Origin: Pocillopora damicornis
Lineage: Eukaryota
Direction: 5' to 3'
DNA length: 64,000 nt
Assembly: GCF_003704095.1 (NCBI RefSeq)
Contig: NW_020845583.1
Coordinates: 62,001 to 126,000, forward strand
Within the stretch, counting starts at the first letter, position 1, and each line of letters starts with the position of its first letter. The notes beneath the pieces were generated by a model that had not been told where the DNA came from, searched no databases, and was given only the letters and a program-made list of their open reading frames with translations. Of this stretch, positions 1 through 64,000 are shown piece by piece. The position numbers and the translations under genes were made by a program.

Positions 1-1843
1 GAAGATAGTGAGGCTGAAAGCGTTGTCATTTATCCGACACAGGCCAGGAGGAAAAAAAAACAATTGCAGTAATTCAACCCAAACTTCCAAAAACAAAATC
101 TGAGACACTGGCAGAGCCGACTCCATCAATTAACTCTGCGAGAATGGTAACTTTATCCGCTTTTGGAACAAAGATGAGAGAGAGGACGTCTTAAAAGATA
201 GTCGCTGCGAAAGGCCTCCTCACCGTTAATCTTTGAAAGCAACTAGGTTTTTGGTACTTTGAGCGATTAAGGAAAGGATGTTGAACTTACTAAGTTGAGC
301 AAGAGGCATCCTGTGTGTGCACTACAAAGTTTTTTTTTCTTGAACTGAGCGAGCTTGTCGTGCTCATCCAATTCAGAGAAATGACTGAAGAAACAACGAG
401 CAACTTAGTCTGACTCAAAATTGGCGGTTATCGTCAATTTCACATAAGCACTCAGGCCTATGCTGCTATGGCATATAAATGTGAAATTAAGGTGCAAGGC
501 TGTAAAAGCAGACCTGTTGGAATAAGCCTGGTGATCTTGGACACGCGTAGTTTTCGTACGCCGCCAATATTGTGTTACAGGTGTGTTGGAAATGAAAAGA
601 AAAGCTAAAAGTCAACCCAAATAATTTAAAGGACAAAAGATGCTGATTTGTGATAACATAAATTATAGCCCTGCCGGTATTAGAAGATAAGACTAGAAGA
701 AATATTATGGCAGATATTTTGACGCTCACACGAGTAACTACGACACTGAAATTTAGCCAACATTCTATTATTCACGAAAACATTGCCACGAAGTGTCATT
801 TTTTTAAGTTCACCACACCGGTATGAAGCCGTTAAGTTGTATTTTTTTAAAAGAAGACAGACATAAGTGGAATCTGAATATTTCTGAAAGATGGTTTTCC
901 CTTTATTGTTTGTCTTTGGCTCTGAAAAAAAAAACAAACCACGCAAGATTATCAGTTAGTTGAGTCTCCTTCGAACAGGTTAATTTCACTTCATTAATAA
1001 AAATTTTATCAGGGATAAAATCACCCCTGATAGTAGATCTAGGAAAATTGATTAATTTTAGGTCATTAGGCGCTAAATTTGGCATGACTCATACAGAAAT
1101 AGACTGAAATAAAGGATAGCCACTACAATGGCGAAATACACGGCGCGATTTCGAAGGTTCAAAGACAGATTTTTATTGAAGTTTTGAATCTCCAAGAATA
1201 GCTTATTTTCCTATCTCAAGAGCCAATAAAAGACACAATCAATTACCGAGGAGCTATTATCTCCTACGCTGTCCTTATGATAAAACATATGTCATAAATA
1301 TATCGGAAATTAGGTAGACGCACATACACGACCTGGTACAAATATATAAGTTTATTTTGGAACCAAATACGTTCAGTCTCTTTTCGGTCCGGTTTTTAAG
1401 ATTATGTATGCAACTTCACGGTTTTAATTGTCATCACTCCATGTTTTTTCATTATGGCACAGGTAGTGCATGCACGACGTAGAGTTTACTTAGGTGGTAT
1501 GAATAATATATCGCTCCATACTAATTCGCGCTTGATTTATAATAATAATTACCATACATCTTTGCCATAAGATTTCCAAGTGAAAATTTCTTTTACGGCT
1601 TGTCGTACTGTAAACCTGTAAGATTAGTGCTATTGAGATTTACTTCTCAAATGGTATTTTTGCTTCCTTCAGAGGAAATGCATATGAGTCATGTTTGCGT
1701 AAAATGGAAGACCAAGTCACCTGTCTTGCCTAATAAGCTTTTATTGGCGCAAATGTTTCTTGGCAACTGTGACAGCTAAGCTGAAAAATAAAACACAACC
1801 GACCGTGTGATCGGCTTTGCAAGGATCAGCTTGAATAATTCGT

Positions 1844-3076
1844 TTAAAGCAAGCCTAAATCTCGAAGATTATGCACTAGAAGAAAATCATCCACTTGTTT
1901 CGAATTATTTCTACACAGTGCCGACCGTCTTCGTTTCTCCCTCAACGAAGTATACGGAACATGCATAGAAGCTTTTGGAAGTTCCTCTCTTGCGTTTTCA
2001 AGCGAGTCGATTAAAATTTGAATTTGTGGCATTCCTTGCAGAGAGTATGCAGTTTCTTCGCTTTGGTCTCGCTTCTCGTTTGAAGCGGTTTTTTCCTTAG
2101 ATTCATAAATACTTATTGATGGCGGCGAATTTGATCGCTGCTCATTCAAAACATGTATATCTTGCTCAAATGACACAGATGAATTGACATTCAAGTCTAT
2201 TTCGCATCGACTTACAGGTCGTCTGCCATTTGCAAGTGTTGCAACCGATAAACCTATTCTTTCTGATTGTCTTGTGGCTGTAGTAGAGCCTTTTCTTCTT
2301 TCGGATTGAATTCTGTTATTATTCTTTTCGTAGGCATGATGTTCGCTTTGTAAACGTAAGCTGTTTGAATTAAATCTCTTTTGAATTTTACCCGAAAATT
2401 CCTCACTTCTGATACACGTGTGTTGTACGACATCAGCTCTTGATTGCGAGTCAATAGGATATTGCCCACCTTCTGTTTTTGAACGCTGCCTTATTAGAAG
2501 TGTATTGCAGCCTTTACAACTGGATTTGTCACTATCAGATCCCACAGGGCTACTGAAAGATCGTTGAGGGATTCGCGGTTTAGATCGAAACCGATCTTTC
2601 CCCAGAGTTTCGCGTTTTTCAGCTAAGCAAGGCCTACCAACCACTTGTAAATGCTTATTATATTCACCGCTCGAGTCCTTTCTTTGCTGAGCTACGAAAC
2701 TGGAGAAGTCTACGTTTTTATGCGATTTCCCCTCACTGCTTTTCCTGCTTGTATCGTGACTAGCAGCTGACCCGTTCGACGACGCAAATGAAAATCTACG
2801 CGCGTTGCTCAATCTTCTCCCATGTCGTGCGTTATCCTGTATCGGTGGTAAAACAGAAAAACGCGTGAAAGTACCCATATTGTAGTTGAGATTTAACAGA
2901 GGAATGTTCTCCTCAGTTTCAGATTCACCATTGCTCTTTTCTAGCTCGTCATCGGAAAAAACGGTCTTCATGTTTGGGTTTTCGTCGCCTAACGGCCTGT
3001 CTTCTGTAAGCTTTGCATATTCAATTTTCGGTAAAAACAGTTTGTTTCCTTTGGGTATTTGCGACCTGGTGTTCAT
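1844..3076 (-). CDS. Intronless uncharacterised protein, 410 aa from the first ATG (MNTRSQ...), Ser/Arg-rich and probably disordered
   Basis: 1.3 kb stop-free frame in AT-rich DNA. The ORF-track start at 3142 is GTG; the first ATG is at 3076. No folded domain recognised; many RRxS/RxxS motifs. Confidence 0.65.
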   Translation of the reverse strand: MNTRSQIPKGNKLFLPKIEYAKLTEDRPLGDENPNMKTVFSDDELEKSNGESETEENIPLLNLNYNMGTFTRFSVLPPIQDNARHGRRLSNARRFSFASSNGSAASHDTSRKSSEGKSHKNVDFSSFVAQQRKDSSGEYNKHLQVVGRPCLAEKRETLGKDRFRSKPRIPQRSFSSPVGSDSDKSSCKGCNTLLIRQRSKTEGGQYPIDSQSRADVVQHTCIRSEEFSGKIQKRFNSNSLRLQSEHHAYEKNNNRIQSERRKGSTTATRQSERIGLSVATLANGRRPVSRCEIDLNVNSSVSFEQDIHVLNEQRSNSPPSISIYESKEKTASNEKRDQSEETAYSLQGMPQIQILIDSLENAREELPKASMHVPYTSLREKRRRSALCRNNSKQVDDFLLVHNLRDLGLL

Positions 3077-6000
3077 GGCGATAAAACTGTGGTCTTTTTG
3101 AATCTGTAAGTTCAATACTATTTGAGTTTCATGACGAACCACAAAAGGATTTTTGCCACTTTCCTTCCAACCTCATTTTACGTGTTTATAATTCCCCCGA
3201 TGCACCATCTGTTTTGTAACATTATGTTGATCAAGTAGATCACGTGGCACTCTTTTAATGAGCAGTTGTGAACAAGACGCCACAAACATAAATGAATTCG
3301 GCATTCGCATAAAGGTTAAGAAGAGAGCTTCTTCCCTATTCGTCAAAATAATCTATAACAAATATTTCAGTTCACTGTTCAAGTTTGCACGCAAACTCTC
3401 GTCTTAAATTGAAACGAGAGTGAAGTTGCATCTCGTTTTGATCGAAGTTTCCCCGAGACGTTTTTGAATAATTTTTACACAATTCTAGTGTGTTTCGTCC
3501 CATTTTTTCAAAATTAAATTTAAACGAGGATTACTTACCGAAAACCCGATTAATTAATTCATTTTAAAATTTTAATAGTATGAATAAGCATTGGCTGACC
3601 ATTCGAGTTTGGATTTTGGAAATACACATCAAACGATCATATGAACCAAAATCAGTGATAAGTGATTAAAATAGGAATTTTTTTAGTATTGAAAAATTTT
3701 TGGGAGATGCATGACATTGTTTTTAAAGTAATGGTGAAGTCAAATATGGTATTCTGAAGCTTAAAGTAATTATAAGTTGTGCTAAATGTATTTATACGTG
3801 GATCGACAGCTCTGCCTTTTGTCAGTAAACTGCTGAACTACGTTTTTGTTACTGATGATTTTGACTGTCTATATTGACCGGTAATTATTTAGTTAATGAA
3901 GTGCGCTAAATCAAGTATTTTATCATTATCATTATGCCGCTTTTTTTTCTTTGAAAAAAAAGAAAAAAAATCGTATCATCCCCTGAAGCTATTATCTACA
4001 AGATAATATCTTATATTACCAGCGGCGGGTCTAGAAGTTGAGCTGAGGGGGTCCCCGGTTTTTTTTTCGCTTTCCCTGCCGGCTTTTGTTCCTTTTCTTC
4101 CTTGATGTATTCAATAGTGCTTCCATGTTCAAAGATGGTTTTTCTTCTCAGATTAGTTACGGCTAATGGTTGTCATGCAATTAATATATTGAGAAACGAT
4201 AACAAAAAAATCACTTTACAAGGTTAATTTCACCTTCATAAATCTAAGCGTTTCTTTTTTAAAGCAGCATTTAAAACTGTCATTCCGTTCACCACGGAGC
4301 CAAAGAAGCTAAGAACATCCCCATTATTTTGGGACACCTCACACAATACGAAGTATGCTGTCAAGCGGGTCTCAATGGGGTGATGGTTTTTACGGCTAAC
4401 AGTTAACACTATTCCATTGTTGTCACCATTAAATTTGTCAATTTGTACGCCTAGAGGCTAAATTTTTTAGTTCGTTTTACAGCTATCGGTTTACCCCATT
4501 AAGACCCCCTGTTAGGCCTAAAATTAAACCATTCTATAGTGTATGATACTGATTTTTACGTGTTTACGAATATCTCTCAATGTTTTCCACTGAAAAGTAA
4601 CAAGAAAGTCAAAAACTGTCTATAATTTATAATCCATTTCTTAGCCAAAAATATTATAAGTAAGTGTAAATAAAATTTGCCAAATTGGTTTTGCTCTACC
4701 TGAAAGGTAATATAAAATTTAATCTAAATATATATATATATATAAATATATTATCTTTAATCCACGTTCTGATTATGCAAATCAAACTCATTTATTTGTT
4801 GTTATGATGGCTCATAACAGACTAACAATTCAACAAAAACAGTAATAATTTATTACTCTTTCAATGAAAGCTATCCCGCTGACTAGGAAAAGAGTTTGAT
4901 TGACGATAGTCGATATTGAAAAAGATTTCGTGATATTTAATTTTTTTTTGGATTTCAAAAAAAAAAAGCTTGCGGATGAACTTAACATATTTGTTAAAAA
5001 TTAAATTGTTCTGCCATTAAAGCTAAAAAAAATCCAAAATAATTCCTATTGTTGTTGTTTTTTCTTGTTTGCTTATTTCAATTTCGCCCTCTCTTCGGTC
5101 ACATGAAAGTATGGACCGCCTTTTAACTTGGAAGAAGAAAAATAGCAGACAATAAAAGGTGTGACAAATGAAATTTTCCACCCTTTTAATGCGAGACAAA
5201 CCCAAAATTATTCGTGGTTTTTTTTTTTTTTGGTTTCAATTTTGCTATCACTTTGGTCGCATGAAAGCATGGATCATTTTTCAACTTGGAAGCAAAATAT
5301 GGCAGGTGGCCACTTATCCCTAAATTGAAGGCGTGTTCGCTTCCTGTAATTGAATTCTTGCCACTTTAGATAAATAATTTCATTCAAGCGGTTCTTTTTA
5401 AAATAGGAATGCATCAGGAGAAAAGCAGGATCGATTAGACTGTCGAAAACGTAAATGTTCACTCTGCAAAGTGCATCATTCGATTACAAAATAGGATTGT
5501 ATCAGAATATTCCTTCATTATACATACAAACAGGTGCAATAATTTTATTCAGTAACCTCACCCAAAGTGTCCTGTAATGGTCTATAATGAAATACAACCG
5601 TGGGATATTTTGCGTCGCTTGCAAGCGTGAGAAAAATTAACTAAAAATTGTAGTCGAGAAAGGTCACTTTAAACCGCATATTAATTGATACAGCTGGATC
5701 AAAAATGGAATCAAAATAGGGCATACGGAACTCACATGGATTGGGCAGGAAAGGAAATGTACCTCTAAAGCCATTTCGTAAAGACCAATTTTTACTTCAA
5801 CTGTCTAATACCGTAGTAAATATGCAGGAGATATCATCCTTCCGCCTAATCAAATTAAAAATACCTCTCCAGCTGATAAGCACGAGTGATTAAATAGCCA
5901 AACCATCCACAAATCTTGTATAAATGATAAGCCATAATATTAATGGTAAATGAGCTGAAAACGCCGCAGGTTTGAAATACGATTGATAATCCGTTTTAGG

Positions 6001-6265
6001 CCATTAATATATTGATATACAATTTGAAGTGTGAATTATTGAGTAAATAATAAATTCTTAGTTTCTGGAGGCAAGCTTGGAAGATTTTTGGACGCTTTTT
6101 GAACGCCGTAACGTCTTCACCTGTCACGTGTTCAAACTTGGGCACCATCTAATTCCAATGAAAATTACAAAGCGGCCATGGAAACTTTGTAATTTTATTT
6201 TGCGCCAAAATTAAAGAGTAATTGCCAACAATGATATCACGAGAAAGAGTGAAGAGTGAAATCGC

Positions 6266-7210
6266 TCATGATGTGATTACTGAGTAGAATCCGCTCCTAG
6301 CAGTTCTCAGAGATCCTGAATGTGATCTGCTATCCTTTCCGAAACGAAACACGGCTCTTGTCTCGTTCTTGATATCCTGTTTTAGGAATGCGTATACAAT
6401 CGGATTAAGAACTGAGTTAACCATAATTAGCAGAGAAAAGAATATTTGGACATCGTCAGGGACTGCACAAAGGTTATACGGGGCTTGACAGAATGTGACG
6501 TAGATTTCTGTCCCGTAACATACTACGAATATAGCAACAACTGCAACCACTAATTTTACCGTTGACGATTTCAACCCAATTTTAACTGGTGCGTTCAGTA
6601 TTCTTGCAGAGTTTGCCGCCACGTTAAATCTAACCTGAGTCAACAGAACTGACATCTGCTTCGAAACTCTTCGGGCGATGAACAAGATATGCGAGGTTGT
6701 TACGATAAGGATTATCGTTGGCACAATTTCAAACAACAGCGTATACATGGTGATTATTACGAACTCTGCCTGGGCAGAAATCTCATTGTAATACAGTTCG
6801 TATGCCCATCTAGCGAAGATGAGAACACTCGGAACTCCCCAAGATGCCACAATGATAGTGATTGTTTTTGCAGTGGTCATAACGTATACGTATCTTAATG
6901 AATAAACGATGGCGATATAACGTTCCACAATCATCGCAATCATCGAGAAGGTGGAGGCTTCGATGAAAAAGCTGTAGAAATTAAAGCGAATGCTGTTGTT
7001 ACATGAGTGAACGAGTATGTTGCAAACAAAAGATGCTGGGAAATATCCACAAGTGACGCCCAGATCGGCGATTGCCAAAGAAAGAACAAACCAGTTGGCT
7101 GTTGTTTGTAATCTTCTTCTTTTCACGATGATGAAAATAATCCAGGTGTTTCCCAGGAAACCGAAAAGAGTTATAAACCAACCAACGACCCAAAACCAGT
7201 GAAGAGCCAT
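6266..7210 (-). CDS. Intronless rhodopsin-like (class A) GPCR, orphan, 314 aa
   Basis: Seven hydrophobic segments with GN (TM1), LAIAD (TM2), ERY (TM3), W in TM4, P in TM5, NPIVY (TM7) and a helix-8-like FLKQDIK. Confidence 0.93.
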   Translation of the reverse strand: MALHWFWVVGWFITLFGFLGNTWIIFIIVKRRRLQTTANWFVLSLAIADLGVTCGYFPASFVCNILVHSCNNSIRFNFYSFFIEASTFSMIAMIVERYIAIVYSLRYVYVMTTAKTITIIVASWGVPSVLIFARWAYELYYNEISAQAEFVIITMYTLLFEIVPTIILIVTTSHILFIARRVSKQMSVLLTQVRFNVAANSARILNAPVKIGLKSSTVKLVVAVVAIFVVCYGTEIYVTFCQAPYNLCAVPDDVQIFFSLLIMVNSVLNPIVYAFLKQDIKNETRAVFRFGKDSRSHSGSLRTARSGFYSVITS

Positions 7211-9115
7211 CCTTATTTTGACATCAAAGGTTTGATTCCTGAGACGATTTCATCACAATGCCTCAGAAATGAATAAATACCTACGTTTTCCCTCAAAATT
7301 ATTACACCTTTGGGTTAAAATTGTCATACAATGTGTAGATCGTATTTTTCTTTCTCCGTTTCTAAACGGTAGCTTATCACGACGTTATTACCTAAGAAAG
7401 TTTCTTCCAATTTCATTGAGAAACCTGCTGAAAGCTTACAAATAATTATGATCAAATTGAGCATAAATTTTAATTGTTAATTCCCGCCTTTTCAATGAAC
7501 CATACCTCCCCGCATTTCACGAAGGCTGGAACAGTTGTTCAGCTGAAAACAATTGAAAAGGAAATGATTTTCTTCAAATAATCTCCTCCTTTGCGTGGAT
7601 GTGAAAAGTGTTATTTGACAAATGACACTATTTGTTAAATAAAAATGCATAAGTCAAATCTCGTTTCATCCCGAAACATTTGTTAGACCCTAACAGAACG
7701 TTGCTGGACAACAGGGAATTCATTTTGCATGATATTTTGGGAAGAAGCAGCATACAGGGAGATGTTCTATTTTGTTCTCTTTACACACACAAAAAAAACC
7801 CTTGCTTCTAAGTGGCATGAAACAATTAACTGTGCTAAGGTCCGAAATTTGCATTAACTTAGGATAATCAAACAAACCTACAGGTAGAACAAAGGTAGAC
7901 AACTACAAAAGACGAAATTATTTACACAAAAATATTTTAAAAAAAGCGTTGAAGCGGTTATACATGCCATTTGAAACGCTAGTTAGTTAAAAATAGTTAC
8001 AACGATTGCAAAACCATGATAACAAAACTGTACAACGTTCTAGTAATAAATGAACTGACTTAAATTAAATCTTTTCTGTTATTATGATTTTAAGTTACCA
8101 GAAATTACATTGGGAAGTTATTATACAGAACTACATAAGGTAGCTTTATCTTCTATCTTTCGAAAAAAAACAACAACGAGAAGAAAAAAAAAAGGAGATC
8201 TCTATCCTTGACCACTTGGAGGTCATATCCATTGTAACGAGAATTTTTCTGCCAATTGGCGATACTCATTTGCATTTAGCTATAATATGATATTGAAAGA
8301 CGCTGACACCCTACACACCCGCGCAGTTTATCAGAGAGTTGAAACAAGCGTGAAGAACAGATATATTAATTTAGTTCGTCTTGGTCGTAAAAGATGTCAA
8401 TTTTCGCTATTTAACCCCACACTCAAAACGGCAATACCTCAGCCGGTAGCCTCGAGGTAAATGAAGAAATTTACTTTTGAATTTTTGTCTTCTCACTAGA
8501 ATAGAGCTGATATCTTGAAGACGGGGAGTTGGCGTGTAATCGATAGGATACGCAGATTCGCTCCGACAAGCAAGTTTTAAAGGATCGATGTGCAAGCGAT
8601 GAAAGTTTAGAAATGGTGTGGAGAAAAGAGGAAAATATCTTAAGCCACAATGACAAATGACTGATCAAAACCCAGCCGAGCAATTACCGATCGCATACTC
8701 TACCGCTAAACTAAAGCGAAGTCCTTGGCGAGCGACGAGGCTATATTATGCTTAGTTCTCGAGGGTCCTAACGTGTACTAAGATCGACATTCAGTGCTTC
8801 CAATCTCGATAGGAGTCAGCTCCATAAAAAAAATAAACTTTGTCAAAAAAAGAAAGCTATTAAATCCTTTTCGAGGAAGAGTGTGCACTCTTCCCCTGTT
8901 GAAACATTTTACTGTAATTTTCTACCGCACATTGAGAAGCAACTGTAGGGTTTAGGTCAAACTCCACCTCCTGTGTTCTGAGGGTAAAAAGTCAACAGAA
9001 AGGAGAGAATTGGAGAAGAGGCCTGGAACTAGAGTAATCCAATATGGCGGAGTACTTTGGCTATCACCTGTGAAATTCAGGTTCATAGTTCCAGATTATT
9101 CTAGGAATAAAAAAT

Positions 9116-12100
9116 ATGACTGATTCATACAATCAAGAAATTGCTGGAAAAGAGACGGATTCAACGACAACATGGATTTTGCTGCAGATAGCTGATTCAG
9201 GTATGAGTATATCAGCGAGTATGTAACTTGTAATTGGAAAGCTGATGTAAATTACGTGCAGGCTTAAAAGCGGTGTAATTTGTTTAACGAAAAAAAAACA
9301 TTATTAGTATTATTCATTACAAGTTATTTTCAGGAAAATAGTGAAACAATACTACTTTCAAAGCGAGAATTCAATGATATTTTCAAGATTATGTCGGTAA
9401 ACAGCTGAATAGACGTCAAGTGTTCCACGTTGAAGGCTATAAAAAGTAACATTTTAAAGCTAAGATGAACATATTACCTTGCCTCAATACCTTTCTTTGA
9501 TAACGAGGTGAAATTTTTGACGGGATATGAGATGTTTGACGTTTTTTCAAATGATTTTCGACTAATTTTTAGACAAAGCAGGTTAGTAACAAGTACACCA
9601 TGTTCACGGGTTTCGTTGCAGCAGCAGCAGCGGCAACCGCGTTTTCTGGCGCGTAATTTAGGCGGGAATTTTCAGGCAGATGTGAACCAACTAGATTCAA
9701 TTATTTCAGTATACAGTACTTTAAAACCAGCTTATGGTCTCGCAAATTCCAGAACATCAGAGGAAATTTAAAACAAAAACTTATGAAACATTGTAATCAA
9801 GCAGACAAGTAAGGAGAATAAAGAAAAATATCAGTTAGGGGATTGTAAGTTGATTCAACACCAAATTCTCCAAACTAACATCACAAGAACTTTATGGTAG
9901 ACATTAAGGAGAATTACTTATGAGATCTTGGGAGTTAGATGGTTAATGAAAGACTGAAACTAATTGCCTTACAGTCTTACAGTTTTAGAGCATTAACACA
10001 TTTCTTTGAGGCAATTATGTTTGAAAGAAGACAATTGTAAAATTGATAATAATCATTATAAAAACATCTCTAAGGAAGGTTAAAAATATCCAACTTTATT
10101 CAAATGATGACTGGTTGACATATGGCTGAAGTAACAGTTACAGTAACAGTAACAGTAACACAAAACTTCTGGTGAGCAGAAAATATATATCAAAATTATC
10201 TTCTCTAGAATTATATCAGTTTCATCTTTTGATTGGCAGCATTTCCTACTGGAGGATTCTCACATAGTTTTGGATTTGAATCTGCAACAAAACATGGCTT
10301 TGTAACAGAGTATAGTAAGTATGAAACAGAATGCAGTGTTCAGTAAATTATAATATTGGAGTACACAATGTAAATATACGTTAGCAACTTCAAGATTTAT
10401 CTTTGATAGTAAAGAGTAGGTTTTTGTCGCTGTTGCTATGTTAATTTTTTTGTTCTTTCTTTTTAGGTGCATTCAAAGCTTTTTTGTTCTCTTGCCTTCA
10501 AAACACAGGTAATACTCGGTGAAAGCTACCATTAATGAATCAAAGGGAATAATTCAATCATTTTATCATTTAAAAAAGGAAACAGTTCTTTGCACTTACA
10601 CATATTACCTATTTTGGCAAGTTGTCTTAAATGAAACATTAATCCAAAATTTCTATAAAATGTTTTCATGCGCTGTCTACTGGTGATGCAATGTTATAGT
10701 ATGGGCTGTGATCACATACCTCCTCCCTTGTTTGGGAGAGCACATTTTTTTTGTGACCACTTAAATCCTATGGAAATTCAGGTTGTCAGTTCACTATTTC
10801 TGATTTTTATTCAGTTAAACCTAGTTTAGCTATAAATATTTTGCTGGTGTGAATAGGTAGGTATCAGACCAATAGAAGAAGTTTTATGGTTAATACTCAT
10901 TTTCATTCTTTTCAGCTGTGCTTTTAACTACTAGTTAGGCAGAGGCCATGTAAAGCAAACACTCCTTTCTCTCTCCTCACCACAAAAAGCCGTTGATTTG
11001 CCTTTTCTCACAGCCCCAATGTTTTGTCCTCTACATGTAAAGCTATAGTTGATCTAGAGAGCTAACTGAAGTCCTTCATTTCAAATCCTTTAGCATCATT
11101 CAGTCTCTCTTTTGTCAATGAATCGCACAAGAATTGCCATGATGTTGAGAGGATCAAAGAGTTGGATGGAATGGTTCAAGCTTACCTCAGTAACCATGTA
11201 GCAAACAGAGCAAGCATCAGGCAGGTCAGTTATACATTATCTATAATAAATCTATTATACATTATTGATCAACAATAAAGCTCGCTACATATCTTTATTT
11301 TGAGGTGAATAAGTTGTTGATTCTGTATAATTTTTCTTTATTTTATCAACTAAAAAAACTGGCATTTGAATAGTAAAACCTGTTTAGCATAAGAACATGC
11401 ATTTTTACCCCCAGTACTTATCTGCATATGTGTAATTAACCATTTCTTCCCAGTGGTGATTAACCTGTTACTTCTCTCTATAATATCCATACATTATCCA
11501 GCAAACAGGTAATGAGAATACTCAAACTAATCTGCTAGTTTTTATCTTGATTTAACTCCAAATTCTCATGAATAATTTACAAGAAAATGTGTAGCTCGTA
11601 GAGGGGAGAGTTAGCAATAGATCTTGGGGGTCAAAGGGTTATTAGTGTTTAGGAGAATTAAGCTATCCATCAAGCATCTCCCACTCCTCTTACTTAAGGC
11701 ATAATTTCTTAGACCACTAACCCATGTAAGAAAATTTGAGAACTTCAATTATCTATTTGTTAAGTAATATGTAGCTTACAAGTCTCAACTGCTTGTTTCT
11801 AAGATTTTCTTTTTTATAATTTCTTTTTATCAGAAAAGCTATTACTGGTCATTAAAAGTCCCAAATTACTAGGCCAATTTAAGTCTCTCAGATTGAAACT
11901 TCTAAAAGGACATGATCAATTGTGATGTGTCACTACATTACAAGTATCTAAGCTTTTGCGGTATCGTTGTTTATCAGGGGAACTCCTTACTTGACACAGC
12001 TTGCAAAACATTTGGAAAACAAGAAATGAAAAACTTACAGGTATGTTCTAAATGACAAATGTTTGTAGTTATAAAAATACAACTTACATTTCTGCGTGGC

Positions 12101-13904
12101 ACTGAGGTAGTATGTGTCTCTGGCAATGTTTTTTCCTTTCTTGAGCCCATTATTTATGTTTTAAAAGAGAAAGAAAAGTAACAAGGTAAAGAACATGATA
12201 GCACCTCACTATTCCGCCTTGAAAGACAACACCCCTACTTAATAGGAATTTTATGAAGACAAGTTATCAACCTTTCACGTCTCTGCAACAAGGATGAAAA
12301 TCACGAAGAGTTTTTTCCTTCAAACTGTAGAAGAACGTTGTAAGATAATCAAGAGGTGAAAGTGCCCTGTCAGTAGTACTGATAGTCAACAAACATCTGT
12401 AGTTCTGGGGAAAATTTCTGGTTTAAATTTCAATGATAAAATTTCCGTCTCATTCCACGGTTCATGAAAGGTGGAATCCTACTTCCTAACCCTCTCCCTC
12501 TAGTCCACTCCTCCTCGTAACTTCCGTCCGACCCTCTCAGCGCTGGGAAGCACCGAGATAAGCTGCGGCTAGGTGGTCCTGAATACGCTCCAGAACAGGC
12601 CTTACCTACAACTGCTTTATTTCAGGTCCAACTCGAGAACAAATGCCTCTTTGGTCACTTTGCCGTTGTGTTTGGCTTCATGTGCGGCATGTTAAACCTC
12701 TCTGTGGTCCAAACACAACAACTTTTCCTTTTCTCGACTCTCCGAACGGTAATTGCCAGTGCTGTGAGACTTGGTAATATCGGACCGTTACAGGTACTTA
12801 TAGAACGTCAGGTTTTGGGCAGCTACGAATAACAATACAAGATAAATATATGACAATAGGTGATATCTACATTTGTCGCGCTCGTTCTTTTCATCCCACT
12901 TTCATATAGTCGTCCTTTACAACCGCTTTTCCCTTTTTTTGCACGGGGAGGATGTCAATCATGATTTTCCCTTTTCGTTAGTGGAGGGGTGGGAATCGTT
13001 GTGTGAAATTTTCCCCCCCCCCTTCCAAAAAAGAAAAAGTTTCGACAAAGACTTCACATTGGAGAAAACCTGTGCAGTTAAGGACAAAGTCAATCAGAGA
13101 CGGATTCTGGAAAATCCTAGGTGTGCTGAAATATAGATGCAGAAGTTACACATGAATATGGCTTTGCATAGTCTGTGTTGGCGTCTTGTCATACGTTCTG
13201 AATCCCAGTGGTGTTAACAGAAAGGATGCCACGACTACAGCGTATCTTAGTTATGGGAAGGAATGTCCAAGGAATACGTAACGTGTCTTACAATTACATG
13301 TTTTGAATTCCGACGAGAAGGCTATAGATGATAATCCCTTGAGGATTCAAACACTGGCACGGAATGCCCGTATAAGAAGTGAGCATAAAAACTCAAGGTC
13401 TCTTGTGTACGGTTATTGTTGTAGTTGCAGCTCCGCTAATTATACTATATTTTGATTCATGAACTTTAGGCTCAATCCTTACAATTTGAAATGCAGAAGA
13501 CAGCAGAAGAAATAAGGAAAAAGTGAGTATCGTGAGCGGAATACTGGTCTGAACACCAAACTGGTGGACGCAACACAGCCTTTGTTTTACCTAGGTTTTT
13601 GGACTTATGTTTGTGAAGGGATTTTCGACTTAAGAGTTACCTTTATTTGGATTTTTACTGTGTTTGACGCCTTTCGCAGCAGTGTCTATTGTTGTAGAAC
13701 GAGATCAACTACCACAACAGGTGTTCAAACTAGACGAAAACCAGGTCATCTGACCATTAGCCCACTTATTTACCTGAACTGTTGTTTTTATACATTCCTA
13801 GGTTCGAAATGACCACCGTGGAGGAAGCAACAACAACAGCCCCCGTTGCTGACTTTCTTCAGGGTGCTCACGACAACCTGTTTTCAAAACTTTTCTACTC
13901 GTGA
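9116..13904 (+). CDS. ureF: Urease accessory protein F (eukaryotic type), 8 coding exons, 239 aa
   Basis: Exons 9116-9200, 10240-10314, 10467-10508, 11094-11224, 11978-12040, 12626-12793, 13470-13522, 13802-13904. All introns GT-AG with matching phases; 720 nt in total. The translation has UreF motifs LLQIADSAFPTGGFSHSFGFE, LSNHVANRASIRQGNSLL, HFAVVFG, RTVIASAVRLGNIGPLQAQ and C-terminal QGAHDNLFSKLFYS*. Confidence 0.93.
11436..11642. mobile_element. piggyBac-type (TTAA) MITE in ureF intron 4, reverse orientation relative to the 27786 copy
   Basis: TTAACC...GGGTTA ends; internal sequence is the reverse complement of the 27786-27996 element. Confidence 0.65.
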
Positions 13905-14422
13905 AAAGAGGCATGGAAATGTCGTTAATTCCGAATGACTGGTCGTCAATGTAGCACCTCTAAATGAAACAGGGCGAGGTAAAAGAACTGCAAGTTATGT
14001 GAAGTTTTCGTGGTGAATAACCAGAGATCTCTACACGTTTTGTAGGGGCTGTGATCGAAGCAATAACGTGTCTCGAGCGCCGGAAAGCTATAGCACGCGA
14101 GGGCTACAATGCGGTCAACAAGGCACTGATCCATTTGGGTAGTCCACATAAATGTAATAAAAACATGGAAAACTGTGTATGACTTGCATCAAATACCAAA
14201 CTTGACTCTAATGACCCTGATGGTGACTTTCGCTCAGGTTGATGAAGCGTCAGTGGCTAATATCGACAGCAGTCAGAATACACGATAATGCCGAACTTTA
14301 TTAAATCTCAACTCTGGAAATTAATCTTTACAAAAATTTACAAATATTTAAATCCGATTGCGCGAAAAAGCTATTCGTTAAACTATGTTCATAAGTCTTA
14401 GTCCATCTTCTATAATTTTTTT

Positions 14423-16190
14423 TTATATCACAAAGTGCTCAAAGTTTTCGTTTGTGAAGTCGCTTTCGTCAAAAGACAATGAAGACATGGAATAAGTCAG
14501 AAGTGGCCTTCCCGAGTTATCTGACGCTGCCCTTTTTCGGAGACCCGGAGAGGCTTCGTCTCTGTAATACGTCTCCGAAGACTTTTCGGGAATCCGATAA
14601 AATGGACTGATTGGTGAACTCGGAGAGGTGTCGGGAAGACTGATCTTTCGATCGATTGGAGACACTGGAGGCGGGCAATTCCTGATTGAGTTGAGAACAC
14701 CTCGGAGTTGTACAAACTGCTTCATAAGGTTCTGGTCTTGCTGCTTGAGAAATTTCTGTTGGATGAAAAATTAAGTTAGAGAAATGTGGATGCTTGCTTT
14801 CTTGACAGTTGAAATTTGAACATGTGTATTCCTAGAAGTTACGGGAAATGTTTTATATCTTAGCTCAAACGAATGAGATGTTAGAGATAGAAGCGTTGAT
14901 GGAGCTAAGATTCTCAGAGCAGAAATTAGAGAAAAATGCATATAAGTTGATTCTTGTTGCCTACAAGCAGACGCTGCAGGACGCGCGTTTCTCCACGCGC
15001 GGAAGGACTCGAGACGAGTCGAGACAGTTATACTCTTTGCAGCGCATAGCTTAAGGCTCGTACTTTCCGTCGGGCGAAGGCACACTCGTGCTGAAACGGT
15101 TCCTGATCCTCTTCGCGGGCTGTGTTTTCTAGAACAGATACATGGAATATCTTTCTCTCCATGGGTTTTGTTTATTTGTCTCAATCATTTTTTTTTTCTC
15201 AGCGGGCAATCACCCCGCCCGCAACGATTCAATCGTTACCGCTAAAAGATCACAGTTCGTCAAGAATTTCAGGCAGCGTAGCATTTTTTAACGTTCAAGT
15301 ACATAACACTTCCAAGCTACTATCCACTGAAATTGAAGATGGACAACAAGGTGACCCCTTACTTCAAATTCATCTATTTCCTCAATTTCCTGCTGTGCGA
15401 AGATCTAATATTTATTTTTCAAAACCTTCAAAATACAAAAGCTTGTCTGATATTTTCAAGAGCTAAGAGAAACATTTCTGCTCCGCCCTAGTGACACGCG
15501 CAATCATAGACTTCAGTAACACAAACACCACAGGAATTTTTCGAGCAGAATCGATTGATGCAGGGTTTATTCCTAAACGCACGTGTCTCCATTGAAAGGT
15601 CATTTACTTGGGGCACGGTGGCGGGGAATAATTTAGGCTATTATTATTGTGGACAGATAACATCAGTAGAAAAATATTGTTCCTGTGAATGAAAACTATT
15701 ACAGTCGGGAGGAAAGTTATCAAAGCTTAATTGCATGTAGATGAATCATGGAAAGAAAAACATTTGCGACTTAGTAACCAAGATGTCTTTTACGATATTA
15801 CGTGTAAATCCCAATACCGAAGGGGCGTTAATCTCAAGTACAGCTAAATGAATTTAATATATTGAGAGACCTTTATTTATAATCTCCGCGATTAGCCATA
15901 ATTTTTCTTTATGGCACGTATCCAGATTATCTTCGAGTATGACATTAGAATTAAATAACTTGTTAAGCGCTTACGATTTCTTTCACAATCCATTTGATTG
16001 CCGCGTCTAGGTCTGTTTTGCGTTCGTGAAACGTCTTCAACTTTCGCTCTTCTTCATTGAAACAAAATGCGGGTCTTTCCGACTCCATAATCTCATCAAC
16101 AGAGCTGATCACAACGCTCGGCTGAGTTTCTGAGTCCTCCTCCTCGCTCGTGCTCTCCGTAGATTGCTGTCCTATCATGAGGAAAGACAT
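14423..16190 (-). CDS. FAM167-like coiled-coil protein, 2 exons (16190-15975, 14755-14423), 182 aa
   Basis: A phase-0 GT-AG junction joins ...LDAAIKWIVKEI|KFLKQQDQNLMKQFVQLRGVLNSIR, resembling the FAM167 pattern (WLRxELxEMRxQDxxLxxQLxxLRxxI). Minus-strand AATAAA at 14297-14302. Confidence 0.72.
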
Positions 16191-19100
16191 AATTTTGTAA
16201 GTTTAGGATTAGAGGTAAGCCCTGGTGCAACGTACACCGAACTATGAAAATTCCTGTGTTGACTGGATCGCACTAAGTGATAATTACCGAAGCGGTAAGT
16301 CTGTCCTTTCTAATTCTTTGTGCAAATAAATGATGAGTTTGACAAATGATGACCCTAGGGTTCTAATCAAAATGACATATCAGTGTTGACTGAAGAAGTA
16401 CTTGCCTATGAGTCAGCTTCGTGTTTCGACGTAATTGCTCTCTTGTTACAAGTTATGACGATTTTTATTATTGTGTCAAAACTTTTCTGCAAAGTAACCG
16501 GATTTAGCTAAAACCTGACGTTTATTCTGGGCACATTAATTCAAATTTGACGTAATTTAGGTGCATCAGGCGTGACAGCGAGATCCGGCAATAGACACAA
16601 GCAATGTTTGTATTGACAAAAAGCCACAATGATGTTTCAAATTGTGTTGTGTATCAAACCTTATCTCTCCGACTGATCGCCGTAATCTGACCACAGCCAG
16701 TAAAAATAGATCGATAACTTTGCGTTCCTCTATCTCCAAGATTTGATCAATATGCAGCCTCTCCTTACAATTCCAATATATCTTGAAATAAGCAGTTGAT
16801 AAGAAAAGACGAACCTATCAGGCTATAAACGCTATCTTTACGACCAAAATTTCATCGTAGATTTACAATCCAACGTATCGCAGCTTCAAGAGAGAAATAA
16901 TACAATGATTTTTAGAGTTAATCGGCCAAGATTCTGTTGCGTTATTCAAGTCGTGTGCTTTGTCATAGCTATGTGGTCTATTCTTAGTCCCCCCGGACCT
17001 CAGATCGTTTTTTCGGAACAGTGTTACGCACGGGTCGTAGTAGCCAGGGAGGGGAAGGTCCTGAATACCCCCTGCCCTGCTGGTGAGAAGAATTTTTAAT
17101 AAAAAAACGAACAAACCTTGAAATTCAGGAGGCGAAAACGCGCGTGAACCGAGGAATCAACACGCATGCATAGCAGAGGGATCCCATCACTAACAACTCA
17201 TTTATTCTTATTCTTCAAAATCTTGCTAGGGGTAAAACACAGCGTTAATGTCGCGAAGACAGTCGAAAAGGTACCCTTGATAAATCCCAGTGCGACTCCC
17301 AACCCCCTTTTTTCAAAAAATCCTTGCTACTTCCCTGGACATCTCTTTAAAAAGCCCTACTTTGAATTGAAAGAAAAGTCGTTCTCGGATTTCATCCTGA
17401 ACTTATTCTTCTTAAAAGCAACTATTCAACTTGCCCTCCAGTTCAGAAAAGAAAGGACGTAACGCCGTCATCACCTTAATTACATACCAAGCCAAAAGAC
17501 GGAAAGCACGCAGAAAACATAACAAGCAATTAAGAAAAAAGATACTTTGTAATCATTTTACCGGATGGCCACCCAGACTTGGAAATACAAGAATGAGGGA
17601 CTTGCCTCCCAAACGTGGCCGCAAAGGTTTCGTACACAAAGTGACCTTGTTGAGCAGGAGCTTAGGCCGCTTGTGGTTAAGAAAGGAAATCGTTGTTGAT
17701 ACATGAGAAATACAACCTACCGACATATTGCCCTTGAGTCAAATGTAAAGGTCATGGGAAGAATGGAAATGATCACAAATTCAATAAGCTTCTGATAGTC
17801 AAACAAATACTCCTTGTCAGTACCGTGGGAAATATATAAAGAACAGTATGGAGAATGAAGGGCGTAGGCAGACAAGCGTTTGGGTTTCAAGTTTTACGTC
17901 TGTGTAGAGGAAGGGAACTAACCCTTCCTAAACAGCCACGAAATCACTTCAGTCAACATACAAAAGAAAAAATTTAAATTGACTTCAGCCACTGGAAAAT
18001 TTTTATTAGGGCGGGGTTTGAGGATCAAATGTTACGTATGAAGCATATCCCGCAATCACTTGAAACGCTGCAAATTACAGCAAATGTAAGAAATCAACTA
18101 CCGTGTCTGATTGTTGACGTCAATCTCATAAGGTTGTGAGCTCGCGAATCTTCTACAGAAGAAATGCGGCTCAAAGGAAAACAAAATGAAATCGTTTATC
18201 CCCATTATTCGTCGTGTAAAGTTATGTCTCAAACGGGCCTTTGTTATCTGTATTCAGCAACTTCGCTCGAACAGACGGTTAGCGCACGATTCGGCTAGTC
18301 AACTTATCAAGACAGTGTATAGTGTATCTGATTAACTTCACTTGATTCAACGACCAAACCCCCCCCCCCCCNNNNNNNNNNNNNNNNCACCTCAATCTCC
18401 AATGAAGCAAAAGGAAGTTACGCGGGAAAGTGAGGTCGGAAAACAAAATGGAGATTAGGCTTTACATGGTCAGTTTTAGCCGCCTTGTTTATTGCATAAT
18501 GGCTGTCGTTGAAAGAAAATAAAACTTTCATTTGCATTACAATTGGCCTTACCATGAAAAGGCCATTGTCTGAAACAGGTCTTTGTTGTCTGCCTTCAAA
18601 GGGCTGATGCTCGAAACTTCGACTACGCAAAATTCGCCAGGGCGATCAGTGTCTCCCTCGATCAAGCTCGAGTAAAGAGTATGCTAAGTAAGTCTTCTAG
18701 CAAATCAGTGCCCCCCCTCTCCCATAAGGAGAAACTAGAGTGGCGAGTGGGGACTGAAAGCAAGATGAATGTTAGGCCCCCGCAGGAGCCCATTATCCCT
18801 GACGTGAAGGTAAACATTACACATGAGTGAAGATGACTTTAAATTAGTGGTATCCTGCTGTGAAGAAACGCTCTTGCTGAAGTAATAATAACCTATTATC
18901 GGAACATTGAAGATAGGAGATGTTTAGCATGATCCTGGAGTAAAAGTAGATAAAAATAACGATAAAAAAAAGTCTTCTAACGAGCCCCTCATCGAACCCC
19001 ATACCTTCAGACTCGCGCCGGATGCTCCACCACAGAGCTACAGCTACGTTGCTACGATCAACAACGTCAAGAGACGAAATTGTGTGGGTAAATAGAAAAG

Positions 19101-19599
19101 TAAAAATGGTAAATGATGGTATATCTGAACCTGCTCTAACGTCGTAAGTGACCCCACTCATCTCGCAGAAGCCCGAGCAAAAACAGGTCTCAAAACGAAC
19201 ATAGATGGCTGGGCACCTCCCATTTTCGAGGCTCTTTGAGAGCCTGGGTCCGTCCAGTTATCGAAGGTAAAAACCGTTTATTATTTACCACCCAAGGGCG
19301 GAGGGGGGGTTTGAATGATTTTGGCTATGTCGCAATGAAAACTACCTTATCCCACCATAAGGCTCTCTAATATTCTTGTGATCTCACTCATTGGCATGCC
19401 CTTTTTATACCCTGTCGGCGACCAGGCCTTTTCCGATTGTGCTCGGCAACTTTTGAGCAACGTTTGACGTTTGGAGCAACTTTTAGCAGTTCTAGGAACC
19501 TCGAGTAATTTTGCATTTTTGAAAAATTTTTGAGGAAAATGTAGATTTAGAGCACATATCAAGCTCGAAAGACTACTTAATGATACATTAACATACTTC

Positions 19600-19826
19600 A
19601 ATAGGCCATTTTATAGTTGTGTACTTACAGTTGCCAAGCCTTTGATTTGGAGTGAGGCTGAAGTTGACCATGTTGTGATACATATGAGACCAGTATTTAG
19701 TTAGCATGATAACAAAGTCATTTACATTTGAAAAGCAGCAAGGTTTGTATCATAACAAAGTCACCCTTAGCCTCATTCCTGTTCAAAGGCTTGGCAACCA
19801 AGCACGCAACTGTCAAATGAACTATT
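19600..19826. mobile_element. Palindromic MITE (~225 bp, long imperfect inverted repeats)
   Basis: AATAGGCCATTT..AGTTG..GTTGCCAAGCCTTTGA pairs with TCAAAGGCTTGGCAAC..CAACT..AAATGAACTATT. Confidence 0.7.
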
Positions 19827-21497
19827 TATGTAAATTTCTTACATGTTTATCAACCTTTCGAACACAAATGAACCATGTGTTTTGTTCCGTTAGACCTAAG
19901 TGTATCCCTAAATTTCGCCCATATTTGCACATCAGTCTTAAACACGTTTCAAGCTATTTTTATAGACCGATGAGAGCAATTATAAGAGGAAAGAAAAATA
20001 AAGCTTTAATTAACATTTCTATGAATATATCCAAAAAATTAGTCAGCAATTTGTGAAATTTAGATGGCGACTTTTTGAATTTTTCGCAATTTTTTATAGC
20101 CTACTTGTAGCCGTACCCTCCCCCTGCCAAGATGAAACNNNNNNNNNNNNNNNNNNNNNNNNNNNNNNNNNNNNNNNNNNNNNNNNNNNNNNNNNNNNNN
20201 NNNNNNNNNNNNNNNNNNNNNNNNNNNNNNNNNNNNNNNNNNNNNNNNNNNNNNNCCCCCCCCCCACTATTCCTAACTGTCATTTATGGCTCAAAGATGA
20301 AGTAAAATACCAAGAAATCTGAGTGAATTGTTTCGACCCTTGTTACTTTCGCAACCATCGGCCTATTCTTCTTGCCGATTTATGGGGGGTCGTCGATTTT
20401 CCGAACGCTCTATCATCGACACAAACAAATTTACTCAATGTTTTTTTTCTCTCACAAATGGGCATATCGAAAAATAAAAAGGAGAAATACGTATATGTTC
20501 CATTGTTATTGCTGAAAAGAAATAAACTGCTTGGGTCACAAGTGTCGCCACGTGTGCGCTCTTACTTTACATTGGATTAGTTGAAAGTGTCACGCAATCA
20601 TAGAGCAAATATCTCCGTTTTCTACCGTTTTCGCGCGACAAAGAAGAGATATCATTTAGTTGAGAGTGAACTCAATACAAGACCCTTCTTACCAGGGCTT
20701 TTTTCCCCAACAGGACGGCGAACAGCAATTTGATGTCACTGAAAGCCCACACGGACCCACTTTTAGCATTCTACCCTCAGCAGGCGAGTATAGTTACCAC
20801 CTTTTACAAAGATATATCAGTTTTCAATACAGCGGTGTGTTTATCCATTCATCAATCAAAACTCGGTATCAGTTATCAAGCGTGGTTTCGCAAGTGTAGC
20901 TTAAAAGGAAATGTATAAATTGTCGTCACAAAGCTATTGACGCAGCTGCTCCCTGTCACGCGAATGAACAAGGAAAAAATACAAGTACCTATGGACAAAT
21001 AGATCTTACTTTAAAACATTTTTATTGCCACGAAGACAGGTATCAAAACCAAAAACCTACAAAAAAAAAAGAAAAACTGTAACGGCTCGTAATAACAGCG
21101 AATCATTTGAAAAATGCCTAAAATCGTGACATTATCAGATACAAACTCACTCGAGCTCATTAATGATTAACGTTTCATTAAACACATGAGAGGTGAAACC
21201 CTATTAGTATACATAATGAATACATGGCTCGCTCTTTGACAGAATATAACGCTTTGTTTGGCGATGCTTTTAGGGTTTCAAGCACTTTAGAATCATTATC
21301 GTCAGTAAAACTACCAAAAATAACAAGAGTTATAGGCGTTACGAAGAGATGTGTTACAATGCTTAGATATCTTACGCCAATGGAGTCACTACTTGGACTG
21401 TATCTTGATCTTGAAGCCTTTAAAAACAAATTCAGTTACTGAGATAGTTGGTTGAGAATACTGTTATGGGCAACAATTTTTTTACGCCGCACATCGA

Positions 21498-21827
21498 TCA
21501 AGACCGAGCGATGGACATGGCTCCAGGACTGCCTTTTACTTCTTGGGCTGATTGCACCAGCATGCAAAGAGGACAACAGCAAGTCGCCAGAATATCATTC
21601 AGGAACGTGCCATCGATGCCTTTCTGTTCCCGGATCTTAGAACGGATCTGCGCCATGAAGAAGATGTTTGCCAGCGGAACAAAAGTGGCCAGTCCACAGA
21701 GCAGGCAACTGTCTCCGACCGCCTCGGCGTTCTTGCCAGCCGTGTAGCAATGACAGAAGTAGGTAACGAGACATGTGCCACAATCATCAAAACAACCGAA
21801 CAATCCGTGAGACCACTGTCTTGCCAT
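21498..21827 (-). CDS. PLAC8/cornifelin-family cysteine-rich protein, 109 aa, single coding exon
   Basis: WSHGLFGCFDDCGTC...FCHC...RSKIREQKGIDG...DILATCCCPLCMLVQSAQE is the PLAC8 domain signature. Confidence 0.92.
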   Translation of the reverse strand: MARQWSHGLFGCFDDCGTCLVTYFCHCYTAGKNAEAVGDSCLLCGLATFVPLANIFFMAQIRSKIREQKGIDGTFLNDILATCCCPLCMLVQSAQEVKGSPGAMSIARS

Positions 21828-24151
21828 GGCGAATCCAACTGAATCAAGTTCAGCGAAAAAAGATCGTTAAGATACAGGAGTTGAACAGATGAATAAACAG
21901 AGCTGTGATCAGCTTGCCACGCCGTAAATTAGAGACAGCGCCTACCGCCCCGGAAGTCATACCTGCTTTCTCAGAATGGCAGCACCAGCCTATTGATTGA
22001 CATATGCCACAATGAAAGCCAATCGCAGTTTCGACGACGTCATAGTAAAGTTTGCCACGGATTCTTGTAATAGGGGAGTTTATATAGTTAAGGCGGTGAA
22101 AATTATTTATTCAGCTTTAAATCGAAGCCAAATTAGCATATAATATGAGGAAAAAAAAAATACTCGGCAGGGTGCTTAGCAAATGTAATGTTTAAACAGC
22201 TTACGGGGTTCTTAATCAAATTTATCGTTCGAGCGAATTTGCTTGCAATCGTTTAAATTAAAAAAGGAGATTTTTAGGTGTGAAAGTAATAATTTGAAAA
22301 GAGCAGAGTCGTCACAACCGACCGTTGAAAGAACACAAGTTTTGCGCTGCGCATCTTAATTATATAAGATCGTGACCTGTTTCGATTAGTATCCCTAAAG
22401 GTGTGGGAGGGGAGACTCTCTTACAAACTGACGAGATTATTTCACATCAGGAGAAAAGTTTGGTTGTATATACGCTCTGAACTGTCTTTACGGTGATATC
22501 CTAAAACCGTAAAACATTTTTCTTTTTCAAAAAAGAAACAAAGGTGAGAAATAGCTTAACGGTGATGTTTCTACCTCCCTCCCACCCCTCCCCCCCGATC
22601 GATCCACCCCAGTAATCATGAAGTATTCGATACTCGAAGCGAGCAGAGTTGATTAACCACAAACAATACCCCTCGATTTGTCATGATTTAGAAAATATCC
22701 GTGTGCGTCTTTGAAAGGTCACTCGAGGTAGGCTACCCGCGACGAAAGCCACAAGACTTGACGCGATCTTAAATAAAGTTGTCAGAATTTAATATGACGG
22801 GAACTTTTGGGAATTTCAAACTGAGAGATAAATTAAAATGCAGAAAAGCATCTCAGGCTTGTATTGCACCCGAAGGAAATCGTCTGAATAACAATTAGCT
22901 TGTTTTATTCTGTCCGGAAGCATTACTGAACCCTGCTCTCAGTTGAGAAGGCGTCGTTCTGTTTCGTTCATGTCCAGCTTGTTGCTTTGTTTTGGCAACC
23001 TTAAAAATATCGCCGAGTTTAAGTGCCACTTTGCTCATGTCAGGCTTTTTTTTCGGACAGGCCGTTTGATAATTTATTAGCGTCTTTTGTTCTTTCGAAA
23101 CAGGAAGATCTGAGATCCTTTCAAGAACAGGAAGAAGCCACTTAACGTTTGTCAAGTTCAAGCGATTGGTATAAGTTTTAGCTCGGGCTACGTGCTCTCT
23201 GCAACAGTAGGCGTTCAAGGCAGATGACAGATGTTTCCGTTTCGGAGTTTCAAATGGTCACTCTCATATGAAGGGACCCCGTTGCACGAAAGAGAGAATA
23301 TATCTCGTGAGCCTGCTTCTTTCGGAGTTCAGCACACAGGGGCGTTTTACTCCAATTAGGCAGAGATATTGCATGCAACTATCACACGCACCTTACAAAT
23401 AAGAACAATTTAAAGTTGAAGCAATATTTCCGCTTGCCGTTTCGTCGTTACTTTTTCAGCGACGGGTGTAAATTAATTTACTAGCACAATGATAAATCTC
23501 TTCAGCAACATTTCTGAACGTATTTATAATATTATTCTCTTATTTCAAATTAAATTTCCGCCTTTATTTTTTCATACAGCAAAGGACACAACGGGGGTAA
23601 AACCACCTTAGAAAAAACACACATAAAACTCATTACTTCCCACGATACAACCGATCATAAATGCTTTCCACCAAAGAAAGCAGAGATGGAGAAGGAAAAT
23701 CATTAGTACCATGAAAGTATTACGCAGGGACAAAGAATATCGTTCATATATCAAAGTACTTAAATCTTTCAACTAAATATTTCCCTATAATGAAAAAATA
23801 GTCGCATCTCTTAGTTTACTATTTTGAGCGAAAATACTAACTCGTGCGAAAATACCGTACGCGTACCCTCCCCATGAAATAATCTATATATATATCATAT
23901 CATACAAATTTTCTGAAATCGGACATTACTGACGATGAGAGCGAAGAGATTAAGGCCTCTCTCTCGATATTTCATTTTTTTTTGGAGGAAATAGCTTTTC
24001 GTGATAAGTTCAAAAGGTGAACTTCATGAACAAATCCAAAAAATGTAATAAATAAAGATTTATCACGTCGCAGCCCTCTTTTCAAAACCATAATTTACGA
24101 TGTTTCAAATGATTAGTTTTTCCCAATTTTCATGTAAAGATTTCAAACCGC

Positions 24152-24292
24152 TGTCAGTATCTGAGCAACTACGCACCTACACCCCCCCCCCTCTCCTCCC
24201 CCCCAACAACAGTAAACTGACAACTGGTTAGAATTGAAGTTGGGTTAGGGAAGGGGTAGGTGCGCAATTGCTCAGATGAGATAAGTGATCCA
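24152..24292. mobile_element. Degenerate copy of the palindromic MITE family seen at 46597-46733
   Basis: CAGTATCTGAGCAACTACGCACCTAC...GTAGGTGCGCAATTGCTCAGAT...GATCC. Confidence 0.65.
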
Positions 24293-25103
24293 ATATTTGT
24301 GTAGCTTTAATATTTAAAACTAATTTTCAAGCAAACACCTCTCTAAAAGCGTAAATTGTACATCCTTCACCTAAGCTAGAAGTGAACTCGTTGTCTGTCT
24401 ATCATCGTATGAACCCAAAAGCACCGACGATAGGCAAATTGACAACTGACGTTTGAACGAGAAAAGATTGGGTCGCGAAACAGCCTCTCTAGTCGATCTG
24501 GCCCAGCTTGTTTTAAGGCTGGATAAAACCATTCAACAGTTAAGCGTTTACAAAACAAAGCATGCTATCCACTGGATGGTAATTTAACCAGTAGATAGCG
24601 TTATATCCACCGTTTGAACAACTAAGGCCTGGTGCCCAATCTTTCCTCGACTTAGTCTCTCGCTCCATTCATCAAGAGAAAAGCAGATTCCTAGCAGTCT
24701 ACAGGCGAGGAAATGGAAAAGCTTTGACTGTCAGAAGCAGAGCAAAATATGCAGAGCACTCTGTGGAGAGATATCGAGACTTTCGAAAACTCTCTGCATC
24801 AGCGAGATATTTGCTTTAATAGAGACAACCCCTTTTGAGACAAGTTCATAGTTTACGCATCTTGAAATATTTGCCCTGAAATTTTCAAGTTCATAATCTT
24901 CAATCCGTCTAAATCTTCTCCATCCTAAACAATCCTTATCCCCCCGTTTTTTATTCTTGCCTCTTCTGTACTTTTCAATCTCACCAAACTAATATTTCGT
25001 AATATCTTTCCAGTTTCAGGAATTTTTTCTACATCGCAAAAAGACATCTCAATATCCTGGCATAACTCCCTTGCGCCATGATAAATAGACTTCTCATCTC
25101 ATA

Positions 25104-28100
25104 TCAAACGTTTTCCATTAAAGGAGTTCTCTTTTGTCTTCGTAAGAACAACTTTAAATACTGCGATCCATTTTGAGCAAGCCATGCGTTGATTCGTGTT
25201 TCATTTTTACTATAAACATTCAGAAAAATCCCAAGAAGAACTATGAAACCAGACCAAACGTAGCTGCAAAGATAGACAAGGTAACTACCGTTAGAGGAAT
25301 TACAACGACCAATCACAATAAGAGGAAAAAAAACAACGAATAAGGATTAAAAGTCAGTACACGTGACCGTCGAAAAGCGCGGGAAAACGCGTCTGATCCG
25401 TGTCAAGCGATAGAATCGCATGTGACAAGGTGCGTTTGGTTTGACACACGAAGTTATTCATGAAAAATTGAAAAACCGTGTTTGTCAAGAAATCATAGAG
25501 CTCAGTTAAGGTTTCCTGCCAGCACACTTACTGAATCGTGAATGGTTTTGCGAAGAATATGAAAGATAATACCATCGTCACAGCTTTCCGGCCAGTCGTC
25601 ACTGAAAAAGAACGAATCACCTAGTAAGGATTTATCGCGCACGAGAATTAATTCGGTATTAAATATCCTTAGGTTGTTTTAAAAGATGATTAGCAAGCTA
25701 TTCATTTGATGTTTACCTGTAACAGCGAGAAGAGCACCGAACGCTTTTATAAGAGTTAAGACAAATGTTATTCCTAGATATCCAGAAATTGAGAAGAGGA
25801 ATGATAATCCGTAGGCTTGGAACGGATTCTACAAAATAAATAAATAAATAAAAATATAAAACTCAACAATTAAGTTTTCGTCATTCAACTACCGATACAC
25901 AACCCTGAAAAATCTTTTTTTTTTTTGGTTAATCATTTTGCAAATCGTGCGCTACGTTTTGGCGCTTACCCCTCGCACCATCGAACCAATCAAAATGTAG
26001 CCTACAGAACAGGCATCAAATTTTTTTGCGTTTGACAGTTGAGAGGAGGAACACGCGAGGCGAGACATGCGCGAGATGAGGAGCGCGAAAACGAAATGCG
26101 TTTTTTTTTTTCGCGTTTCTCATCTCGTGCGTGTCTCGTTTCTCGCGTTTGCCTCCGTCCCTCTGAAAAACGCAGAAAGAGGACGAACGTCCTCCTAACT
26201 GAACATGCAGGCCCACCACATCTCCAGATTTTCCATAAAACACAGAGTCTAAAATCAGTAATTGAATATGTGAGACCAAAAGCCACGTTAATAATTCATT
26301 ACTTACTTTCCTCTCACCTGCGCACAAAATTTGAATGCTGGTCCAAGCCCGCCAGAAAATATCAAACCAACGAAAATATAAACAAATCCAATACTGTAAG
26401 AATACAATACCTAAAATAAAAACAAACGAACCGAGCACTTAAGGGTGATGTCCTAAGTATGGAGATTGATCACCACAACCAACTCACACTTTGCTATATG
26501 AACCTTACCCCTTCACCTCCCAGAAGTGATTACCACGTAACTTCTCCCTATAATATCCATATATTATCCACCAAAAGGTAACGAGAATACACAAACTTAT
26601 CAGGTAGAAAGTGTAATCTTTATCAAACATCAATTTCTCATAATTTGTCAGATTTTTGTTACAACCAAATTATCTTGAAAAATGAGTCTTTGCAAATAAA
26701 TGTGTACACTTACCACTTCTGTGTTTGAGCTCTTGTGTGCCTTCATGGCCTTCTCTTGTACATTCCCAATAACAGCATCAGCGCACAGGGCCATTGAGAT
26801 CAAAACTACCCCTAAGAAAAAGAAACTTTTCAAAGCAGGCATCCTCTTTATTTCACTATGAATAACCCAGATAATGACTTGCCTTATAGATAAAGATTGT
26901 TAGAAAGTAATAATAATAGTAATAATAATAATAATTATTATTATTATTATTTATTTTTGGTTGATGACGTGAGAAGTGGTGCCCAATCTTCCGAGCAAAT
27001 GAGATATGGAAACTACAGCTTACCAGTATGGTTGAACTCCGGTTGGACAGTGCTGTCTGCTAAGGTGAAGAGTATTAAGCCAATGCTCATACTCAGGCAA
27101 GCCAGAAAATCAAGGAGTCTGTAGGATTTTCCTACAGACAAAGAAAAACTTTCTAAGCAGTCTTCTTTGAATTGAAGCATTGCCATTTATTCTGAAATGG
27201 AGCCTAATTAAATCATAACTACTGAAAATATTTTTCAGAAAAGTCTTTGTAAAATGATGGCTAAAGCAACTGTCTTATAGTTATGTCTCAATTCCTGGCA
27301 ACATTTTATCAATCACAATTTATTATTACCTTGTATAATAATGCCTCCGATCATCACTGGAATTAACTTACAACATTTAAAAATGACCTGAAATCAATGA
27401 AAATTATCAGGGGCAAATTTAGAAACCTTTGAGCCAATAGTTTCTCAATTTAATAAATTAGAGTTACTTAATCTAGCCCTTTACACCCTAACATCAGTAT
27501 GCATATTCTCCATACTGTTCTCTATACATTTCCTAAGCTGCTGACAAGGAGAATTTGTTTTAATCAACAATTAAGAGCTTCCTTAGTTGGTGATCATTTC
27601 CTTTATTCTTGTAACCTTAATGTGTGATTTGGTGGTGATATTGTAAGGAGAAATCAGATGCTTATCACCCTTAGAGGACAAAGGGTTACTCTGCACTGTT
27701 TCAATAATGCCTGAAATTAGTGGTTTCATCGCAGAGAAATTGGAAATTATCTTGCTTAATGATTCTCAATTTGAAGTGAATTATGTTAACCTTTAACTCC
27801 CAAGATCCGATTGTTAATTCTCTAATCTACCTGCCACACATTTTCTTGTAAATTGGTTAGGAGAATTTGGTATTTGATCAAGATAATATCCTGTACCTGA
27901 TAAGTTTGAGTATTCTCACTGCTTGTTTGCTGGATAATGTAAGGATACTCTGGGGAGAAGTGACAGGTTGATCACTTCTGGGAGTTAAAGGGTTAAGGAG
28001 TTAATAAAATATAGCGACAATGAAACTTAAATTATTTTTATTTTAAAATTCATTATGATTCCTGTACCTGTGTAGGATAATTTAAATAGCTAAGAGATGT

Positions 28101-30175
28101 ATTAGAGAGTCCCATTGTGGCCACCGTCAAGAATGCTAAAAGTGAATATGTCTTCAGAGGAATTCTGCAAACAAGAAGAGGACAAGGATAAATGTTATCA
28201 TACATTTAAGACTCAATATGAAAAATTTGTTGGTTGAGAGCATTCAATCAAATATACAAATTTAGCATCAGAAGTTGAACTGATATGTGGAATAAGTCAA
28301 GTTCAAAGGCTGCCCAGTTTCCAAGCCCTTTGACCATGTAGAGTCCTCAACCTTTCACAAACTCAGAAAGAGGTGTTGTTTTTGATAAAATGAAAAGAAT
28401 TTGTATTTTGCACAACATCATGAATTATCAAACCTTGTGTCCGAGTTTTCTAACCGAGCCTTTGCTTCAACAGATAACCTTGGACCTCAGTTTTGCTAAT
28501 TCATGAAATCAAGCAAAACTGAATTCAATAACTGCTAAATGTTTAGATACCTTCATTTAGTTAAGGCTAAAGGGTAATAACTCCTTATACTTACTTTCTT
28601 GTTTTGTCTTTTTTAAAGCTGGTTTCAAATATTCCAAATATTGAATACCAAGCAAACTGGACAAGAGTGAGATACCAACCAAATGGTTTCATTCCTGTTC
28701 TAAAGATCCATTCCTGTTTAAGAAATAAGAAAACAGTTGGTCTCTAAATTCTAAAGGATCAGAACTCAAGACTGTCAATAAGTTTCAAAATTGAAGGAAA
28801 GTAGTGGAAGGCCAGTTTGCTGTGGACACCATGCTGTTTGTAACATTACAAACAACATGGTATTATACTGATATGTCTCAAGCATTCCACAAAGTGTGCA
28901 TGAACCTTCCAACAATTCTGAAAATGTAGTCAATTCACACATCTAAACCTGTTACTAGTCAAATATGCATTCTATTCTTTTAATCTTGGAAAATAGTGCT
29001 GCTGTGCAAATTTCCTAGATGGTATTTCAATAATTATTGTTTTTATCCTCATTATTTATTTCACTTCATTATATACTGTATAATGAGGTGAAATATGGCA
29101 GACTAACTGGTAGTTTTTACCATGACCACGTCCCAGTCTGGAGGGGGGGAGGGAGAGGGAGGGAACTATGCTCTCATACACAAAATGTGGTCATTTATCT
29201 CCTGATGAGAGCACAGTGGCTCACCTTCATGGTTTTGTGATAAATAAATATTTTTAGAAGTTATAAGGGGCTTATTAGAGAATGAGGCATTTTAGTGAGG
29301 GAGAGGGAGGAGGGGGAAATTGTAAAAAAAGGAAAAGAGGGGTGACAAAGAGGTGACTTGGTAGCAAGAGGCAAGGCGTATCACAAAGTCATAGTTGGTA
29401 TGGGGAGGGGGGGGAGACTCACTAAAGGATTACTAGAAGCTGATTAAAAGATTTGTTTGAGAGTTTTTGGTAAAGCCTCAATTTCCAAATTAGAACTAGA
29501 TAATATCAAAAAGAATAAAAGAGATGGCAAGTTTTGAGCTCGGTAAGAAAATAGAGAAAGATGTTTTTTCGTCTTGTCACGAGCGTAAGAGAGAGAAAAT
29601 ATTCTGAGTCCCCATGAGGAATCGAACCTCAGACCTTCGGATTCCGCGTTCCGATGCTGTAACACTTTGTCCCACGCTCGTGATAAGTAGAAAAAAATCA
29701 TCTCTCTCTACATAAGTTTAGCACCTAATGTCATTCCTCGGAAAGATTTCACTAAAACCCTATCGTGTTCTTAAACAAAGCATTCGTCCCAGAGGTGAAC
29801 TATTGTTTACTGCTCTGTTTTCTTCATTAAAAAAATAAATAAATAAAAATAAAAAAAACTGTATGCATAATAAAATATGGGGTTATACAGACATATTGTC
29901 TCATTTCTTACCTGAACATATCCATATATCAGATAAAATACGAAAACTCCACCACAACAAACAAAGAACTGGGCTGACTTCGGAAGTGAATCTAGAGCGA
30001 TTCCCAGGACAACAAGCTCTTTGCGGCCGTCTGAATTTCCTCCGCTCCCACCATTAGAAATCGATATTATGGAGTGATTGAGCTTCAACTTCTGAGAGTC
30101 AGCCATCAGACTTCTCAAAGTTGGATTATTTCTCGCAAATTTCAACGTCTTTGGACGAAAGTCGTTTCTCGACAT
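25104..30175 (-). CDS. SLC35B3: PAPS transporter 2 (SLC35B3), 10 coding exons
   Basis: Spliced translation: VFVFYLIYGYVQ|EWIF...GWYLTLVQF...TMGLSNTSLSYLNYPTQ|VIFKCCKLIPVMIGG...ALCADAVIGNVQEKAMK...VTTGRKAVTMVLSFIFFAKPFTIQ...GIFLNVYSKN. Alternative start at 30106 (MADSQK). Confidence 0.95.
26041..26163. repeat. GC-rich hairpin/palindromic element in an SLC35B3 intron
   Basis: CGCGAGGCGAGACATGCGCGAGATGAG pairs with CTCATCTCGTGCGTGTCTCGTTTCTCGCG. This explains the spurious overlapping ORFs here. Confidence 0.65.
27786..27996. mobile_element. piggyBac-type non-autonomous MITE (~210 bp); related copies at ~9790-9946, 27474-27688, 40736-40945, ~50068-50283, ~52607-53060, ~58470-58663, 60560-60766
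   Basis: Terminal inverted repeats TTAACC(C)TTTAACTCCCA ... TGGGAGTTAAAGGGTTAA. TTAA target with CCC/GGG termini is the piggyBac signature. Confidence 0.78.
29520..29710. mobile_element. Palindromic element with a tRNA-like core (partial copies ~18960-19050 and ~33700-33855)
   Basis: Inverted arms ~29553-29594 and ~29666-29709 flank a minus-strand B-box GGTTCGATTCC (29618-29628). Confidence 0.6.
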
Positions 30176-31109
30176 CTAGTTTACCTCAGTGTAAAGATCA
30201 CCGGTAACATCTTTCTGTGCTTAGTTCCGATGACAAATTAATTGAAATATATTCTACTGACATTAATCGTAGAAAATCAGACGTTCACGTGGCATTTTTA
30301 TATTAATGCAAGCCTATAGAAATAACAAAAAGTTTCTCTCCCCGTAGTTGATACATCCGCCATATTGAAAAACCGCAAATTCCTGGGAACAAGTTACAAC
30401 AATTTCGAACCCAGGGCTTCACGCTCAGCAAACTTTGAGAGATGATAAAGAGTGAAAAGTTAGGATGATTTAGTTCACTTTCTTTCAATGACGTAAATCT
30501 GCATCTATCCCATATCACCTCGTGATCTCCATAGTGCATAGATGGTCAACTGAGCTATGAATAGATTGCACTGTGCGCGCAGAATATATTTTTCCCTTAC
30601 CTCCTCCCATGACACCCCGCTCGCCTCAGTCCATCCTAGTGTCAAGTCATCTCTTCCCAGAAAACACGTATAGCGCGACTGGGTACAAGTCTACTCTGCG
30701 CGTGTCATTAACAGTCGGCGCGCGCTTATGCTACGTAACAATACAACAACTTACTAAAAAACGAAAACTAACAACAAAGCAGTGATCGAAAGGTTACCGC
30801 GCTTTCTTTGACAAATTGCTCCAGTATCACAAATGATATGATTACACAAGAGCCAAACTTGGGGCCCTAACGAAAGGATTTAAACTGAGAGCACTCCTTA
30901 TATAAAGCCGAACAAAAGGCACATGTACAAGGTAACGCATAAAATGAGGAAAATCAGGCCAAAAAACTGGCTGCAAACGGGTTCTTACAGAATGACACAA
31001 ATTCATTATTTGTAATCATTACGCTTACCAAGCTGTTAAAATTAATGGTATCAGGAAAGAAAAACGTTTCGAACGTGTTATCTGTCCCTTTCAAGAATAA
31101 ATGTATCTT

Positions 31110-31447
31110 CAAGGGCCAGTAAGGAAATAAACACTTTTAAAGTAGCCGTATTTCAAGCTCAGGACTCAAAAAAAGGGAGCAGTTTCAAAAGTTGCAGTGT
31201 ATATATCCCAAGTGTCAGAAAGATTGAAAGCAGTGTTAAAATTATGGTCTAAATATCTCAAGAGTCAGTAAGGAAAGGAAGCAGTGTTAAAGTTGCAGTG
31301 TATATATCCCAAGAAACAGTAAGAAAAGAAGCAGTATTAAAGTTGCCGTGAAGATACCTTAAGAGTCAGTAAGGAAAGCAAGCAGTGTTAAAGTTGCGGT
31401 GTATATATCTCAAGAGTTCGTGAGGAAAAGAAGCAGTGTTAAAGTTG
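31110..31447. repeat. Minisatellite, ~50-51 bp unit, at least 6 diverged copies, running into an assembly gap
   Basis: Unit approximately AAGAGTCAGTAAGGAAAGGAAGCAGTGTTAAAGTTGCAGTGTATATATCCC. Confidence 0.85.
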
Positions 31448-31924
31448 NNNNNNNNNNNNNNNNNNNNNNNNNNNNNNNNNNNNNNNNNNNNNNNNNNNNN
31501 NNNNNNNNNNNNNNNNNNNNNNNNNNNNNNNNNNNNNNNNNNNNNNNTTAAAAAATTATTGTTAAGTGCCATGAAACAAGGAAAGCGCCGACCACATCGG
31601 TAATATTATCTGTAGAACATTTTATTAGGGATTAGTGCTTTCACTTACTCTTTGTCTATGTACAAATTTATTTAAAAAGAGCTTAAGGCTTTTTCCCTAA
31701 CTTGATACACGTCTCATTCTTGGAGCATTTTATATTTCATAACTTCCTCTTCTTGAAGAAGAAGGAAGAAAGTCGTGCGAAGTTGCGTTTTGGTGTTTAG
31801 TGAGATTAGAAACAACAACGACCAAAGCTAAAGACAAAAGAGCGTCGCTGTCTACTTTTCTACCAAAGGACTCAAACTAGAAAGACACGTGTCCGTTGAA
31901 CGACACATGTCTGTCGGACTGGGC

Positions 31925-34900
31925 TCAGAGTTTCAAAGTTGTCGAGGAACCTGTGATCCCGTTGTAGATATATGTATTATCGAAGGGTACAAACTGACGG
32001 GTCACAAGTTTGACAATTTCTTGAGCTGCTGCACCTGATGAAGAAAAAGGAAACGTACAGATACTTAATGACTACTCCTCATTACGATCGATCAAATAGT
32101 TTCGCCCGCGCGCGATTGGTCTAAATGCAGCAACGTGATCGAATACCCCCAGTTAAAACTAGGTGATATCCGAGAATATCACCCAAGCGATATTCACCGA
32201 ACATTTTTTCACGCGCCTTGCAAAATATTTGAGCGTTAATAAACACAATAGCCTCTATTTTGCGCGAAAATATGAATGGATATCTGTCCTTGGACATTAA
32301 CTTTTGGCATCCTGGAACAGAAAATGTTCGCGGACGACTCCCATACGGGCGGCACACAAAATTCAAATCAAAATCCAGAAGGAATTGAACCAACACCAAC
32401 TGAAATTTATGATAATCCTCATTGGCATAAATTAATATCTTGCCGGTACGCACCAGAGGACTGAAGGCGGGTGCGAGGTGCAGGGAGAGTTATGGGATCA
32501 TATTTTTTACTTTGAGGCCGTTGGCAGGGCGAGGAATTCTGCGGTCAGCCTTCGCCGTGTAGAGTTGTTAGGTTTCGTTTCAATCTATTTATTTATTTTA
32601 CTCATCATTTAATTTTTTCTGAAATATTGCCACGTTCACATCAGGTTTTACTAGGAGCTATACTCGTATACTTCTTTATCTATCTGTTATCTACTTGTGT
32701 TTATCATGTTATTCGTAAGATCATAGAATGCCCTAAAACCGCGAGGGTGGCACCACTGCCTTAGTTGGAGGTACACATTCCCCGTTTTTTCCACCTGTTG
32801 GTTTTCAGGGGTTTTCGTGTCCGGCTTTGGTGCATTTAGTTTTTTTTAACAATCATAAGATACTTTCAAAAGCATATCACAGTTGGTGTTAAATAAACGG
32901 TACGGTGGCTTGGCTGACCAACGCGCCAGATATCATCACTTGGATCACTTGGAGAGGCAAAATATTGGCCTTACCTCCTATGAAAGCGGCGACAGAGTGC
33001 AATTCGCTGGCTCCGTATCGACACCTGAAACAAGGCGAAAAGGTTACTTCAAGGCACAAATTCTGCGCTCAATTTTGGGCCGATTGTTGATTCTACTATC
33101 AACGGTTTTCAACTCAACGTTGTTAACGACTGTAATTTGTAGAAGACAAATACCGACAACAAACTTTATTAACCGATCGACGGTTAGTTCGCACACTAAT
33201 CGTGAGTCCGAAATTTAACAAACGCGAGTCTTCGCTTCAAGCAACGTGACGTCACGCAATGCAAAATAAGGCCTTACCACCAAACTTAAAACAATAATAA
33301 AAACTAACCGAGAAGAGTTTTGTTCGTCAAACGGGAATGAGAAGAGAAACATTCCCAAACGGCTCTTTTTAATACAAAAAAATACTGCGAAGTTTTGCTC
33401 AAATAAGGTCAACTCCTTGTACTCACATTTCGTGAACGTATTCCTCCTTTACGTCCGCGTTCACCGACCATTCTTGGAGTAGAGAGCCAAGACAACACTG
33501 AATATAACAGAATTCATTAGAAATGAATCAGTTTAACTGTGCTGGCATCAATAGAAGAAGAAAGTACTTTTCTAATTGTAATACACATACTCATTCATGT
33601 GATATTGACACAATTTAGATAGCTGTGCTATGAGGCAATAATTTTCACTGAAGAAATATATGTAGATTGATATATTGTCCGAATATTCAGAAAATACTCG
33701 TCAACGAAGTTCATATGACACTTGTCCTGCACACTGCTAGGATCAGCAATGTCGATAGCGTAATGTTTGTAGATAGAAATAAGAGAGATGGTAAGTTTTT
33801 GAGCTCGGTAAAGAAATAGAGAAAGGTGTTTTTTTTTTCAGATCTTCGGATCCCGCCGTAGGCTGATAAAATAGCCAATCGAATCAGATTTTCAGGCTAC
33901 GAACTGAATCAACTCCTACCAAACCAACATACCTTTAACTTCACAACATCTGCCTCAACTTGATCTTCAAAATTACCTGAAGAAAAGTTGCCACAAAGTT
34001 ATTATTATATTAGCTCGCTAGCAAACCTGATACAATTTTTCTTTAAATTCCTCGCTAAAAGTGAGATACAAGCCAAATAAAAATAAGCAATAAAATTGAA
34101 AACAGATAATTCAAATTCGGAAAACTGAAATTTGTCTGTTTACCTGGATACCTATGATACTGCGAGTAAAACCTATCCACTGCTTTTAATAAGATATAGA
34201 ACACAACGTCGCTGTCCGGATCTTCAAGGTAACCGGCTGAAAAGGAGGAAAAAAACAATTTAACAGAGAATAATTACGCGTATAGTGTATGAATACGGCG
34301 ATAGAAAGTAGTTCACTCCAATGAAGAGCGCTCGACTGAGTGTTTTAGGGGAGTTAAGTTTCTAAAGAAACCGTGGCGCTGCGTCGGTAGGAGAGTATAG
34401 CAGGTAATTTAGTGTTAACAACTGAGTTGAAAACGTAAATTAGCTACCGTAAAGAGTAAAAAAGCTAACGTTTCGCGCCTTAGCCCTTCATCAGAGTGAG
34501 TGTTTTAAGACCAAAACCAGAGAAATCACAGCCAATCAGAAGAAAGGAAAATATCACATGGAGCCGATGAGATAACAAAGAAAAAAGACGCAAACTGCTT
34601 AAAGCGCGGGAAAATGTGCGAGTCACGGGGTTGCGATTAGTTTTAGTTTTGGATCTGATTGGCTGAAAGGATGGCGCGAGTTTTCTGGACCAATCATAGA
34701 GCGGAGTGGAGTAAAGCGAAAACAATCTCAGATTATTTTTCGATACTCGATGTAAACGTAGGGGTCCTACATTTGAATAGAGAGGGAAGTACACAAACCT
34801 AATTCATTCGCCTTGGCCAATGAAGGTTCACTCTCTTCAGCCAAGGATCTACCCCGAATTAATCTCAAAAATGCCGCATTTTTACCTGAAGGAGAAAACT

Positions 34901-37900
34901 GTGTATTAGACTTAAACAAAAAATCATAAATATCACAAAAACCACTTAAAGTCAAATATCAAATCTTGGGAGAGAGAGAATGTTCACGTTAAAATGAAGA
35001 TAGATATTACATATCCTTTCTGTTCAAAAATCCATCGTTGGTTGATTTCTTTTGCACAGATCTACACTAGCCCAGTTGTTCAAAGGACTGATAGCACTAT
35101 TCAGAGGATAAATCGCTACCGAGCAGATAGGTGCTAAAAAAACTTCCAAATCTTTCAATGATTTTCACTTCAGTTTTCTGGGCTTGAGGGTATCTGGATT
35201 GAAGATTTAAGATAACATTACAAATTACTTCTACTTACAGAAAAGCCTAATTTCCGAATCTGAAATGCTATCTGTTGACTGAAAAATAATCAAGGGGTCA
35301 AGTAGATAAGCAAACAACAACAACAAAAATACAAACAAAACAAACGTGCAATTGTTCTCAGAAGTGCCCAGACTAACAGATCAAAAATCCACAAGTACAC
35401 ATACAGATCTTGCCCTCCATGTAGAGCTAAAACCTTCCCACACAATTCAAGTTTCATTAAAAAAAAAGGAACCTGCTCATGACAAATAAAATCCTCCATG
35501 AACATTTAATAAAAGTAGAAAAGGAAAAAAAATACAAATGAGGGTTAATCCACAGGCATCTCACCTTTCCTACATCGAGTAATATTCTATGCACCCTTTG
35601 AGTTACTACAGCAATATCTTTTCTTGCCTGTTCTTGATATCTTGAAAAATGCAATCATACACAGACCATAATCAACTTCTAATCAACTGCTTGTTTTGGC
35701 TGCCTTGAAAATTAATACACGGTTCATGCACTACAGAATTACTGCTAAATGTATCACTTCTCAAATTAATTAGAGTGAGCACTAAAAAAGAAAAAAAAAT
35801 TGTCATTAATGAGTTGAAATGTTAAAGTAATCTGTTTTGTTTTATGTTAGCCTGGATTTATATAAGCTTTTCTCCCTTTCCCAGTGTATCTGCAGCAAGC
35901 AAGGAAAACATAAAAAGTAAGAGAAATTTTTCCTGATAAAACCAAGACTTTGATAAGCAAGGCATCACACTGGGAAAGAAGGACTGCTCAAACAATGATA
36001 TTTTGTTCCAGTCCAAGAGGACATGTATATATAACATGTGTCTGTATCTTCACCTGATCAAAGGTTACAATAACACTTACATATTCTGAAGCTCAATGTA
36101 TCTTTTAGAATCTGCCGTCATATCTGGGATGGATCCTCTTAATGGAAGAGCACCTTGAGGGAAACATATGTCATTCATCCTTGTTATGTAGTGTTCACAA
36201 TAAGAAATAGCAAAGATGGCTAAATGTAATGAAATGATTGTTTTTTTCATCCAGGCTTCTTCAGGAAGTGAAGGTAACAACATCTGTTTGAGTGAACAAC
36301 TGGATGAAATGCCAAAAAAGAGACCAAAGAAAAAAAGAGAATAAAACCCAAACAATTGAAGAAAGAAAAAATAAATGAAGGAGAAAATAAACAAATGCAC
36401 AGAAGAACCTTAACAAACAGGTGAAGGAGCAATCTATGGCAAAAGAACCGAGGAAGGAATCAAAATGAATAAACAAATATAAGTAGGTATTATAAAACAA
36501 AAACAAAAACAAACTAATAAATAATGAAATGAAGAATCTGAGGTCTGGAAAAAAGAGTATGCAAACAAAATATACATGATGTAGATAGAGCAACAGTTTT
36601 CAAAGCATTTTGAGCAACCAAAAATTACCTGTGCCCTCATTTTCTACAAATTCTTTAACAGCTTTGGCCAAGATCCAAAACGAACTATGCTAAAGGCAGA
36701 GGAAATTATCATTTTAGAATACAGGCTAACAATGGGGGCATTCTGTAGATGTACCAAGCTAGTTTTATTCTATGCTTTATCATTCATGTATACTTACAGA
36801 TTCAGTAAAGTTACAACAAGAATCATCTGCAAATATTTGTGAAACTTCACTAGGTATCTGCAAGAAAAGCGACAAAAAATTTGTAAATGACACAAAGATA
36901 TGAGCAAAGCTTAAGACTTGGAAACTTCACAACAAAGTGAAACTAAGACCACTTGGAATAATCTTCCTTACCCTAGTAGGAACAAGAGCTGTGTTCACAG
37001 CCTTTATTGCCTCATCAAAGTTTTCCTCTTCTTCTGGGATGCCATCTTTGTTGACTAAAATTCCTGATGGAAAAGTAAATTAACAAGGCACTCTTTCTCT
37101 GTTAGAACTATACAAATTTAATACATTAGAGAGGGACATTGCCAGGCCTACGGTGTCATCCTAGGATTCCCTTTAAAGCTCCAAGAAGAAAGTCTGCCTC
37201 TGATGCAGATGTCTAAAATTTGTCCTTGCCAAACAAGGAGCACCAATAATCAGTAGCTCTTCCACAAAAAGACAGTTCAAATGGTCACAGACTAATTACA
37301 GTCTTCAAAGAAAGCATCAGTACATGGTTGGTGCCCTGCCTTGAAAGAGATGGAATTTAAGCTTTAACATAATTTACCAAGCGTCAACTGACTAACCTCC
37401 CCTAATTGTTTGTTTAAACAAGTCTTTTTCCTTGTAATTTTGCGGAGCTCTGCCTTCATGCTGTAGAGAAAATGGATCAAGTTCAGACAGATATAATTGT
37501 AAGTTTAGTGCATATGTAAGGCAGCAGTTGTACCATAACTTACTTACTTTTCCAAAAATTTTGATAAAGAAAGATGGACTAAGGAATCATTCTGTGATGA
37601 ACCCGTGTCCACTTTCACACAATTTGAATAAGCTTTCTAAATGCATCAAGTGAGTTCCAGATAACATATGGGCTTCATGTTGCTGTGCTTCTCTCTCTTA
37701 GTAGTTGTAGATGACGTAAAAAAATGGTAAAAAAAAATGTGGTATAGGAATTTCATAAAAGAAAGGACTCCACTGAATGGATGTTGTTGGTATTAACAAA
37801 GAGTTTTTTTTTTTTAAGAACAAGAATAAAGAGAATTGTCATGATGATGTTATCTATAATAATCCTGGGACATATCACATACGGAATTTTATTGATCAAA

Positions 37901-40900
37901 CTGTGCCTTGCTGTCAGAATTATATTTACACTTAAAGCTTACATTGATGTAGATTTATCACCTAAGGAATTTTTTGGATCAAACTGTGCCGAGAGATCAG
38001 AATTATCTTAATTCCATGCTTAAAGCTTACATTGATAGAGATTTATAACTCTAATATTGCTAACATTTTAAAAAGTTCATTCCTGAAGGACTCACCTCTG
38101 CTTTCCATTTGTTTAAGTACTTTAACAACAGTACTACATATGGAGTGTGGCCATGCTCCTATGACAAATGTGAACAAAGAACTAGTTATTGATCAGGCAA
38201 CAGTTGTTTGAATGTTGGATAGCACCATTTACTGGATAGCACTCTATCCAGTTGATAATACTATACATTTTGCTATCACTTATCCCCTGGACAGCGATTT
38301 GTCCGTTGGATAGCGTTATCTGCTACCCTTTATGTGTTATCTGTTACCCTTTACACAACTGGGCCCAGAACAAAATGATTCCCTAGGTTTATAAAAAGCA
38401 TTACTGAACAGCTTGATGAAGTAATTTAAGTTGTTGCTTTATAATATTTCAGTGAAAATAATGTTATTTCCCCTTTCCCCCCTCCAGTATTGCCAAGCTT
38501 TCCTGACAGAACCCCAGTACCCATATATACTCCTGGGTAGAGAGACATGCACTGTGAGAGCAGAGTCCAAAAACACAACACAATGACTCAGCCTGGTCTT
38601 CAACCTGCACCTCTCAACGCAGAATCCAACATGCCAACTGTTAAGCCAGCAAATCTCCTGGTCAGGGGTTACACCTCGACTTTCTGATCCAGAGTCCAGT
38701 GTGAATACCATTTTCTAACACTGTGTCCCCTTACGCATACAATATTTACCTGTTTTGTCATGGTGTTAAGATCTAAAGCATCCACATACTGTACAAGGCC
38801 AGGAAAAGGCCTGTCTAATCTTAAGTCTGGATGAGTGCTATCAGGGTGTGATTCCACAACTGCATAAGTAAGAAAAATCGTTGTCAAGAAAAGAAACTTC
38901 TCACATGTTACAGATTTGTTGCCATACATACCAGGAAAAGTCAAGCTACAAAAAGTAAACATCATTTGCTATCTCTTTTCTATCGCAGGCCAAAAGTTTA
39001 CCAGCACTGGTTGCTTACAGTGTACTCCAACAAGTTTTGGTGGCTTAGGGCCAAGTATACAGAAATACAGAATGTGGGTTAGAAGCAAACTCCATACTCC
39101 CATCTCAGAGCTGCTCTAAGCATATGAACCCAGAGTTTTAAGCTGTTGCAGTGTGACCACTCACACAGCAACAGACTGACGAAGGCTGGCAATTCTGCCA
39201 AAATATTTTCAAAAAAATTTACACAGAATGCAAGCTAATCTCAGGAATAAAGATGCAACATTATTCCACACAGAAATGTATTGTGATTCTTACCACAGTG
39301 CTCTTGCAGCACAATTCTCATGCAACCAATAAAGCCATATGAACGACAAACTAGCAGTGGAATATTTCTGGACCACAGTAAGGAACCAAGTTTTAGTAGA
39401 GTTCTGAAAATAAAAATGAACTTTAAATACCCTTTTCCATTGGAACAGTTGTAAAGTTTGAAGGTGGTAGAGATTCAAACCAAAAAATTGAATAATTCAA
39501 AGGATGGGATGCAAATAAGTATCTTCTTAAACAACAAGTTATATTCTCAATGACTGTAAATATATAAAAATCATATATGTGAACTGCCGTTGCAGAAACG
39601 AAAACGGAAGCAATCCTCGCAATTATGAACACTACTTAAATAGTAGTGAAAATAAGGCCTGAAGAAAAGTCAGAACTGGTATTGTAGAGGTCATGGGTTC
39701 AAATCCTGTACTGGCCTGAATTTTTTTCAGGCCTTATTTTCACTACTACTTAAGTAGTGTTTATAACTGCGAGGATCGCTTCCATAACTTATCTTTTAGG
39801 TTCCACTTACTCCTCAGGAAGCTGAGTAGCTATGACCACAGTAAATGACTTGAAATAGTCACTGTTCTCCCGTAACAAGCAGTCTGTAGTCTAATTGAAA
39901 CAATGAAAACACAAGGCTTAAATGACAAGCAAAAGCTGCTGAGTATTTAAATACTCTTTCACTCAAACTTATGACCATTTACCAAAAGCATTATACAATG
40001 AAACTCAAATTAGAGATTAACCCAGTGCTATATGTACAGCTGTACATGTTTAATATTAAAATTGTTTCCTCACAAAGTTTGCAAATTTCATGAGAGGATG
40101 CCCTCATGAGGGTCTTACATGTATGTCTCATTGCCCATGTTTAGTTAAAGTGGAAATCAGTTAGACATAAATGGAAAAAAAAATGTGACAAATACAGGAA
40201 ATAAATATATTATACAACAATTTAATGCAAACAGCATCTCCTGTGGAAAAACCAGACTATAACATCACCATGGGCAATTTGATTTAGGGAAAAGAAATAC
40301 ATTCTTGCTTGTTCAAACTGTAGTTTAATTAAATGATCAATACATGGAAAATAAACTGCTAAATGAGATGGCCTGAACAATAACCTTGAGAACACTGATG
40401 ATTCCTTTGAGGATCAATTTTTAACAATATAAGATTGATCAGTGCTTACTTCTTCAATGAAATCTCCTGACACATCTGAATTAAGTTCAAGCAGAAGTTC
40501 AGTGGTGCACTCTGCCCGAGACTAATCAAAGAGAAACATGACCGACATGATCAACTGATTAAATTAATAAGTCTACTCCCTTTCAATAAATGGATATTTA
40601 TTTTGGGTCTCACTGATGTTTCTATAAAGCTGTAATTAATTAATTAATTTCAGATCTGTACGTGTACATGCCAAATGTTCTACTTTACTTCAAAAACATA
40701 TGTATAGAACATAAAGACTGCTAATAACTGTCAACTTGACCCTTTAACTCCCAAATCAAATTTGTAATTCTCCTTACTGTCAACCATACAATTCTTATTA
40801 TGCTTGTTCAGAGAATTTAGTACTGGATCAACTAACTATCTCCAAATTGATCTTTTTCTTTCTTCTCATCACTTATCTGGTTGTTATTGTATAGATACTG

Positions 40901-42783
40901 TAAGAAGAAATTCTGTCTTGGTCACTCATGGGTGTTAAAGGTTAAGGCACTGTTACCATCTTAATGCATTTGTTTAGTGCTACTTGTACTTAAATTATTT
41001 TCCATACCTTTCCAATACAATCTTTATCTAAAAAGAAGCTGTGAAAAATCAAAAGGCAAAATAAACTAAATTAAATCAAGTTATCAATAACACAAAGATT
41101 TATATCAACAAGAGAATGAATAATCTACAGAGTAATTTAAAATGTTTTTCCTCTTCTGGTCAGATTCATTGTATAAAAAGAGCATAACAATCTATGAATG
41201 ATTTGTAACATCGAGCAACAATGTTTGCTTCCTATGCACTTACTTGTTGCCTACATCTTCACCAGTAACTTTCTCGCCATCCACAATAGTAAAAGATCCT
41301 ATGCCTAATGGAAATAAACCACATTCAGTGTGTTACAATTTGAAAATTAAGACATGTGTTACTGGTGATCTGAGAATTCTTGGCTTCAAGGCAGGATTAT
41401 TTAGCAAAATTCTCATGACTTGAAATTTTTGTTATCTTAATGTAAAGAAAAATTTTCCTACTGCCTCACTTTATTTTCCTGCAACAACATTTCTTAACAA
41501 GAAGCCTGTAAACTGCTTGCCCAGGTGCATATGACAATCACAAGCACTGAATGTTAAAATGTCACCACAATTTAAATAATAAATTTTACCTGGAAGAATG
41601 AGATTCTTTAGAATTTCAGTTCCAGTAGCTGATGCATTTATTAAGCAAATCTTGGCTCCTTCAAGAGCTTCTTGTCCGTGATCTCCCCACAATCTAAACA
41701 ACCACAACAAAAAATAACACGTTTTATCTAACTAGATAAAATAACGAGTTAAAAAATCACCTTTTGACTCTGTAACAGAAGTGAATTCAATTTTTTTTTA
41801 GGATCTTTCATACAGTCCTGAAGACAATGCTATAAGAGCTTAGTGGTCTAATGGTAAAATGACCCTTCATTCCCGATATAGAGTTCTATGTTTGAATCCT
41901 AGCCAGTAATTGAGTTGACAGGATTTTGCGGTCTGGTTGTATAGGTGAAATAGCATTGATAAGAACTGTTGCTATCACTAGTACTGACTGATGTTGTGAC
42001 AACATTCATGTAGTCTTTGAGGATGACTTACACTGAGGTCATGAAAATGTTGGTCTCTACAACAAACAGCAGTACTTTCCGGGACTTCTCTTACCTGGAC
42101 AATTCCTTTACATGTATATAATCAACTGTAAATCATATTTAACAAATAAAAGGTGTTACATACACAGAGGAAAATAAACCTGGAAGCCAGACAGTTTTCT
42201 CTGACACACTTATTAAAGGAAAATGTGTAACATATAGCCCTGAGAATTGCTTGACAGATTTTTGTCACTCGGCTGTCCTTAGTCGAGCCCTCAGGATCAA
42301 TGATCAGTATCTTAACTATGTAACTCTGTCTAAGACATTATCACAATGAGAAAGATAAAAAAAACTGCCCGAAAAAAGGACGATAAATGAAACTGGAAAC
42401 CCGAGCGTTCTAAACATAATATTTCTACGTAATGTAGAAGCATGGATGGACAGCCACGGAGGACTGAGGTACTGACCTAATCTGATTTTTTTTCCACTTT
42501 GCTAATCATTTCTGTCTAGCAGGTGGATCTATCACGACCTTACAAACGTTTAATCCATAATCTTTTCTTTTCTGATATCCAAAGATCTCTTAGACGCGGT
42601 TGACGACGCGGTTAACAAAAACCACTGATAACGAACCATCCAGCTCACACGCGTATCTGCGCATTCTGAAACCCCTCGCGTTTCTTTCTTAGTGCTATTT
42701 TTTCGCATCACAATGCACATTCATTTCTCTTACCTTAACTGACGATCATATTTTTTGTTTTTATCGAGAGCTACCTTGGACAT
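31925..42783 (-). CDS. NAE1: NEDD8-activating enzyme E1 regulatory subunit (APPBP1), about 22 coding exons
   Basis: [28 protein letters not shown]...[20 protein letters not shown]...[16 protein letters not shown]...[50 protein letters not shown] junctions throughout. Confidence 0.96.
34355..34500 (-). mobile_element. Repeat carrying a minimal hammerhead-like motif (34464-34497), as found in Penelope-like elements; second copy at 60190-60398
   Basis: Minus strand reads act-CTGATGA-A-GGGC-TAAG-GCGC-GAAA-CGTT-agc. About 100 bp of flank is shared with 60190-60290. Confidence 0.55.
34505..34755. mobile_element. Interspersed MITE-like repeat (AGCCAATCA...GCGCGGGAAAA...TGATTGGCT); fragment also at ~25305-25395
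   Basis: Internal inverted AGCCAATCAGA/TCTGATTGGCT; motifs recur elsewhere in the window. Confidence 0.55.
38480..38730 (-). mobile_element. Degenerate tRNA-derived SINE
   Basis: The minus strand has decayed tRNA-like heads followed by CATTGTGTTGTGTT...CTCACAGTGC...CTCTACCCAGGAGTATATATGGGTAC, resembling a conserved SINE central domain. Confidence 0.45.
39570..39785. mobile_element. Palindromic element with a tRNA B-box in its loop
   Basis: Arms 39606-39668 and 39722-39783 are near-complementary; the loop contains GGTTCAAATCC (39696-39706). Confidence 0.7.
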
Positions 42784-43017
42784 TTTCTGTTTCCTTGAAG
42801 GGCCCGGTGAATTCACCGCTTTCCTTTTCATTGCGCATGGGTACTGCACCAATTGAACCACAGTTTTTCTGCACAGCAGTGACGCACCATCGTCGGTAAA
42901 TTTCGGTTACTTTCGTAAAGCCCCGACATTGGACGGACGTAGCTTGAACGAAAAGGCACTGGTACTTGCGACGTGGCATGCGCATAAATACAGAATATAG
43001 TTTAATACGAGGCAATC
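42784..43017. promoter_or_regulatory. Bidirectional promoter region shared by NAE1 and TM9SF4
   Basis: 234 bp between divergent ATGs; CpG-rich; NRF1-like TGCGCATG (~42832) and GCATGCGCA (~42976). Confidence 0.7.
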
Positions 43018-46000
43018 ATGGCGGACGCAAAGTCTTGTGGAAGATCCGTCACAAAGGTGTGTTTTTCTGATAATTTTTTCTCTAGATGTGATAGCTTTAG
43101 CCTCAAAAACGGTGCAGTACTTAGTAATAGCCATTCCATGCGAAGTTAATCTCTGTTTGTTTAACCGTTGATACACTAGAAAACGTCTATGTGGCTACTG
43201 TCATGTTTGATCTTTTGGCTCAATATTTCGCCCACCTGGCCCTTTTATTTGCCTGGAATTGCTCCGATTGACTACGAAAAAGGCGAAAAACTAGAAGTCA
43301 AGGTACGGTCTTTTAAACCTCAAATATTATGATCTAATATTATGCGGGCATCCTTGGTAAATCGTCAGATTTTGATGCTTTTACACTAAACTTGTTTTTG
43401 TTTTTACTTGTTCGATTCAAAATTGATAATAGCTGTATGGTGGAATTTTTTGTCTTTTTTTTCCAATTTTTATTTCCGATCATCAAAGACAATTGTATCT
43501 TTTTAATACAAACCTCAAGATGCATCTCCGTAGATTTTTTGCCTCATTAATACGGTTGCTATGACTTCACCTACTACTTCAAAGCTTGAAAAAATCTAGA
43601 TTAGTGCTGTAAGGTGGTAATAGCTGTCATGTTTGATTTGGATGGTCTTTGGAATGTACAGGCTGTAAAAATGACAAGCATCAAGACACAGCTTCCCTTT
43701 GAGTACTACTCTATTCCCATCTGTAAGCCTGACAATTTACAGTACAAGCCAGAAAACCTTGGTAGGGCTGATTTCTTGCATTTTTTTATTTTGTATTTAG
43801 ATCATAGTGCAAAATTTTGTTATGTTCAATTAAAAAAACTAATTTTCATGATACACTACATTGTTTATTTATTTGATGGGAAGCATGGAAAAAAGGTCCT
43901 TTGGAATTCACATCTTATTTGAAACATTGTAAATCATTATTTTGCGGGAACTTTGAGGCTAATGAGAATAAATTCTGAAATCAGAGGTAAAACACTGCTT
44001 CTGGTAGTTGATTTATGTCTTTTATCTTTGTTTTTCTTTCTTTCTTGTAAGAAAATTTACTCATTTGCCATTTAGAGTATTGTCTTAAAAACAATGTGCT
44101 TTGTCTGTAGGGGAAGTACTTCGCGGTGACAGGATTGTAAATACTTTATATGAGGTTTGTATCCTTCTTCTTTAACACTGTAGCACACAAACACACTATA
44201 ATGATATAGTTGTAGGAGGTGAAACTGTACTTCTTCCTGTATCAAGATATAAGAGACATTTACCCCTGAATTCTTTTTAGTTTGCCATTTAAAACCATTT
44301 TTATCTTCTCTATCTTTTTTTGCACTTCTCCCTTGATAGTTTTTTGGTCATTGTTTGTGTTTTATGCTGCCCTCTTTAAACATAAGTTATTTTGGCAAGT
44401 AATATACAGCTGTTTCAAGAAAGTTTGCAAATCGTATAGTGTAAGAATGCATGCAATAACCCTGAAAGGTATTGTGAGTATACTATACAGTTGTAGGTCA
44501 TGATTTATTGACTGAGGATTTTGGGGAAATCTGTAAAAATTTCACTTTAAGTACAAGGCATCTTGTTCTTGATTAGTTTTGTATTTATTTGCCTGCACTT
44601 TTGGCTTTTTTTCCGACAACTGTTCTTGAAACAGCTGTAGATTAAAAGGAATTTTTCTAGGGAATTCTTTAGTCTTTATCAATTGTTAATCTAATTTTTT
44701 TCTCTACCAAGTCACTAACTTGTATTCTCAAGCAACCTTCTGCCCTCTTCTGACCATTTTACAGTATTCATTTGCTGGTACTACTGAGCTTTTTTGTTGC
44801 TTTGTAGATAAGAATGGCACAAAACAAAGGTTGCACTTTACTCTGCAAGCAAACAACTGTGAATGCAGAGCAATCTACGAAACTTTCCAAGCTGATATCA
44901 GATGAATACCATGTTCACATGTGCGTAGTTTCTTATTTTAGTTTCTTTTCCTATTTTGTTTTAATCCTTTTATCCTTTGTCATTTTGTCTTCTTTCTTTT
45001 TTTTACTTCCTAATGAGTGTCATCATTTTGTCATCTCCTAATTTTTACATGCTTCTGTTAATTAAATGGTTTTGGTAACTTTTTCAATAAGTGGCTGCTA
45101 CTGATGTAATGGACTGCTGTGCCTTGAAAGTGGCAGCAAGGCCCCATTCTCCTAGGGGGGGTCTAGGCTCCCCCTGACCTCACGAAAATCTGGAATCTAG
45201 AAGCTTGGAAATATAATTTCTCTTCTCTGAATTCCTTCTAGCCATTCTCTTGTGTTGTATTCACTTATTTTCTCCTTTCATCTCTTAGTGACTGGAGCAT
45301 GTTTTAACTTCTCACAAAACTGCTTTATGAACAATTTCAGGGTTATTGATAATCTACCTGTGGCAACAAAATTTGTTCTTGAGACTGGCCAGGTAAGGAC
45401 CATGATGGCAAAAAATTTTAATGTGATTCTGGTTTCCCAAATAATACTCTTTTCAGAACAATTTTGAAATGTCTCTTTTTCCACATATAATGTATAAAAA
45501 ATTGCTAAATTTAATTATTCAGTATGTGTGGCAGTTATCGGACACAATCAGAATCTACATTGTACCAGTGTGTTTGGGTTTGTTCATGATTTTGTATCTT
45601 TTTCCTTAATTAGGTGCAGTATGATCATGGATTTAAACTTGGATTTACCAGAGAGAAGGTTAGTAACAGGAAAATAAATGCACTGTCTTGATATACAGTC
45701 ACTCTCTCTCTCTCTTAGTGCTGCCAATCTTGTTATCAATGCTAGTTTTTAATTTGGTTTTATTATTGATGAAAAACCTCTAAAATGAAAAAAATATATA
45801 ATCAGAATATTTTTAAAAATTCTGTCACTCTCTCAGTAAAGGCCCATTAATTTCATAATTTTGTTCTTTTTGTGATGAGGTAATTATTTTGATTGATATT
45901 CAAATTCTCATCAGAATTAAATGGTGGATTATCCTTTTTTTTCAGGAGACTTACCTTAATAATCATTTGATGATGGTCCTCAAATATCATACTTATGACA

Positions 46001-48563
46001 AGTAAGCAAACTTTTTCCTTGAATTTCTTTTTCAGCAGTGAGTTTCGTCTCTCTTTGCAAGAAAATTTAAGTTTCTGATTTTCTTTCTGTAGCGCCACAT
46101 TCCGTGTTGTTGGATTTGAAGTACATACAAAAAGGTGAGAAAGTTATTGCATGGAAATTAAAATCAATTAACATAAATCAAGCTGTGATGTCAGGTGCCC
46201 TCCCCTGCCTTGGGAGCTTGGGACCTGCCCAATCCCTATCAGCTTCTTTGGCCACATGGCTCTGAGAACCAATAATGTGATGTAACTAATTGTTACAATT
46301 TAGTAGGATTTATTCAAATTTCTCTTTTCAATTTTTGGTAGTGTGGCAACAGATGCTATAGCTGTGGAAGCAAACAGTAATAAATGTTCGTTTTTGAGTG
46401 ACAAGCCATCTAATCTGCAGATTACTCCTAACCGTAAGTTTTATTTTCATTAATGTTGTACAAAGTGACAGATGAAGCTAAAATATGATTAAAACCAAAA
46501 ACCCTGAAGACGTCCATTGTCACTTTGAGATGAATAGTAAACAACTACAATCACTTTTTTTGGTCGATCATGTGCCAATGAGATGTTAGAGATGTTGGAT
46601 CAATATCAGTATCTGGGCAACTGCCCACCTACCCCTCCCCTAATTCAACAACAGTCAATTGACAACAATTTAAGGTTAATGTTGGGTTTGGGGAGGGGTA
46701 GGTGGGCAGTTTCCCAGATACTGATATTGATCCGAGATGTTGATAGGGATTGAAATGGAAATCAGAATGATGACAGAGATATGAATTTCATCAGAAGCTG
46801 TCTATATGCAGCTGAATTTGATGGTTCAAGTGTCATAATGGTTCATGCTTAATACCATTTTGTTGTTGATTTTATATTAATAGAGGACAATGCTGTGGTG
46901 TTGACGTATTCTGTAGCTTGGGTGGTAGGTCAAGATGTGATAAATATCATCGTAAATTTTAAATTTCTTTAAATTCTATTTGATTGATACAGTATGTGAA
47001 AGAAATTGAAGATTTATTTGATTAGCTTTAAGAGAGGAGTAATTTCCAAAAATGTAAAGCAAACAAGCAAAAAAAAAAACTATTTAATGAATGTTTCTCT
47101 TATGGTGTAACAGGAAAACCCTTTCCAAAAAAACTTGTTACTTTTTGGGAGTTCTTACCATGAAACTTGGAAAACTATGCTTAATGGAAATAATTCTATG
47201 ACTGGATTACAGTGTATGTCAAGAAAATTTACTCAATGAAGCATAATGTATCTAACCGTAATATTGTAGAACAGATTACTGCAGGGCACTATTTTGTAGG
47301 TTGGGGTTTCTTTTCTTGCATGTCCTTAACTCCCATTTCATCAGTCACATTAAATATTCTGAGAAAATTCTTAAGTGTTCATACTTTTGGGTTTTATGGT
47401 TAAAAGGTCAAAGAAATAAGGGGATGCTATTGTGTAGAGCTTTTTAATCATCACTATATGATATTGTATTTCTCTTTATTACTTTCGTACAGGCCAGTGA
47501 GATTGTCTGGGCTTCACGATGGGACACATATTTAGCCATGAGTGATGTTCAGATCCATTGGTTTGCTATAGTCAACTCTGTAGTGATTGTCCTGTTTTTG
47601 TCTGGTGAGTCACCAATTACATGTACCTTAATTNNNNNNNNNNNNNNNNNNNNNNNNNNNNNNNNNNNNNNNNNNNNNNNNNNNNNNNNNNNNNNNNNNN
47701 NNNNNNNNNNNNNNNNNNNNNNNNNNNNNNNNNNNNNNNNNNNNNNNNNNNNNNNNNNNNNNNNNNNNNNNNNNNNNNNNNNNNNNNNNNNNNNNNNNNN
47801 NNNNNNNNNNNNNNNNNNNNNNNNNNNNNNNNNNNNNNNNNNNNNNACACCTAGCATGTATTCAATATTTCATTTATTGCATATTTAGTAAAGTTAGATT
47901 GCACATGTTAACTGTTATATCTTCCTCACAGGTATTGTCTCCATGATAATGATAAGGACATTACGACGTGACATTGCTCGTTATAACAAGGAAGAGGAAA
48001 TGGTTAGTTATTTCAAAGGCTCATCATTGATGAAAGCATTTTTTATCATAACAGTGAACTTGTGAAGCACTGAATAATTTTAATTATTGCCTTTGCTGCA
48101 CTGTTTGACCTTTTTGTTGTTATAGAATTAGGGTAACTTTATCAACCACCACCAAACTCCCAGATTATGTCAAGGCTTTTTCAGTGAAATTTAGTTTAAT
48201 GGTTAGAAATTTGAATTTGACTAGCTTTTTCATTTTGAAGTATGATATAAAGNNNNNNNNNNNNNNNNNNNNNNNNNNNNNNNNNNNNNNNNNNNNNNNN
48301 NNNNNNNNNNNNNNNNNNNNNNNNNNNNNNNNNNNNNNNNNNNNNNNNNNNNTGATGATGATGATGATGAGATGATGACAATAACATTAATGGTAATAAT
48401 GATGATGAAAAAAACTTGCAAAAATCCGGAGTTAAATTTTCATTCTCACTATAAAGTGTTTTTGCTGGATATTTTGCTGCTCGACTCTACAAGACATGCA
48501 AGGGCCAGAACTGGAAGAAATCTGCAGTACTGGTAAGATTCTTAATTCTTTAGGAGGACACCT

Positions 48564-48599
<36 letters not shown>

Positions 48600-51500
48600 G
48601 AACAGTACTAATATTACTCACAATACTCACAATACTCACAGTACAACTAACAGAAACTTACACTACTTACAATCTGCTTATTCTACTTACGATTACATAC
48701 AATACTAGCATTACTAAGAAAACTCACATAACTTACTGTACTAACTCTTCTAACAAAGCTTACTCTACTTACAATTACTTACACTACTTACACTTTTAAA
48801 ACTTGACAGTTACAAATTAATCAAGAGTAACTTTTGGGGTCAGATGTGTGGTACGACCTAAAACCTCTAGAAGCTGGCCAAGATCATTCTAAACTTTTTT
48901 TTTAAATTTCAGACGGCTGCTTTGTATCCTGGAGTTGTTTCTGCAGTCTGTTTCATTCTGAACTTCTTTATCTGGGGACAGCATTCTTCTGGAGCAGTAA
49001 GGGATAAATTTGATTGTATTTGTGCTCTGAATTTTCTTTATATTTTTTGTTTAACGGTACTTAATCCAATTTTGCTTGCATTTATCTCTTTTCAGGTTCC
49101 CTTTACAACCATGCTTGCTCTTCTCTGTCTGTGGCTGGGAATTTCAGTTCCTCTTGTTTTCATTGGATACTACTTTGGATACAGAAAACATGTGAGTATC
49201 AGCTTTGTCTTAATCTCATAATAAGATTTTTTTGTATTTAGTGGGATATAGAAAATTCTATTTCCCAATACTATGTAGGTATCTGTTGTTTTATTGACCT
49301 AAACTAGCAGTTGTAGGTTTTATATTTGACAGGAAATTAAATATTCAATTTTGCTATGCATTATTCAGCCATATGAACACCCTGTGAGAACAAACCAAAT
49401 TCCTAGGCAAGTTCCCGATCAGGCCTGGTACATGAGTCCCTTGCCAAGGTAAGGTTTTTACTTTTTCCATGAGTGCAACTGAATATCATCATAAGCTGTA
49501 CTGTATTGATGAAAACAAATTACTACTCAAAAGAGACAACTTTTGGAAATGCTAAAAGTAGGCATTAGGACCACAAAGTTACCTCTGGACAGACCTACCA
49601 GTATTTATTGGCATCTGATTCAAATAGAGCAGAGCTCTACTTGAAGCATATGCATATGCTAAAGAATGCAGGAGTACACATGTTTTTTTTTCTCATGACT
49701 TAAGTGCCAGTCCCTTTATTGGAAAGGAGTATGCATGTATTTTTTTGTGTGCCATTGTGTAATCTTTGTCATTATATTACTCATTTTTAGAAACATCTTT
49801 GTCTGGTACACTAAGAAAGAGCCATGTTTCCTTGTGCAGGAGTTGGAAATGTGTGAAAATTTTCTTAGCAATGTATTATCCTTGAAATCTGTTATTCGAG
49901 TAATTAATGCTGACTTCCTCTTTCAGCAACCTGATGGCTGGAATTCTCCCCTTTGGTGCTGTCTTTATTGAGCTCTTCTTTATTTTATCTGTAAGTAATC
50001 AAAATGAAGTGTCATTCTTCCCAGAAGTTAATTCTTGTTATAGGAACTCATCTCTTATCATCACCTCTAACCCTTTCACTCTCTTAAGTGACCAAGGAGG
50101 AGTTTCTCTCTACAGCATCAATACATTTTCAAGAAGTAGGGTGATGAGAAAAAAAAAATGTATTTATATCAGGAATAGGACATTGTTTGATTTAGTACTA
50201 AATTCTCAAAATAAAAATGATAAGAAATGGATGAGAGACAGTGCAGAGAATGTACATTTTGATCTTGGGAGTGGAAGGATTGAAGAATTATTGTAGCATA
50301 ACAGTTCCAGCAAAATAGTTTTTTTAAAGTTACAGTTAAACTGTTTTATCACATAGCTAGGAAATTTGTCTAGTCAAATTCAATTGTGCTAGCATGCTTC
50401 ATATTCCTATTGTACATGCTCATGACAGCAGCAAACAAATCTCTCTTGAGAAAAAAATTTCCATCAGGTTGAAAATGTTATTAAAACAATTGTTTCATAC
50501 ATCAGCTGTTCGTTCATCGAGATATGAAGCACTTGGGAAGTTTGGAGAGCACTGAAGAAGCTAGAGTTGCTCTCGGCTATGCCTCGAGCAACTCTTACGT
50601 GTCTTTCGTGCTCTCCAAACTTCCCGTGTGCTTCATATCTCGATGAATGCACGCTGATGTATGAACCAATTGTTAAGTATTATATAATTTGTTTTCTCTG
50701 CATTTTTAGGCAATCTGGGAAAATCAGTTCTACTATCTCTTTGGTTTCTTGTTTCTGGTGTTCCTGATCCTTGCCAGCTGTGTGTCACAGATATCTATAG
50801 TGATGATTTACTTCCAGTTATGTGCTGAGGTAGGAGAAGGTCTTTGCATTTTGAAGGTTAGACCCAATAATCCTGTGAAAGCAACTGGGGGTGATCCAAT
50901 TGTACAGGTTTCCATTTTCTCAAGTCCTGTGTTTGATCTTCCTGAGAGGGGAGGTGCTTCTTCTGAAGGAAGGAGAGCCTATTTCCATATCAGCAGCTGG
51001 TTATCAAGTCTGACTTTACCATTCCATGGTTAAGTTGTGGGAATATTCATTTTATTAATTGAAGCCCTAAAAATACAAACTTCATGTCTGCATTGAATTC
51101 CACCGCTGAGGAAACACTGAAAGTTAAAGAGTTGCAGGAGAGATTGACCAAAGGCAATATTCAATTGCTCTATCTGGGTTGGGACATTTTTTGAAATATT
51201 TTGGTTTTTCTGTGTCGCCCCTCTTTTTTACACTTTGCTAAAAACTGTACTATCAGCCTTTATTCTTCAGAAAATTATTGCAGTTTATGTATAGGTTCAT
51301 GAGAGAAAATTACAACTGAACAAAAATGGTACACTTTGTTAGACAGACTAGTGCTTGCCACACAACCTAACAAAGGAAAGTAGAAGAAAGACAACAAAAT
51401 GTTTAAAGTGATAACCACCATTTTTATTTTTCTTGCAGGACTACCACTGGTGGTGGAGATCATTCTTCATGTCTGGTTCATGCTCCATCTATGTGTTCTT

Positions 51501-52220
51501 TTATGCAGTATTCTATTTTGTTACAAAAGTGAGTTTCACTAGATAGTTACAATTTCTTTACAGCTGTTACCGGTCTATAGCTTTATACAGATGTTATTTC
51601 CTTCAACTTTGAATTTTTCATACTATCTGTACTATCTATAAATCCATACTGCAAGTTTAAGAGTCTTGTTTTTTTTTCTGCTCAGATTTATGGCCTGTGC
51701 ACTCTTCGCTGGGTTATACACTGTAAATCTGAGCTGAAAAAGACTCTTGAAAGTCCCTGTACCATGATGGCCACAAAACCGCATTTTAAAATCAAAATTT
51801 AAACAATAGAGAAGCAGTTTCTGGCACCCTAACCTGTCCATTTGATTTCTTTAGCTGAAAGTTTTATTTTATAATTTTCAAAACTTTTTAAACTCTTCTC
51901 TTGAATGAAAACAGAACAGCTTTTATGGGTCCAATAAGTTACCAGAACCTTTGAGAAATGGGCCTCTGGTGTGTATCTCACAGTACAGACCTTGAAGTTG
52001 GTTAGTAAGATGTATAGATTTATTAAATTACAAAACTTACTGTGGAATTCTCCTCTTCTCTTTGTTGTAGCTTGACATCCAAGATTTTGTCCCAGGTCTT
52101 TTGTATTTTGGCTACACATTTATCATGGTGTTGTCCTTCTGGTTGCTGACAGGAACAGTTGGATTTTATGCCACATACCTGTTCATCAGGCACATTTATG
52201 CAGCTGTGAAAATTGATTGA
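43018..52220 (+). CDS. TM9SF4: Transmembrane 9 superfamily member 4 (nonaspanin), multi-exon; about 70 aa (EDTxEESGWKLVHGDVFRPP...FMG) not found, probably lost in gap 48253-48352
   Basis: [14 protein letters not shown]|[16 protein letters not shown]...[13 protein letters not shown]...[22 protein letters not shown]...[11 protein letters not shown]...[12 protein letters not shown]...[16 protein letters not shown]...CAE|DYHWWWRSF...YAAVKID* (C-terminal KxD motif). Confidence 0.93.
46597..46733. mobile_element. 137-bp palindromic MITE with an 8-bp target-site duplication (hAT-like)
   Basis: GGATCAATATCAGTATCTGGG...CCCAGATACTGATATTGATCC flanked by GAGATGTT at 46589-46596 and 46734-46741. Confidence 0.8.
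48253..48352. other. Assembly gap (100 N, probably unknown size); other gaps at 18372-18387, 20139-20255, 31448-31547, 47634-47846
   Basis: Runs of N in the sequence. Confidence 0.98.
48567..48800 (-). mobile_element. 5'-truncated non-LTR retrotransposon 3' tail (poly-A on the minus strand)
   Basis: T29 at 48567-48595 followed by a low-complexity TTACA/TACTCAC-rich tract. The minus strand ends ...GTTCAATT(A)n. Confidence 0.6.
50485..50674. mobile_element. ~190-bp near-perfect hairpin MITE in a TM9SF4 intron
   Basis: AACAATTGTTTCATACATCAGC..TCATCGAGATATGAAGCAC..GGGAAGTTTGGAGAGCAC is mirrored by GTGCTCTCCAAACTTCCC..GTGCTTCATATCTCGATGA..GCTGATGTATGAACCAATTGTT. Confidence 0.85.
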
Positions 52221-54089
52221 GGTGGAGCACCATGCAAAGAACCAATTTATAGTAACACTTAAACAGCAACTAGGGGAGAGAATTGGTAGCAATGGACTAG
52301 TTTTAGTCCTATGTACATGCATACGGTGACACCATGCTTTTAAGATATCAACTGTCTCTTTTAGTAATGAACAATTTTGCTGAATTTGAATGTTCAACAT
52401 TCTTCATTGGAAATTTGTTTTGTCTAAATGTGCTGGTGGAATAATTTACTGTACACCATTTAATTTGTTGATTTCAATTAGAACATTTACCTTGTGTTTA
52501 ACGATGAGAAAATGATTTTTTAACAGAACATTCCTTTTATGTAAGTTTTCAGGCAGGATTTGCTTGAAGTAATTCTTAACAACTTATCATTCATCCTTTA
52601 AACCCTGTTACCCTTTCACTCCTAGCAGGGACCAAGATATACTTTCTCCTTACATTATCAATACAATATCAAGCAGACAAGTGATGAGAATATTGAAAAA
52701 TATCAATTGGGGGATCATCACATGATCCAATAGTAAATTCTCAGAACAAGAAGTATAAGCAATGTATGGCAGATAGTATGGAGAATGACTAAAGAGATCT
52801 TGGTCGTAAAGGGTTGAGTGACCAGCATCTAATTTCTCCTTACAGTATCACTTCTCAGTCTAACAGTAAGGTCATGAAAAAAAAGGAAATGGTTATCAAC
52901 TATGAAAGCCCTTGATTGATAAACAAATTCTCTATGTTAGTAATGCAAGAAGTGTATAGAGAACAGTATAGAGAAGATGGATATTGATGTCTTGTCAGTA
53001 CCATGAGAAAAGAGAACAGTATGGAGGATATGCATATTGATGCCAGGGTGTAAAGGGTCATGAATAATTAAAAGAGTTATTGTTATTTATCTTTGGAATG
53101 GTTTGTATCACTTAATTAGGTTGCAATAACAAAATGTTGAGCCAGATGTAAATTAAAGCTGTCTGATATGTACCAACTGTCCTTGTAACTGACCCACAGC
53201 ATTTTTGTCATCCATGCTCTGAAAATTTTCCAGCATCCACTAAATTTCCTCCCCCACCAGAACCGTTTCACTGAACTGCAATTCCTCCTGGAGAGTTGAG
53301 AGGTTAAATAAACCATCTGTTTTTTTCTTTTTTACATTTTTGGAATCATTATTTTTTAGAGACAGGATTACAGGAAAGGAATCTAGAGTAATTTTAACCA
53401 ACAGCCTTAATGAATCCTTGAAACTGTTTTGGAGTTTATCATTTACAACTCAAATGCCACTAAAAATGTAATTTACACCACATGTTAAAATTTTGTCACA
53501 AAACCTTTATTTACAATACTTTCACTCTTGTTAAACTCATAATTTTCATAAAATTATTTGACTTGAATATTAAGTTAGACCCACACTATAAGACCACGTT
53601 ACAGTTCAACCCTCTTAATTTCTTCCAAGAAACAATTTGGTGACAAGATCCCTGAAATGTATGTGTTCTACATTATTGATTTAAGTATAAATTTAAGGTA
53701 TGGTTAGTTACTGAGAAAAAATGACCAAAGACTTTCAAAATTAACATTGACTGAGGCCAGCATAGCTAGCTTTGCAGTAAATTCCATTTCCTGTTCCTAA
53801 GAAAGTATGATGAAGTTGTCATCACAGAAAGTCTAAATATCTACACTTGAAGCTAAGTCATCCAAAAGAGGGAAGGGTTTTTGGTCAGGAAAGTGCTACT
53901 TTCCATTATATTAACACATTTTTAAGTACACTTTGTTTCAAATGAAATATCTTGCAGCAAGTCAGTACAATCTCTCCCTTGAAAAAGCAAGGATAACATC
54001 TGTATAATATATTATACCAATTATCACTCCACAATAAAAAAATGTCCTAATAAATTATGAAACTAAGATGTATTGTATAGTTAGAGCCT

Positions 54090-55751
54090 CTAACTGGAGA
54101 CAGTTTGCTCATTATAATTTTTTTGTCGTTGTTCAAAGTCATCTAAAGCTTGTTTAACTTGTCTTTCTCTTGAAATCATAGCTTGTGCTTTCTCTTTCAT
54201 GTGCTGTTTGTTCTCCTGAAACCGAAAAAAAAAGACAGTTATTAAAAATGGTTGCAACCATCCATTTCTGATTTCATTGTTCCTTACATAATTGATTTTA
54301 TCCTCGTGTAAGGGTTAACTTTTCTCTTAAAAGTGAACATTAGAACTGCTAAAATTAAATAAAAAATGAGACCTCTTATTATTTTTATCCAAAATAATGG
54401 GAAATGATTAAGTCTGTAACATTGCTTATGGACTTACTTAAATTATTATTAGCTATGGTTTGTTTTTGTGCAATAGATTATGTAATTTACAATGCTTCAA
54501 AACATCTGCTAATCCTACTGAATTAACTTTTGAGAGAAAAATGAAGGATATTTTTTCAGTTATACTAACTAACAGAGATCCCTTTAGACAAGTCAGGGTG
54601 AGCAATTTGCTATGCCAAGTGATAATTGGAGAAATCTATTTTGCCTAGTTCTTATTATCTTAACATCAAATAACAATTTCATCGTTGTTTTTATGACCCA
54701 ACCGTTTTAAAATATTGTTAAAATAAAACGCACTCTTACCCTTCTTCTTTCCTCAGCATGTTTAAGCTTTTCTTCTATTTCTTCTTTGGTTCTCCGAGCT
54801 CCTTTCTTCTTCCGTCTTTCCAATGATCTCAGATGTTGAGGCCTTCTTTTCACGTTACCAGTTTCAGGGACCAACATGATATCAAACGCCATTCCTCCCC
54901 TGCTCTGAGGTCTTTCTGTCACTCCGCCAAGAGGCGATAAAGCATTTATTCTATTCCTAACTTCTTCCTGTTTTTCTGAAAAGGAAACTCGTTTCTCTTT
55001 CAAACTCTTCCTTCTCGTAACTTGAGTACCTTCGATGCAGAGCTCTAGAAAAAAATTAAAAATGAAGTTTACAATGTATACTCTTAACAAAACTCAGTGT
55101 AGGAATCACTCAAGAGTAACGAAGAATTAATTTAACCGGCAGTCGTCAAAATAAATAAAGACTATTAATTAAATGCATATTAACCCGAACGTGACACTGT
55201 TTTGCTTCGCTTGGACGCTTGGAAACAAAGCGAGCAACCCTTGCGCAAGCTTTGATCCACCTTCATGCGACTCAGTGCACGTTCTTTTACGGGACGCGCG
55301 GCACGCTCACGAAAAAATCACAGCTGCTCTACGAATTGAATTTTGAAAAATAACATCTTGTATTTTCGTTTGAGAATTCAAATGTACACCAACCTGGTGT
55401 CGGAGGCCTATCGTCTATCAGTGCTCTCTTCTGTTTGTCCAGTGTGGATTTTTCTGTCACAATATTTTCGTCGTCTTCTAGTTCACCTAAACCACTGTCC
55501 ATAGTTCTTGTAGATTTTGCCGAGCTTTCCCGATTTGATCTTTCAGAATCAGAGTTGGAATTCAAACTACTTTGGCTTCCATTTAAACTGTCGACATTGG
55601 ACTGTTTCACTTGAATTGTTGTCGAAGTTTTTCTTTCTGTCGTAGCTGTATTTTCTTGTCTATCTTCTTCGGGTGATGATTTTAAGTTTTCTTTCAGTTC
55701 TGTTGGCATTGGGACCACAACTTTGGACGTTTTTGAAGCAGAGCATCCCAT
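54090..55751 (-). CDS. Stathmin-domain protein (STMND1-like), 3 exons (55751-55394, 55044-54740, 54215-54090), 262 aa
   Basis: N-terminal MGCSASK acylation motif; GGMAFDIML...TKEEIEEKLKHAEERRR parallels stathmin GQAFELIL...SLEEIQKKLEAAEERRK; splice phases match. Confidence 0.8.
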
Positions 55752-56039
55752 ATTTGATCAAGCACTGCAATGCAACAAGAGGTTCCGTGTCAAATATACC
55801 CTTGAAGAAATCTTTCCGTGTTCACTTGTGAGTGAAATTGCGAACAGGCACGAAATGTGAAACGTAGTAATCGTATAACGAAAAAGTAGAGTTCTCTTTA
55901 CCTGTTTAAGGTGCAGAAGAAGGACAGAGAATTGAAGAATCAAATAACAAGGAGGAACCACCGATGAGCTACAGTATTCTCAGAGAGGATGGTTGTGTTA
56001 ATTGGATTTGCGTTACAGTAGCTCGATTTATGCACGAAG

Positions 56040-56170
56040 CTGGTTGCTAGAGGAAAATAAGGTATCGTCATGGAAACGTTTACAAGTTTTCTTGTTGCTA
56101 TGGAACTTTGTGCTGCTGAGTTATAATCGTGGGCTCAACCATATCGGGCTTTTCTAATAATGACGTCATC
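56040..56170. promoter_or_regulatory. Divergent promoter with RFX X-box-like sites and a full CRE
   Basis: ATCGTCATGGAAAC (56064-56077), GTTGCTATGGAAC (56094-56106), TGACGTCA (56161-56168); probable non-coding syntaxin exon 1 donor near 56282. Confidence 0.55.
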
Positions 56171-56978
56171 GATACTTTAAGAAACCGCTGACAGTTAGCG
56201 GGGTTGAGTTATTTCGAGAAATTCGCTAGTCATATGCGAGGTGATCCAATACGAAAAGTGAGCAAATTTGAGAACTTTTAGGTAAGAAATCCGACTTTGA
56301 TTAGTACAACAACAACATGAGTTATCTTGCTTCCCTTGGTTGGTAATTTAGTGGGTTTACATGGTATATTTTGCATCTCTTGTCCTTAAGATTTGTTGGT
56401 TCAGTTCGCGAACGGCCTTATCCAATTGCGTTAGTTGAAAGCGCAATTGATTTCGGCTGAAGCAATTTACATTTTTAGGCTGAACTTTATACAATTTACA
56501 ATATATCAATAACTTATTGAAAAACTGAGAAAAGTTACATTTGGCGTTGAAAGCATATTTATGATAAATAGATTACGCCAGAAACATCTCTAATAATAAG
56601 ACTTAAATCAGACTAATTAAGAAAGAGCAGAAGACTTTCATTATCCGTTTGAAGAAGTTTTTACACAGATTTAACAAAGTGAATTATATATGTTCTTGAA
56701 ATTAAGATGTAGAGTTGAAAGTAGCTGTTAACTTAGGAAGTTTTCTTATGGCGTCTTAAAACTTGAACGCGTTCATATTTGCTGAGCTGTTTTGTACTGA
56801 ATGATATGTTTGGACGTGGAAAATTTATTTTGTTAAATTGAGAAATTAACTTACATTTTATGGTATTCTAATCCTTTATAATGACACATCCATTAACCTT
56901 AAGGTTTTCAGTCCTGACTTTGGGTTTTAATTTCTCATCTCTATTATTGTAGCCTCATTGCAAAGGGAAATAAGCACC

Positions 56979-59900
56979 ATGTCCTTCGGTGAATATACTT
57001 CAAACTCCAGCACAGGTGATCAGGATTAGAACTGCTTGTCTGCTTTACCTTCAGCCTGTATTTTAATCCCAGATTGATTTCTGATTGTTGCATACTATTC
57101 TGTACTCAGAGCCTAGTACACCTAAGTAGTGATTATGGTTGATTTTTTACTAAGTACAATATTAAATGACTTTTGAATGCAGAACTTTCTTTTGAATCTT
57201 GTTGTTGTACATATGTTACAGGGATTATGTCACACTTGATTCTGGAGGGGTGTAGAATGCTCTCCTTTTGAAATTTATAATTAGAAACAATTTATTTGGT
57301 GTGATCTTAATTGTGTTTTTGGAAAATTTATGATATTATGTATGATTTCAGTTGTATATTTTGTTTGAAGGATCAAAGGGTGGCTCCACAGAGTATAACA
57401 GACTCTGTAGCTGCGTTAGTAATAATATTCAAGCAATCAACAAAAATGGTATGTTAACCCTTTAACTCCCAAGATCTGATTGTCAATTCTCCCCTTCAGC
57501 TACTACACATTTTCTTGTAAATTGATAACAAGAATTAGGTTTTCAATCAAGGTAATAAATTGTACCTGGTGAGTTTGAGTATTCTCACTTCCTGTTTGCT
57601 GTGTAATATATGAATACTTTAAAGAGAAGTTACATGGTAATCACCTCTGGGGGGTTAACCCTTAAACTCCCATGAGTGACCAAGACAGAATTTCTCCTTA
57701 CAATATCACTATAATATCAACTAGATAAGTGTTGAGAAAAAGAAATATATCAATTTAGGGATGATTAGTTGATCCAATACTAAATCCTCTGAATTAACAT
57801 TGTAAAAACTGTTTGGTTGACAGTAAGGAGAATTACAAATTTGGTCTGGAGGGTTAAGTTGAAATTGTGGTAATATAATAAGTAGACTTGTTGAAGGATC
57901 CACTTGAGTCTGGCCTTCAAGTGTGTTACAAACTTTCTTAAAAATATCAAATTTAACTGAATGGAAAAAATACAATTCCTGATGGAGTCTAAGGATTAAG
58001 CAAAAAAACAGAATTGAATTAGACATTGATGTTACATAGCTTCATTTCTTTATACCAGTTAGAGAAGCACATGGTAAGATTATAACACCTTCATGCTTGA
58101 TTACTAATGCACTTTGCCTGTTGTTAAGGCAAACTCAGTTTATGTTATGTGTTGTCATCTAAAAACTCATCCAAATTCACAACCAATGTTACATCCATAT
58201 ATCTAAAAAGTAATCAAAATGTTGCATATGTCGACATATGTTTTAGAGAATTCTGTGACCTCACATACAGCAGTGAAACATAGACACACATTTACCACTG
58301 TGTGTCTTGAACTCAAGGAATTTATAGCTTGTATGGTATTTCTCTTCCTGGGACACATAATTTATTCTGTTTTTTTCTTGGTGTCAATCCACAGTCACTA
58401 CAATTCAGAAGCTTGTGGACAAGCTTGGAACTTCAGAGGATAAATCACAGTTGCAGAGCAGACTGTAAGTTAAGATATGATTGATAATTCTCCTCTCTAG
58501 GTACTACACATTTCTCTGATAATTAGTTACAAGAACTTGATGTTAGATCAAGACAGCAACTTCTTCCTGAAAAGTTTGAGTATTGTTGTTACCTGTTGGT
58601 GAATAATGTATGGATATTGTAGGGAGAAGTTATATGTTGATCACTTTTAGGTTAAAGGGTTAACACAGTCACAGTTACTCTCCTCAGATTATTGTCGATT
58701 GATAGTGCCAACTCTTGTTATGAGTTTCAATTTTTTTTTTATTTTAGACAACAAACAGAACAAGCCACTCAAAAACTTGCCAAGGAAACTCACTCTTACT
58801 TGAAGCAGCTTCCACATCTGTTTGGAGAATCACCACCTGAAAGAGTATGTATTTTAGGCTCAACTTTTTCTGCAGTAACTTAAGACCCAATTTTTCTGGC
58901 CTATAAAATTGTATTCAACCATATTTGATATGGTTATTTATATTTGGTCCCTGTAGCAGTCTTTAGAAGGCAATCCATGGAGGAGGTAAAACATAATCAT
59001 ACTCTAAAAAAAAAAAAGACCCTGAAAGGTATCTGTAACATTCTGATAATAGTGGAGCTTGCAGAGCTTAGCCCCATAATTATACAAAATAGTAGTTACC
59101 CATCAAGCCGAAAAAATTTGGATGTATGACTGTATGACTGTACGACCGTACGACCATACAAGATGCTACTTTTAACATGCATGGTCAACTGTACTGCAGG
59201 CACACCAATGCCACGGCTTTGTTCAGTAGTCCAGTGGTCAGTGCACTAAATATTGCCAGATAAATATTACCATTATTTGTAGCCCATTGCATGAGAAAAA
59301 CCATAGACATTGCAGTTTTCTGATAAACCTCTAACCAGAGGATTTTTTTTTCTTATTGTAGCGTCAAAGGAAAATACAAGTAGAGAAGTTAGCAGACAAC
59401 TTCTCAACAGCTTTGAACACTTTTCAGCAACTTCAGAGGGTAAATTAATTTTTGAGTCTTAATGGAAAAATTATTTTTGATTTTTCTCTATGATCTAATT
59501 GAGGACATATTTGTGCATGATTGTGTGGATTGAACGCAGCACTAATTGTCAGTTATCATCCTTCTTTGGGTAAACAGAGTGCAGCAGAAAAGGAGAGAGA
59601 ATCTGTTTCACGTGCAAGGTCAATGTCTGCAGCAATGCCAACCCCAAGTGTAAGTGTGCTCTGAAAATGTTGTCAGGTATTTTTTTTTTTTCAATGAATG
59701 GATTAATATTTAATATGTAATGGGTAATGAAGTGGTCCTTGCAAATTTTTCAAAGAATTAATTTTTTACACAAATGTCTATGTCACTTTAAGTTCAGACT
59801 AAATTCTTGAAGTGATGAAACTGTTGTTACATGATCTTTGAACACAGGTGACCAAATTAGCAAGTTTTGTTGCAAATTAAGACATGCAAAATTCTTTCTA

Positions 59901-60184
59901 CGTATCATCATGGCAACCCAATTATATAATTGCAGCCAAGAGGGCTTTGCTATTGTGATTAACAATATTGTTTGATAATTTCTTTTCCAATAGCCAATGG
60001 GTGGATATAATGATGAGCATAGCTCAACTTCAAATGACAGGTAGGTGGCTTAATTTCCTTCTGTTATTAAAGGGTAATGTCCTCTTGAGTGTTGAAAGGG
60101 ATCCAGGAGTGCATCAATTTTGTGCCTGCCTTTCAGCCAATCGGATGCAAACATATTTAATCAATACTGTTTTTTATTTGAATT

Positions 60185-60217
<33 letters not shown>

Positions 60218-62031
60218 TCATCAGTGGGAGAGTATAATGGGTAATTTAGCGTTGACAACTGAGTTGAAAATGTAAATTAACCACCGTCGAGCGTCAGCCC
60301 TTCGTCAGAGCAATAGACCGAGGGCTAACACTTGAAACATCAGCCTTTAATGGTGGTCAATTTACGTTTTCAACTCAGTTGTTAACACTAAATTACCTTT
60401 TTTTAATTTTTCTCTTTCTGAAGACTTAATCTCTCTTTGGTAAATATCTTTTAGAGCTGGCAGTGGATTCCAGGTACAAGCAGAAGAAGAGGTCTCTGTG
60501 GAATTGATAGAGGAAAGGGAAAGAGCCATTAGACAACTGGAGGTAATGTCACATGGGCCTTAACCCTTTAAATCCCAGGAGTGACCAAGACATTTTGTCT
60601 TTAAAAAAACACAATGACAAGAAGACAAGTGATAAGAATAAAGATAAATATCATTTGGGTAATTGTTAGTTGATCCAATACCAAATTCTTCGAAATAACA
60701 TCATAAGAACTGTATTACAGACAGTATGAAGAATTTCCTTTGAGATCTGGGAGTGGAAGGGTTTAAATTTGTTGAAGAAAGGCTTATCTTTGAACATGCA
60801 GCATTTCTGTATCAATGTTGCAAAGTAGATCTTAGTAGCATGTTCCCAAGTGCTTAAGAATACGTACATGTAATAACCAGTGGTAGAATGGTACATGTTG
60901 GAGACCAGACTGAGTATAGAGTATAGTAAGGATTAAGAGAGGTTTTGAAAGAGTGAGGTTTTACAAGTCATTTACATGTAGTTTATAGCGCCATCTCTGC
61001 AATCATGTAGTTTAATCAATTGTTTGTGTCTTGTATATAGGCTGATATTGTTGGTGTCAATGAAATCTTCAGGGATCTTGCCACCATGGTGTATGAGCAG
61101 GGTGACATGATTGGTAAAACAATTCAATTTTACATATAAACCATTTTCTTTAAGGTCCTTAGTTTTCCATTAACTCTCCAATTGCCCTATCTCTATTTGA
61201 CTTACAGATAGCATTGAGGCAAATGTAGACACTGCTGCAGTCCATGTTGAAGACGCCAATGTCCAGTTACAGAAAGCTAGTCACTATCAGGTGTGCACAA
61301 CAATTATTTTCACTGTAACTGGTTGTAATGTTGCAATCTGATTGGCCTATTTGCTTTAAGAGTATAGACTTGCATCAGTGTGTCAGGCAATGGTCATGGG
61401 CAGAAAGAATCATTTTATTCGATGTTGATATTGTGGTTAAAAAAAAAAAAAAAAATTGACAGTAGATTGCAGACTCACAAAGCTGTGTCTCTGAGTCCAC
61501 AACAGTTTGACTACTGTGATGACAAATATTGTTGTGGATGAGAGTACAGGCCTTGCTAAACCACTGTGATTTGTTAATTTGGTAACTTTGAAATCATAGT
61601 TACTGTTTTATTGGATTTTTTTTTTTGTCATCTCATTGATTGTAAACAGTATTAGACAGAGTAAAAAAGTTTAGTCTGCTTTTTTTGGAAAATTGCAACA
61701 ATGGGAGTTTGGAACCTAGAGTTTAGGATTCCAGATAAAGATGTTATGGTTTGAGAACTGGCAGGGTCATAGTGTCAAAATAGGGATTAACTCCAACAGC
61801 TATGAGCCAATTAGGGTCAAAGACTAAACTGCTTTTAAGTGGATGCTTTGCTGAGATCAAAGGGCACAAAAAGTACTTTAAACTTGGAAATAATGAATGA
61901 AGTTATTGTTAAACAATTTTTCTTTGCAGAAAGCGGCAAGAAAGAAGATGTGCTGTATCCTAGTTATTTTGGTTGTTGTTGCAGGTGCCTTGGGTCTTAT
62001 CATTTGGTTGTCAGTAAGAAATAGCAAATGA
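56979..62031 (+). CDS. STX7: Endosomal Qa-SNARE, syntaxin-7/12 family, 11 coding exons
   Basis: MSFGEY...VSNNIQAINKN...LGTSED...QKLAKETHSYLK...RQRKIQVEKLADNFSTALNTFQQLQR|SAAEKERES...[42 protein letters not shown]...LQKASHYQ|KAARKKMCC plus C-terminal TM. STX7 and STX12 cannot be separated here. Confidence 0.9.
57454..57857. mobile_element. Two different piggyBac-type MITEs in tandem sharing one TTAA (57655-57658)
   Basis: TTAACCCTTTAACTCCCAAG...GGGG-TTAA-CCCTTAAACTCCCATGAG...GAGGG-TTAA. Confidence 0.75.
60190..60398. mobile_element. Palindromic repeat containing two decayed, inverted hammerhead-like motifs
   Basis: Arms GGTAATTTAGCGTTGACAACTGAGTTGAAAATGTAAATT / AATTTACGTTTTCAACTCAGTTGTTAACACTAAATTACC; hammerhead-like remnants in the centre on both strands. 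Confidence 0.65.
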
Positions 62032-64000
62032 GGTGGATTTAAGCTTAAAAGCTAAGTTTTCAAAAGAAAGAAACCATTTAGCTCTATAGAACATTACTAT
62101 TGGCAAAAAATAGGAGTTGGATTAGTGTAGGACAATACATGAACACTAGTGCATCTCATGATTCATAAGCACAATGTTGTCTATGGAATTACAAGCACAC
62201 GCACTCTCATCTATGCTATTTCTGTTGTCTAATTTCATTAACCAGTGATGATATTATGAATTGATTACCAGGGATGACCACTTCATATTTAGTACTTGGT
62301 GAAAAATTTAGTATCAGTTGTTGTCTGAAGTTAATTGTTCTGTCAAACTGTCCCAAATGTATATTGTGTTCTAGCAATATTGTGAGTACAATTAAGTTGT
62401 GTATTCATGGTTTTCTGAGTTCCACAGTGGTCATTTTTACAGGCCATTGCTCCTCTTCATTTAATGATTGCCTCTGTAATGGTTTTCCTTTGTATAATAC
62501 TACTTAAAAATAATGTTTAGATCTCTTAACTTTAGATGGCAACTGATCAATAAAGATTCAACTTCTTCATTACCACTCGAAGATAGATTAGCCAGAAATT
62601 TACAGAGTTAGGTTTGAAATATGGATTACAGTTACACTGTACCCATAATGTAGACATAACTGGTATGAAATCTTCATATCAAAATGTCTCCCAAGGTCTT
62701 TTTCCTTTCAAACACTCAAATTATACTACACATTGGTGTTAACATTTTAAAAAAGATGCAATTTATTTAGCAGTGCATAATTTGTAATTTTATGAAATAA
62801 TTTTGCCAAAGACATTGGGTTTACTCATTGATAGAGAAATAAGAAATATTAACAAAAAGGTTTTTGTGGGTAGATCAAACTAAGGACTTCTGTAGTGTTC
62901 TTATACTTTTATAATGACAATAAGACAGTACTATACAATCCTTTGTTTCCCTTTAGCAGAGTTCAAGTATATATATATATATATAGTGACATTAACCATA
63001 GAAAAATTCTCTGTTTAGTATGGCCTAGAGAGGGAGTTGTAATTAGGTTTTTTTATTAGACAATGAAATGAATGGATCCTGTAAAACCAACCCAAAGGTT
63101 GTCTGCTTTTGTTTCCTACTTTCCAGATATAATTGCACTTCAATCAAGTATTTTTCCAAATGTTCTTTATCTGAAAAAATTGTGTTAACTTTTTAGTGTA
63201 ACAAACCATCCACCTAAGTTTCTGACTCAAGTCTTAATCTGCACTGATTAACCCATAAATGAGGCAATTGTTTTTGTACCTTGGTGTGTTGTTAATGGAA
63301 AGCTTTGATTGGGATGTTAACCAAGCTTGAATTAGCCATATGTAGGTTGTTGGTGGTTGGTAAAGATTAAATTCTTGTTATAATGTACATAATCAATATA
63401 TGTTTTTTTACGAAAACTAAGTGTACACTTTTAACTCTGTTTTGTCAAGTTCTGATAGAATTGTGACCCAATCACTTGAATTGAGCAGGGTCATTGTTTG
63501 TTCATCTTGAACCATTCATCCTGAACTTCCTTAGGTTGCAAGCTCTTTCAATTCTTATCTAACACTTGATATGGTTGATGAGGGAGATTTTTGTTACATA
63601 GAAATTAATAAATAAACTTAGCAGCCTTCTAAATGTAGTGGTTGTTGGAAATGGGTTGATAGAAACTTACTCCATCTCCTGTTTCATTTTTACAGAGATT
63701 CCTACCAATTTTTCTTGTTTTTACCCTAAAGGATGATCGCTATCAATATGACTTATTTTAACCCCATCTTGTGAAGTTAACATTTTACAATCAATATCAG
63801 TAATTCTGCAAAGGCAACAAAGGTGAATTATCTCTTATTGGAAACTTCTATATTTAGGCAGAACCTGGGAGTCAGGATGAAATTGGTCCCAAATGATTTG
63901 CAGTTGTGTTATATGCCAATGACCACTGGCTAACAAATACCTCTCTTCAAAAGGGCGCTTTGTTTTAACCTTGATATACTGGTTGGAACGTAAATCATTG

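What the first reader, a model, noticed from the sequence alone, without database searches (positions are those of the whole stretch)
9116..13904. Spliced, animal-encoded urease maturation factor UreF, invisible in the ORF track
Seen: eight short exons joined by seven canonical GT-AG introns give an intact 239-aa UreF. The gene sits among clearly metazoan genes, and its introns hold the same piggyBac-type MITEs as those genes, arguing against bacterial or algal contamination. Established: UreF acts with UreD(H) and the GTPase UreG to insert nickel into urease; the system is typical of bacteria, plants and fungi, absent from vertebrates, and only patchily reported in invertebrates. Inference: this animal has its own Ni-dependent urease (urease, ureD and ureG would lie elsewhere; none is in this window), able to make NH3 and CO2 from urea, with possible roles in host-symbiont nitrogen recycling and calcification. 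Whether this is already annotated for the species I cannot tell.
Basis: partly seen in the sequence, partly recalled or inferred. Interest (0 to 1): 0.85.

Follow-up and report, generated by a model that had tools for sequence, protein, structure and literature searches.

The report
Coral host's own spliced ureF gene
This is a real, expressed eight-exon gene of the coral animal (Pocillopora damicornis) for UreF, a helper protein that loads nickel into urease; the gene is ordinary and already catalogued in many invertebrates, but the deposited model for this species leaves out its most conserved exon.

Summary
Eight exons (window 9116-13904, + strand) joined by seven GT..AG introns give a 720-nt frame of 239 codons plus a stop. 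Assembled RNA contigs from four independent polyA/oligo-dT RNA-seq studies show all seven splice joints at the predicted bases (one run lacks the intron 6 joint).

Exon 6 alone passes the Pfam UreF threshold. A natural 239-aa transcript-derived protein, 97.5% identical to the model, covers the whole UreF profile. Its predicted fold matches only solved UreF structures.

The gene belongs to the animal:
- Its closest relatives are other corals, Nematostella and many invertebrate phyla.
- All seven intron positions and phases are shared with amphioxus.
- Its introns carry a piggyBac-type MITE dispersed across the genome.
- Its neighbours include a rhodopsin GPCR and a stathmin exon.

Urease, ureD and ureG are present in the same genome, clustered on another contig. 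The scan had already noted that cluster on other DNA.

Nothing here is new in kind. The gene is deposited as pdam_00010470, ureF is named in Nematostella and Acropora, and coral host urease is in the literature. The one useful correction is that the deposited 183-aa model skips exon 6.

The parts
9032..9115 (+). 5' UTR (minimum extent)
   Evidence: RNA contigs that carry the exon 1/exon 2 joint start at 9032 (X2) and 9040 (X13) (table 8). Contigs cannot fix a true start.
9116..9200 (+). ureF exon 1 (ATG; 85 nt)
   Evidence: Joint 9200>10240 seen in 4 of 4 RNA runs. Identical to pdam_00010470 residues 1-28.
10240..10314 (+). ureF exon 2 (75 nt; the FPTGGFSHSFGFE motif)
   Evidence: An exon of the same 75-nt length occurs in Nematostella and Branchiostoma.
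10467..10508 (+). ureF exon 3 (42 nt)
   Evidence: A 42-nt exon is shared with Branchiostoma and Lingula.
11094..11224 (+). ureF exon 4 (131 nt)
   Evidence: A 131-nt exon is shared with Branchiostoma, Holothuria and Lingula.
11978..12040 (+). ureF exon 5 (63 nt)
   Evidence: A 63-nt exon is shared with Nematostella, Branchiostoma and Holothuria.
12626..12793 (+). ureF exon 6 (168 nt, 56 aa). It is the most conserved part and is missing from the deposited model pdam_00010470.
   Evidence: Pfam UreF 43.1 bits, E 6.8e-11. It is the only UreF hit in the genome. Joints to exon 5 (4 of 4 runs) and exon 7 (3 of 4 runs). Absent from P0198.
13470..13522 (+). ureF exon 7 (53 nt)
   Evidence: A 53-nt exon occurs in all four other animals examined.
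13802..13904 (+). ureF exon 8 (100 nt plus TGA; conserved C-terminal tail ...LFSKLFYS)
   Evidence: A 100-nt last coding exon occurs in all four other animals. The tail aligns to the H. pylori UreF C-terminus.
13905..14126 (+). 3' UTR (minimum extent)
   Evidence: RNA contigs X1 and X13 run from 13802 to 14124/14126 (table 8). An AATAAA lies at 14156-14161; it has not been shown to be used.
11436..11641 (.). piggyBac-type MITE in intron 4 (about 205 bp)
   Evidence: At least 3628 first-look candidates on many contigs, 81-84% identical. An alignment of 12 copies shows sharp ends, inverted termini CCCTTTAACTCCCA.../...TGGGAGTTAAAGGG and flanking TTAA on both sides. Copies in the window lie at about 26.5, 27.8, 57.5 and 58.5 kb.
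9796..9946 (.). Related repeat fragment in intron 1
   Evidence: Copies in the window at about 27.8, 40.8, 52.7 and 57.7 kb. Summed RNA contig depth reaches about 34,650 here, as expected of a dispersed repeat. Its right end resembles the MITE end and is followed by TTAA.

Best explanation
Window 9116-13904 (+) is the single-copy nuclear ureF gene of the coral host, which is Pocillopora damicornis judging by identity to pdam_00010470. It is transcribed, spliced at seven GT-AG introns and present in polyA-selected RNA. It encodes a 239-aa all-helical UreF. By homology with the bacterial, plant and fungal systems (inferred, not shown here), UreF should pair with UreD, dimerise, and dock the GTPase UreG. 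That complex lets nickel and CO2 be placed into the active site of the host's own single-chain urease. The urease gene lies with ureD and ureG on another contig of the same genome. The gene was inherited vertically from the common ancestor of cnidarians and bilaterians.
For: - Gene model and reading frame.
- All seven splice joints in RNA contigs of four studies.
- UreF Pfam hit on exon 6, and the only such hit in the genome.
- Natural proxy protein P0180 (239 aa, 97.5% identical) scores 94.5 bits over the full profile.
- P0180 aligns end to end with H. pylori UreF (residues 18-238 against 31-253).
- The AlphaFold model (pLDDT 83, pTM 0.82) matches only UreF chains, with TM 0.65-0.80.
- Nearest relatives are corals, Nematostella, amphioxus, a hemichordate, a holothurian, molluscs, a brachiopod, ticks, a mite and a tardigrade.
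- The animal clade has SH-aLRT 98 and the coral sequence nests among scleractinians.
- Seven of seven intron positions and phases are shared with Branchiostoma, and six of seven with Nematostella, Holothuria and Lingula.
- A host-wide MITE lies in an intron.
- Urease gamma, beta and alpha, ureD and ureG exons lie on C3382 between about 730 and 758 kb.
- Literature: urease and an accessory protein are listed for the Acropora digitifera genome (PMC3750612). Urease protein was detected in Montipora host proteomes (bioRxiv 10.1101/2024.04.02.587798).
Against: - No biochemical evidence for this protein exists.
- The RNA evidence comes from assembled contigs of holobiont or metatranscriptome libraries, so tissue, life stage and expression level are unknown.
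- I did not reconstruct the urease, ureD and ureG genes as full models, so their intactness is not shown.
- The exon-wise search found no dedicated nickel importer (NicO, HupE/UreJ) and no UreE; this is a weak negative.
- The residues aligned to H. pylori dimer-interface R179/Y183 are Q and F here, so the interface details may differ.
Confidence: 0.93

Rival explanations
1. The locus is contamination or a recent horizontal transfer from the dinoflagellate symbiont or from bacteria.
For: Urease systems are common in bacteria and in Symbiodiniaceae (PMC13255410). The RNA libraries that hold the transcript are labelled coral or marine metagenome.
Against: All seven spliceosomal introns sit at positions shared with amphioxus, and six of seven with Nematostella, a sea cucumber and a brachiopod. 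The sequence nests among scleractinians inside an animal clade. A MITE with thousands of copies across the same genome sits in intron 4. A rhodopsin GPCR and a stathmin exon are neighbours. Bacterial UreFs are only about 24-30% identical.
Confidence: 0.01
2. The gene is transcribed but is a decaying or non-functional relic, so host urease is not matured by it.
For: No activity data exist. No UreE or nickel importer was found. The deposited models in Pocillopora and Acropora lack the core exon.
Against: The frame is intact and 239 aa long, the same length as in three other coral lineages. Columns that are invariant or nearly invariant across 33 UreFs are kept. The fold model is confident. The gene is spliced correctly in four studies. 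The partner genes are present. Coral urease protein and a nickel-dependent urease effect are reported.
Confidence: 0.04
3. The main product is the exon-6-less 183-aa protein, as in the deposited annotation, with a function other than classical UreF.
For: The deposited model pdam_00010470 and the A. digitifera isoform X2 lack the same 56 residues. Skipping exon 6 keeps the reading frame, because the exon is 168 nt long.
Against: No exon 5 to exon 7 joint appears in any of the four RNA runs, whereas the exon 5-6 and 6-7 joints do. Transcript-derived 239-aa proteins form a cluster of 38 members. Exon 6 encodes two core helices and the stretch aligned to the H. pylori dimer-interface helix (PMC3792862). 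Contigs drop rare variants, so a minor isoform is not excluded.
Confidence: 0.02

Closest known systems
Pocillopora damicornis hypothetical protein pdam_00010470 (UniRef name: urease accessory protein UreF), 183 aa
   Same: It is the same gene, 100% identical over all 183 residues, and maps to exons 1-5, 7 and 8.
   Different: The deposited model skips exon 6 (56 aa). Its Pfam match therefore stops at profile position 85 and scores 33 bits, against 94.5 bits for the 239-aa form. RNA contigs support inclusion of exon 6.
Nematostella vectensis urease accessory protein F (XP_001637079.2, 246 aa)
   Same: About 50% identical and colinear, with the same N-terminal motif and C-terminal tail. Six of the coral's seven introns are shared.
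   Different: Nematostella lacks the intron between the 42-nt and 131-nt exons. Its genomic neighbours are different (aconitase, EGF, RING and UCH genes).
Branchiostoma floridae urease accessory protein F-like (225 aa)
   Same: 48% identical. All seven coral intron positions and phases are present.
   Different: It has one extra intron that splits the exon homologous to coral exon 6. It lies head-to-head with ureD and near ureG. The coral ureF is on a different contig from ureD, ureG and urease.
Helicobacter pylori UreF (PDB 2WGL, 3SF5, 4HI0, 8HC1)
   Same: Same family and same all-helical fold, aligned end to end. The FP.G..HS.G.E motif and the C-terminal tail are conserved. The tail is needed for UreG recruitment in H. 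pylori (PMC3792862).
   Different: Only about 18% identical. It is encoded in a bacterial operon together with ureE. The dimer-interface residues R179/Y183 align to Q and F in the coral protein.

Membership tests
UreF (Pfam PF01730) | Profile match above the curated cut-off | tested here: met
   Exon 6 by reference scored 43.1 bits against a cut-off of 23.3. The whole-genome six-frame search gave 41.9 bits at the same place. The natural 97.5%-identical protein P0180 scored 94.5 bits over profile positions 5-151 of 151. The joined translation of the window was not sent to any search tool.
UreF (Pfam PF01730) | End-to-end colinear homology with experimentally characterised UreF | tested here: met
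   P0180 residues 18-238 align to H. pylori UreF 31-253 (E 4e-8), and all four PDB hits are UreF. Animal UreFs align colinearly to all eight window exons.
UreF (Pfam PF01730) | All-alpha UreF fold | tested here: met
   The AlphaFold2 model of P0180 has pLDDT 83 and pTM 0.82, with 11 helices and no strands. The Foldseek top 10 are all UreF chains (TM 0.65-0.80, probability 1.00), and the next hit has E 0.6.
UreF (Pfam PF01730) | Conserved N-terminal FP.G..HS.G.E motif and C-terminal tail | tested here: met
   The exon 2 and exon 8 translations carry the columns that are invariant across 33 UreFs: Q24, D27, S28, P31, G33, S38, G40, E42... S239.
Urease maturation system (urease + UreD + UreF + UreG) | Partner genes present in the same genome | tested here: met
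   On contig C3382: urease gamma, beta and alpha exons at 742768-754165 (-), ureG exons at 735301-736985 (-), and ureD exons at 730932-732066 (+). Full gene models and intactness were not reconstructed.
Urease maturation system (urease + UreD + UreF + UreG) | UreF binds UreD, dimerises, recruits UreG and is required for urease activation | not testable with these tools
   This needs pull-downs and a complementation or knock-down assay. No complex prediction was run, because coral UreD and UreG have no reference sequence without joining exons.
Urease maturation system (urease + UreD + UreF + UreG) | Nickel supply (UreE metallochaperone or a NiCoT / HupE-UreJ importer) | tested here: not met
   No exon-level hit for UreE_C PF05194, NicO PF03824 or HupE_UreJ PF04955. 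From general knowledge, plants also lack UreE, so this does not argue against a working system. The exon-wise search is insensitive.
piggyBac-superfamily MITE (intron repeat) | TTAA target-site duplication, short terminal inverted repeats beginning CCC...GGG, no coding capacity, high copy number | tested here: met
   The 12-copy alignment shows TTAA on both flanks and inverted termini of about 16 nt in an element of about 205 bp. There are at least 3628 first-look candidates. No autonomous piggyBac partner was sought.

The most novel reading that the evidence does not exclude
Animal urease genes may descend from one intron-bearing ancestral gene cluster of urease, ureD, ureF and ureG that is only partly preserved today. 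Amphioxus keeps ureD, ureF and ureG side by side. The coral keeps ureD, ureG and urease side by side. The coral ureF in this window would be the member that left the cluster. A second possibility not excluded is that skipping of the in-frame core exon 6, modelled independently in Pocillopora and Acropora, yields a dimerisation-defective UreF that damps urease activation.
Probability: 0.25. Interest if true: 0.45.

Novelty: already known. Interest (0 to 1): 0.2.

Why it matters
A host-encoded UreF shows that the coral animal itself, and not only its algae and bacteria, carries the machinery to mature a nickel urease. That bears on urea-nitrogen recycling, on nickel dependence and on the reported link between nickel, urease and calcification. 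This is already accepted in coral genomics and physiology. The practical gain here is modest: a corrected 239-aa gene model for P. damicornis, whose deposited model lacks the core exon; firm evidence of vertical animal ancestry from conserved intron positions; and a pointer to partial clustering of urease genes in animals.

Tried and rejected
- Exon-by-exon Pfam scans hit only exon 6. The other exons (13-43 aa) are too short for HMMER's filters. NCBIfam gave nothing for any exon.
- The representative search with exon 6 returned mostly prokaryote-style ORF calls that run through exon 6 and its flanking intron (P0001, P0004, P0174). I did not use these as proteins.
- The look-up of encoding contigs had no record for P0198, P0188 or P0181, so I could not compare coral-to-coral synteny or intron positions.
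- No NicO, HupE/UreJ or UreE_C was found. This is a weak negative.
- A paper search for urease + ureG + Nematostella found nothing. I found no open paper devoted to animal ureF.
- The careful maximum-likelihood tree did not finish. Only the quick tree with SH-aLRT support is reported, many of its rows are unnamed, and it still contained the intron-read-through pseudo-proteins P0174 and P0176.
- The inverted-repeat finder saw no inverted ends in the degenerate intron 4 copy. The ends became clear only in the multi-copy alignment.
- Contamination or horizontal transfer was considered and rejected (see the rival explanations).
- Joined step: the joined 239-aa translation was built only inside scripts. 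It was used to check frame and length and to compute pairwise identity to database proteins. The natural protein P0180 stood in for it.
Full report
**Observation.** Window 8900-14100 was read and the model rebuilt by script. The eight exons are 9116-9200, 10240-10314, 10467-10508, 11094-11224, 11978-12040, 12626-12793, 13470-13522 and 13802-13904 on the + strand. The seven introns measure 1039, 152, 585, 753, 585, 676 and 279 nt, and every one is GT..AG with a pyrimidine-rich acceptor. The exons sum to 720 nt, which is 239 codons plus TGA. The longest open frame here is 103 aa around exon 6, so the gene cannot be seen as an ORF.

**Note on method.** It was built only inside scripts, to check frame and length and to measure identity to database proteins. 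Searches were made exon by exon by reference. They were also made with a natural database protein, P0180 (239 aa, a cluster of 38 transcript-derived sequences). P0180 is gap-free and 97.5% identical to the model.

**Transcription and splicing.** Twenty-two public runs hold part of the stretch, and fifteen of them are on record as RNA. Contigs from four RNA-seq runs of four different studies, made from polyA, oligo-dT or cDNA libraries, were laid on 8700-14400. All seven predicted introns appear as GT..AG joints of exactly 1039, 152, 585, 753, 585, 676 and 279 nt. Six are seen in all four runs and intron 6 in three. Contigs that carry the joints reach from 9032 to 14126. No exon 5 to exon 7 joint is listed. 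One run matches exon 1 without any difference. Three runs share five substitutions there, which fits closely related Pocillopora lineages or alleles. Because these are contigs, they show presence and splicing but not level, strand or transcript ends.

**Family.** Exon 6 alone scores 43.1 bits on Pfam UreF against a cut-off of 23.3, and it is the only UreF match in the 234-Mb genome. P0180 scores 94.5 bits over profile positions 5-151 of 151. It aligns from residue 18 to 238 with H. pylori UreF residues 31-253, and every PDB sequence hit is a UreF. An AlphaFold2 model built on 33 UreFs has pLDDT 83 and pTM 0.82 and is all-helical. Its ten best PDB matches are all UreF chains (TM 0.65-0.80), after which the E-value jumps to 0.6. 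Full-length animal UreFs align colinearly to every exon of the window.

**Species and existing annotation.** A search with Nematostella UreF returned 'hypothetical protein pdam_00010470 [Pocillopora damicornis]', which UniRef names urease accessory protein UreF. It has 183 aa and is 100% identical to the model. It maps to exons 1-5, 7 and 8 and omits exon 6. Its Pfam match therefore ends at profile position 85 and scores only 33 bits. Exon 6 encodes two core helices. It also encodes the stretch aligned to the H. pylori helix that bears R179 and Y183. Mutating those residues abolishes UreF/UreH dimerisation, UreG recruitment and urease activation (PMC3792862). The RNA evidence supports the 239-aa form. 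The gene is therefore already annotated for the species, but imperfectly.

**Host origin.** Five lines of evidence agree.
1. *Relatives.* The nearest named relatives are Oculina, Montipora, Acropora and Nematostella. After them come Branchiostoma, Ptychodera, Holothuria, several molluscs, Lingula, ticks, a mite and a tardigrade.
2. *Tree.* In a quick maximum-likelihood tree all named animals fall in one clade (SH-aLRT 98), cnidarians group together (94), and the Pocillopora-type sequence nests among scleractinians (99). The nearest named outgroups are an oomycete and a marine protist transcript, while Rubrobacter lies far away.
3. *Introns.* I derived exon structures for four other animals by exact spliced mapping of their proteins onto their loci. 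All seven coral intron positions, with the same phases, occur in Branchiostoma. Six of seven occur in Nematostella, Holothuria and Lingula. The oomycete gene shares none.
4. *Repeats.* Intron 4 holds a 205-bp element with at least 3628 first-look candidates across the genome. An alignment of 12 copies shows flanking TTAA duplications and inverted ends of about 16 nt that start CCC and finish GGG, which is the piggyBac-type MITE signature. Copies of it and of the related intron 1 fragment lie elsewhere in the window.
5. *Neighbours.* These include an intronless rhodopsin-family GPCR (6266-7210, - strand), an EMP70 exon and a stathmin exon.

Contamination and recent horizontal transfer are effectively excluded.

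**The rest of the system.** None of the other urease genes is in the window. All lie on contig C3382:
- ureD exons at 730932-732066 (+)
- ureG exons at 735301-736985 (-)
- urease alpha exons at 742768-748215 (-)
- urease beta exon at 749980-750087 (-)
- urease gamma exons at 753009-754165 (-)

Together these indicate a single-chain, intron-split urease next to two of its accessory genes. I did not build full models of those genes, so their intactness is not shown. No UreE_C, NicO or HupE/UreJ exon was detected, which is a weak negative.

**Mechanism.** Shown here: an intact, spliced host transcript in polyA-selected RNA encodes a protein of the UreF family and fold, and the partner genes are present. 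Inferred from the bacterial, plant and fungal systems: UreF binds UreD, dimerises, docks UreG, and so allows GTP-dependent nickel insertion into apo-urease. The host cell can then split urea into ammonia and CO2.

**Known or new.** Urease and a urease accessory protein were listed for the Acropora digitifera genome in 2013 (PMC3750612). Urease protein is detected in Montipora host proteomes. A nickel-urease-calcification link in corals is published (Biscere et al. 2018, cited in PMC6235957). RefSeq names ureF in Nematostella, Acropora, Branchiostoma, Lingula and a mite. The finding is therefore correct but already known.

**Verdict.** The novelty is low and the interest score is 0.2.

Noticed in passing
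G000 contig C3382, about 730.9-758.5 kb (loci L002-L013): Urease (gamma, beta and alpha exons, - strand), ureG (- strand) and ureD (+ strand) lie within about 25 kb of each other. A further UreD-like exon sits at 758371-758475 (- strand) beyond the urease gene. It matches the same profile region (positions 44-78) as the exon at 731935-732066, so there may be a second ureD copy or a fragment.
   Followed up: partly
L027 (Branchiostoma floridae, CM022899.1) 6566-23896: In amphioxus, ureD (6566-9576, - strand) lies head-to-head with ureF (10001-13896, + strand), 425 bp apart. A cobW-family gene at 18382-23896 (- strand) has exons 86-97% identical to the coral ureG exons. This is a ureD-ureF-ureG cluster in a chordate. 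Nematostella, Holothuria and Lingula ureF have no urease-related gene within 10 kb.
   Followed up: partly
window 12626-12793; proteins P0198, P0203, P0220, P0221: The deposited Pocillopora model and Acropora digitifera isoform X2 both lack exactly the 56 residues of exon 6. The tick 185-aa isoforms lack an overlapping 44 residues. This is either a recurrent gene-prediction artefact or a conserved in-frame skipping of the UreF core. No such joint was seen in the four RNA runs.
   Followed up: partly
window 9655-10036 and 11374-11564: The MITE stretches collect summed RNA contig depths of up to about 34,650, with many chimeric joints and loose ends. The repeat family is therefore embedded in very many polyA transcripts of the holobiont libraries.
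   Followed up: no
window 6266-7210 (-): An intronless 314-aa rhodopsin-family GPCR (7tm_1, 79 bits) lies about 1.9 kb upstream of ureF and is transcribed divergently from it.
   Followed up: no
window 1844-3142 (-): A 432-aa open frame has no Pfam match at E <= 0.01. It is the longest ORF in the window and remains unexplained.
   Followed up: no
L030 (Aphanomyces invadans) 10001-10709 and 12008-12716: The oomycete carries two tandem 219-aa ureF genes 1.3 kb apart. Each has a single intron, at a position not shared with animals.
   Followed up: no
window 9110-9143: Three of the four RNA runs share five substitutions in and just before exon 1, while the fourth run matches the window exactly. 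This fits several closely related Pocillopora lineages among the public data.
   Followed up: no
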